Source of the DNA: Sphagnum compactum
Taxonomy: Eukaryota
DNA length: 64,000 nucleotides
Reading direction: 5' to 3'
Assembly (NCBI GenBank): GCA_965153455.1
Contig: OZ234493.1
Coordinates: 13,320,213 to 13,384,212 of the forward strand
In this document: piece by piece, positions 1 to 64,000 of the stretch
How the letters are laid out: each line of letters starts with the position of its first letter
How positions within the stretch are numbered: the stretch's first letter is position 1
Position numbers and translations under genes: made by a program
Notes under the pieces: generated by a model
The model's database searches: none
The model's input: only the letters and a program-made list of their open reading frames with translations
Told to the model about the DNA's origin: nothing

Positions 1-3000
1 AACCCAAAGGGCTTGTCTCACTGAGCAAAGTCCGCACATCCCTTCTCGTCCAGAGTAACCTTGACCTAGTGCTGGTGGCAGTCCACTTGGAATTCCATAC
101 AGTGGTAAAATGCTCTGAGCAAATTCCTGCACCAGGAATAATGCAAAGAGTGACATTGGTTGTCAAACTGCAGTTCAATTGATCTTGCGAAAACAATGAT
201 GCGAAAGTTGGTGCATAGGTATCACTGAGTGGAGACTCTGGTGTTGCCCTGCATATGCAGAAACAAGAAGCTCAAGAAGATGATGACGATGCTACTGTTA
301 AGAGAGTGTTATGGGGAATATGCTCACCTGATGGTTATAGACTTCTTTGGCTCTGTTGTCTTGCACATTTGGGCCCCATATACTGTATGGGGTGTCTGGG
401 AGGAAACTGGGAAACGAATTACTGAATGCGGCAAATGGCTTCAGTGGTGCTGGGAGTTGGTGGTCTGGAGTTTTAGGTTCGTGCTCAGGTGTGACAGGTG
501 ACCTGGCAGAAATCCTCACCTCTGTCCTCTGTGAACAAGAGCCTTGTGGAACCTGAATGCCAATCACTGCTGGTCTCTGGCTGGAGTTCTGCACAGAAGG
601 GTCGGATGTTGTTATCTTGGGCACATCCTCTGAGTCCTGTCCAATTTCGTTCTTGTGTAGCAGTGCTAGAAGCTCTGCCAAAAATGTCCATTCCTCCTGC
701 GAGAGACTTGCTGAGTTTATTCCAGAAGCATGAGGTGCATCTGGAAGTCTGGTCCCAACCTGAACTGTGGATGATTTGCATGCAATCAGACTGGCCAGGT
801 CTGCAGCTGATGAGCTTGATCCTGGACATTTGGGGGCATCATTCACCAATTCTGGGTGGCTTAACACCTGAGTTGCAACACCAGTAGTCAGAGTAGGCAG
901 CTTGTTTGATGGTAGAGATGTTGATGACGATGCAGCACCCATCAAGCTACTTGTTCCTCTGCATGCCACAGCTGCATAAGAGCGTGTCGCATCTACCAGG
1001 GACAGGCCCTTGTAACACTCAAGTCCAGCAGGATGCTGTTGTGCTGAAGGAGAGGCACTTTCACCTCGTTCAGCAACTTCATTGTTTACCACACCAGGTG
1101 GATCAGTGTGAGGCAGAGACGTGGGTGCATATGGTAAGGAAAACGAGTTTATGTGACTTGCACCCTGGCAGGCTACAGCAGCATAGGACCGTGAAGCATC
1201 CACTAATGATCGGCTTGTCATGAGAGATCCACTGGTCCTTCCTTGACTCTGTGATACAGGAGTGGGTCGAGTCAATGCTGGAAGGAGAACCATATGGGTT
1301 GCTGGGCCCCTTCCAACTGGTACAATCTTCATTCTGCAAACTTCAGGCAGAGAGCGGATGAAATCACTGAGCTTTTCATAACCAAGGGCCAAGTGGTCAA
1401 GTTCCAAACCACAGGTTGCTCTGAAATCTCCTTTCAGAGATGAGAGTGGATACCATTCTCCTTCGTTTAAGCGTGTTGACACTCCTGCCAGGAAGGTTGG
1501 GAGCCACTGCCTAAACTTGATCAACCAGGAAGGGGTAGATCCCTGGATGCTGCTGGATGAGCTTTGACTTACAGGTGATGAATACAAATCACTGGGATGG
1601 AAAAACTCCTTGGCTGATGACAATTTGTTGGAGAAACTGGTGTTGTCTTCTCCTGTAGGTTGCTGGCATTCCACCAATGTCATCCAGTGTGCTTGTGGAG
1701 TGCCTTGAAGTGTCTTGGGGTGAAGAAGTGATCCTGGAGTCGAGGGTGTTAGAAACTCCATTCTGTCCACTTCTGACATTTTGTCTGCAGGCAAAGGAGA
1801 ATACTGCTCCTGGACATTACTGTCAGATCTTGCAGAGTCGAGTGCTGGAAGTTCCGATCGAGGAACTGCACTTTTGATTTCCACCTGTCAGGGTAATGCA
1901 AATTTCAATTGGACGCAAGGAACTAACTCCAGGCTGGCCAATCACTGATGTACAATAGGCATGATCAGAGAGCATGTCAAAGAATGTGCTCCGCTTTTCT
2001 TAGTGTGCTGCTCACAACCATAAAAAATGGTCAAGGTCAATCATTTTGTACCTTTTTTCCGAAAATGTTGATGTAGTGAGCCTCAACTGCAGCTGCAACT
2101 GATTCTACATGCTTGAATGTGACAAATCCAAACCCACGTGATTGCAAATGGTCACCTGATTGACTTCCAATAACAACTGCATCTAGGACTGGACCATACT
2201 TCTCCTCAAAAAAGTCCCACAAGTCATCTGCAAACATAACAAACGGTTTCAATGAATTAATGGTGGAATTGCTTTCCTTGCTCACATCTCACTCATTGGG
2301 GATATGGCTTTTCTGACTGGACTAGTCTCTGTGCCCTGTAATATTTCACATTAATACACAACTCCAGTTTGACAATTATTCACCACAGGCATTGGAAGCA
2401 TCAATAGTTCAATCAAGTTCCAGGGCATTAGCCTTGAGAATTATTTAAGGATATAGCAGTTGCCACTTTTCAGGAAATTCTCTGGATTCTTCAGCAGTCA
2501 AAAAATATTTCTGATAGAGAAATAGAGGTCTGACATGAGAACTCATTTACACACTTTGCAGTGGAAATGGAACAAATGTCCCTAAACATCTGTGCTTGAA
2601 TCCTCCACTGGTAGAATGGGGCCACACTGTCAAAGCAAGTGTAGCACTGTAGCTAAACATTGTAAGGTCAAGAGAATTTGATAAGGCTTACCAGACTCCA
2701 CAGAAGGTGACAGACCTCCGACAAATATTTTCTTGCTTAGATCCTCTGTCACACGCTGTGGATCTCCCAGAAGTTGACAAGAACAGTGCAAAAAGCTGAG
2801 CATGATCTGCTGACTTCTTAACATGAAGGGGATCCCCCCACATGCATCTCAACATTTCATTTCTCAAGACTCAAGGCTGTGCATTTGCCAGTCATACCCT
2901 AATAAGTGTCTGGTACGTAGTTGCAGATCTGAGCATTGTGTTTATGTTGCCCAGAATGAAGATGCTATAAGCTTTGGCGCTACACACATTACTTATTGTG

Positions 3001-3859
3001 CATATGGAGATGGAGGAATAGTGCTTGGAAATTAGGTTTTACATTACCACGAACTGTATGCAAACTGTAAAACCTAATCTGCATTCGCAGCCTTCACTGC
3101 AAATATAGCTTCCTGGGACCTGCTAATGTTGTGAGAGTTCAGGCAATCGAGCTCTAACCTTGGTTCCTCCAAAATGTTTGGGTATAAGACCATGCCTTGT
3201 GTCTCCAGGTGGTAAAGCTCTGGCTCGCATAAGTGTTTCCTCACCATGGGCATAGAAACACTTCTCCCCGCGGACACATCCTCCGGGCATTGTAAAGTAA
3301 CGGCACATCTCTGTTTTCGCAGGTGCTTGCGGTTTTGAGCTGCAATGTACACATCATATCTCGGGCATTATAAATTGGGAGCAGAGGAGAGTTTCAGAAA
3401 CCACTAACAGATAACTTAGTCTAAAGATGTAGAAGGTAAAATCTCAATAGGACACAGCGATGATCTGCTTGCAAGCACTACTGCGAGCACGAGGTACATT
3501 ACGGACTGTACGAGCACACAACAACACGACCTCTCCTGCAGGATTCGATGGCTTCTCAAAGCTTTTGTCTAGAGCGGATTGATTGCCCCCCGTCCCCCCC
3601 CCGAGCAAAGTTCCGATGGCTTCAAAAATTATTCTCATCAAAGGCATTTGGCTTGGAGACAGAGTCCAGACCTCTCGTCAGTGTTTTCTTGGCCGGCTAT
3701 ATTGTCAGGCTCGGATGGAGGTGTTGCCGAGAAAGATTCAGTAGCTGTGCTCCTGGAGCACTCGCCGCCATTATTATTGCTATCGTCGTGAAAATACAGC
3801 CTCGATAATCGCTGAGCAAGGGAATTGGATTTTGGCAGGGCGTGAATATCCCTGGACAT
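1..3859 (-). CDS. CCCH zinc finger + RRM + OST-HTH/LOTUS RNA-binding protein with probable C-terminal RING finger (3' end outside window)
   Basis: Phase-consistent GT-AG exons: 3859-3672, 3339-3159, 2755-2692, 2227-2052, 1884-328, 126-<1 (764 codons in window). CCCH C-x8-C-x5-C-x3-H (CRYFTMPGGCVRGEKCFYAH). RRM with RNP2 IFVGGL and RNP1 RGFGFVTF is rebuilt across three exons and ends GKKVEIKSAVP. LOTUS-like segment YPLSSLKGDFRATCGLELDHLALGYEKLSDFIRSLP (~1280-1527). Last visible exon ends MCGLCSVRQALWV. Confidence 0.88.
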
Positions 3860-5316
3860 GACCAGCTCCTTCAGCTCCCCTGTCAAACCGCAACACACTA
3901 GCACAAAACAGTTACAAAAATCTGTTTTTTTCGTGAACAATACGTCACCTATGCACGTCTGGATAATCAGCGTAGACGGTCTAACTTGCAGGAAACAATA
4001 TTGATCTGATGGAGTTGCAGATAGACGATCTACCTGATAACGATCCGTCTTCAGTTTGAAGGCACGTCTCCTTCTCTAGTTTCCTGCAGACAGAACTGCA
4101 ACGGCTGTTAGTTCTTCAACAGCAGTGGCGATAAGGTCTGAATGCGGAGATAAAGTCATCATACAAACTGATGAAGTTTACGCAGTTCATTACTCGAACT
4201 ATCTAAAGATCGTGCTAGAACTTAGAACTGCGCCGAGTACTGAAAGAGCGTCAAATTTCTCTCGATCAGAGCTTCTGGACAATTGTTCACCGTCTTGCAT
4301 AGTTAAGATTCGCATTCCGCGCAAACGTTTTTTCACAACAAGGAGCCCCGGGAGACTCGAATTACCTGATGTCATCAGCTGTTACTTGGCGGCTTGATCC
4401 ATATTGGAGAAGAAAGCGCACGCAATCGATAGATGCAGCTTCGTTCACCTTGTCAGCTTCTCATGTTCAAGCACAAAAAGAAATTAACACATTTCTTCAC
4501 TACAATATTATCTCTGTATTAGTCACCAGAAAATCAAGTACTTACTGGTTAAATGAGCTCTTGAAAGCATTCTTTGTTCAGGACACACCGATACTCGCCA
4601 TTCTTTCAATATTGTGAGACAATTACCTCCATATACGTCAGACAATGCAGTGCTTATATCATAGACCAGTTGAAACATCTCTGTTCTAGCCAGAACCGCT
4701 TTATATATGTTTCACTACTAGAGGCAAAGGTGAAAAATGCAAGTAGGAACCTCCAAGTGAGCTTTCCAAGCCATGCTCATGGCCAAGAGTCGAAGAAAAA
4801 CCGTCCAAGCTGACCTGCTACATTGAAGGAAGATCGTCATTATTCATGAGCTAGAACGTAAGTCGTAAAGAAAAATTGCGATATTGTCTCTATCACACGG
4901 AAGCAAAGATTCTCTGAAATTAACTGCAAGATGCTCAATATCGAAGACACAGAGAAGATGAATTGACGCCGCAAGTCTCTAGAGATCGATTGATCCTCAG
5001 CCGTATCAGAATCACATACAATATGCGACGTGCAATTTGACCAACGAATTACTCTTACATATTTCCAAGCACCGCCAAAAGCGATACAGGACATGACGGC
5101 GGGCAAAGAAAATGAAGAGTTCAGTGATATAATGCAAGAAATTAAGCTTCCAGAATTGAATTAAACCATAGAATCAAACACAGATCATCTGGCACGACGC
5201 GCATTAAGTCTTACATTTTGTCATCTTGCAATCGCCAAAAACAGGATTTTCTCCGAACGATCGCTACAAGACAAAAAGGGGGTAAACTAAGAAAAATTGG
5301 AGAGATATGGAATCAC

Positions 5317-5513
5317 CTGCGCCGGCTTCTCAGCATTCCCTGAATTTGATTCCGACATTGTTTGGATCGAGAAAATTCGGTGAGGAGCTGGTTTTTGCGA
5401 TAGGGAGCTCCGCCGGTCTGAAGACGAGAGGAGAAGAGACGACGCGATGACGACGACGGCGACGACGGCGGAGAAAGAGGATCGAGATGAGGAGGAGAAT
5501 TTTCAGGTCCCAT
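5317..5513 (-). other. Probable first (5' UTR) exon of the CCCH-RRM-LOTUS gene
   Basis: CpG- and TC-rich leader-like sequence ending in donor CAG|GTGATT at 5316. Further candidate UTR splice sites lie near 3880, 3948 and 4084. Confidence 0.45.
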
Positions 5514-5524
5514 TCGAGATCTCT

Positions 5525-5662
5525 ATACACGTCTTCATCCCACGTGTGATGCCAGCTATGACAAACCACATCCTAAACCAGGTAGTATAGCATCTCGATC
5601 TGCTAGGGTTTCCCCGTACAATTGCTCACATGGGACCCACCCTGCCCAACCACGTGTCGGCA
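5525..5662 (-). promoter_or_regulatory. Putative promoter with G-box/ABRE motifs, a DRE/CRT core and a telo-box
   Basis: ACACGTC (~5527), CACGTG (5541), CCACGTGTC overlapping GTCGGC (= GCCGAC on minus strand; 5650-5661), TAGGGTTT (~5604), all directly upstream of the putative first exon. Confidence 0.45.
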
Positions 5663-8600
5663 TTGTCATTGACACCAACACCATTCATGCTTAGGTTTTC
5701 ATCCACCATCTACCCAAGTTGGTGAATGGCAATGTTTTTTGGGGTTTCATCCAATTTTGTTCCACTTTTTTCTTAACAATGTTTTTGTTTGGATGTTGGT
5801 TTTGAGAATGGAGCAAAAACATGTTCTCATCAACAATTTTCATAACATTCATCATGGCTAAAATTGGCATATTAGGTATGTTTCGATCAATAGTAATTTG
5901 AAGCTCAATGCTAATTGTTGTCATTCATGGTCTTTTCTTCAACATATTTTTAACTTCAATATGTAAATGACAACTCATAGCTTGAAGAAAAATCAAGTAC
6001 ATTTAATATAACAACTTTAATTTAGGTTCAATGTTATTATTCGTTATTAGTGATAATGAAATTTGAAAAAAAAAAGTTGATTTTGTGAAAATTAAGTTCT
6101 ATTTAAATGCAATATTGAATAACATTGCATGCAACATAAATTGAATTGAATTGAATTGAATTGAATTTAAGATTCAAATGGATCCAAATTCTATTGAAGA
6201 AAAATGAGATGTAAATTAATGCATTACATATGTAAAATATGGTGGTTTAGGTATATATGGTGGTATATTTTATTATGTAAATGTACGTTATGTAAATTAA
6301 TGCATTGCATATATGAATGATGGGAAGGAAAAGTATAACACCATCATTGAAATTTGGGAATATGTGATATGTGATAGTGCAAATCATTACAACATAATTG
6401 GGAATGTTACCCAATTATATGAGCTTTTATTGTTCATAGGTTGCATGCCTTTGAACACAAGTGTGATTACATGTTCTTTTATATCATTTTGTTGCCTTTT
6501 TAAATAAGATTATTTTTTCTCTCGATTTATCCAGAGTCTATGATTTCAAGTTTCGTATATTAGTGCACCCTAATTTTGAAAAGACACATTTGGACTTAAT
6601 TAATGTCAAAAAATACATTGTTTGATTTTCATTTTTAAAAAAACGTCCTTGACTTTTTTAAAGATTGTAACAAAAAAAAAAACGGTTTTGAAACAGAAAT
6701 AATTGAGGTAGTTGTTAAGAAGCTATGATTCCCTATCTCTTGTTTCCCCCCCTCCCCCCCCCGCCCCCCCAAACCCCCTTCTTCTTCTACATACCTATTT
6801 CAATAGAAAAGGACTGGGAAAGTATTCATGGCAGTTTCTAGGTGGATGAGTTGGAGTAACAAGGTTTCAATAAGAGAGCAAGTCAGAGGAAAAAATGTGT
6901 AAAGTAGAGTCCCATTCTTTGATATTCTTCTTTTTGTTTCAAAGTTGATTTATAGTCCAATTTTCTGCCTTTTTTTCCATTAGAAACTCAAGTTGTTTAT
7001 AAATCCATCATCCTATTCTTCACAAAAAAAAATTCCAAGCAAAAAGGTGCTAGACCCCTCAAAGCCACTCTTTAGTACTTTAAAAGGTGGATGAAATGTT
7101 ACATAATTGCCCTCCATAATGTTTTATCACATTGTGGAAAGGTTGTGTGCTGGGCAAAACATAGCATTGGAGAGGTTGTGTGCTGAGCAAAACACCGCAT
7201 TAAAGAGCTTGAGCTTAAGATTCCATTCTCATCATCGATGTGGAAGTCAGTGTGCTTACCATGGTCATAACAATAGTGTTCTCTTGCAGTAGACTGTGTT
7301 ACAAACTATGAACTTTTGCAAAACAAGTTTCATTATCAGAATTCCATACATGAATGCTATACATGTTTGCTTATACCACTCATAATCTACTTTATTTGCA
7401 ATTCAACTTTTGCAATTTTGGAAGATTTAGGAGTATTAAAGGATGGGCCGATATTAAAATTATGTCTTATGGATAAGGCAAAGTGTGGGAGGAGGTGAGG
7501 GCTAGGTCTATCATAGTCAACTGTTGTGCCTTCGTATCTTTTGTGATTGTCATCTCAAAGGGTAGTTTGTGGTTAGTAGTAATAGCCATTGCAAAGTGCC
7601 TCCTTGCCTATGAAAAAAATTCTTCAGTTGTAGATCTTAATTTCCCTCCTTGTTTGTAATGAGCGTGGTGGCCAAAGAAAAGTTTCTTGCACATAATTGT
7701 TAGTGTTGTGGTATTGGGCTATTTCAAAATTGAGGGAAATGTTTCATTATCATTTGCCATTCATAAAGATTGTGAATATTATATCATTATCTTATAACCC
7801 TCAATCACTTTGTTTCATTTGCATCATGACTTTTGTGATTTTGGTTTAGGATGCAACTAAGAATTTCCTTCACGCACTTTCCATATGTCTAGCAGGGAAA
7901 GGCCAATTTTTGTTTCACTCAAACACTATGTTTTCTCACTTTGAAATACTAGTTCAAAGCTGATGTTACAAGATAGATGCATTTCTTGCTTCCAATTGGT
8001 AGTTGTGAATGAATATCAATGTTCAAAAGTGGATTCATCTGTGAACTAAATCATGCACCATGATCATCTCATAATCACTTGTGTACGCATATTTTATAGT
8101 ATGGTAGATCTCTAACACTTGAGGTTTGAAGATATTTAATAACTTTGGAGCAAAGCTCTCAAAGGAGATGACAAACATTGACTGGCCGAACAATTGGCAA
8201 TCTCATAATGAATCTGAAGATCCCATTTGACCCATCATCTTTATGATGATCCTTGTGATTAGATGGTCATGATTCAACATTACAATATAAGTTCAATGGA
8301 GTTTCCTACACTATAGTTTGAAATGTCTTTCACAACCTCCCTTAAGGGATCATGGCTAGCTTTGAATGCACATCACAAGGTTGAAGAAAGAATAACAGAT
8401 TTATTTTTTATTCCACTGACAATGGTTTTGGATTAGTAGCTGCAGCTCAGCAGTAGGAAAATGATTGCTACTTGCCTTGAATGATTGAGCTTGAAACATG
8501 ATGATGGAGAGTTAGAGCATGTGGAAATAGGTGAAGATTTGAATGAAAGGTGGGGAAAAAATGTTTTCCAGTCTCTCTGTCAACCCATATCCTATCTACA

Positions 8601-9013
8601 ATTCCTTAAAGGATTCTAAAGCAAGCTTCTCCAATGGTGCAAAGGGGAGCCTTCACTGGTATTGGAGCCTATGTTGTCTTATGAATGAATGTTTTTGCAT
8701 CACTTGGTTGATTGTTTCATATATGTGTGTGTGTATGTTTCTTTTTTTCTTTCTTTTGCTTTCTTTGTAATAGTTATATTCCCTCCTAGTTTTGTACCTT
8801 GCTTGAATTTGCTAAACAATGTAGGATTTTATGTCTATTGATTGCTTTGGTTTTTTATGCCCTTTACGAGTTGCATGAAGATTTGCATATTGATGCATGA
8901 AGCAGTGGGTGAAAGAGACCAATGGCATGTTGTCATTGAAAGATGTGAAAATTCGATTATGTATGTATTCGCATTATGCCTCTTGAATGCCTATTGACAT
9001 CATGGTTGAGATT

Positions 9014-9218
9014 TCCTATTGTTGAAAAAAATGTGATAGACACTTGTGATGCAAATTTGTTGTAATTGTTTTCCCTAAGGTTTGAACAAATGGTCATATG
9101 CTTATCTACACCCATGATCAAAGGCTAATGAAATCAGTGGGGAGTAATGGCATCAAGTAATTATCCTGCATGATAAATGTGATGGTCTTACATGTTGTGA
9201 ATGACATTCACAAGGTTA
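9014..9218 (+). repeat. Ancient ~200-bp dispersed repeat, copy 1
   Basis: Collinear blocks AAAATGTGATAG, TTATCTACACC, ATGAAATCAGTGG, GTGATGGTCT and CACAAGGTTA are shared with the reverse complement of 24661-24884 and, more loosely, 25050-25271. Confidence 0.65.
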
Positions 9219-10993
9219 ATACTGCTCATTTTTCAAATATTTGTTTTGGGTTCCCTAATTTTTTGTGACCTTGCATTTTTTTCTAGATTTGTTTTTGCAA
9301 TTACATTGATATGTACATTTCTGATTTGATATACCTGAGCAATTCATATGAAATTATGGGGTTTATTAGTTGCCAAAAGCTTTTGTGGGCCTCTCTATTT
9401 TTGATTGAAGACTTCACACACCAAGAGAATCATGTAGGAGAATCACACACAAAGGTTCTTTTAACATTTGCAGATCACCTAATCTTGCTTGCATATTATC
9501 TTCAAATCCTCCATGTTAGTGAGTGATGTGTTGGTGGGTTGTTATGGAAAGGCTCACCATGTCCACAACTTTTGATAGTGTGGATATATCAGGTTTGTCT
9601 CCAATGTTATTGTTTTAAGTACCTTACACATTGCAAATGTATAATTTCCATGTACTTGAACACCCTCTTAGTGGGACAAGAAATTGTCAATATCTAGAGC
9701 CATCTTAGACTTTTTTTTTTCATGGTATAGATTGAATTGATGTAGTTTTGGGAAGATACCGTTTCCTAACCCCCAAAGGAATTGTGTGCAATTGAATTTT
9801 GTTTCTTATCCTTGGATGTAGGAACTATATTCTTTGCCAACTATAGGTGGGAAACAAAAGATTGCAAGTTTTTCTACCCTCACATCTTGTTCTCTATGCA
9901 TGAGAAAATTGCTTGAGAATCCAAATGACCGAGAGTCTTTATTTTCTTCTAGGGTTTGAATCAAGTTGCTCCGATAAGATTCTTGAAATAAAAAGATGTC
10001 ATTGATTCTGCTATTATAGTAGTATTTTCCAGTCTTTTCTTTTATTGAGTTGTCAATCAACTATGGGGATATTTGAGTCCATGTGTTATTACTTATTGAG
10101 ACTTTCATCGCATTTTGTTTGTATGATCCAGTGTCTTTTTTGTTTTGGTCTGTTTTGTATTTTTCTGCAGAATTTAATGACCTACGCTGTGATGCTTGGG
10201 AATCACACTATGGGTTTTTGGCATTGGAGCTATGACACTTAAACATGCAGTTGGTGTTATTCTTGTCTTCTGCTTCACCTAAAAAACGACTTCATAGTAA
10301 TTTTGGTGTATGTTATGGGGATAACATGAAATTGTAACTAAATTAGGGTCCAACCCATTTAAAGAAATGAAGATTTCTTTATCCCTCATTTATGAATTTT
10401 GATTGTCTTGTAAAATTTCTTTGTCATTTTCTTTTTTTACATTATAATTTTTTTTTTAATGATTAATCTTTGTGAGTTTCTAGCTCTTGTGCTTACCAAC
10501 ATCTTTTTATGACTTCTGGGTGCAATTGTTGCATTTGCCTATTTCATTGCAAGAATTTCACAAACCACCAACTATATATTCTGTTGTAGTTTCACAACAA
10601 CAACCTTCACATTTTTTCTAGGATAGGGTGTTTAGAGGTACAAGCCCCCTCCTTCAATTATCAATTGATGAAGTCATTACTAGGTGAACAATATGCCAAA
10701 GTAAGTGAATACGTCTATGTAAAGGACACAAATTCCAGCTCAATGTGTTGGTTCAGTGGTAAAAAATATTGTTTGTTTATTAAGAACACTTGCATGCTAA
10801 TTTGTTGAAATATTTTTTCTTTTGCTTGATTGAGGAGTTCTATAATTGGTATTTTTTGTTTTGAATTTTGTTTGCAAGTCTCTAGATGGTGCATGATATT
10901 AAAGATAAAAAAATGTTGAATTTTCACGAGATTATCCAAAGTTGGGTTAGAAATGAAGATAAAAATGTGAATATTGAATCCATAAGAAACCAT

Positions 10994-11179
10994 TGGACAA
11001 TAAGTTGTCCAATTTGCATGGATGAAATTAAATTAAAAACTTCAACAAATTGTGGTCACATTTTTTGTCAGGAAGTTATTTATGGCATGATTAATACATA
11101 AAACAAATGTCTTATTTGTTGAAAGAAACTTAGTTTAAAGGATGTACATCATGTGTACATTCAATTTACTCTTGAATAA
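10994..11179 (+). pseudogene. RING-HC E3 ligase pseudogene fragment (RNF4/STUbL-like C-terminal RING)
   Basis: WTISCPICMDEIKLKTSTNCGHIFCQEVIYGMINT*NKCLIC*KKLSLKDVHHVYI. C3HC4 spacing with two in-frame stops and one Cys ligand lost. Confidence 0.8.
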
Positions 11180-11793
11180 CTTATTTATTTTATATCTTCA
11201 ACACAAAATTTGTCTACTGAGGAAGTGGTGGCACTAAACCTGAAAGCACTCAATAATATAATTTTTGTTCATCCTTATGTTCTTGAAGAGGTACATTTTT
11301 TCACTTAGAACCTACTCGGTTCCAATATTTATTTTCTAAATAATTTCAAAATACTATTCCTGGTAGACAAAATTGTATCATTTTTTTGAATTGTGAATGT
11401 GTATGGGTTGGGTACTAGTTGTTGGAGATGAAAAGATGGTTTTACATAGTCTTCAAGGAGCCCTTTCCATCCAAGGGCAAAAGTTGGCATCTTTTTCCAA
11501 ACAGCAATGTGAGGTCAAAGATCTTAGAGCCTGGGTTTTAAGTAGAATTTTAAGTAGTATTTACCAAATTTTCTTTATTTTTATCATAAACTAAGCTTTT
11601 CATTCTTGAAAATGATCATGCAAATATTTATCATATTTTGTGCTAGATCAACAATTGACTCATCAGAAGGAAATGGGACGATATGGTTTTGACATTTTAA
11701 GCCAACAGTTGACATAAAAGTTTTTGTATTGACCATCTTCATCCTGGAGAAAAATCAAATGATGTGATGACACTTGTTTCCAATGTGTGGTAG

Positions 11794-13015
11794 ATTGTGT
11801 ACTTGATTTATGCTTTAGGAGATGGACAACTCTTCTATTTCATGTTGAATCTCAGCACTGGAGAGTTATCAAGTTATAAATATATATGTGGGGATTCAAC
11901 CTATTGCACTTTGTACTTTCCGGTCAAAGAATACCATACATGTCTTTGTAGCCTCTAATTGACCCACAATGATCTACAACAACAAGCAAAAACTTCTATA
12001 TTGAAATGTGAACCACATGTGCCCTTTCAATTCTGCATCATTTCTAGATAGGTTGATTTTTCTACATTGATCTTTACATCCCTTTGTCAATTGCATTTTA
12101 TTCTTTGTTGTATCAAATGGTAAAGTATGTTCATCCTTTTTTTAGAATGGATCCTTTTTTCTAGTCAAAGTAGGTGTGATCTTAAAACTAAAGTTATAAG
12201 TGACAATTTGTGTGTGGTGTTCAACTTTGCAATTGGTAAGGAAGGAGAGCTCACAATTAGCACAATTGATAACATTTATAAGCTACATATTTGTACAATC
12301 CTTCTCGATGGGCATTCACATCGGATCAACCACCAAAAACATTTTCCCACATTTGTAATTTACTTTGCCAAATATTTGCCTTTAGGCTCAAATGGTGAAG
12401 ATATGGAAACCCACTATATCCATTTAATTGATGATCAGACATTTGAAATCATTTCATCATTTGCGTTGGATGCCGATGAAATTGTGTGTTCCATTATAAC
12501 ATGCTCACTCATGGATAAACCCTAAACCCTAAACCCAATTCATACTATTGTGTGAGGATTGCATATGCCCTGCCAGAGGAAAGTGAGCCCAATAAGGTTT
12601 GTTTTATATCTTGCATCACTTCTCTTTTGTTATTAATATTGTTGTTAATGTGTCTCTTCATTTGCACATTTGGTTTGTATGTCTAGTATTACCTTATTAG
12701 ATATTTCCAAGTCAGGTTCTTTTGATTGTGTTTACAACAACATGTCTTGTGTAATGAAGTTTTTATCTACAATTATTTAATTCATTCCTAGTTGAACTTC
12801 AGCACTAAAAATATTTGATGCAAGTCAATGAATAAAGAGCTAAATTTGTGCAAGGATGAATACTTGTGTTCATTGTTGAAAATGGCAAATTACAACTGGT
12901 GACAAATAAAGAGGTCAAGGGAGCTATGTATAATTTCAATGTATGCAATGGAAAGCTACTAGCAAGGATAAATAAAAAGATACATTTGTACAAGTGGACA
13001 CTCCGGAAAGATGGT
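11794..13015 (+). pseudogene. DDB1: DDB1 (UV-damaged DNA-binding protein 1) internal fragment, pseudogene with introns
   Basis: Exon relics 11794-12051, 12225-12596, 12854-13015 give ALGDGQL, QPIALCTFRSKNTIHVFVASN*P, HMCPFNSASF, AIGKEGELTISTIDNIYKLHI, LIDDQTFEIIS, YYCVRIAYALPEESEPNK, G*ILVFIVENGKLQL and NGKLLARINKKIHLYKWTLRKDG, collinear with plant DDB1. Stops, frameshifts and mutated acceptors are present. Confidence 0.93.
12516..12536 (+). repeat. Interstitial plant telomeric repeat (TAAACCC)3
   Basis: TAAACCCTAAACCCTAAACCC sits inside the DDB1 pseudo-exon. Confidence 0.85.
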
Positions 13016-13365
13016 GTTCTAATTATGGTTAATGAAGATGGTATTGAATAATTTGTCTATGATCAACATGGCTTTAGAACCATTAAAGACTTGTGTGTCC
13101 TGCCATGGAATGAATATTACTGAAGTCATCATCCACAGTTATCCTCTAGTTTCCTATTAACATGATGCTCACACAATTGCAACCTTTCAACATTTCAGTG
13201 ATAAAATTTGTTGCGTAAATATGGAAGAGATCATCACTATATAGAACTTTTGTTGCATTTTGTTGGTTTGAATCAACATGTTATCATTCTTGCTCCTTAG
13301 ATTTTTCTTTTTGGGGATATTTTGATTTAGTGATTTTAAGGGTGTAGACCTATGCAAAGGACTTG

Positions 13366-14299
13366 TGTTGTGACCCTAGCTTTGGGCTTGTGACCAAAGC
13401 AAGGGCTTGCAAAGGTGCGAGCCGAGAGTGATGCCCAAAAGTCCCATTTCATGTTCTTGGGAGTGTAGGAAAGTGTGAGGGAATGAACCCACACACTCCC
13501 AAGTGGGCTCCCACTTTGGGAGTTAGAGTCCCTATGGACTTTCGAATTTTCAGAGAGCAATTCCAAGGGAAAAAATTCCTTGGATTGAAAAATTCCTTAT
13601 ACCATTAGAAAGATCTTGAAACGTAGATATCAAAAATGAACTTGCATGTTCGATTTGAGTACTTAAAACACAAGTTATGGCCAAAAGAAGGGTCGGGAGT
13701 CAAAGTGCCAATTTGACTCCTGACCACTAAAAGTCTAGAATCGACTTGATTTAGTTGTTTATAAGTGGTGTGGTATACATCATTGGAAAACTTTCGATGA
13801 GGGTCACAACTTTTCTTTAAATCTCACTTCAATCGGAGGTCTACACAAAAACTTATGGGCCTCCAAAATCACAAGAGTCTCAATTTCGGGAATTTTGGGA
13901 CTCCTGACTTGGGAGTCCCAGGTCAAAATGACATTTGGGTGCAACCCTCTTGGTTAGGCACAAAGAATACTATAAAAGGGAAGGCTTCCCCCAATTTCAG
14001 GCCGTGGTGAGTCTTGTGAGTCCATGTATGCTCGTGGTTCGTCCATGTATGCTCATGGTTCGTCCATGCATCAAAAGTGCTTCAACTATGCACTAACCAA
14101 CTTGTTGTTTGGTTTGTGTAGGTCTGTATGAATAATAGACCTGCTTGTCACTCGTCTTAGTCCCCATCCCAAAGCTTCAACATGCCCCTCTTACCTTCGA
14201 AATGTTACGAGCTAAGGAATGTACCCCAACTCTTTCTTCCATTCTTTTCACCTTTGAACTCAAAGTTGAGTTTGTCAAGGGGTTTAGGAGTGTGTCACA
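13366..14299 (+). mobile_element. Solo LTR
   Basis: Starts TGTTGTGACCC and ends GTGTCACA. 5-bp TSD ACTTG at 13361-13365 and 14300-14304. Homologous to the reverse complement of 41676-42490. Confidence 0.85.
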
Positions 14300-15672
14300 A
14301 CTTGTTTATGTTGTCATCAGACTCAAGAAGTTCACATTTTTCACCTTTAGCATTGACCTACATAGGTGAACTTCTATAACTATATGTGATTTTTACTATT
14401 AATCGGATTCGAAAAAACTTTGATTCTACTAATGTTTCCATATGCGAAAAAACAATTCCAATGAACTCAAATAAAAGAGGTAATTGATTGCCTATAAATT
14501 TATATTATTTGTGTTTTCAAATTTTTGGCAATTTCATAAGTTCATTTCACACATCCTATGAACAAAAAACAAGAATTGGGTCAAGTGCTTGCAATTGATT
14601 ATAGGTGTACAACTTTGATCTAAATAACAATGTTGAGAAGGATTTGCATCATTTTTTATTTCCACTCTTTTGTCATGGCATCAACTTTATAGGGCTTTTT
14701 AGATTTTCATTTGTTCGGATTTAGATGACTGTAAGCAGGATTGAAATCGATTTGGATTTTTATTTGTAGATGGTTTTTTCGTGTTCAAGGGGTGTGTAGT
14801 GGTAGCGGTTGCATTTGAAGGCATGCGTGCAATTTTTCCCACGTCTACTATAGCAGGAAATTCAGTGGTTAACAAGGTCTCTTCATTACACTTTTCACAC
14901 CATTTTGCATGTAAAAGATGAGGAATTATGTTACCTATAGCTTAAACTTTGAAAAATAAGTATGGAAACACAAACCAAGTTGTGGTTCACTTCTTAAATG
15001 TATAAAACTATTGTAGTCCTATGGTGACAAGAAACTTATTGGGATTATACATTATACACAATGGGATTAATGTGGAAAAGTTGCACACTACACCTCCTGT
15101 CTATTAAGTACATTACGGACAAGCATCATGTATTATGCAACAAAACTTAGCTATTTATGCCCTTTGTTCCTTTTAAAAAAATTCAGTTGTAAGTTGTGAC
15201 ATTTGGTTGGGTCTTAAGGTGTCGTGTCAAAGTTGTCATGCATTTCCATTCCAGAAGAGGATTTTTTTTTTCTTCCCCATTGCCACCTTCAATTATTGTA
15301 TTAGTTGAAGACAATGCAAAATGCCAGAATCCTTTTGGTATTGAAGCTGTGAAAATATGTGTGGTTGGAAGACATAAGCCCTCAATCATGTTCTTGTCAA
15401 TCATTCATGGGAGGAATTGTACTCCTCTGATGAGTTACATGGGTACAACACTTAGTGGGTGTGTGCTAAAGAGCATTAGACTTTCTCAATTCAATCACTT
15501 ATACATTCTTGCTGGCCTAAAAAATGACGTCTTTTTACGTTAGAAGTGGCCATCAAGTTCAATTTTAGTAGCACCCCTTTCATTTTTGCAATTGACATCA
15601 GGAAAACATGGATGTGGGGAACAATTTATAGCCAAGAATTCCTCAAGTAGAGATGAGGCAACAAGCAAGGAA

Positions 15673-16545
15673 CATTAGTAGAAATCTTGTCATTTGCAAC
15701 TAATCACTATGCAACTAGCATGCAACTGGATGTTGTTTACAACTATCTCGGTCATGTTTGCAACTACAAATTTGGTATTGTATAAATTTCGGGCCATACG
15801 GTTGTGTGTGCAATTAACGTGTAACTAAATGTGTACAACATGGACATGTGTCATAAAAGTAATGGCTTAAACTAATACATACTTAAATTACTATACTTAA
15901 TATATCTACATAGGTTATGAATAATAGTATTATGTACTTCTAGTACTAAAATTAAACCCATGTTAACTCAAGCTAGCTTAAACTAACCATGGCTAAACTA
16001 ACCTAGGCTAAATTAAGTTAGGCTAAAATAAGTATGGCTAAACTATAAATTAAATTAAATTAAATTAAAACTAACCATGGCTAAATTAAACTAAGTTAAA
16101 TTATGTTAAATTAACCATAGTTAGATTAAATGAGGCTAGAATAATTATGGTTAAAATAAATTGAACTAAATTAAATTACATTAAATTAACCATAGCTAAA
16201 TTAAATAAGGTTAAACTAATTATGGTTAAACTAAATTAAATTAGGCTAAAACTAATTATGGTTAAATTAACTTACGCTAAACTAATTATGGTTAAATTAA
16301 ATTAGGCTAAAATTAACCGTGGCTAAATTAAATTAGCCTAAAATAATTATGGCTAAACCAAATTAAACTAAATTAAATTACAGTAAATTAACTATGGCTA
16401 AATTAAGTTAAGCAAATTAGTTATGGTTAAATTAAGTTAGGTTATATTAGTTATAGTTAAACTAAATTAAGTTAGGCTAAATTAATTATGATTAAACTAA
16501 ATTATGTTAAATTAAATTAAACTAAATTAACCATGGTTTAAATAT
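15673..16545 (+). mobile_element. Degenerate CACTA-type left end with AT-rich subterminal array
   Basis: CATTAGTAGAAA (CACTAGTAGAAA with one C>T), then clustered TGCAACTA motifs and a ~650-bp array of ATGGCTAAATTAA/ATGGTTAAA-like units. No partner end was found. Confidence 0.5.
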
Positions 16546-17029
16546 GTATTGCAAGTTTTCAGATTTGATTTGTCAAATATATTTAAATATTTTTTTGGCA
16601 AGTAAAATTATTTTATTTTATTTTATTTGAAATTTTTCTAAGAAAATGTAAATTTGATTAAACAAAAAAATAATTATAAGTAATCATAATTATTACTTAA
16701 ACGTTTATTATAATTATAATGATAATAAATTATAAATATATTCAATAAATATTATATATTTGAATTTTATTATTTATGTTAAAATATTTATGGTAAATAA
16801 GCTACAGTAATTAACCTATAAGTACCCAAATATCCTAAACTAATTACTACTTTAAGTTAGATAATAATATTAAAATAATATTTTCATTATAAGTAATCAT
16901 AATCATTAAAAATATTCTACGATCATCTTTGAAATGCAAAGGAAAAGGAATAATGAAAAATTAACAAGAAGATAAATAAGAAAAATAAGCTTTCCAAATT
17001 ACAAAATGTTTTTTTTTTCCTTCTTCTCT

Positions 17030-17077
17030 TTGGACCCCTCATACTTTCAAACCTCATAACTTTCTTATTTCTTATTT
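17030..17077 (+). repeat. Short dispersed repeat fragment shared with 29257-29299
   Basis: GACCCCTC(A/T)TACTTTCAAACCTCATAACTTTCTTATTTC occurs at both sites. Confidence 0.7.
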
Positions 17078-20000
17078 ATTTTAAACGAAAGTTATAGAAG
17101 ATCCCAAAGAGGGATTTCTTTTCTCTGAGCCTACTCGAGTTTCTTTCCAACCATGTGAAAATTAGATAAGCTAGGTGTCATCCCCCGCACTCACAATTGG
17201 TTAGAAAAATCTTATGCAAGTTTGGAAGCATGATAATGCATTGTGATGTAAACCATGGTTAGAAAATTTTATGTTGGTGTTTCTAGGCTTTGGTTTTTGT
17301 GAAAGGAAGATTTATGAAATCTAGTGTAGATTGTTAAAAAGTGACTTCTTGAGAGGTCAATCTTGGTTGTTTACACTTAAGGAAGTCAAGGCAAGAAGAG
17401 GCATTAAGTGTTAGGGTGGTGTGTATGCTAAGAAAGAAGGATTATTAGCTTTCTAAGAAAAAAATGATTTTGTACAAGGAGAAAGGTAATAGGGCACTTT
17501 AGTAAACCATGGGGCCAAAAAGGTTCTAGAAAATAAAAGGTCATTGAAGTGGATTGGAACTATTTTTCTTTTTCAAAAGCTTGAAAAGGCCCTTTTGTGG
17601 GTTATTATGTCTTAGGTTTTGTTTGTTTTGGGGATAATCTCCCCACTATGACAAAGGGGTCAGCTTGAAACTTATAATATTTTGTATTAAAGAAAACCCA
17701 AATAGTAGGATTTTCATTTCAAAAAGAAAAAGAAAAAAGGGAGGCCCATGCAACTTGTTTTTTTTTTTCCTTCTTTACCTTTTCCTAGAATTTTCACAGA
17801 GGGGTCACCATGTCAAGTGACCAAATTAGTGAAGTCCCATTGTATATGAACACCAAGAGGGACCACCTCAATTAGAAACTTCTGTGTTCGGGGTTAATGA
17901 TGCCACCTAGTCCACCTTTTGGCCATCATTGTGTGGGCGGCATTACGTAGGACATTAGCTAACCATGGTCAAGAGGTCTAACCTAAATGATAGCCTCTTG
18001 AATGAATCCTAGAATCAAACTCAAACCATGAAGATTCAATAATAGATTGGGAAGCATGCGGCGAACTACCTATGGGAAGTTGGGCGGAGTTTCAAATCTT
18101 TATTGCCCAATATTTGTTAAAGGATTTTGCCACCTAGAGGAAGGAAGAACTAATCTAGTTGTGTCAAGATTCACAACCTTAAGATGGTTTCCAAGGCCTA
18201 CAAGTTGGCCATGAACTTTGAAAATTGAAAGAAGACCCCAAAGAAACCCAAGAAGCCTAATAGAAAAGAATATGCCCTTGACATTCTCCTTTAAGTTAAA
18301 TACTTCTTCCTATTTTAGTCTACTTGTTGCATGTTCCTTTTAAGCACCACCTCTAAATTTGTTTCATGTTGTTTTGTTTGCTCATGACAATGGTTTCTAC
18401 ATTAGGTCTATTAATCGGTTGCAACACCCATGGTCATGAACATGCAACTCGTGTCATTGGATGTCATGCTCAAATATACTAAAAATCACTAAAACAACTA
18501 AACATGAAAAAAATTGTGCCAAGATTATTGTTGGTGATGTGTTCTTATTTGGTGGATGTTGTACCTAATTAATGTTATTGTGAGAATTATGGAAGGGTAA
18601 AATTATTTTAATTCTCACATTGAATCAATCATCATATCTCTTTGAAATCTTGGAACATTGCAATCACTTTTTGGTCTTGGAAGTTCTTTCAAGGATAATG
18701 AGAATGTAGCTGAACATTCATATTTAAACCCTAATTGCTTGGCCCTTTTCACATTTTGAGTCCCACATTCACCCTTTTTTACACATCTAAACCCCTCACA
18801 ATCTTTTTACACACCTCCAACCCCCAACATGTTAAAGTTTATATATATTATGTAACCTCAACCTATGCCACAAGTTGGTATCCAAAGTCAAACTATTAAT
18901 TGTTAACCCATGTTTGAACTATACATTAACTATCAATTGATAACCTTTCTCAAACCTAGCTAACCATTATATTAACATAACTAATCATAATTTAAACTTG
19001 AAAATCATTTGTTTGAACTTGGATAGGCATAACTTAACATGTATGAATATCATTACCGAAAATTTCTGTTTTTAAAATAATAAATATGCAACTATCAATC
19101 ATCTTCAACTATAAAATATTTTTCCTTAAATTATTCCATGAGGACTATTTTGCTTCACCAAATAATTAAGGGTTTATCATATGATAGTAGTTTGACTTTG
19201 AAAACATGCATACATAGAATGTTGAACTAATATTTAATGATAAATATTATCCATTTGAATTGCATTCAAATAGATTACAACATGTCGGACAATTTGTTGT
19301 CATGTGGCATCTCATATCCTCAACAAGCATAGTTAATTATTCAAGTTTGAATTGAAAGTTCATATGAGTTGAAACTTGGCAACATAGTTTTGTTTTTCAA
19401 ACATGTGAGGTTGGCAAATTAGCAATCCTCCATAAAAGGACTCACCTAAGCCAAAGAGCCTAGTAAATGTTTTTTGGAAACCCCTTATATTCTAGCAGCA
19501 TCTTAAAAATTATAATTTAAATATAGTGAATTCAACTTTTTTTCCTCAAAGTGTGGTAAATGTATGCTAGTCTTTTCCCCCAAAAAAACCTTTGAAGGAT
19601 TCACAAACCCTTTTTTTTACTACCCTATGGTGAAATTTCACCAAAAAGAAAAACACCAATTGGTGACCTTCTTAAAAATATTATTTGTTAGGATATGCCA
19701 TGAGAAATGGATGGATGAAATGCACAAGGTTTTACCAATAATATATTGATTTTTATTGGTACATTGTTTTTAAAAAATTCCTTAACACAATGGGATTTCC
19801 CCTTTTAGCATGGTTATCCCTTTCATAAACACATGTAAGTTAGATGTTTACTCTACATATTCCCCATTGAAAATTGGTTTCAAGCAATCGCAACATGCTA
19901 ACTTTTTCCATGTATAAGCCATGGTCTAATTGTTCAACTAATTGTCACTTTTTGAAATCATTTTTAAAAAGAAATAATTTAGAGTTTGTCTTTCTTCCCA

Positions 20001-21230
20001 CGTATGATATCTTTGAATCCCAACAAACTTTTGTTCAACATTTACGTGAAAATTTTGATTCAATGGGTCAAATGCAAATGGTTGTCCTATCATTCCACTA
20101 TTATAATACACACCAAATACCCACCTTTTAAAAAAGGGGAATTTGTGGAAAAAATGGTGACAAATAGTTTTCGGAATAAAAGTTTCATGCAACCAATGAA
20201 ACAATTCACATGCACCTACAAAAGCCCAATTATTTTGCTTTTGGGGGAGTATTGTATGAGATTTTTGGGGAATGTGGTGTTTTCACCATGTTCTAAGAAT
20301 GTTCCCACCATGTTTTCACTTGTTCCCAATGACGTTCCCCATGCATTCCCCATGTTGCTAATAACATCTACCCAAGATTCTACCATTGTAACCTATATAA
20401 CTGGATCGATTGAAAAGGCCACATAATTTTCTAATTTGAAAGTGTTGATAACATGAATGTTTTTTTCGTGATAGGCCAATCGAAGATACCCATAACCCAA
20501 GAAATTCAAAAAAATAAAAAATTCACTTTGGGTGCACCTTTCAAGCTAATTAATACACTTAGCAATATCTATGTAATATGAGACAAACAAGAAATGAAAG
20601 GTCCAACTATATATGATGATGTAGAATTTACACCAAGATGTGTAGATCCAAATGTTTTTGGGTTCTAGTATTAAAGTAAATAAGGTGTGCATTGCAACCC
20701 AGTAAGTGGGCCACCAAGTTTTTGTATTTGAGCTTTCATCAAGTCCTTATTATTGACTAAACAAATATCACCTCATTAATGTTACATTTTTTACTTTGAA
20801 CCTTGAATATAATTTACAACCTTTCCATCCCATTAATTGAAGGTACTAAGACTAATACATTTTATAAATCTCTTGTACATATATTTTAATTTTGGTATTA
20901 GAAAAAAAATCTAATACCTATTATTAATGCCTGCCATATATTAATTACATTAAAAAATTCATATATATAATCCTATTATAGAACTAATTGAATTTTAGTT
21001 TTTACCCAACAACCAATATATGGAACCCTCTCTTTTTTTCAAATATATTTTTAATACATGCTCTTGCTTTATCTTCACTCACATGCATTGATTCTAATCA
21101 CCTCAGTAGTTTCCATTGTTCTCTTGTCATATATGGATTGCCTGCGTATTGTAATATGTACTTGTGTGTAAGGAACATCAATTGTCTTCATGTTTTAATG
21201 GTCAGAATTGCAAACTGTTTTACCTCTATC

Positions 21231-21375
21231 TGAAGGCTTTATGTGAGCTCTACTTCAACAGATGGCAGAAAGGAAGAGCCCAAGAGTGTGCTGCTACACA
21301 AGTTGAAGGCCTATGCAAGCTCTACTTCTACAGATGGCAGAAAGGAAAAGCCCAAGATTGTGCAGCTACAGAAGT
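21231..21375. repeat. Tandem duplication, 2 x ~72 bp
   Basis: Units TGAAGGC...CTCTACTTC.ACAGATGGCAGAAAGGAA.AGCCCAAGA.TGTGC.GCTACA.AAGT start at 21231 and 21304. Confidence 0.85.
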
Positions 21376-22887
21376 TGAGTTGTGTGAAATGAAAACCCTA
21401 TCTTTCTCTCCTTGGTAAGCCTCAACTTCCTTCGTTTTGAGTGTCAGACTTCATGCCTCAACATCCTTTGTCTTGGGTGTCTGACTTCATGCAAATCATG
21501 AATTGCAGACTTGACTCCCCCACTCAACTTCTAAAGAGAGGGGAACGCGGTTATTTTAAGTCCATTCTTCAGATTCCAGCTGTAAAGACAGAATGGTGGT
21601 ATTTGAGTAGGAAAACCTTTGGGACCATATCACTCTGGCTTTTGAAATTTTGAATTTTCAGCTCTCCGATTCAGCATCTGCAGGCCATATAGGATATAAC
21701 TATTAAGTTAGCATGGCTATGTCAAATATGGATGCATGATGATACCCTACTTTTTCCCAGACTTCAGTTTTTGACACTGCCGTGTAGAGAGTTTCATTCA
21801 TTATTTTTCATTACTGCAAACATGAAAAAGAAGCCAATAAATGTCAGAACTCTTTCTTTGTGCCATAATAAGAAAACTGCTACTTTCTCAACATTGGTTG
21901 TAACTTGCAATCAAAACAACACCTTGGGTTTTCCCATTCCCTAGTGAGACAAGCCAGCAATCCAAAGCACTGGATAAGGTCACCCTAAAGTGGAACTTCA
22001 CTGAGTGCAAACAACTGAACATGTGAAATTCAATTTCATATGCATGCATCCAACAAAAAACCAAATTCACTGCAGCAACAAGGTGAAAAGCAAAACAACA
22101 AATGAGAGATCCCACTATTATCAACCCGGTTACTATCTGTTGCATCAGCAAGCAAGCAAGGATTGATCTCAAGGTCTTTCAAACTCACCTTGAATGAGAC
22201 TCAGGTTGTATAATTGACATCTCTTTGTTGGTCACCAACTGCAGGATCACCAACTTGTTATGGGGGATATGGTTATTGGGACACTTACTAGCATCAGATA
22301 CAAATTTGCAAAAATAGCTTTGGTCAGCTAATTACACATTTTGATTCCCCTGCAAACCCTACTTTTTTTTTATTCAGATGAAGCTCCTGCTCTTCTCATA
22401 ATTTTCTCTTTTGCCAGGCCAGCACATTATGCTGCACTTGGTTATTACAATTACTCACCTCTCCTCCTCGTCCTCAACTCTACAATTGGAAGACATAACC
22501 CAGACCAGCCTTGAGAACTTACTATTGTTGGAGCATTTGCAACCTCAAGTGGATCAAGAGGTATTTAAGAGCCTGAAAGGGCTCTCCTCTGCACATCTAG
22601 ACAATCCAGCTCAGTTGCAACTGCCACTTGGTGTTGGGTCGTCACATAACCCCCCTTACAGAGAAAGAGACAGGAGGCCCAATTGGGGAATACTTCAAGA
22701 TAACTGGTCCGTTACAAAGCTTGTTCTGTTTCCCTTTCCCCCAAACAATGAATGGTATGTGGCTGGATATGGTACAAGGGGGCAGGTGGATGTAACTAGA
22801 GCTGCTGCTCCCTTAGACAGAAGATAAAAGCCTCACTGGCTTTCTTGTAAAAAGGAATATAATGGTGGTGCTGTGTTGAGAAGGTTT

Positions 22888-25800
22888 CTAAGCATCCTGT
22901 TGCAGAGGAAGGTTTGCAGTTAGTGGCAATTTGAGTGTCCAGCCAGATGGATACAGAAGCCCAGATGCAGCTTCGAGATGGAGATGCCACACCATCACCT
23001 TGGAGCATCCTGGAGGCCGACCTTCCATTTGACTTTCGTCTGCCACCAATTGTTCTATGAATGTTGTCTCCTGCACACACATGAAGCCTCACAATCAACA
23101 AACAAACCACCAACAAACAGATTGGCAAGAAGGTTTTCAATCCTGCTGTGCTGCTGGAAACAACCCCAGCAACTTTGCAAGCAACTTTTAGTTGACATCC
23201 AATTTCTAGCTTGGGAAACTTCCATTGCAGAACGCTTGAGAAGCTTGTGAAGTGAAGTGAGGGAAAACTCTAGATCAAAACCATAAATGTAGTCAGTGGG
23301 CACAAGCACATTATGTTTGAAGCAAATAAGAGTAGGAAAAGACCTGAAAACCTTCCTTGACTGTGTCAAGCTGCTGAATGGGATCCACAGAGGGTCTGTG
23401 CCATCTGTCTGGGTCCCAAAGGATGCTACTGTTGAAAGCAAACCCTGACATATCTACATGAAACCGTCTCAGCCTTTTGCTCTTTTCATTAGTGTGCCAA
23501 CCTACAACTTTCTCACCATCACACACTGGCCCCTCCAGTATTGTCTTTGACTTACTGTGGACCAGCATTCCTACCAGCCATGTGCCAAATCGCCTGCAAG
23601 AGAAGTCAACAAAAATGTGTTCAGCCACCTGTGATGTGACCTAGGTGACCTAGATGACCTAAAAACTAGGACTCAAAACCAACCTGAATTAAAGAAATGG
23701 CTTCAAAATATCCAAGGTAAGTTTACACAAGTGTGCTTAGACCACATGTCTTCACAGCAAACCTCAGGAAGACCCAAAATATAGGCACCAAAAAAATATT
23801 GGTCGCACCTGATTTGCCGCATCTCCTCAAAGAGCTCCAGGGTATATACATTGTCATCATCAGCAAAGTAAACAATGCCATCTAGCTGGTGGTGCTCGAT
23901 GTGAGCCAGTGCAACATTTCGTTGATGGATCCCACGGTCCTTAATATTTGTGACATTTTTCTCACATACAAGATGCCGGTACATTATCCCAGTCTCCCGT
24001 AAGAGTGATGCTGTTTCTAAAGACTGTGCCTCTGTCTCCACTACTAACCAGAGGAGAGGTGGAGGGACTAGCTTCAGTGTGTGTGCCAGTCGTGTCAAAT
24101 AATATGCCTGAAATGCTCTGTTGTATGTTGGTGTTACAACTATCAAGAGCTTGCGGGGTTCCAATACTTTAGCCACTTGGTACTCAAGACCTGAACCAAG
24201 TACAAAGGCAATTAGTCTGTGAATCTAATGCATCTAAGTCAGAACAAGGCTGCCTGGAGCACAGCATCTCTACAAACTTTCTTGCAGACGATGAGAAGAG
24301 GTAGATGTTAGCTGAAAAGACTGCACAATTAGTAGCAATTGGGATCTAAATTGACTGCATAAAGACTGACTGACCAAAGATGAGGACCAAGTTCTCTAAT
24401 GGAAAATCTGGCCAAGATAAATCTGACGTAAGGGACTCCATACACCTTATCTGGGTTGTTCAATCAAACAGCTAGTGTGCCAATAATGCCCTAGTATATA
24501 GAAAAATACTTTTTCCAAGGGACAGGTGAGCTTTCTATGGGAACAATCTATTTAAGATTGAAGAGAAAACACCCAGGAGACTGCAGAGAAAAATCCAGGA
24601 CAAAAATTCGAAGAAGGTAACCATTTTGTCACTTCCAGCAAAACCAAAACAAACATGAGAGGAGTGAGTGATCATAACCTTGTGAGTGTCACTCACAAAG
24701 TATTAGACCATCACTGTCATCACGAATGGCAGCAACTACACTCATCACTCTCCACTGATTTCATCAACTCCCAACAGATGAAGGTGTAGATAAAGTATAC
24801 AATGATGTGCCCCATTCTTCCCAAACAATTATATACAAAAATCTCCATACTGATTTCCTATCACATTTTCCAGAAGCAACAGGAGTTGTGATTTCAGTGA
24901 GCACTCAATAAATACATAGTGTCCTCAATCAAGCTGCAACAAACTTGGGAAGGTAAGCTTAAGCTTTATTTCATTTTACCTTGCATTTCATCTATGAAAT
25001 TGCAGAGAAAAATTCTCTACAACAACAATATTGGACGTAACACAAACAGTGAGTGCAGTCATAACCTTACAAGAGAGTTGCTCACAAAGTGTCAAACCAT
25101 CACCTTCATCACAAATAGCAGTCACAAGCTGCCATGACTAACCCCAGTGACTTCATCAGTGCCTGACCCATGGTGGGTACAGATAAGTATAACCATGCTA
25201 CAAAATCTGGGCAAAACAGTGTACAAAAATCTGCATCCTGAGTTTCTGTCACATTTCCAGAATCAACAGGAAGACTCAGTCATGATGTTGACCTGACAAT
25301 CAAGAGACAAAGCTAATAAAAAAAGGGTCAACAGTATCCTCTATAAGCAAGCATCTAAGCCTAGGGTGTAGAGAGGCGTATTATAGACAGTAGTGGTTGG
25401 GGCCACCTGCACCCTGAGTAAATATCCTTGAAGAATGAATATATTCCAATATTCCACCACTTCACAAATCAGGCTGGATAATTAGTACTATTTGACAATG
25501 TCAGCCAATTCCACAGCAAGGCAATTGGTATAGAGTGTTTAGAGATGTATTGTACAGCAAGATTCAATGGCTGTCATTGTCAAATTCTTGAACAAGTCCT
25601 TGAAGACTGAATACAGTCTCACTTCACAAATCACATGTGCCTAAAAAGAAGTGCTCTGAGAAGGATCAGCTAATTTCGCAGCAAGATAATCGGAATTCAG
25701 TGCTTTGAGATGCATCACGTAGCAAGTTCCAATGACTGCCATTGTCAAATCCTTGAACAAATCCTTGAAGACAGAATACAGTCCCACTTCACAAATCAGG

Positions 25801-27189
25801 CAGGCCTAATAAGAAGTGCTCTGACAAGGGTCAGCCAATTGCACAGCAAAGCAATTGGTATTGAGCGTTTAGAGATGTATCATACAGCAAGATCCAACAA
25901 CTGACATTGTCAAATTCTTGAACAAATCCTTGAATAATGGATACAGTCTCACTTCACAAATCAGGTGAGCCTAATAAGAAGTGCTCTGAGAGAGGTCAGT
26001 TAATTCCATAGCAAGACTATTGGAATTCAGTGCTTTGGAGATGTATCACATAGCAAGATCCAATGACTGCTGTCATCAAATTCTTTGAACAAATCATTGA
26101 AGACTGAATGCAGTCTCTATTTGCAAATCAGGCCTAATAAGAAGTGCTCTGACAAGGGTCAGCTAACTTCACTGCAAGGCAATTGGAATTTGGTGCTCAG
26201 AGACGTATCACATAGCAAGATCCAATGCCAGCCATCTTCAAATTCTTGAACAAATCATTGAAAAGTGAATGGAGTCTCTAATCGCAAATGGGGCCTAATA
26301 AGAAGTGCTCTGACAAGGGCCAGTTAATTCCACAGCAAGGTAATTGGACTTTGAGTGTTTTGAGATGTATCATACATCAAGATCCGCTGGTTGCCATAGT
26401 CAAATTCTTTTCTTATTGCCTGAAGAGCCGGCTTGTAAAGGAGGAGGAGGAAATAAGCATGTTCTGCCAAACTTCATGTGTCTATCATGGATCTCTCTCT
26501 GTGTGCACATGGATATAGGTAGAAACCCTAAAAGCTTCACATCTTGCCAAACGACCTAAAAAGAAAGAGAGAGAGGAGAAAAAGCAACCTGGACGGAGCA
26601 CTATTGACGATTCGTTGACAACAGCATCGACTCCAACAATCTCCCTAGCCTTGCTACCAATTCCGCTCGTCTCCTCCAAAGCATTGGCCACTCCTACAGC
26701 CGCCCCCCCGGAAGAGGTTGCCATATTCTCGACTTTGATATCTTCACTAAAATGAGATACAAAACTTTGTCCGGTATTAGGAGTCCAACTATAAGGAGTG
26801 AAGATCCCGGCACACAAGCCGACTACGAAACACATCCCGAGCAAAATCGGGAACCTTCTCCACGCACTTCGCGCCCCGCGCGACGACTTCCCTACCACTA
26901 CTCTTTCTCCCATCCCTTGACTACTATTACTGCTGCTGCTACGCCCAAACCCGAGCAACGCCAGTAAAAACGGCGTAAAATCTTGCGAAACTACAGCGGC
27001 AGAAACCGGAGATGAACCGAAATCGCAGCTCTTTTGCTGTTGTTGTTGTTGTTGCAGTTGCGGCTGTTGTTGCTGCTGCACAGGAGTCACACGGATTGCG
27101 CAAGATGAAACAACAACAGACGGTAAAACTACGAATCCCTCTTGCTCTTGATATGTTGCGGAAGATAAAGTTCTTCTAAGCGAAGCCAT
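22888..27189 (-). CDS. IRX9H: Glycosyltransferase family 43, IRX9/IRX9-like beta-1,4-xylosyltransferase (471 aa)
   Basis: Exons 27189-26589, 24190-23809, 23593-23344, 23070-22888, all GT-AG and in phase. N-terminus [11 protein letters not shown] segment [18 protein letters not shown]; motifs [62 protein letters not shown]. Confidence 0.93.
24661..25271 (-). repeat. Two diverged intronic copies (24661-24884, 25050-25271) of the ~200-bp dispersed repeat
   Basis: Both copies share TCATAACCTT, CTCACAAAGT, ACCATCAC, TTCATCA, TACAAAAATCT and TCACATTT(T)CCAGAA.CAACAGGA in the same order. Confidence 0.75.
25422..26410. repeat. Intronic tandem array, ~6 x 162-166 bp
   Basis: Anchor CAAAT(T/C)CTT recurs at 25581, 25746, 25911, 26077, 26239 and 26401. 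AGAAGTGCTCTGA recurs in five of the units. Confidence 0.9.
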
Positions 27190-27202
27190 GAGTACTTTTG
27201 CA

Positions 27203-27310
27203 TCAACACAAAACAACAGCAATCAAGCCACATCGTCTCCTGTTGTTCTTCGCCAGGATTCTCTTCCTCTTCTTCCTCCCCGCCATAGCTGTGGCCATTT
27301 CTGTCCGCAT
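27203..27310 (-). other. Candidate upstream ORF (35 aa) in the GT43 leader
   Basis: MRTEMATAMAGRKKRKRILAKNNRRRCGLIAVVLC* ends 13 nt before the main ATG. Confidence 0.4.
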
Positions 27311-28622
27311 TTGCAACCACCGCGGCTCCTCTCGCCCCGATGCACGTCTCCCAAACCCCGACCCGCAACAACCTACCATCCGCAGCAACCCACTAGGTAC
27401 CTACCTACCGCACCCGCACTTCTTCCCAACACACACAACTACCTACCCACGACAACCCACTAGGTACCTATCGCGCCCTGCACTTCTTCGACACACAAAA
27501 CAAAGTACCCGCTACCCACTTGGTACCTACCTCCCCTGCACTTCTTCGGCACATACAACAACATACCCGCAACTATCTACCTACCTACCCCCCGCCCCCC
27601 CCAATGCACACACAATAAAAGTTTTCCCTTTTGGGAGAAGAGGAGGGACCCCCACAAGGCCTCTAATTATTATACCGTCGTGCCTACCTACCCACCTACC
27701 TACCCTAGCAAGTTCAACAATTTCAGTGTCGAATAATAATTATTTTGTTTTTAAGATTTCATGTTGAAAATTGGAATATACCAAAGTTTTCTAAGAGATT
27801 CTTTATTTTCTTTCACACAAATTTTTTTTTCCAAGTGAAGAAAATTAAATTTTAAAAAAAATTTGTTTTGAAAATTCCATGTCGAAAACTTGAATATATC
27901 CCAAACTAATTCTAAGAGATTTTTTAATTTTCCTTCATATAATTTTTTTTCTTTGAGATTATTTAATTTTCCTTCACATGATTTTTTTTCTTTGAGATTT
28001 TTATAGAAATTTTCACATTTTTTGGGAATAATATAATTAATGTTGATGGTTGGGGAGGGGGTATGGATTTTTTTTTGGGGTTTTCTCACAATGTTCTCAA
28101 TGATGTTCCACAAGTTACAAATGTGTTCGTTCCCCCGTGATGTTCCCTAAGTTCCCAATGTGTTTCCATCCATACCGCACTTTTATCCCATAGGATTTGT
28201 TCAAAGTTCTCCCCTTCTATATTGGTGCGCCAAAGGTAGAGGCACTCCATCTTCACAGAAAAACTTTTATTTTGGGGGAGTTTCAGTTTTTCTTTTATAT
28301 ATGGACCAATCAAAATGGCTCATTCCATGCCCCCAAATAAAAAAACTTGAGAATTACTCATCTAATTACCTAATGAAGATAAAAAAATAGGTACCCTAAC
28401 TTATGACAAATAAGTTCCAGCCTTGTGGCCAAAATAAAGCAAGATTCTTAAATTTTTCTTCTGTCCTCTCTAACCTATAGCCAAATTTGGCTAAATTTGG
28501 CTAGTGTATTTTCACGGCACCTTACAAGGCGAAATTCTCTTATCATTTTCTTATAAGAAAACAAGGAAATTTTACAAAACAAGGATAATCAATCTTCCCC
28601 CCTCGACCCTTCTAAAACATGC

Positions 28623-28841
28623 TTCACACTAGGGCTTGATTCATAAGTCCGAATTCATTCTTACAATTTGATTGGTCTAGAGCTCCAAGTTGAAACCAAG
28701 TCGTTCACACTAGGCTTGATTCATAAGTCCGAATTCATTCTTACAATATGATTGGTCTAGAGCTCTCGTTCACACTAGGGCTTGATTTATAAGTCCGAAT
28801 TCATTCTTACAATTTGATTGGTCTAGAGCTCCAAATTGAAA
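28623..28841. repeat. Three near-identical ~62-bp direct repeats in the GT43/CSN6 divergent intergenic region
   Basis: TTCACACTAG(G)GCTTGATT(C/T)ATAAGTCCGAATTCATTCTTACAAT(T/A)TGATTGGTCTAGAGCTC at ~28623, ~28704 and ~28769. Confidence 0.9.
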
Positions 28842-29935
28842 AAGGTGAAGATCAAAAAAGTTCAAAAATTTATTGATATGCAGATGATGATTCAAAGTGA
28901 GTATGAAAAAACCATCAATCATCATTTCAACACTTTGCTGGTAATACTACAAAGTTGTTGAATGATGACATGCCCACAATGATATGATATGTTTTACTAC
29001 TATAAAAGACACCAAGAATAACTAGGGTTGACATGGCCCATCATCAATCACCTCCTTATCACCAAACACTCATTTATATCTTCATCATATGTGCTTCATT
29101 CATTTTGATTGATTTTAAAATGTTATGGGAGTGCAACCCTCAAACTCTAGAAACCATCTTTGAAGTGCAAAGGAAAATGAGTAATGAAAAAATAACCCCC
29201 AAAAAAAACAAAAAAACTTTCCACCTTACAAAATGCGTTTTTTTTTAATCTCTTCTTTTTGACCCCTCTTACTTTCAAACCTCATAACTTTCTTATTTCA
29301 AACCCCTAACCCTAACCCTATTTTTTTTTTCTAAAATGGTGTGAATTTCATCCGATGGTACTGAGCTGTTGGATCGGGAGCCGACGGGCAATCTACACGG
29401 TAGCAGTGCATCTTTCGATGCTCTTAGTACGAATTCTGTAGATCGCGGATTCTACCATTGGGTCACGTAGATTTCAGGAAATCTATGATTTCTTTGTTAA
29501 TTTATGGGTGCTCTCTGAAAGCCCTAAAAAGCTTTTTGTGTCCTCCCAGTGTGCACGGAGGGAGAGGAAGTGAGGGAGTGAGAGATGTTCTTTGATTCTG
29601 GTTGCTGTGTTCCTGAAAGATTTGATGGACGATTGCATCCTTTGGCTAATAAGGGAAGAATAAATTGACTCTCCCCTGGTTGTTGGGCACTGTAAATGAC
29701 AGATTTCAAGCCTCAGGCTTGTAGGATCGAGGAAGTTGTTGGCGGAAAGACAGTGTGACCTATTGTCGTTTCCCACAATTGCGGATTCGGGAATCGTGTA
29801 AGGGTTCTCTTGAACCCCGGAGACGGACTAGAGGGGTGGACGTCAGTGGTTCAATGTGTTGAAGATCAAAAGGAACTGTAAGGTTGAAAAAAAAAGAGGA
29901 GACGAAGAGGAGGAGAGGGTGAAGAGAGGAGAGAT

Positions 29936-32900
29936 ATGTCGTCAAGCAGCGGGTTGACATTTAAGCTGCATCCTTTGGTGATAGTGAACATATCGGATCA
30001 TTATACGCGCATCAAGGCACAGAGTGGATCTGCCTCGCCGCCGCCTCGAGTATATGGCTGCGTTCTCGGCGTGCAGACTGGGCGCACTGTGGAGATTTTC
30101 AACAGCTTTGAACTGCACTACGACGCCACTCAAAATGTCCTGGACCGCGCATTCTTGGAATCAAAGCAAGAGCAATGTAAGAGCCATGCGGTTGTCCTTG
30201 CGAAGAAGACCCTGAAGTTAGGGCAAGCAGTGATCATTTGTTGCCAATTTTTCTATAGGGTTAGGGCTAGGGTTTGCAAAGATTTGTGAGCCAAATTGGA
30301 GGTAATTTATTGCCATTTTTCATGATCTCAGAACGTTTACTGTTCTCTCCATCTGCAGGACCAGATTGTGTGCTCGGTGTCCATGTGCCTTTCTGGATAC
30401 CATAGATGTCTTAGCTCAAGCCCTGTGGTCAGTTTAGGGTAGGGTTAGTGAGGGCTCACGAGGTTTGTGCTCAGGCTGTTTGCCCAAGAGCTTCCATCTT
30501 CAGTGATGTGAGCTCTGTAATATAGAAAAGCCTTGTGGTGTTATTTGCTGTTTACTCAGAAACTTGACTGAAGAATCAATTAAACATGTTGTTAGCTGTC
30601 CTGTGGTTTTGGTTTCACAGATAAGAAGGTCTTCCCCAAGTATGATGTACTAGGCTGGTACTCAACTGGCAGTGACATTCAGGACTCAGATATGCTCATT
30701 CATAAAGCTGTAAGTTTCTTTCTGCTTTCATCCTGACACGTTCTTTTCCATCTTTTGTGCAACTGTTCAAAAGATTCATCTAATGAGGCATTAATCAAGG
30801 GGTGTGCTGCAATTGTTGCAGCTGACAGACATCAATGAGAGCCCAGTGTACTTGTTGCTCAATCCAGCCATCAACCATGCACAAAAGGATCTGCCCATTG
30901 CTATTTTTGAAAGTGGTGGGTACTTTTACTCTTGAGAACAGTTGTGTTTCATCCATCACGAAAGGGAATTTGAAGATTTCATAATTGTTTGGTTGTGTGT
31001 TGCACACAGTTCTAGTCCCTTTTGCCAAGAAATAACTGCCATCATCTAATTTGTCTAAGTAAAATAGACAAATATCTGTATGTTCCATATTTCAATAGGA
31101 TCTGAAAATTGCTTCTCCAGTAATCTGTGAGTTATGTGTGACCAGTGTATGTATGATGGGGTTTTTATCTGTCCAGAAACATTGTTGCTTCAGTTTGATG
31201 TTGGACCCTGACTAGCATTCCCCCAACAACTGATTGCATGCAGAGCTGCATGTTATTGAGGGGGTGCCATCCCTTATATTTGTAAATGCAAGCTACACCA
31301 TTGAGGTAATCTAAACCTGTAGTTTTTTGCTCCCTTGTGGACACTTTCAAGTATTGAATGCTAAAAATCAGCTCTGGATCCTTGATGCATGATTTTTTAT
31401 TGAACTGGTATTTTGGCACACTCAAGCACCAGAATGATTCTGGACTAAAGACACCTTATACCTGGAAATGTCTGAATTTAAAAGTAGATTGGGTGGTTTA
31501 AGACTCTTATTGGAATTTATATGTGTTGAGGTATATTTTATATTAGCAGCGAATGGTCCCAAAATGGATTTCTGTGTAACCCAACCCTGCACTATGATGG
31601 CGAGCCTCTGCAGGATATCATGTTCTTGAACTTATCAGGTGGAATTTGTGGATGGGTGTAGACAGTGGAGGCAGAGCGGATATCAGTGGACCATGTGGCA
31701 CATATCAAGCCTTCCGATGGGAGCTCAGCTGCTACACAGTGTAATTACTTATCATTTCTTAGCCAGTGTACTCTCCAAGTTGCAAACTGAGAGAACACTT
31801 TTAGACTGCTCTGCTAAGAGAATCAAGTTGCTGGTTGTGTAGTTCTCAGAGTTACAGAGTTTTTGAGGTTTCAAATTAGAGACCTTCTGACTGAATTGTC
31901 ATGCCTGCTACTGATGGGAGAGCTTTGTGGGGACCCTGGAGGAAATGCAGTGGCAGCCCATTTGACAGGTATGCACAGTGCCATAAAGATGTTAAACAGC
32001 CGCATCAGAGTTCTACACCACCATCTCGTGTCTATTCAGAAAGGTATGTGACTCACCCTGTGTCACCATATGCATTCATCCACTCAAGTGTTGTATGACA
32101 TTATGCCATGAGCATGTGGCTGTTTGGAGATACACTTCTTAGTTCCTTTCATCAGTAGACAATTGAGCTCTCGTACTGATTATGAAGATTGTTCGTACAG
32201 GAGAAGCTCCATATGACCATTCACTTCTACGGCAAGTTTCCAGCCTAGTTCGCAGACTACCTGCAATTGATTCTTCAAGATTTCAGGATGATTTTCTCAT
32301 GGTATGTACTCATTTGAGGTGGGTTGAGCATTGGTTGCTCTGAGTAAATTCCCTGAGGAGAAAAAGACTAATCCTTCTGGACCCATTGTTGTGATTGCTG
32401 AAGTCCTAAAAGTCTCTATTTTGCAATTATATTCTGCATTTAACTACTCAACAGGCTTGTTTGACTGATAGGAGCATTTTTCTCTTGGTTGACAGGAGTA
32501 CAATGATACTTTACTTATGACTTACTTGGCCACCATTACAAAGTGCTCCAGGTATGATCAAGTAGTGAATTGCGGCTCTGTAACAGCCCACCATGGTAGT
32601 CATCTTGTTATGTAACTCCATGTATATGGTTTTTGGTGCCACTAGTATTTTTTGTATGCAACACAAAATCTTAAGCTTGGGCCCAACAATTGACAACCAA
32701 ATTGCTTCATCATGTTGGATATTCTGAAGCTGAGGGGTGAAAACAGTCCATGTTCATATCTTTAGAATGCTGTTTATTCATCTGGACAATTTAAGAATGA
32801 GACTTTTGATTGAAGGCAAGGATCCCACCTTACAAGATGTGGTGGAAGTAAGGAGAAATTTCCATAGAATTTAACATAAGGTGTTCTAACATAGATGTGG

Positions 32901-32999
32901 CTGCCTGTTTCATGCAGTAATATGAATGAGCTGGTAGATAAATTTAATACAGCATATGACAAGCAAAATCGGCGGGGAGGACGCTCCACCTTCATCTAG
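29936..32999 (+). CDS. CSN6: COP9 signalosome subunit 6 (non-catalytic MPN domain), 298 aa
   Basis: Nine in-phase GT-AG exons: 29936-30176, 30621-30709, 30822-30915, 31244-31305, 31662-31740, 31951-32043, 32201-32301, 32496-32551, 32918-32999. Motifs FKLHPLVIVNISDHYTR, VEIFNSFEL, LGWYSTG, ESPVYLLLNP, TVEAERISVDHVA, HSAIKMLNSRIRVL, EYNDTLLMTYLA. Confidence 0.96.
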
Positions 33000-35900
33000 G
33001 TGAATGGTCTCTCTTTTAACATTCAGGTAATTGCGGTCTTTGTTATAGGCATAAACAAATGAATTTGATTGATTGCAGAAAGGAAGTGGTCCTGGGCTGA
33101 TCATAGTTCGCTCTTAGGTTGATAGCAATGCAAATCACCTATACTGAAAACTTGACCTGTAATCTATTTTGGGAGAGGTGATGATGATCTATAAGTTTGT
33201 GTAGATTTTAACTTAATGAAAATTTGTGTGAAATTTTAACTCTTTCTTATTTTGCCCATGTCTTATTTATGGGCCATCTTTCAATTCTGTTCGGTTTATG
33301 TATATTTTAAGTATGGAGAACTTAGGAAGATATTACTTCCCTTGTCTTGTAGGTTCTTGATGGCCAGACTTTTCTGCCAAAGGTGAGCAAATGACATGAA
33401 AGCTGTGAGGCAACAATGCTTCATTTCCAGGCTTGTTCTCTTTACTAAATAGTTCATGAAGAGCATATTAATAGGGTCACCACTGGCATTTTGGTTCTTT
33501 GAAACTTCCTCCCAACCATGTCATGGGTATTGTCCTCCTGGTGGTCAGTCAAAACAGTGATGATTGTGTTATCGGCGTGCAAGTGAATAGTTTGTGAGGA
33601 TGGGTTTAACCACAGTTTAGCTGTGGAGTGAGCAGAGATCTAGTTGTAGCTTTACAGGAAGCATATATTGTCCAACCACGTTTAGCTGTGTACATTGATA
33701 ATATACAGGACAATGCCAAAGAGTGTTTTTTGTTACCTGGCTGTTTAGCAACTGGTTGTTTTTTACACTTCCAAGAGAAGCAGGCTGTCTTACATTAGAA
33801 GCTTGTGAACTCATTGTTTGTGAGTCATTTTGAAGGGTCTCAACAAATTTTGAATCTTCTCTTTTTTCAGTGAAGTTAGCTTTGAGGCAAGTTATGCATA
33901 CTGCAGACAGTCAAATGGCAGATGTGCTCTGCATCTTAATCATGTGGATTAGGATGTCAGTTTTGTAAGCACTGACCTGTCTGGACTCCTTCCTTGAAAT
34001 ATAGACTTGAACAATTTCTCCTTGAGTGAGTGAGCTACACATTTAACATTAGAAAATGACTTAATTTTGTTTTCCTACAAAAAAAAATAAAAATGACTAG
34101 CACCTTGTGTATTCTTCAGCTCAAAGATTGTGTACATTTATGCAAGACTAGGTCTTTATGTCTTTGATGCATAGTCCTTTCATTGTGATACAGCCCACAA
34201 GTGATAAGACTACATTTGTAACATGACCATAGTTTCACATGTCAACCTCACAATCTGTGTATCACTTTACTTGATACGGTTCATGGCTAAAAGTACTTTA
34301 TGCAGGTCCCTATAATTTTTCGGGACATTATATTTTCTCAACAGAAACATCTATTGCTTGTTTCTGTGGCACAGAAATTGGGGTCCCTGTTGTCTCTTCA
34401 ATAGTCCAAAACAAGCAATGATATGCAAACAACCAGTCCTTACCCATAAACCTGGTAAGCAACTACTTCCCTTCTGTTTCTGTGCTTGTATGTATTGATG
34501 GACCCTAAACCCTTATCACACAGGAATTTCAAGCATTGAAACTAGAGACAGTTTCAAGCTTGAAATCAGAGATGTTTTCCAAATCACCTGTGATTTCTGG
34601 TTGTATCTGTCCTGAATGGGGGCGGGTTGAGAGCAAAGAATGTGATGATTGTCATGGATATGAGAAAAAGACCATAGCAAGTAAAATGGTGAAGTCCTCA
34701 TAAATTTTAGGTAGTAACTCTTTACGGTCCAGTGGATAGTAAAGAAATTTCCAACCGCAGGAGGTGATTACAACAGTTATATTAACAATTAACTAGGGAC
34801 TCCATTTATAATTCAATGGTAATATGGTAATTGTAGCAATGAATAAATCAAGCAACATATGATAATTCCAACAGGAGAAGGTAAATTAGGAGTGGAAATG
34901 AAATTCAGTCAATGAATGTAGAATTATAGCACTAACTGAGTGTTGCACAATGTCAGCTTAATGTGTTTTATGTAAAAATGTAAATCACCATGAATCTTTG
35001 GACTTCTGAAAACATCTCCAAAACGTAATTTTTATTCCTAATAGTTTGTTGAATAAATCCTATTGGATACCTATTGAAATATGCTTGAGATTGCAATTCA
35101 CATAGTTTTAATATGTTTTTGACGACTTTGATTGTTGACTTAAAGTTGCTTTTTATTTTCAATTGAAAACCATGATGACCGATCCGAAATTTGAAAATTG
35201 AACGAAATTATTATATATTTCCATTGCTAAAAGGTTATGGGTTAAAATCCCATTGCTTACACATATATAACTATTGATGATCAAAAATCAACTTTAGCCA
35301 TGAATTGTGATGGTTCATATTTTCACTTGAGGATCTTTGAATACTTTTTGTATATTAGTAGAAATCAATCCACATAATCATAAATATATTGATAACATCA
35401 AAATTATTGACTTAATTTTGTTCTTATCCAAAATCACCATCAATTATGGCAATCTTGAAAATTCAACTTATTTTAAATATATTTTAATTCTTACGAGGTC
35501 ACGGTTTTTTTAAATGGCATTTGATACATTGTTTAAAAACAATAACTCACATTACATTAGTCTTAAAGTCACACCCATGGATATCTTTAGTATTATTTTT
35601 GTGGATGCATTGGTTTTTGTTTCATAATGAAATAAGTGCAATCAACATAATCCATTTGTTTATAATTTAAAATGTCAACTTACAATTGTTTTTATCTAAA
35701 AATGAAAATCATGATGAGTCTTGAAAATTGAATTAATTTCATAAATATTGATTTAAATGTCAAATCATCAAACCTTGGTTTTTGGTACAAGACATGTTAA
35801 TCCATCATTTCATGGGTGGTTGTTTCAAATATTATTTTTATTCATTATCACTTTATATTGGTTTTGTATTGACATTCAAATAGTTGTAATATCTTTACAA

Positions 35901-38714
35901 AATTTTATATCATTGAGTTATGATTTTTGAGAACTTAGAAGTAATAATCAAACTAAGAAACACAATATGTTTTAACTTATGTTTAATTGAAAATGTGAGT
36001 CACAAGTCAAATTGAATTATTGTATTTGGATAGAGTACTTTTGAATTTGTGAAAAATCATGCAATATATAATACACATATGACATTCCTTTTGTTCTTTC
36101 ATTTTTATATAATTTGATATGTATCCAATATTTAATCACCAACATCATTATAGAATTCAAAAAGTGCTTACATGAAATATGGGTTTTCATCACATTGTTT
36201 TCATACTATTTGCAATTTAAGGTGATTCGAATTATTTTCACCAATTACAAATAACCAATAATGATTTTTAGCACTACAATGTTACCATTTTTTTTTGGTT
36301 CAAACTAAATATAGTTATATTGTGTTGATGTTTAAATAACAAATAATGCATGATGGTTTTGTTCAAAAACATTGTAAATAAATAAATAAATGGGTTGTTG
36401 TTTAGAAACAAATATTATACAACATTAGTTCCTTTATTAATAAGAAATCTATGTATCTTCATTTTTATAATATCATTACAAGATTTACATTAAAACTTTG
36501 TTTAATAAGGTAATCATTTCTAAATATACATTTCAATCTTCAATGCTTGAAGTTCAATGTCTTTTATTTTCTATGTTAAAACTTTTAAAATTTTCTTTGA
36601 AGTTTCAAAGTATGATTCAAGATTAAAATATGAATTTGAAATAAATTTTATTAATTGTTTGACTCATGTTATCATTGAAGAAGTATATTGTAAAATTTTT
36701 TACTACAATTAAAATGCTGGATTTTTTTCAAAAATTGCAAAAGTAAAGCTTTTAATTCATGGTTGTTTGAATTTCAATAATTTGATATTAATCTCATATT
36801 GATCAACCAAGATTTTTAAAATTTTAACTATTATTAACAAATCAAACATTTGAGATCATTTTTTATTCAAAATTATTGTTGCAATCAAGTTATCATAATA
36901 TTCATGATTATGTCAAAAGAAATTAAAGTTTATAAAAATATTTATTATTCAAATTCAAATCAAACGGGGTTTTTAGAAGTAACTAAAATGATGATGGCAA
37001 TGAATATATTTGCGTGTTTTGTAATAAAAAATTGTCACAAAATGTGAATCATATTGAAAAATAGAACAAAAGAAAATTATATCAACGATTTGTAAAACTT
37101 CAAAAGAATATTAAATTGTTTAAGCGATTTCATATTGGTATTTTTTTGTTTTAATTGGTACAATACATAATTAACTTTGTATTGATTTCTTATTTTGTTT
37201 TATAATGTGAAATGTAAAATAATTGTGCATGGTGTGTTGATTTTAGAATGGAGTGATGATGATTCTTATATGGTTTATAATCTATGTGACAAAATATTTT
37301 CCATCATGCTATGAAATGACTATGGACCATACATGTAAGCTTTTGTTTCCTTGCTTCATAATACATATGTACAAGAAATTTCTAATTTTTTATTAATTTT
37401 TAAAATAATCAAAAAAGCTTTGTAAACTTATATTTAACCTTTGTTTTGTTATTCTGATGCCAAGATAGGCTACTAATTGCCACTAAATGTCAATGATATT
37501 AAGGTTTTCAAAAGAAACAAATCAAAATATTTTTATACAAAAAGTTGTAATGTATAATCTTATGCATTACACTTTAATAGTTTAAGACAATCAATCATTT
37601 CGCTAAACAAAAAAAAAAGGATTTTGTTGCATGATATAAATCTTCATAGTTGTTTTCAAGATTTATGTGATGACACAAAATGATCGGAGCAAAATGCAAA
37701 TGAATATAAATGTGCACCTACGATGAAAAGTTCATGAATTTATATGTTTGATTGAAAGAAAAAAAAAAGTCATATGAACATGGCGTTAATGCTTATGAAA
37801 TGTATGAAAATAAATCATTGATTTTAATTATCATTATTATTCAATGTAAAGTTTTTATTATTAAATGCATAATAAAGTTTCATATTTCAACATATGGTTT
37901 GTTTTGTTAAAATTTGCAAAAAAAAGAGAATTTAAATGTAAATCACTACATTTTATTTTATTTTTTAATGAATTTTCACATGCGGGGGAAAAAAAATCAT
38001 TGTCAAGCTTTTAATTTCACATTTTTTGAAAGAATGTTTGTTTTTATAAATATCATAATTTAGTTGGTGCAATTAATGCCAAATACATCTTTTTATATTG
38101 TTTATTATATTTGATGAAAATTTTATATCATTACATGTTTATTCATATAGATTAGGATGGTTGTTATAAAAATAATGATAGAATTGAATTGTATAAATTA
38201 CTTATTTATAATGAGTACATCATAAATTTGAAGTATGAACATCAAATTTGTGATTTACAAAAATGTCATTCTGATTTTATTTTTGATGAAATGCAACATC
38301 TACTTACTAATACATGGTTTTCATTATTTAATTTTTAAAAATATTTTTTGTTGTTTATTTTATTTTAAACTTAAGTCAACTAATTTTTTAAATCAAATAT
38401 TTATTTTTTACATTTTTCAAAAAATTAAAACAATTTACACATAAAAAAATTCAAAAGTTTGAAAATTTTCAACAAGGTCCAACAAGTATAAATTTGATTA
38501 TATGAAAAACATGTTTATTATTAGTTTACATTATTTTACATTTAAGGATATTCTTTCATATGAATCAGCACATTATGTCATTTTTGTTTTAAAAAATTCT
38601 TACAACTTTTTTTTGCGAAACTTTGAAAATATTACAAATTTATTTATAATCGATGCTTAAAATTACATGTAAAATTCAAAAATAAACTTGGGGTCATGTT
38701 GATATTATTTATAA

Positions 38715-39448
38715 CTAGTGTGAACCCAGTGCATAATGCACCCGTCGGTCCTTCCCCGCCCATGCTGGCCCCCCCCGCCTGGTCCTTCCCCGCCCGTGCC
38801 CCCCCCCCCCGCCCGGTCCTTCCCCGCCCATCCCCGCCCCCCCCCCCCCCCGCCCGGTCCTTTCCCGCCCGTCCCGCCCCCCCCCCCTCTGCTGGCCCCA
38901 TCCCCTTAATCGGGATGGACAGTAGCTAAAAGAAAAAAAGCTTCCCCAAAATCCATCCCGTCATCAAGCCGGACGGACATTTCATCCATCCCCTTAATTG
39001 GAACGGACAGTAGCTAAAAGAAAAAAAGGTAGTCTTGGTCAATACAAAAAAAAAAAAAAAAAAATTGATTCTGGGCTGTCCAAGGCCTAAATATTTTTTT
39101 TCTGGTCTTCCCCTAAATCCGTCTCGTCATCAAGCCGGATGGACATTTCATCCATCCCCTTAATCGGGACGGACAGTAGCTAAAAGAAAAAAAAGGTAGT
39201 CTTGGTCAATACAAAAAATTAAAAAAAAAAAAAAAATTCTGGGCTGTCCAAGGCCTAAATATTTTTTTTCTAGTCTACCAAATCTTTTGCCTCAAAAAAT
39301 CAGACTGCCCCTATTTCTTTTTTCTCTAGAGTCAGTTACATCTGGGGAAGCTCCACAGGGACTAAAGTTGTTGGAAAATGGACCGGTTCCGACGTAATGT
39401 TAAAACACCATAATGTCTTGTGACACACTGTAGCTTTTATATATAAGA
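38715..39448 (-). mobile_element. Non-autonomous Helitron (734 bp)
   Basis: Minus strand reads A|TCTTATATATAAAAG...GTGCA-TTA-TGCAC (hairpin)...CTAG|T. This gives 5' TC, 3' CTAG, a subterminal hairpin, an A/T target and no TSD. It contains a G/C-rich tract and internal duplications. Confidence 0.85.
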
Positions 39449-40309
39449 TGTTACTTTACATCTTTTCATCATGTATAAAATTTATTTCGATTTCCTTCTT
39501 GTAATTTTCATAATCACAAATTGAACTTTTTCGATCCATGTTATCACTTCCATTCATGATTCGAAATGAACAAATCACTTTGCATTTTACATTTTAAAAT
39601 GATTATGTATGTCAAATTTTTAATATTAAACTTAAGTTTCATAATGTAATGAACATATAATTATATTTTGATAATGAAACAAAAATATGTATTAGGTAAA
39701 CATATAAAATACCAAAATTATGTATTTTATTACGTGATTATAAATATTTATGTTTTTTGTCTCATAAACATTTATTCACATTTATATCTATGATAGAAAT
39801 GATGATTATGAGGTAACAGTTAAACATTTATTCACTTATATATCCAACGATAAAAATTAAATATTTTTATTAATAAAAATATTACACTTTACAAACAATA
39901 AAAAGGTTAACAAAAAGTGATTTTTTAATATAAAAAACCCACACCCCTTCCATCTTTGAAGAAAAAAAAGTAATAAAAAACTTTTAAAAAATTTTAAATG
40001 AAAGTAATAATAATAACAAAACTCATGCCCCCCATTCCCCGTTCGAGAATTTAAAAAAATCACAAAAAAAATTATAATGTTTTTAAATTACAAAAAATTA
40101 AATTTTATTAGAAAAACCCTCACACCCCACTTCCCCCCTTCAAAATTAAAAAGAATAACAAAAGGTGAAAAAATAAAACCCATGTTCCCATCCTCCCTCC
40201 TCTTAAGAGTAAAAATAACAAAAAAATCACACATCAAGTTACACATCAATGTGCAACACGATGCGCCCCTTTGATGTGCAAGTTACATTGCGCCTCAAAT
40301 GTAACTTGG

Positions 40310-40888
40310 TTCAATCAAGAATTGAACTGTTTTCACCATGGATTGCACAGTTGGTCGTGGAACTTCTTCCATGCTCACCTCCTTCTTTTCAGCCACCTCT
40401 GCTGTTTCATCGAACGTCGCCGCTTGTTCGTATCTCACTTGTTGTCGTAATTCTAACAACATACCAATGGTGAAATGTTCAAGTACCAATGCATTGATTC
40501 CCGCAAAAATTGGATCAATTCTTTCATGACCTTGTGCCCTAAGACACCCTTGGAGTTTATTTTGCAATGTCATTGTCCTCTCCTTATACTCTCTTACTGA
40601 CTCTAAAGCCCCCTGCTTTAGTTGACTCTGTTCAAGTATTAAGTTTTGGTAGACATTCTTCACAGAAAATTCCTTCACTAGGGCCTTAGTTATGTCAATC
40701 CATGATCCCTTTAATTCTTTCGTCTGTTGTTCAAATCAATGTGATGCCGTACCCTCTAAGAATTCAGGAAGAAAATTAAGCCATTCCACAACTGTTCTAA
40801 GCCCCGTTCTAATATAAGCCCGTTTATATTCCCTTAAAAACACTTCAGGGTCTTCACCCTTACTTCCCCTAAAAACTGGAATAACCAT
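40310..40888 (-). pseudogene. gag: Retrotransposon gag (capsid region), truncated before any zinc knuckle
   Basis: MVIPVFRGSKGEDPEVFLREY...FLEGTASH*, then LKQGALESVREYKER...EHFTIGMLLELRQQV...TFDETAEVAEKKE. Confidence 0.8.
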
Positions 40889-41675
40889 ATTGATTCTTAT
40901 TTTGTCTCTAAAAAAAAACACATCAAACTAATTAATTTCTTTAACCAACTATCACTTAGCTTTTACAACCTTTCCTCATGAATAAGGAAATTCCCAATGG
41001 CCCGATTTGCACTCATAATAAAATTTTCCCTATCTTCTCGGTGTAAATCTCTAAAAGGACCAGACATTTCCAATCTTGCAATCATCCTATTTAAATGCCT
41101 GGATTGAAAGACAACATTTACAAGATCATGACCATCACGAGTATCAATGACGCCTCCATTCCACATGACATGCAAGTTATTGGTTCTGGCATAATCTGGA
41201 GTCGCATCCTTCTTCCTAAGCCAAATGAGTAAATGTTGTTCTTGTGTGATTGTCCTTTGGTGTTGCATTGCAGGTTCTAGGTCAGGTTGAGGCCCAGATT
41301 CCTCCTGTCGTCTACGTAGTTATGATACTACCACACCTGGTTCACCTACAGTCCCAGGCTCTTCCAAAGGTCTTTCAACAAGTGAACTTGGCCTAGCAAC
41401 TCCTAATGTCAATGATGGGTCTGTTGCCTATCTTCGGGAAACTATGTACCAGGGGAGTCAGAAGCCTCTCCTAACATTGACATTAATGTTTTCACTAAAA
41501 CATTAATCCTAGAAATAAAACATATATTCATTTTATTTCTTTCAACAACTTACAACATTTTTTATATAAAAAGTCTAAAGGTTTCAACAAGGTCTAACGA
41601 ACATGAGCTTACTCAAGAACACTCACTATCCTTTATAAACTTCTATTTACATTTTCTCATATAGCTTAACACGTG

Positions 41676-42490
41676 TGACGCGCTCCCAAGTCCCTAGTTA
41701 GTCTCAAGTTGGACTAACTTGTTTCAAGTTGCGGAAAAAAGAAGGACTCGGGGCACGCTCCCAGCCTTCAGCACTAAAAGGGGTAGAGGGTCGTGCTGAA
41801 GCCTCAAGATGAACTAGGAAGAGTGACAAGCTTTTCACCTACTCAAATCTGCATCAAAACCAACACAAGTTGGTTAGACCACTTTCTGGATCAATTTAGT
41901 GGTAGGACAAGCAACGGGCAACCTTGGACTCACTTGACTCACCACGGCCCGGACTCGGGGGAAGCCACCACCTTCCCCCATATAGTATTCTCTACAGCTC
42001 TCCGCCGTGGCTACATCCGAATGGCATTTTTTCCCGGGCCTCCCAAGGGGGAGTCCCGAAACTGTCCCGGTTTGGACTTCTGGGACTTTGGGAGCTCATA
42101 TCTCCCGGCTCCGACCTCCGATTGGAGTGAGATCTAAACCAAAGTTATAGCTCTCCTCGAGATCTTTCCAACGGTGTGTCGCACTTCACTTCACACCGGG
42201 ATCAAGTCGATTCCAGACTTTTAGTGGTCGGGAGTCAAACTGCCAGTTTGACTCCCGGCCCTTCTTTTGCCCATAACTTGGGTTTCAGATGTCCAAATGG
42301 CCCATGCGAGGCCATTTTCGACATCTACACTTCAAGACCTTTCCATTGATATAAAGAACACATCAATGCGAGGTGTTTTTGACCCCTGCCATCGAGCTTT
42401 GAGTTTTCGGGAGTCCCGGAGGACTCCAACTTCCCACTTTTGGGAGTGTGAGTTTCATCCTCACACTTATCCCAAAGTGGGGTTGCGACA
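41676..42490 (-). mobile_element. Solo LTR of a second family nested in the Gypsy leader
   Basis: Minus strand reads TGTCGCAACC...GGGAGCGCGTCA. 5-bp TSD ACGTG at 41671-41675 and 42491-42495. Homologous to 13366-14299. Confidence 0.9.
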
Positions 42491-42903
42491 ACGTGCCATC
42501 TTCTTTTCCTTTCTTGCCTTCAACTTCCTTTTGCAAATCTTCTCATATTCCCACAAATCCAACTCTAGTTCATGCCTAGAATTACAAGTAATATCCAAAA
42601 GCAAACTCGGGGTCGGACAGAATGACTCGTGTTTATGGTCTTCATGATGCTGCTTTACGCGCCCAATCGTGCACCAAACTCGGCTTGGTTTGCCTTTCGT
42701 AATCTCCATTTCCACAAGCTGAATCTCCTCCACCCATGTTGTCAAATCTGTCTATGATTCAGGGATAAACAAGTCACCTTGCATCTCTCGTTTTAAAACA
42801 AAAAAAATAAAAGTTTATTCTTTTCTTTCCTTTTCCTCTCTTCTTCCTACCAAACTTTCAACGATAGAATCAAGTTCCACAACACAAAGAACATAGACTC
42901 GGG

Positions 42904-42920
42904 TCCCGGCAACGGAACCA
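42904..42920 (-). promoter_or_regulatory. Primer binding site, complementary to the 3' end of tRNA-Glu
   Basis: Minus strand TGGTTCCGTTGCCGGGA lies directly after the LTR. Plus strand TCCCGGCAACGGAACCA matches the plant cytosolic tRNA-Glu 3' end as I recall it. Confidence 0.75.
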
Positions 42921-42923
42921 AAA

Positions 42924-44637
42924 AGATGTGCAACATGAATAGATAAGTGCATGATATGGATACACTCTTAATTACAAGTACACTCCTATCCAGCTTACTT
43001 GATCATAATGCAAGCTGGCCTTATCAAACCGCTTCCGAACTTCCTGCACAAATGTACAACATTCATGATGAGTACAAACACATTCAAACTGTTGAAGGAC
43101 AGTCCTACACTAGAATTCCTTCGTCTCAAACCAAATAGAACAGACAGGCCACTCACAGAAATCCATGACATGCACTCATATAAGCTCCAACTAAGTCAAT
43201 GTCCTTACAGGTAAAAGACAATTTGAACCACAAGCTGAGCCACAGTTAAAAGCCATTCTTTGTCGGGGATGACCATATTTGGATCTATCTGCAGGTACTA
43301 AACTGGGAGACTGCTACAGCTCTCCTCCATAAAGATGAGTGGGATCACTCTTGTAAGCAACTCTGGGACTCAGTAAAACAAGGTTGTCACACATCGATTT
43401 GACTGGCCTTTGTTCTGTGGCAATATTTGTGGATGCAGTCGTGAGGAGGCCCGAGAACCCACATATATTGCCCAGTGGTGATGGAAGCCTATCATGCGCA
43501 GCAGCAGGACAAGGTTGATATCTAGCCACTGAAGCAGAATTACTCACATGTGTGTGGGTGGTTGGGTGCTGCCTTTGCTATGTAGTGGAGCCCAGTTCAG
43601 GTGCTTCTTGTCAGATTCTTCGTTCACCACAGGGCAATGTGGCTTCTCAAGCTAACTCACGGTCCCAACCACAAATTGCGCCACAGAATAAAGGCCAGGT
43701 AAATGGGCATGGGACTCAAACTTCGACGAAACCATAACCAAAGAACAACGAGTGCGTTTCGATCACAGGGCGACACATTAATACGTAAAAAAAATGCGAT
43801 CTCCTGCATCTCAAAAGATAAACGCCGCTCCTCCTTGTCCGCTTTCCCCCCTTCCTCTGACACACATGACGCACAAATGTATTCGAAAATAAACGAAAAG
43901 AAAAAACCAGACACAATTCGGCGCATTCCCGAAAATTGCTCCCAGATCCAATACCTTCAAATCTCAAATATCTGGATCGAAGTAGAAAACAAATTCTGAA
44001 GAGCTTCTCACACGGCCAGATCCAAACAAAGCTGATGAGATGGACATAAATGCGCATAGAAACAAAGCCACTGCAGCCGGCTGATACTGATAATAATGAT
44101 GATGACACCCCAACATACCTCGAGGCAGACACTCAGCGTAGTGTTGGTATTCCACGAGCTGTTGCCAATGTCCACTACACAACAACCAAAACAACTTTCA
44201 AAAACCAAAACTTCAATTCTAAGAAACTTTGCAGTCATACAATAACTTTGTACAAGTGAAGGTGTCTCTCAAAGTCATAACCACCCACTTATATACTAAC
44301 CAAAAGGAAACTAGTCAAGAAACTTCCTAAAGTTTATCCACCACATGGTTCCCCATGTGATTCCACAATTAATCACAAGGAAACAAAATCACATGGTCCC
44401 CCCATGTGATTCCACAATAAATCACAAGGAAACATAATCACATGGTCCCCCCATGTGATTCCACAATTAATCACAAGGAAACATAATCACATGGTGCACA
44501 TGACTTTCATATAAATTAATATGTGAAAGTCAATGCACCATGACCAAATTATAGAATCCTACCACTCAACTTACCCCTTTAAATAATTACCTAAGTAATT
44601 GTGTAATTTACATCAAGTTACACATCAAGTTACATCA
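42924..44637 (-). repeat. LTR (~1.7 kb) of the Gypsy element
   Basis: Starts TGATGTAAC right after the integrase stop and the purine-rich GAGTTTGGGAG. Ends ...GCACATCT just before the PBS. TATATAAG at ~44290 on the minus strand. Confidence 0.8.
44342..44496. repeat. 3+ x ~49-bp hairpin-containing tandem repeat in LTR U3
   Basis: Unit CACATGGT(C/T)CCCC(C)ATGTGATTCCACAAT(T/A)AATCACAAGGAAACA(T/A)AAT. ATCACATGG...CCATGTGAT is self-complementary. Confidence 0.85.
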
Positions 44638-44670
44638 CTCCCAAACTCATTATGGATTCCGTCCTCGGAA

Positions 44671-45780
44671 TCACACATCCAAAACCTTCTTCAATTTGTC
44701 ATGATTAATGTGGTCTGGATATGGTGAATCATCAACATTTTCAAGCTCATAAGATCCATTATCAACAAACACCTTCTTGATAACAAAAGGTACAAACCAC
44801 TTGGGTAACAATTTCTTATAAGCCATGCGATGATGTCGAGCGTCAAACATCATGACAAGGTCACATTCTTTGAATTCCCTTTACTTCACCTTCTTGTCAA
44901 AAGCCTTCTTTTATTGAGCGTGTGCAACTTCAATGGATTGGTGGGCTTTCGACTGCAATTCGTCCAACTCGTTAAGTTGCAACAATCGATGGCATTGAGA
45001 CTCATCCAAAGGAAGTCTCATTGTTGTGGCAGTGCGTAAAGTCATTACTTCCAGTTCAATGGATAAAAACGCTTCCATCCCGTAGGTTAAACGAAAAGGT
45101 GAGTACCATGTGGCAGTTTTGTATGTGCTGTTGTAAACCCACACAACATGGTGGATCTTGAGATCCCAATCACAAATGTTCACATGAACCTTGGCCTCTT
45201 TTGCCAACATGGAACACAATGTCCTATTGGTCCTTTCTACTAAGCCATTAGTGTTAGGCTTATACATAGTGATAAACCTATGTTTCACTGCAAGGCGTGC
45301 TAACAAGTTTTCCACAACCTCACTCAAAAACTAGGGTCCATTATCAGAAACAATTTCAAGTGGTGTCCCAAATCAAGTAAAAACTCGTTCATACAGAAAT
45401 AGTGCTACTTCATGTTTCACTGAAGACTTCAAGGCACATATTTCTGCAAACTTTGTGAGGTAGTTTGTGGCAACCACAATGAATCGATGCCCTCTCCTAG
45501 TCATTGGCAATGGGCCCATTAAATCAATTCCCCATTTTTCAAAAGGTCCTAATGGTGGTATGGGATGTAAAGGGCCACTCATAGTAGACCTGTGTGCATA
45601 GGCTTGACACACATCACAACTCCTACAATAATCATGGGCATCCTTGAAAAGGGTGAGCCAATAGTAATTTGCGTGCAAAATCTTTTCTGTAGTGATTCGT
45701 CTCGCAAAGTGGCCTCCACAGAACCCATCATGAAACTCATACAAAAGACGTGAGGTGCCACGTTTTCCACTGGTTCGTCA
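44671..45780 (-). pseudogene. Integrase (HHCC, catalytic core, GPY/F-type tail), disrupted
   Basis: HDGFCGGHF...CDVCQ, WGIDLMGP, YKPNTNGLVERTNRTL, SPFRLTYG, KLLPKWFVPFVI...INHDKLKK, split by stops and frameshifts. Confidence 0.9.
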
Positions 45781-47529
45781 TAAAACACCATCCCTCCCTT
45801 GGAAGTAGAGTTGATTGCCTATCATCGAGTAATTTCGACTCTTGTGCGCAATTCTTGTTTGTACTGCCTTTGTGGCTCTAATTGGAAACCTCATGCCATC
45901 TAAGTATTGAATGATTTCCTGATATTCTTCAGCTGTTTCTTCTGCATTAATGGCCATGATTGCCGCATCCGAAAAGTCATCATCCTCTGAAACATCACCC
46001 GCTCCTTCGTATGCCCTTGTAAGACCATCAACATTGCCATGCCGAATTCCTGGACGATGGACAATGTTAATGTCAAATTCCTCCATCAAGAGTAACCATC
46101 GAGCAAGTCGACCACTTGGATTGGGCTTGTTGACCAAGTAGGTTAAGGCCTTGTGATCTGTCACAATTTTGGCCTTGTATCCCAACAAGTAATGGCGAAA
46201 CTTCTTAAGAGAGAAAATAACTGCAAGACCTTCCAATTCGGTCACAGTATAATTTTTCTCTGCTGAAATTAATTATCTGCTAGCAAAATGAATGGGATGG
46301 TCGTGCCCATTTTCGTCCAATTGTGATAGTGTGCTCCCCACCGCTTTTCCAAATGCATCACAATATACTAAAAATGGTTTGTTCCAATCTGGAGTCCGAA
46401 GGATTGGCGCAACTTGAAAAACTGACTTCAGTTGTTCGAATGCCCGTCTTGACACCTCGTCCTCCATTGGTGCAGGTGCATCTTCACGCAAGAATCGTGT
46501 TAAAGGACGTGCTTTTGTTGCAAACATGTGTATGAACCTGCGATAATATCCCACCATCCCTAAAAAACCTCGAAAGGCTTTCTTTGTGGTGGGAAAGGGA
46601 AGCTTTGAAATCCTATCAAGCTTCTCGGGATCTATGGCTACCCCATCCTTTGACACAATGTGTCCAACCATCTTCCCTTCTGAAAAACCAATTGTGGTTT
46701 TCTCAAGGCTCAAAGTCACTCCCGAACTATCCAAGCGTTGAAAGACTAATTCAAGTTTGGCAAGGTGGGAAGCTCTATCACTATAAACTCCAAAGTCGTC
46801 AATGAAAACCCCTAGAAAAAGGCCCAAGAATGAATCAAAGACCTTGTTCATTAAAGGTTGAAATGTCCCTGGAGCATTGCACAACCCAAAGGGCATTACT
46901 ATGTAACAAAATGTCCCCCAAGGTGTGGTGAATGTGGTCTTCAATTGATCTTCTGGAGCAATTTTCACCTGGTGGTAGCCCCTATACCCATCTCCAAATA
47001 AATACATCTCGTGCCCTGCTACTTCTTCCAAAATTTCTTCACAAAATGGCAAAGGGTATTGGTCTTTTTTTGTTACTTTGTTTAAAGCTTTGTAGTTGAC
47101 ACATACCCTTAGCTTGCCATTCTTTTTTAATGTTAATACCACAGGAGAAACCCACTCAGTTGTCTCCACAGGTCTAATGAACCCTGCCTTCAACAACTTG
47201 TCAAACTCCTCCTTCACCATTGCCGTGTACCTTGGGTTCGACCTCCCTTGTTTGGCCCTGATCGGTTTGGCATTTGGTAACAATTCAATTTTGTGTTGCT
47301 CCATGGTGACCTCCCTAAGGTCTTTGTAGCTGAAAGCAAAAAGATGGATATACTTACATAGTAAATCCTCATATTGTTTTTTTTCCTCTGGGTGAAAGTC
47401 TGGTCCTAGTTGAATCTTGCTCAGCCGCTTCACGACTTCTCCTTCTGTTAACACGCATGGAGTTGATTGGTTATCATCCCCTTGAACCCTTTGATTCGAC
47501 AAAGCTCCAACCTTGGGGATTGTCTCCAA
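45781..47529 (-). pseudogene. Reverse transcriptase and RNase H, disrupted
   Basis: WVSPVVLTLKKNGKLRVCVNYKALN, YHQVKIAPEDQLKTTFTTPWG, MPFGLCNAPGTFQ, FIDD, FLGMVGYYRRFI, YCDA, TELEGLAV, TDHKAL, RLARWLLLMEEF. Confidence 0.93.
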
Positions 47530-47712
47530 AGCATATAACCCTACTTCCTCTTCACTAGAATCATCCGTGTAAATCCCTTCAGAGCTAGAACTTTGGTCTG
47601 TTTTTTATTCATCCTCATATTCACTTGTCCCTCTAGAACTTTTCACAAAACTAGCAAATGGAACTTTTTGTTGGTTAGGATGAACTCCGATGGTCATGTA
47701 TCCTTCGCCCCA

Positions 47713-48160
47713 CTAGTTCCTTGCATGCGACTTTATTAACCAAAGCCTACCTAATATCATTGGATAAGCCCCATCTTCCTCTAATACCACATGGAAATCC
47801 ACAATGGTAAAAACCCTCATTACAGTGATCACAACATTGCTAATGACTCCTTCTGGCCTAATAACTCGTTTGTTAGCCATCTTTAAGGTTACTAAGGCTA
47901 GCCTATCAATTTTCAAGCCTAAGTACCTCATTGCAGGAATTGTCATCACATTGACTCTTGCCCCTCCATCCACCAACACTCCACACAACACTGATCCATT
48001 ACATTGCACATCAATGATCGGATCACATTCGCGCTCAGCTGCTATGGCATTCAAAGGTGTGGTACCTTTGGGACTTTAGGTGTTGACAACCCCTTTCTCA
48101 ACTCCCTTCGAGCTGACGACACCATTGCCACCAACTGTTCGATGGTGATGTCTGCAAACA
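47713..48160 (-). pseudogene. Aspartic protease of pol
   Basis: VLVDGGARVNVM...FHVVLEEDGAYPMILGRLWL. Confidence 0.85.
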
Positions 48161-48167
48161 TGGAATT

Positions 48168-48318
48168 ATTACACAATTACTTAGGTAATTGTTTACAGGG
48201 GTAAGTTGAGTGGTAGGATTCTATAATTTGGTCATGGTGCATTGACTTTCACATATTAATTTATATGGAAGTCATGTGCACCATGTGATTATGTTTCCTT
48301 GTGATTAATTGTGGAATC
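48168..48318 (+). repeat. Inverted 151-bp copy of LTR segment 44457-44607
   Basis: Reverse-complement match with 3 mismatches by eye. Confidence 0.9.
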
Positions 48319-50049
48319 AAAATTATTACACGATGCGCCCCTTTGATGTGCCTCACCATTCTCCTACCATCATTCAATTATCGACGGGTTCAAGTTACAT
48401 TGATGCGCCCCTTTAAAGAATAAATAATAATAATAATAATAAATTTACAAATAATAAAAAATAACAAAAAGTGAAAAAACAACTCATGCCCCCTTCCTTC
48501 TCTCTCTCCCTCTAAATATCTTGTGATCAATGATTTTTCACGTAGGACCTTTTTGACTGAAGTAGATGCAAGTGTTCGCTACTAAGGCAAGGTAACTTTG
48601 GTGAGGGTGAGGAACAAATCGGCGGTTCACTTTACACACTGCGAGCGTTCATCAGACACAAAAGATTGTACACGTGCGTTGTCTTGATTGCACTGGGAGG
48701 CAGCGCTTTGGTTGTCTTTTGGAGAAACAAACCCAATTCCGGGCAAATGACAAAGATGACTTCAAATAGTAGCACTGGTTAAGTTATTTCTACTTCCCCA
48801 TGTAGTTTTTGGATTCCTTGCACTACTCATGCTCCTTATTTCCAATGAAGGGCTTATAGGTCTTAGAAGTTTGTTACAAGAAGATGGGGACTAGACAAAA
48901 TCCTTGATCACAATATGTCCATATGATGTTGACATTCTTCTTATTGCACATGTATTCATTTCTATTGCAATCGTTCCTCAGTCACTTTCAGCCTTATGTC
49001 TGTTGGAATTGATTGCATGATCCTCAGTGAGGAACAAAATTACAAAAATTGGAGAGGTTTCTATCCATAAACCAACAAAAATAGTGGTAGAGACTGCAGA
49101 CATTCTCAAAACTACTATTTGTGGTCTAGTGTGGACAATTGATATTAACCTACATTCTCAAGATATTGTAGTCAAAATGCAATCACCTGAGATGTTATTC
49201 CTGATTTCATCAAGTCCACAATTTGTTTCTTGACCAGATTGCCTCTCTTGGTAGATTGTCTTGTTGTTTTGCCTTTTAAAGTGCTATCCATTTGGTTTGT
49301 GCTTATCTTGAAACATAAATTGGGCATGAAAGTCTAGACATTGTTTGAGTTTTTACCACGTATGCATTCCCACAAATGTTTAGGTCATGACCATCAGATA
49401 TATTTGGTAGAAGTTTAATGGCTATATTACAACTAATTACTTCAATTAGGTTTTCATTTCAAGTTTGTGTTTAAGCTTTTGGGCTTTCTTGGAGGTGTTT
49501 GAAAGAAGACAATGATGTCCATGATGTGTTTTGTTGTAAGTGCTTAACAAAAGTTGTCTTCACACTTTTAAGTTCTTTTTCAATGTTGCCAACCAAGGTT
49601 GCAATCTTTGAAGGGCATTGCGCAAAATATAATGATCCAAGTGTACACATTCTAATTTATGCAAAATCTATCAAGCTCAATGTTTATAACTAAATACTTA
49701 TCCTTTTTCAAGTTTAATGCACGTTGCAAGGTAACATAAGGTGAGCTATAACTTGGGAATTGATATTATAACAGTCTTGGGTAGGCGGCAAATGCATAGT
49801 CATGATGATGTGGGTGCCAAACCCTAAATTTCATGTTTGAACTTGAAAATTCACCGCTAAGGGTAAAAGCCATGTAGAAGTTTGAAAGCCTCCAAGTAGC
49901 AAATAATAAATGTAGGATCTCAAAGTTTTTCTATTCTAGATATTATGCATAGGCATTGTTAAATATATATTATTTCTTTGCACAACTATGGGCAGAACTA
50001 GTTGTCAAACAATTCCTTCTAACATGGTGGTGGGTCTACATTACAATAG

Positions 50050-50577
50050 GAAGTAACACAAAGTTTTATGGCAGTTGGAAGAGCGGCAATTGAAGAGTTT
50101 AGTGTTTTGGAGATTTTGTTTAATATGACCGCAAAGAAGGAGGAGATAGGAGGCCAACCAGATGGGTTTGAAAGGTTGTTGAGGTATTATGCGAAATTAG
50201 CACCTACTCAATTTATAGAGAAATTGGTCATTCCTGAACTTTATAATGAATTTTTATTGGAGATATTTTCATCATGGATGACACCATTAAATGGGGATGA
50301 GGATCATCTTGATTTCCAATGTGTATATTATGAAAGAGAATGGTCAAATAAGCTATGACTTACTAACCATAGGTCTCAAGGATACCTAGATGCTTCTATT
50401 AACCCAAGAATAAATAAACCCATTTGTATTCCAATGCTTCCCAATTTGGCTATTGTCCAACTAGTGGAGGTGTTGAAGCAGCAAATTGAAAACAATGATA
50501 CTTTTTCAATTCAATTGAAGTTATCGACCCAAGTTGATGTTGATGTAAAAATAACATTGAAAAAAGCTCTAGGATGA
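50050..50577 (+). pseudogene. Decayed ORF of unknown family
   Basis: 96-aa ORF that continues past one stop. Its motif LLRYYAKLAPTQFIEKLVIPELYNEF resembles the relic at 61178-61385. Confidence 0.4.
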
Positions 50578-52202
50578 ACCCATCTTTGGGTGGTACCCCT
50601 AGGAACCACCTCAAAGAATGGTTAAGGAACCAAAAATAGCTAAATCATTTTTTTGGGCCCTTTTCGTTAAATGTTTTCATAATTATAAATTACTATACTT
50701 TCATGTTTATCAATTACATGTTATAATATATGGTTTGAATTTTATTTGGGAATTTAAAAATTTAAAATTTTTAAAATTTTATATTCCTAATTAAAATGGC
50801 CCCTTAAAAAATTGGCAGTCTCAACTTTGGAGATTCATAATTTAATCATATTTAATCAGTTAATTACCAAATAAAAAATAAAAAATAAAATGACTTCCAA
50901 ATTACCTTAGGAAATAATTCATTAAAAATTCATAAATCATGTTCCAAAATTCTATTCCTAACCAAAAAGTTCAAGGAAAAAAAGAAATGTTACGTTCTTA
51001 AAACGTTTTCTAATGTAATGATTAAGAACATCAAAATACACAATATTCTTAATATTATTAAGATTTCAAAATCTATGGAAACTAATAAATGTATTCCAAA
51101 AAAATTATGAAAATGTTCAGTTAAATGTTTCCTATGATTTTTTAAAGTTCGATGAGTCCAAGAAAATCAAGGTGTGACATTCTTAGTGGTACCACCCAAG
51201 GATGAATTTGCTCTCCAATCAATGACGAGCATGTTCATGTCCAAGTGTGTAAGTTCACAACTCCTAAAAAGTTATTACCAAGGTTTCATTGCAATACAAA
51301 TCATAGAAAAGGTGCCCCAAAATTTTTGGGACAATGGGTGCCAAAATCAAATGTGGAGCCATCACCCAAAAGGCGACATGCAAATACATTAGATGATGTG
51401 TCCATAATGGCTGCGTCACAAGGAGAACCCAAATTTGCAGATCAAATGACCAAGGAAACCTAATTGACTAATTAAGATACAACTACCGCTAATAATAATA
51501 ATATTGGTGAGCACAAAAACACATTTTGGGTTTAGCAACTTATCTTTACAACCATGTATTAATTAGAAAAGACATTTGCGACTAATGATTATTGAGTTGT
51601 TAAACCCATGTCGTTTTACCCATTTAGTCGCAAAGGACATATAGTTGCAAAACCCAATTGTCTAATCAACTTGGATTTTTTTTTTATAATATTGAAATTC
51701 CATGTCATCATTGATTTTGGTCTAACGTGTAAAATGAATGCCATGTCAACCTAATCGTTTTACTCAATTGAGAGATACAAAAGACGTTTTGATAAATGAC
51801 ATGTGAATGAAAACATGGTCAAAGGAACTAGGGGTGCTAAGGTAAAAGTCCTTTTCCAAAGACTACACATGACATGTGTCATTTTTGTGTTAGTTTATAA
51901 CTTAAAATTTTGTATTTCAAGTACCCCTTTTAACATTACATTTTAAATATAAATACATTTTGTTTACAAATTGATTTTATACCATGTATATTATGCATTC
52001 ATGCCCTCTATTACATAAACATGAATAACATTTATTAAAAGCACATTTTTAAATCCATAATTTTCAAGGTCAAAAACATTTTTGAACCAAATGTGTTCAA
52101 ATCAGTTACAAAAGCAATTATCATCAATTCAAATCCTTTTGCCCTTAATCATCAATGTTAAAATCCTTTCCAATTTTCAAAAAATTGTGTACATTTGGTA
52201 TT

Positions 52203-53860
52203 AAAAAAAACGTTTGAAAAAAAACAAGGATTGTTCACTCTTGAGGTTTGAGTGTTTTGGACATGCAAAAACATTTTGATTTGTGTCAAGTTTTGAGCAA
52301 ATAAACTTTGCAATTAATGAAAAATATTCCAAAAAATTTATGATAATCCAAAATATTATGCTTCACTTATGATATTTCAAACATATAAAAATGTAGTTTT
52401 AAGGAATGTCCACTCACTTGGGTGGCTCCTTTGACTATGTTCTTACCCATGTGTCAAAAATCTATAAACACATGTTCAATTATGAGTCATTACAGATGAA
52501 CAAAAGTCAACCTAACCTAAGCTAGGTCGCTTAGGTTAAAAACAAATCTCAACCTCCTAGCTTAAGTAGCCTAAACTAGGCTACCTAACCTAAGTTAAGT
52601 GGCTTAAGTGTCATAACTTTCAAGAACAAATACTTGAACCCCCCACCTCCACTTTGGGGTTCAAGTCCTCATCCATTACACTACCACATTTTCTTATATT
52701 AAATCTATTATACACAAAATTATAAAGATTAAATTTTTTAGCTTCAAATTAAATTAGGCCACCTTACGTTGACATATGTCAACCTTCCCACAATTACTTA
52801 CCAACTTAGTTTAGGTTAACCTAGGCCTCTTTATGCTAAAAATAAATTAACTTAGTCTAGCCTAACTATGATTATTTAAACTCTAATTAAACTAAACTTG
52901 ATTAAGCTAGTTGGGTAGACCTAACTAAGTTAGATTTAACTTAAATTATTTACTAAACCTAAACTAATGTAGGGTAGACCTAGGTAAGTAAGTAAGTATA
53001 AAAACACAAGATTAAGTGAACTAAACAATAGCCATCAACTTAGTAGGTTCTATTTTTCTATCTACCTATGTAGGTAGGTAGGTAGGTCCAAAGTAAATAC
53101 ATAGGTATGTAGATATTAATACCTACCAACTTACCAACTTATAATTATATACCACCTACCTAGCTATTAAAATAAAATTTAATTTTTTTCCAAAATAAAA
53201 TTAATATGCCATGTGGCAATTTTTTAATTGTGCCACATGTTACAATATCAAACCATAATTAAAAATCATAATGGACGATGGAGATCAATATTTTGAAAAG
53301 AAAAAAAAAGTTATGTCCAAAAATCTTCATAGTGCCACATGTTAAATTTTAGTAGATGGATGACAATTAATGACGTCAACATGACATCATGGGTGTAGTT
53401 ATAATGGAGTTGCATTAGTAGTTGAAAATGAATTATTTTGATAGAATTGCAATTGAGTTGCAATGAATTGCACCATACATACAATGAGTTGCAACTCTGC
53501 AACTCATGTAACTTGTCTATTAGCACTCATGACGTATAAATACAATGAGTTACAAATGTCATGTGCAAAAATTGAGTTACAAGGCCAGTTGCAAAACACC
53601 CCTTTTTCTCATAGTGTTGGGAGGAAAAAAAATGTTTGAAAAAAACAAGGACTGTCCACTCTCAATGTTTGAGTGCTTTGAACATGCAAAACCATTTTTG
53701 ATTTGTGTCAAGCTTTGACCATGTATACTTTGTAATTAATGGAAAAACATTATGACAATCCAAACTATTATGTTTCACTTGTGATCTTTCAAACATATAA
53801 AAATGTAGTTTTAAGGAGTGTCCACTCACTTGGGTGGTTCCATTGACTATGTTTTTACCC
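52203..53860 (+). repeat. ~240-bp direct repeats (52203-52448 and 53625-53860)
   Basis: GTTTGAAAAAAA...TTTCAAACATATAAAAATGTAGTTTTAAGGA.TGTCCACTCACTTGGGTGG...TTGACTATGTT.TTACCC occurs in both copies. Confidence 0.85.
53380..53616 (+). mobile_element. CACTA-type right end
   Basis: Ends TTTTTCTCATAGTG, the same TIR as the MITE at 55882. It is preceded by clustered GTTGCAA/GTTACAA subterminal motifs. The left end is not clear. Confidence 0.65.
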
Positions 53861-55881
53861 TTACATATGCTTGGATGTGGAATTATTATTTACAAACTAG
53901 GCACACGGGTTTGGTTTTGCATGATTGTGCAATTTTTGTGCATTCTTCTTAGAACATCTACAATTGGGTGCACCCGATTTGATGCATTTTGTTAAGGGTG
54001 ATTTGTAGACCACTCAATACCCTAATTTCCCACCACAAGAATTATGAAACTCATCCCAAACCCATAGGAAGACTAAATAAAAAGGAACAAAATGAAATTT
54101 GCATTCACGACATCCTTCTTAAGGTCATTATGAGGACCATGTACTAATTACATGAAATGCTATGTAGAATAGAGACAAAAGAAATCCAAGCTAATACACA
54201 CAAACATGCATCAAAAAATACATTATATACAACTAGCCTTATGGCAAAGCCTTAAGCATATAAGGATTTATGGTCTAGGTTTTTTGACATGTATGGTAGT
54301 TAGAAGGCTTTTGCTAAAATGTCAAGGAAGATTGGAATTGCCATGTTTGAACCAAGTGAAAATTTTGCAATGTAACCTTGTAATTTGAAAATTTTCTTGG
54401 GATACTAGGTGATTTAAAGGGAGTCACAAAACTATATACAAAAGCAATAATATCATGTGTACATATGTGGTAGGACCATGTTTCATGATTTGTGTACCAT
54501 GTTCCTTGAATTTATTTTAGTTCATCTTATCATGTTCTACACCTAAAGCCTCCCATGTTAATGTACCAAAAAACGCTTGTAACATGGCAGTTACATGAAC
54601 TGAAAAGGTTTGTAGCATGTTATATTACCATGGATAGCTCTAACATGCCCAAAACTTTCATTAATCAATTAAAACAAAAGGATTAGTATTGGGAGTAATT
54701 AGAAGATCTTTCCCGATAATGTTCATATTACTATGAGTTGCTTGTCAATCATCATATTACTTTCACATTAACTTTAACAAAAAATATCAATGCCCACAAT
54801 ACTTCTCTTTGTAGCATTTCACCTTTTCTATATGTTGTGGTTAACTCCTACAAATGAATAGTTCGTTTGGCTAGGTTTCCATGGTTTGGAAATTATACTT
54901 TCACCTATCTGTTTGTTAGGTTACAACCCTTGCCACAACTCTCATACATGGAGTTCAAAAGTGAACACCATATTTGCCATCATCTTTAGCTCCTTGTTAC
55001 ACAATCATTCGTTGAAATGACATCCTTTTTATAATGTACCTTCATAGAGCTTCTATGATAGAAATTAGTGGTATTTCCACATCGCCAATCAATAATTGAA
55101 ATATGTAAATTGAACAAATTATATTACTTAATTGAGTAGATTAGCTAATAATTAATCTAACATAATAATTAATATGTTATTATGAAACTTACTTATTTAA
55201 ATCAACAATCAATTACATCATAGGCCCCCAAAACTATCTTAGAAGATTACATAATCAAATATGAAATTTAGGTGAAGAAAATACCTGACTTATATGGATG
55301 GTCAATATTCATACATTTGGATGCTCTTTTGTAATGTTCATCAACACATAGAAAATAGATGGTTTACTTGTGTTATTCTCATTTTATAAGCACTCTAGTA
55401 ACATAATTAAAAAAACAATGTCCATATTTGTGGAACATGTAGAGTGAAAGTGAACTTTACTATAACATGTGGATTTGTCAGTGAACTTTCATTGTGGTGA
55501 TGTTAAAAAGGGAGAAAATATAATCAAGTGAAGCAAATACATGTCTACAATTGTTTAATCAAGTGAAACAAATGCATGTTTAACACTATTGGTGCAAATT
55601 GGCTATCTATCACGTCTACAAGATGATCTAAAAATCATGATAAAAACCATGGGCCCAATATAATCCCACCATATATGCACATTGAAACATAATTTTTTTT
55701 GATACAAAATTTACCATCCACCATAATCCATCCATTGCATACTAGCATAACAAAAACCCTAAACCCAAAGACTAGAAGTCATCTTTAAATAGGGCTTGCA
55801 TTATAATAATTACATTTTAAATGTTTGTAACATGTGGTAACATGTGCAGATGTTGTAAAAAGGGACAAATACAATGCATAA

Positions 55882-56057
55882 CACTATGAGAAAATTCTGT
55901 CCATTACAACCTATCTAATGCAACTAAAAAATGTCCAATAGACTAAGATCACAACTAAAAAGTGTCCAATAGACTAAGATCACAACTAAAAAGTGTCCAA
56001 TAAAACTAGATTACAATTAGATAGACTAGTTGCAACGGACATGATTTTCTCATAGTG
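55882..56057. mobile_element. Complete 176-bp CACTA MITE
   Basis: TIRs CACTATGAGAAAAT...ATTTTCTCATAGTG, 3-bp TSD TAA on both sides, and an internal 31-bp tandem repeat (~2.6 copies). Confidence 0.92.
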
Positions 56058-59000
56058 TAAATAAACCTTGTTGAAATGTGCTATGCATGATGTTTGCAAA
56101 AATGTGAACCAAATATCAATGAGTGCATACAATGTTTCTATGCTAACTGTTTCATTCATATTGATTTTGTACTTAACATTTACAAATGGCAAAAAAAAAT
56201 TCACGTAGAGGTTTGAAGTTTAGAAATTTATTACAAACAAGTTCACAAACTTTGCAAATATTTGTTGATGTAAGGTAAATAAAACATTTCGTAACATCGC
56301 ATGTAGTCTTTTGCCAATCTCTTGCAATACAATAACATGCACATGCACTTAATACTTATAACAATATGTTGTGGGTGATGGAATATATAACAAAAATGTG
56401 AGTAATTGGACATATATCATTGCCATGGGATTAATAAATTGTAAATACAATTGGAAGCAAAAATGAATATTAATGGGCATGTTACCTAAAGTCTACATCC
56501 TTGTTTTCCAAGCCCAAATGTTGTATAGGTAGAATAGGCAAGATGTGTGTTCAATTGGTGGGGCGTTGTTCCAATTAGTTCATGGTTGGTACTTCTTCCT
56601 CCACTTCCTCTTCCATTATAAGTAGTAGTAACGAGGGTGGTTACACCATCTTCCTTTCCTTCCCATACATGGGGTGTTAAATGATCAAGGTGAAATTGCA
56701 AACCCTAATTCCCATAATCAAATCTTCATGACAAAGCTTCAAGCTACAAACAAATTAGGTAGATATTATACCTTTATCTAAATTGGATGGAATGTCAGTG
56801 ATAGTGATGTCTTCAATCTACAGAAGTGTAGACTATAGAGATTCACCACTTGAAAACACAAGTAATACCTTGTGCTATAAATGGTTGTCATATCTTCCAC
56901 CCTTGCAACTGTTTTAGAAGCCTCACTATTGCATTTGTTAAGTTCAATGTTTGGCCCCGGTATTGGTTCCATTTACAAGAATAGAAATAATGTTGGTAGG
57001 TTTAACGACTTTTGACATATCCATTGACAATGTTGGTGGTGAATCAAATCCACTGCTTAACATGTGTTAATGTTGCATTGTATTGTGTAGTTGTAGCCTA
57101 CGTTGATCTTCACCAATAACAATTGGTCCTAATGCAGCTACAAAAAATATATATTGGGCATTGATGAAGGTTACAAATCTAAACACAAGAAATTTGTTAT
57201 TTGTGTAGACATAACCAATATCTAGACATCTAAACTATATCTTTAAACATAAAAACATTTTTTTTCTAAGCATGTAACATCATATTTTCTCCAAACATAA
57301 TAGTAGTTTCTCTCTAAACATAACACGTCATCATTTCTCTAAACATAAGAACAACTTCTCTCTAACTTAACCATATGAACTTCTCTCTAAACTTAATAGG
57401 AGCTTCTTTCTAAACATACCAATAACATTTGTCTAGATTTAACATAACATTTTTAATATAATGAATTACAACTTTTTTTTAGACTTAATTACAACATCTC
57501 TTTAAATTCCAATGCAATTTTATTTGCAATTCTTAGTACTTGCACCACAAGCAATCCAACCACAATCATGATCCTTTATGAATTTCAGCCATTCAATGAC
57601 GCGTTGTTGTAAGTAATTGTCTTTGAGCACATTGTCCTTTTATTGCCATGCCTCAAGGAATTTGGGTTTGTTCGCCATGACCATTATCTACATCATTCGT
57701 AATTGCACATTTTGTATCCATTAATACACTCATCCCACCATTTGTTAATAGGATGTTTGAGTGATTCAAATGCCAGTCCACATGTTGCCTCCATTATTGG
57801 CATTAAGAAGCATTCGTACAACTTGCAAACAAAAAAAACCCCTCCTTGTGTAACATTGTTAACAGTAGAAAATTGTCCTATGTTGGTTAAACACCATGGA
57901 TGTTAGGAGACAATAGTACTGTCACTACATGGTAGTTATTATTAAATGGCAAAACAATCTTAGGAGAATTCTAGAATGGAAGTGTTTTCAGACGGTAGTA
58001 CCATTAGTATAATGAATTACCTTCATGGGATAGAATAATCAGAAGTTCATTTTGGGAGGAATTTTAATAAAAATAACATTAATTATTAGAAATATTATCC
58101 TAGTATAGTTTACTTAGAAGGGTATTTTAATAACTATTTTATTACTAGTGGTAAATATCCTACGTGTACCATCTTTTATTTATTAGGGGGTGAAGCCATC
58201 TAGGTTAATTAATCCAAGTGGATAAAGGATGGATGGATTTCCCTTAACTAAGATGTGTGGAAGGGATTAGGATAAGGAGATTTAGGAGGATAAATACTCA
58301 ACCCTTGTGTGGTGAATATCCTTCTTGGATTCTTTATTTATCCTTGATGAAGAGGATTGTGAGGCATTCTTTTGTATGAGATTGTGAGGCATTCTTTTGT
58401 ATGATTCCAGATTGGATGTGGTTAGTAGAGTTCTCTTGGGGAAGAAGTGTGTGTGTGAAGAGAAGAGAAGAACATGGAAGAATATTATATTTGATGTCAT
58501 GTAATGGAAAATGGTTGAAGGTTGTCAAGTGCATTATTTTTTCTTGTTTGTATTGACTTTTAGGAAGGTAAGGAAAATAGTTCCTTCTTAATTGATGTGG
58601 ACTATTTATTTATTTATTTGGTTCTTCTTTTCTTTTACAATGAAAGTATTATCTGTACTAGAATATGAAGGTAGAACATGTTGCAAGAAGGTAGTTGCCA
58701 CTAGAAGGTAATAATAAGAAGGTAGCTACTGTGTTTGAGGTTTGCAAAAGGTAGAGAGCTATTGCAAACAATACATAACAATTACAAAAGGTTTGTAGGT
58801 GCTGTAGATGGTAGGTAGTAGTAATAGAAGGTTTGCAAACGGTAGGCAGTAGCTACATGAAGTTTGTAGGCACACTTGCTCTTTTTCAAATCTATAGAAG
58901 AAGGTAGTTGCAACATGATGGTAGTTGTTATAGAACGATAGCTACTATAGGATGGTAAGTGTTGCAAGATGATAAACAGACATAAAACATGCCTTACCTT

Positions 59001-61177
59001 CATATGTTTTCATGTTATTTTTCATCCTTTTTTTATTTGGCAACCTTTTTCCTTGGTGGTAATTAAGTTGTCAAATTCCACGGTTTAATAAACATCCATT
59101 TGATTGGAACCCATGGTCAAGAGTTAAAGCCTAGTCCAATCCATTCCAAAATGTTATCCTTGTTCCCTCCTTTAGTAGGGTGACATAGAGGTGGTTGAAA
59201 TCCCCATGCAAACATGAACATTTTTAGAATTAATACACTCCACAATGTTTACCATATTTTTTTTGATTTTTTCATGTTATAAATAATTGCTACAATAGTT
59301 TTTACCTCCTCTTTGTTGTGTGTCCATGGGAATGGTGGCAAAACACTTTGTAGAAGCGGGATATTGTAGAAAATGTGGTACATAAGATGTCATCCCTAGG
59401 TAATCTGTTCCATTTGAGGTCCTATGTTGGCTTCCCAATCTTGCATTTTATTCTTCACATATTCATCAATTTTTTGAGACCTTATCTCCTTCCAAGTTAC
59501 TTCTAGCCCCACGACTATTTTGCCTAGAAATTGATGCTCAACATATTCAAGCAATAGTTTGAATTCTTCATCCATAGTAACTTGATTACATACACATTCA
59601 ACACATAGAGTGGTGGAATTCTTAACATTGTTGTTGTATTAATTTAATTTTTGAACCCAACATGCAACAAGTTAGAAGTTAAACCCTACAACAAAGTTGG
59701 TACATGAAAAAACATAACAAATAACTAAACTCAAAATGAAAATGTAGTTCTTTTATCAATTCTACAAATGACCAGCTCTCATATGAAGACATAAATACGT
59801 CTTCAACCTAGTTGTCCCACTTGTCATCTTCAAACTTCTTGTATTGCTATAATCTAAATTTGAATCCATCAATAACATCCTTCTCCTAGTTATAGTGACA
59901 TAACATGTATGGCAACTACCAAAAAAGAAATAGGGACATGTTTCAAAAAAGGAGGAAGATGAGGAGGTGGCTATTGATTTATGGTAACCACATGTTATGC
60001 TTTTGTACGTGCAGAGAGCAATGCATCTTTGTGTTCACCGTCAAGTTCACCTAACTCCTTGGATGGAAGTTCTTCAAATGTGAGGTCAACATAAGGAGAG
60101 TTGGAAATTGTCATTAATTTCCAAGATGATGTGTCATGTGGACAAGATGTCATGTTAAAATGCAACTGCATTTTTACAATAGATGCCTTGTTACAAAATA
60201 GTGTTGTAGCTTGTGCATGCTTCAACTTTGGTTTTTCCAAGTTTGTATACATCCTAGGTTGTCCATCATTTTCAACACTTTTTGCTTCATAAAGTTTTAT
60301 AACATGAAGCCCATTAGAATGTTGATCTTTGGATGGGGATGTAAAGGTTGAAGTAGATGTCTCCTCATTGTCATGTTCAAGTATGCTATGAAATTTGTCG
60401 ACCACCCACCAAGCCACCTTCTTTGATATTTTTCAAGCTTGCATTTTGTAAGGCTTTTGGGCTTTAGTTCCATTTTGTTGCCTTGTCATTTGTTGGCTAC
60501 TAGTAGTACCTCCCTCTTTAACAATTGCATGTATTAGATCTCTGGGTGATCTTACTTTTTTTTGTGTGGTTTTGACTGTTTTTTATGCTTTCCATCAACT
60601 ACAAGTTCTTCCTTCGATGTTACAGGGACATCTGCAATGGAGGTGAACTTGTGGTGTTTTGCATCATACCTTGTAGGTGGTTGTAATCCATGGAATGTTT
60701 TGAGTGAACAGATTTGCTTGATGATTGTATCATTTACAAAAAAATTATCCTACTCCTCGTCAATTTTTGCTTGGCTTTTAATCAACAAGTGAGAAGTTGA
60801 TTTTTCATCAACGAACATGTGTTTTAGTTTTTTGGTTTCTTGGGCAGAATTGAGGTTGGGGTTCATCAGCAATTTAACACGTTTACCTAAGTTTGGATAA
60901 AAGAATGTTTTAATGTCACAGCCTTTATGTCAATGTTCCAAAAGTCTTTGCTTACTAGTCCACTCTCCATCGTAGTAGATGCAAATAACATGTTGAGTTG
61001 CCCTTTTGATGTTCTGTCATTGGCCTTGGGTCTTACTTAACATGTTGACATGTTTCTAAATATTAATATTTTTGGGCATTTCATGTTCAACATGTACAAC
61101 CATGAAACCCATATTTGTAACTAGCCAGCCATTTGCTATGACCTAAACAAAGATGAATAATGATATAGAACATTTAC

Positions 61178-61385
61178 TTTCATTGCTACAAATTCCACTT
61201 TTAATTCATGGTAAAACTTTGGAATAACAAATTGCTCTACAAATTTCCCATACTTTAGATTGATTAGTATCAGACCAACCCCTTAACAATTAAGTCTTTT
61301 TTGCCTTTTGTAGACAACATTGTGCTACCAAGTTCATTGTCCATGTTTTTTCCAGCCATTACAACATCTCATTTCGTAACAACAC
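61178..61385 (-). pseudogene. Decayed exon of unknown family
   Basis: Bounded by TTAG| and |GTAAAT. Reads GLV*Y*-(frameshift)-NLKYGKFVEQFVIPKFYHELKVEF. Confidence 0.35.
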
Positions 61386-62988
61386 CTAAGTCAAATCATA
61401 ACATGAATCCCACATATAAAATCCTTGTTATTTCCTAAAACATTTTGCAACATGTACAATCCTAAAACATTCTACAACATGTACAAATGACACACAACAA
61501 ACAAGAGCACATGAAATAAAGATTTAAACCTATGATGTGTTGAATGAAAAAGGAAATTTTGTGTTTCATAATAGTTTCATGTTTATATCATTCCTCCTTT
61601 CACATTTACAAATTCATTTCCATGCTTTTCACCTCAAAAGAAAATTCTTAAGCATGTTACAAAATAATGTTCAACAAGGTTTTTCAAAGGAAAACAACAA
61701 AATCCAAATGAAGAGCTAAGTAATAGCTGAAACTGATTTGCATGATTTCAACTTATGTTTTAACATTTAAACATTAAACAAGGTTTTTTCATTGAAATGT
61801 TTTGTGTAGTCCATGAATGCCTTAACAACATGTTGTCTAGTAAAGGAGCCTTCAGGTGTTTCCATAAATATTTCATAGCCATCATCATAACACCATAAAA
61901 AACTTACCTCAAGGGCATATTCACAGTCAAGGTACCCAAAACAATGGTCTAACGAAAAAAGGATTGCAAAAGACTATTTTGGATTTTTATTACATATATT
62001 ATTTTATGATTATAGTGGATTGGTGTATGATTAGAATTAAATTGATGTCATGTTAATCTAATAAAAAAATCAATAATAAATTGGATATAATATAAATGTC
62101 CTTTTAAATAATTTGACTCCTTGTTTTAACTGTAATTTTCATCTTAAAGGAATCAAAAGGAATGTATTAAACAATGTAATTGACTTCAATTTTCTTTCAT
62201 GGATTAGTAATGCATACATTTATATTTGGCAATGTTCATATAATGCATTTGATTAAATAATATACGATATAATATTTTTTAAAGTTATAGAATCCATTTT
62301 GAAAGGGCTACAAGGAAAATGATTCCTATTTTTTGCCATTTGGTTCATTTTTTTATTCATTAGGTTTAGAATTTGTGGCCCCAAGTGTTGACAACATGTG
62401 TAGGATATTTTCATGTAAGAAAACATGTAAAGTTGCATATAAAAACTTGTTTATTCATTTTTGAAATTTATAGTTTTTTACAAAAATATTTATACATAAT
62501 TACATATGCATGTGAAAAATCACCACCACCATGCAAATTATCATAATTTGAATTATCCAATATTTTCACTTAAACTTATTCCATAAAGATTCTATATTTG
62601 GAAAATAGCAAAAGAAAAGTCTTTGAGTCATGTGTCCAAAAAGGGGTACCTTGATTGTGAATATGCTTTCAATAGTAGTGTTGTGTTTGTGCTTGAAGCT
62701 TTTGCAAATTTTGCGAAAGCTCCATTGTATGTATTTCAATAAATTGCATTCATTTTCCAAATGCATTAAAGAACTTGATGTGATACAATGAACACTACTT
62801 AGGACAATCATTTGCATTATTGGTGTGCAATAATCTAATTGATTGTTGCTTGAAGTTGTAAGATGATGGCAATGATACACATGAACTTCAAGTTGGTTTG
62901 GTGATGGAGATGATACACAAGCACAAAGGACTGTTACATTGCATTAAGGTTTAGGATCAAGGATGGTGGGGATGTTTAGGTTGTCTCA

Positions 62989-63268
62989 ATTTGCGCGAAG
63001 GATGTTTGAAATTGATTCATGTTACATAGGGCCATCCAACGAAATGACATGTGATGGTCAATGTACCCTTCATCCCATGGATGCCATAGCAACCATTGTG
63101 TGTTACATGGGACATATTAAATAACATGATTTGCGTGAAGGATGTTTGAAATCGATGCATGTTACACAAGTCCATCCAATGAAATGACATGTGATGGTCA
63201 CTGTACCCTTCATCCCATGGATGCCATAACGACCATTGTGTGTTACATGAGACATATTAAGTAACATG
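62989..63268. repeat. Tandem duplication, 2 x 140 bp
   Basis: ATTTGCG(C/T)GAAGGATGTTTGAAAT...GACATATTAA(A/G)TAACATG starts at 62989 and 63129. Confidence 0.9.
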
Positions 63269-64000
63269 CCTATGTGGTAATTATGTGAACGAGGATGGGG
63301 GTTTTGGAGGGGAGGTCCATTATGGTGATGTCATGCTGTGGTGGTGGTACTTTTGTCTAACGCATTTACAATCTTAGGCCTGTTTAATATTGTTCGTAGA
63401 ATAGAACCCCAAAAAGATCTAGTATCCATCTATAAAATTTGCAAAATTATTTCCTACATTGTGGGTATTGTTTCCTTTGGAGGCGGCCTCTATGTATTTG
63501 CAAGTTTATTGTTGACCGGGGATGTCACCCATCCCCAAATTACTTTTATACTACGGTGTTTAAGATTAAGGGGGTAAACGATTGAATAATGAAGGCAAAT
63601 TTTAATGTTTAATGTATTAATTGTAGGTAGGGTAAAGCAAATATCCGGTGCTCAACTCATTGAATCAAGGATAAGGCAGAAGATTTGAATAACTATAACG
63701 ATTCTAAGGGACTTGTAAGAGCCCTCACTATTTTAGGAGGATTTCTAAAACCTACAATAAAATGCATATTTAGTACTTTAATGGATTCAGCACTAATTTA
63801 AACCATTTAAAATATTGACAATTAAGAAAAAAACATTGCACAAAATGTTGAAATTTTGGAATTTGGTGACAACAAAGTGATCAAAGCTTGTTCACCTTGA
63901 AATTGATGAAATCATAGTAAACTCCATTAAACAAAGCACCCAGCTATGTGGAAAGGAAGGACAAAGAGAGAGGACCCAAGTCCAAGTCAAAAACGCACAA

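Follow-up and report, generated by a model that had tools for sequence, protein, structure and literature searches.

A probable MEL2-like gene of a peat moss, with a last exon hidden from the open reading frame track and a C-terminal C3HC4 RING

Rice MEL2 and maize PAM1, with the order ANK-RRM-LOTUS-RING, are studied regulators of meiosis, and the accessible part of a 2021 preprint gives ANK-ZINC-RRM-LOTUS-RING as the consensus of the MEL2L family (bioRxiv 10.1101/2021.03.24.433842). According to the same part of this preprint: (i) MEL2 forms granules, and these granules still appear in rice protoplasts when the RING is missing; (ii) RING-less forms of the family exist in Chara, Amborella and Malus; (iii) bryophyte MEL2-likes are expressed in the sporophyte only; (iv) a Physcomitrella member resembles MEL2 without ANK, i.e., Pp3c3_9890V3, which may be the Physcomitrium protein P0008 considered below. 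In the accessible text on PAM1, the LOTUS domain binds CCR4-NOT and the ankyrin repeats dock on the chromosome-axis protein ASY1 (PMC13187813). A literature search on moss MEL2-like genes returned no further paper. The initial annotation of the present locus did not know of its architecture as characterised in plants; because this architecture had already been described, that interpretation is only partly right.

The window, i.e., the whole stretch of DNA analysed (64,000 nucleotides), contains a minus-strand gene extending from position 4034 to position 1, with six coding exons and introns that are all GT..AG. The reading is open over the six exons for 764 codons without stop, up to the window edge. 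The window encodes 764 residues of the predicted protein, the full length of which would be about 805. The features are localized as follows.

4034..4118, minus strand: 3' portion of an untranslated leader exon (spliced 4034|3879; intron 4033-3880, GT..AG).
3672..3879, minus strand: coding exon 1 (joint 3672|3339; weak tblastn match to residues 13-35 of P0009).
3159..3339, minus strand: coding exon 2, with the zinc finger at 3305-3246 (PF18044 and PF18345; tblastn matches to P0008, P0009 and P0013; RNA joints).
2692..2755, minus strand: coding exon 3 of 64 nt, with RNP2 of the RRM (KIFVGGL; tblastn, canonical splice sites).
2052..2227, minus strand: coding exon 4, remainder of the RRM (Pfam RRM_1; joint 2052|1884 in runs X1 and X2).
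328..1884, minus strand: coding exon 5, 519 codons, LOTUS (about 1533-1270) and then the spacer (Pfam OST-HTH; RNA contigs).
127..327, minus strand: intron 5, 201 nt, GT..AG (joint in X1 and X2; the apparent stop 300-298 lies inside).
1..126, minus strand: initial 42 codons of the last exon, where the RING begins at 36-34 (CGLC...).

Four splice joints were seen in RNA contigs; among them, 3672|3339 occurs in X1 (1 contig, depth 9.84). In exon 1, which ends in phase 2, the start ATG lies at 3859-3857 and the encoded N-terminus is of low complexity. Exon 3 is 91% identical to P0009 and P0013 (tblastn). In both X1 and X2, RNA contigs have loose ends at 3882, and these match window positions 4066-4037. 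A walk along the frame of the leader, whose contiguity up to 4118 is an assumption, gives an in-frame TGA at 4118-4116 and no in-frame ATG before 3859. In the upstream region, from 4000 to 12000, no long ORF of note was found. The public models of two close relatives (P0002 and P0007) are truncated or chimeric. The internal introns of the 406-residue model P0002 were also considered and rejected, exon 5 being covered by RNA contigs without internal joints. A checked full-length model is now given for one Sphagnum MEL2-like gene.

The hidden last exon put forward by the initial annotation is real, as confirmed by RNA. The long minus-strand ORF (1884-298) contains the donor CAG|GTGAGC at 327, which had been proposed to splice in phase to an exon at 126-1 missed by the ORF track. 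On the donor side the exon ends at 328, with GT at 327-326; on the other side, 127 is the last letter of the acceptor ...GGTGCAG|, after which an exon in phase 0 reads EFAQ...GREGMCGLCSVRQALWV from 126 up to position 1. The 328|126 joint is present in RNA-derived contigs of both covering runs (2/2), with 201 nt skipped and CT..AC on the plus strand: one contig in X1 (depth 8.62, short side of 125 letters) and one contig in X2 (depth 12.3, short side of 78 letters), both runs being unstaged field moss metatranscriptomes. The intron bin 131-260 has a depth of 0 in X1 as in X2, and the joint is absent from the DNA-like run X18, all 30 bins of which are covered. Transcripts reading through 327 to the stop at 298, the outcome set against this splicing by the initial annotation, were not found among the RNA contigs. 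For run X22 (polyadenylated raw reads with the same species label), 0 matching reads were obtained from about 12% of the run only.

The window itself holds the first two cysteines of the RING only, and the other six ligands are seen in relatives about 97.7% identical. The terminal exon runs 41 codons plus a stop past position 1 in each of the six metagenome loci that hold it (6/6), five of which span the gene (about 97.7% identity to the window gene). The extension reads AVPCGH...CFLCYGYVERWIALH* in the six loci and completes all eight C3HC4 ligands, according to the pattern C-x2-C-x11-C-x-H-x3-C-x2-C-x13-C-x2-C. The later ligands are present also in protein P0002. The terminal exon of locus L004 matches PF13920 (zf-C3HC4_3) with an E-value of 6.6e-10 and 39.1 bits vs. 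a cut-off of 27. When 12 and 20 proteins of the family are aligned, each of the eight ligand columns is either invariant or conserved to at least 90%, and mosses and flowering plants alike retain the full set of ligands. Some members have a degraded RING, i.e., Asp in place of the His ligand in Marchantia P0027 and CxxxC in P0023.

In the structural model, the RING block has a pLDDT of 77-89, and the best fold matches are XIAP, cIAP2, RNF123, MEX-3C, IDOL, MUL1 and BIRC7 (rmsd 1.6-2.0 over 53-58 columns, probability 1.00, Foldseek). For the RING of XIAP, 56 columns match with an rmsd of 1.6 (probability 1.00, E 0.003); the Foldseek E-values for RING and LOTUS, at 0.003 and weaker, are short of the 0.001 mark and are taken as fold resemblance only. 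Compared with PDB sequences, the RING gives E-values of 0.0018 for cIAP1, 0.004 for XIAP and 0.018 for MEX3C. The eight ligands in 6/6 related loci, the PF13920 match and the fold matches support the terminal RING, a C3HC4 of IAP/MEX3 type, that had been anticipated from its first cysteines.

The three other domains announced by the initial annotation (CCCH, RRM and LOTUS) were all found with Pfam. The CCCH finger, C-x8-C-x5-C-x3-H at 3305-3246 and upstream of the RRM, matches PF18044 with 25.9 bits vs. a cut-off of 24.6. The E-values are 6.1e-10 for RRM_1 and 1.5e-10 for OST-HTH/LOTUS. The AlphaFold model of LOTUS has a pLDDT of 86.9 and its best fold match is the LOTUS of TDRD7 (TMt 0.80); in sequence, LOTUS shares 65% identity with its counterpart in an Oryza ANK-RRM-LOTUS protein. 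The spacer that follows LOTUS has 312 residues, is rich in Ser, Ala and Pro, and contains a duplicated motif, LVDA[ST]RSYAAVAC, at 1206-1168 and 999-961. No Pfam match to ankyrin repeats was found in exon 1 or exon 2. The order CCCH-RRM-LOTUS-disordered spacer-RING holds.

The gene can be taken as an unremarkable moss copy within the already known family of rice MEL2 and maize PAM1, and the locus is probably a peat-moss (Sphagnum-like) MEL2-like member in the ankyrin-less bryophyte form, i.e., ZINC-RRM-LOTUS-spacer-RING. The absence of ankyrin repeats does not exclude membership, since the 2021 preprint accepts ankyrin-less bryophyte members. In a family tree of 31 rows, among which rice MEL2 and maize PAM1 by name and AtC3H18 do not figure, the window protein groups with proteins of Sphagnum jensenii, Physcomitrium and Ceratodon (SH-aLRT 96). 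This moss group lies inside a bryophyte clade (97) that is sister to the angiosperm ANK-bearing clade (97), and the Oryza row is on a long branch. The dN/dS ratio is 0.24 over 764 codons and 0.19 over 762 codons for two relatives, which indicates a working gene under purifying selection. It must be added that the report of sporophyte-only expression counts against this reading, because transcripts of the window gene occur in unstaged field moss metatranscriptomes. On the same side weigh the granules formed by MEL2 lacking its RING, the family members with a lost or degraded RING, the view of the six later ligands in relatives only, the weak Foldseek E-values and the skipping of exon 3 described below.

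Judging from relatives that have been studied, mRNA would be bound by the CCCH finger and the RRM, the LOTUS domain would recruit CCR4-NOT, and the long disordered spacer and the RING would help to build cytoplasmic RNA granules; the protein would act post-transcriptionally, with sporophyte development or meiosis as the probable setting. We lean slightly towards a RING that would also work as a ubiquitin ligase, structurally of the IAP/MEX3C kind; the protein would then link the binding of RNA to the ubiquitination of its partners in granules or in CCR4-NOT. It is less likely, and rather doubtful, that in this same family member the RING is not a ligase but a zinc-stabilised module of self-association or docking aiding the assembly of RNA granules. 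For such a module speak the granular localization of the MEL2 RING alone in 16/51 rice protoplasts and the more diffuse MEL2 signal upon RING deletion, both from the accessible part of the preprint (bioRxiv 10.1101/2021.03.24.433842). A literature search including the PAM1 and MEL2 papers returned no ubiquitin ligase (E3) assay for the MEL2-like family in the accessible texts: the words "ubiquitin" and "ligase" are absent from that of the PAM1 paper (PMC13187813) and "ubiquitin" is absent from that of the MEL2 preprint. Ligand substitutions are also tolerated in some paralogues, and the residue after the last cysteine varies in the family (Y, N, T, A or D). Many active RINGs have Arg or Lys at this place. 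However, XIAP is an active E3 with Tyr after the last cysteine; moreover, the conservation of the eight ligands from mosses to flowering plants and the nearest solved folds, which are all active E3 RINGs, argue against a RING that is not a ligase. A homodimer prediction for the RING (P0002 residues 340-406, two copies, four zinc ions) gave a score of 0.00 and is uninformative either way. Improbable, more so than the docking module, is a functional likeness to AtC3H18, Brassica BcMF30 and lily LlC3H18, i.e., a general stress-granule factor and not a regulator of meiosis or of the sporophyte. The CCCH-RRM-LOTUS order is in common, the AtC3H18-type proteins enter stress- and P-body-like granules and form mRNA-dependent cytoplasmic foci via LOTUS and RRM (accessible parts of PMC9335048, PMC7693475 and PMC10514960), and the occurrence of the moss transcripts in field metatranscriptomes fits as well. 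However, no RING is described for these proteins ("ring" occurs 0 times in the accessible text of the AtC3H18 and lily papers), no C3H18-named protein is present among 54 matches, nor among the 120 matches listed in a second search, and the nearest named relatives carry a MEL2-type RING. The finger, as described in the accessible texts, is C-x7-C in AtC3H18 and LlC3H18 vs. C-x8-C in the window protein. Membership of the AtC3H18 group was set aside on the spacing of the finger and the RING, compared by description.

Both RNA runs skip the 64-nt RRM exon 3, so that the frame is shifted. The skipping joint 2227|3159 has canonical ends (depth 5.15 in X1 and 17.4 in X2) and leads to a stop at codon 138; no joint including exon 3 was found among the contigs of X1 and X2. 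Since the assembled transcripts of both runs skip exon 3, no full-length mRNA was seen directly. A mainly unproductive splicing in the sampled tissues would leave the full-length protein to particular cells (sporophyte or premeiotic), the outcome being either a peptide of 137 residues with CCCH as its only domain or an mRNA that goes to decay. This is unlikely, even though the skipping joint is present in both runs and the inclusion joint in neither, with an early stop as the outcome, and even though bryophyte MEL2-likes are reported as sporophyte-specific in the accessible part of the preprint (bioRxiv 10.1101/2021.03.24.433842). Against it, two runs only are concerned, exon 3 is 91% conserved with distant homologues and included in the public gene models of relatives, and purifying selection extends over the whole coding sequence; the missing inclusion form proves nothing, because contigs drop rarer variants. 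Equally unlikely is a regulated form of the same idea, in which vegetative peat moss would skip exon 3 and the full-length RNA-binding RING protein would arise only in cells that include the exon, such as sporophyte or premeiotic ones. If true, splicing would be a switch acting upstream of a meiosis regulator that is conserved in land plants; if exon 3 skipping is upheld in staged material, it would hint at how the expression of this regulator is restricted.

The MEL2-like member with a terminal RING, the reading preferred here, can be compared with known systems. MEX3C, Roquin and the IAP-type RINGs share with it the Pfam family of their C-terminal C3HC4 RING, the animal RNA-binding RING ligases have RNA-binding modules upstream of it, and the nearest solved RING folds include XIAP, cIAP1/2, BIRC7 and MEX-3C. 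These upstream modules are unrelated (KH or ROQ vs. CCCH, RRM and LOTUS); no sign of common descent with the plant family extends beyond the RING, and ligase activity is putative for the plant family. AtC3H18, AtC3H18L, BcMF30a,c and LlC3H18 (non-tandem CCCH) are alike in domain order and in mRNP granule localization and, in the accessible descriptions, unlike in RING and finger spacing, as discussed above. The Arabidopsis protein P0108 (ANK-LOTUS-RING), equated with At3g28880 by locus-tag name and architecture and not by accession, shares LOTUS and the family-specific RING (C-x2-C...LW...PC-x-H...) and falls in the angiosperm sister clade of the tree; the Brassicaceae members differ by the presence of ankyrin repeats and the absence of CCCH finger and RRM.

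Rice MEL2 (LOC_Os12g38460) and maize PAM1, as far as the accessible texts describe them, have the same RRM-LOTUS core, long spacer and C-terminal PF13920 C3HC4 RING (one or two), and both belong to RNA granules or take part in RNA processing. They have N-terminal ankyrin repeats and no CCCH finger, whereas the moss protein has CCCH and no ankyrin, and their roles in meiosis are demonstrated by mutants, whereas that of the moss gene is a prediction. Mosses and flowering plants both conserve the RING of the family, and the moss form, compact and free of ankyrin repeats, would be convenient for the family-wide question of ligase activity. Of the bryophyte MEL2-likes, P0008 of Physcomitrium patens (855 aa) may serve as an example. 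The spacer is shorter in Sphagnum and carries the duplicated LVDAxRSYAAVAC motif, but both proteins have CCCH, RRM, LOTUS, a long disordered spacer, a C-terminal PF13920 RING and, after it, the tail ...VERWIALH, with 37% identity over 97% of exon 5 and a common moss clade in the tree.

The MEL2-like gene on the minus strand runs off the window at position 1. Within its long ORF (1884-298), the donor CAG|GTGAGC sets an exon end at 328. The intron 327-127 (201 nt, 3' end ...GGTGCAG) is followed by an exon which begins at 126 in phase 0, is open to position 1 and reads EFAQ...GREGMCGLCSVRQALWV. The exon model was built from tblastn of homologues onto the window and from splice joints in RNA contigs.

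Coding exons of the gene within the window
3879-3672, minus strand: coding exon 1, with the ATG at 3859
3339-3159, minus strand: coding exon 2, CCCH finger
2755-2692, minus strand: coding exon 3 (64 nt), RNP2 of the RRM
2227-2052, minus strand: coding exon 4, remainder of the RRM
1884-328, minus strand: coding exon 5, LOTUS domain and spacer
126-1, minus strand: coding exon 6, start of the RING

Every intron is GT..AG, and the joined CDS within the window (2292 nt, i.e., 764 codons) is free of stops. It is preceded by a non-coding leader exon with its 3' end at 4034 (minus strand). If this exon is contiguous to 4118, the spliced leader has an in-frame TGA at 4118 upstream of the start, with no intervening in-frame ATG. 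Four upstream ATG triplets (4300, 4190, 4162 and 4159) are found in the putative leader 4300-4034. Two database models look wrong. The model of the near-identical homologue P0002 (406 aa) is at odds with the gene at window 2824-2692 and in exon 5: its start ATG lies within intron 2, it omits the CCCH exons, and it splices out two segments of exon 5 through which RNA contigs run unbroken. The Sphagnum balticum protein P0007 (616 aa) appears as a fusion with a cation-efflux protein (PF01545/PF16916).

The stretch is partly covered in 21 of the 22 sequencing runs returned by the run search, and 14 are recorded as RNA. Joints were examined in the contigs of X1 (RNA by guess), X2 (a metatranscriptome) and X18. 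X1 and X2 each carry the joint 328|126 in 1 contig (depth 8.62 and 12.3, respectively) and have zero depth in the intron bin 131-260; the transcripts of these two runs are thus spliced and do not read through 327. The terminal exon which the initial annotation had proposed as hidden behind the long ORF is confirmed by the donor, the phase-0 acceptor and the RNA joints. The joint is absent from X18, which behaves like DNA (all 30 bins continuously covered). In X22, about 12% of which was sampled, 0 reads were placed on the stretch. The joints 1884|2052 (X1 and X2) and 3339|3672 (X1) are consistent with the exon model, and exon 5 is covered by RNA contigs without internal joints.

A canonical joint 2227|3159, which omits exon 3 (2692-2755), occurs in X1 (depth 5.15) and X2 (depth 17.4), and no joint including exon 3 was found among the contigs of these runs. 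Skipping shifts the frame and leads to a stop at codon 138. Since contigs lose rarer splice variants, this joint demonstrates a skipped form without speaking against a full-length one. Exon 3 skipping is a lead peculiar to this locus.

The 42 residues of the last exon lying in the window match no Pfam family on their own. The continuation was found in relatives. The metagenome contig scan gave 6 loci, 5 of which align along the entire gene (97.3-98.0% identity). In all five, the terminal exon runs uninterrupted for 41 more codons, AVPCGHYGLCAACKDSLRQR[S/N]HAPTQCFLCYGYVERWIALH, and then stops. The sixth locus has an identical RING-exon ending. P0002 shares this ending as well as the junction, with ...VYNHQ followed by EFAQ... 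in its sequence. The RING predicted past the edge is therefore borne out, in relatives and not in the window's own DNA. The terminal-exon product matches PF13920 (zf-C3HC4_3; E 6.6e-10, 39.1 bits vs. a cut-off of 27), with the ligand pattern C-x2-C-x11-C-x-H-x3-C-x2-C-x13-C-x2-C. Of the eight ligand columns, alignments of 12 and of 20 proteins show six without any variation and two conserved at >=90%. The deviating proteins are P0027 from Marchantia, where Asp takes the place of His, and P0023, which has CxxxC; Asp also replaces the His ligand in P0026. From their sequences, these altered ligands suggest that the RING is degenerate in some paralogues.

The 83-residue terminal-exon product was modelled with a 21-row alignment. 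Its RING part reaches a block pLDDT of 77-89, and residues 1-23 stay below 50. The top Foldseek match in the PDB is the XIAP RING (rmsd 1.6 over 56 columns, TMt 0.67-0.69), along with cIAP2, RNF123, MEX-3C, IDOL, MUL1, BIRC7 and cIAP1. All these matches have a probability of 1.00 and E values of at least 0.003, i.e., short of the 0.001 mark. With E values up to 1, the PDB sequence search gave 17 matches, led by cIAP1 (0.0018), cIAP2 (0.003), XIAP (about 0.004), RNF4 (0.0058) and MEX3C (0.018). Eleven residues follow the final cysteine pair in all six metagenome loci, and the tail ...VERWIALH is almost identical in Sphagnum, Physcomitrium, Ceratodon and Calypogeia. In dimeric RINGs, e.g., those of IAPs, C-terminal tails matter.

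The three other modules claimed initially were all matched by Pfam: the CCCH finger (PF18044, 25.9 bits vs. a cut-off of 24.6; spacing C-x8-C-x5-C-x3-H), the RRM (E 6.1e-10) and OST-HTH/LOTUS (E 1.5e-10). The LOTUS model (106 residues, pLDDT 86.9) is closest to the LOTUS of TDRD7 (TMt 0.80), then to Tejas, TDRD5 and Oskar. It covers window 1533-1270 and stops at the beta hairpin; the helix afterwards is missing in the model, so that the domain would be of the minimal rather than the extended kind. The spacer from LOTUS to the last exon has 312 residues (S 15.7%, A 10.6%, P 9.6%). LVDA[S/T]RSYAAVAC occurs twice in it (window 1206-1168 and 999-961); other bryophyte homologues have one similar copy directly after LOTUS, e.g., VDGSRSYADVAC. 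A second conserved short stretch, EPKTP...PF..F...F.GFLP...WG, lies ahead of the RING (window ~480-370). It is common to mosses and liverworts; angiosperms have a different one, ...FFLREFDFY... (alignment A1 of family proteins).

A search with exon 5 scored 8000 candidates, of which 54 reached E <= 0.001. The top matches are Sphagnum-like (96-99% identity), followed by Physcomitrium patens (P0008, 855 aa), Sphagnum jensenii, Ceratodon and Calypogeia. Ten of the 54 have PF13920 in the precomputed Pfam lists, and many others are short-contig fragments. A second search, started from an angiosperm member, yielded 189 proteins at E <= 1e-10, with PF13920 in 21 of the best 120. Among these 120, ankyrin repeats are likewise present in most named angiosperm proteins. 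Scanning for a simple ligand pattern reveals RING-like strings in additional matches, beyond those flagged in the Pfam lists.

A quick maximum-likelihood tree, with a Closterium protein as its root, was computed from 31 rows hand-picked from both searches, fragments and most Brassicaceae duplicates being excluded. The window protein falls inside the moss clade (SH-aLRT 96), which is nested in bryophytes (97), themselves sister to the angiosperm clade (97). Members of the latter include an Arabidopsis ANK-LOTUS-RING protein and, on a long branch, an Oryza ANK-RRM-LOTUS protein. The gene is under purifying selection. Comparison with two related loci gave dN/dS values of 0.24 and 0.19. Each locus shows 34 differences from the window across the 2292 exonic positions; one aligns there without gaps and the other with a single 3-nt gap. 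Intron differences number 31 and 43 over 1567 positions, with a further 58 and 62 positions in gaps.

The architecture and its conservation are direct observations. By analogy with the studied members rice MEL2 and maize PAM1, CCCH and RRM would bind mRNA, LOTUS would recruit CCR4-NOT, and the spacer and RING may help to form granules. We slightly favour the reading that the RING is an active ligase, because its ligands are conserved and the nearest solved folds are all active E3 RINGs. The same two points weigh against a RING serving for assembly only, without ligase activity, which appears rather unlikely. Three points count against ligase activity: no ligase assay of MEL2 is reported in the literature searched (the 2011 MEL2 paper lies outside its coverage), loss of the RING is tolerated in some lineages, and MEL2 without RING still makes granules. 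The designation 'E3-ubiquitin ligase domain' for the MEL2 RING is by annotation only in the accessible text of PMC10838886.

The architecture, of which the initial annotation knew no characterised example in plants, is in fact that of a known family, and this locus is a further member. In the available portions of the preprint (bioRxiv 10.1101/2021.03.24.433842), rice MEL2 is ANK-RRM-LOTUS-RING with a large disordered region and is located in cytoplasmic RNA granules. The same portions give a MEL2-like consensus, ANK-ZINC-RRM-LOTUS-RING, in land plants and Chara, some bryophyte members without ANK or RING, one Physcomitrella protein like MEL2 minus ANK, and sporophyte-only expression of 5 Marchantia genes and 1 Physcomitrella gene. 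The literature search found the MEL2-like name for plants in no other paper. Maize PAM1, as far as the accessible text goes (PMC13187813), has ANK, RRM, LOTUS and two PF13920 RINGs; it binds ASY1 through its ankyrin domain and CCR4-NOT in a LOTUS-dependent manner, and it also binds RNA. AtC3H18, BcMF30a/c and LlC3H18 are CCCH-RRM-LOTUS proteins of mRNP granules (PMC9335048, PMC7693475, PMC10514960); a RING is undescribed for them in the available parts of these papers, whereas the nearest named relatives of the peat-moss gene have one.
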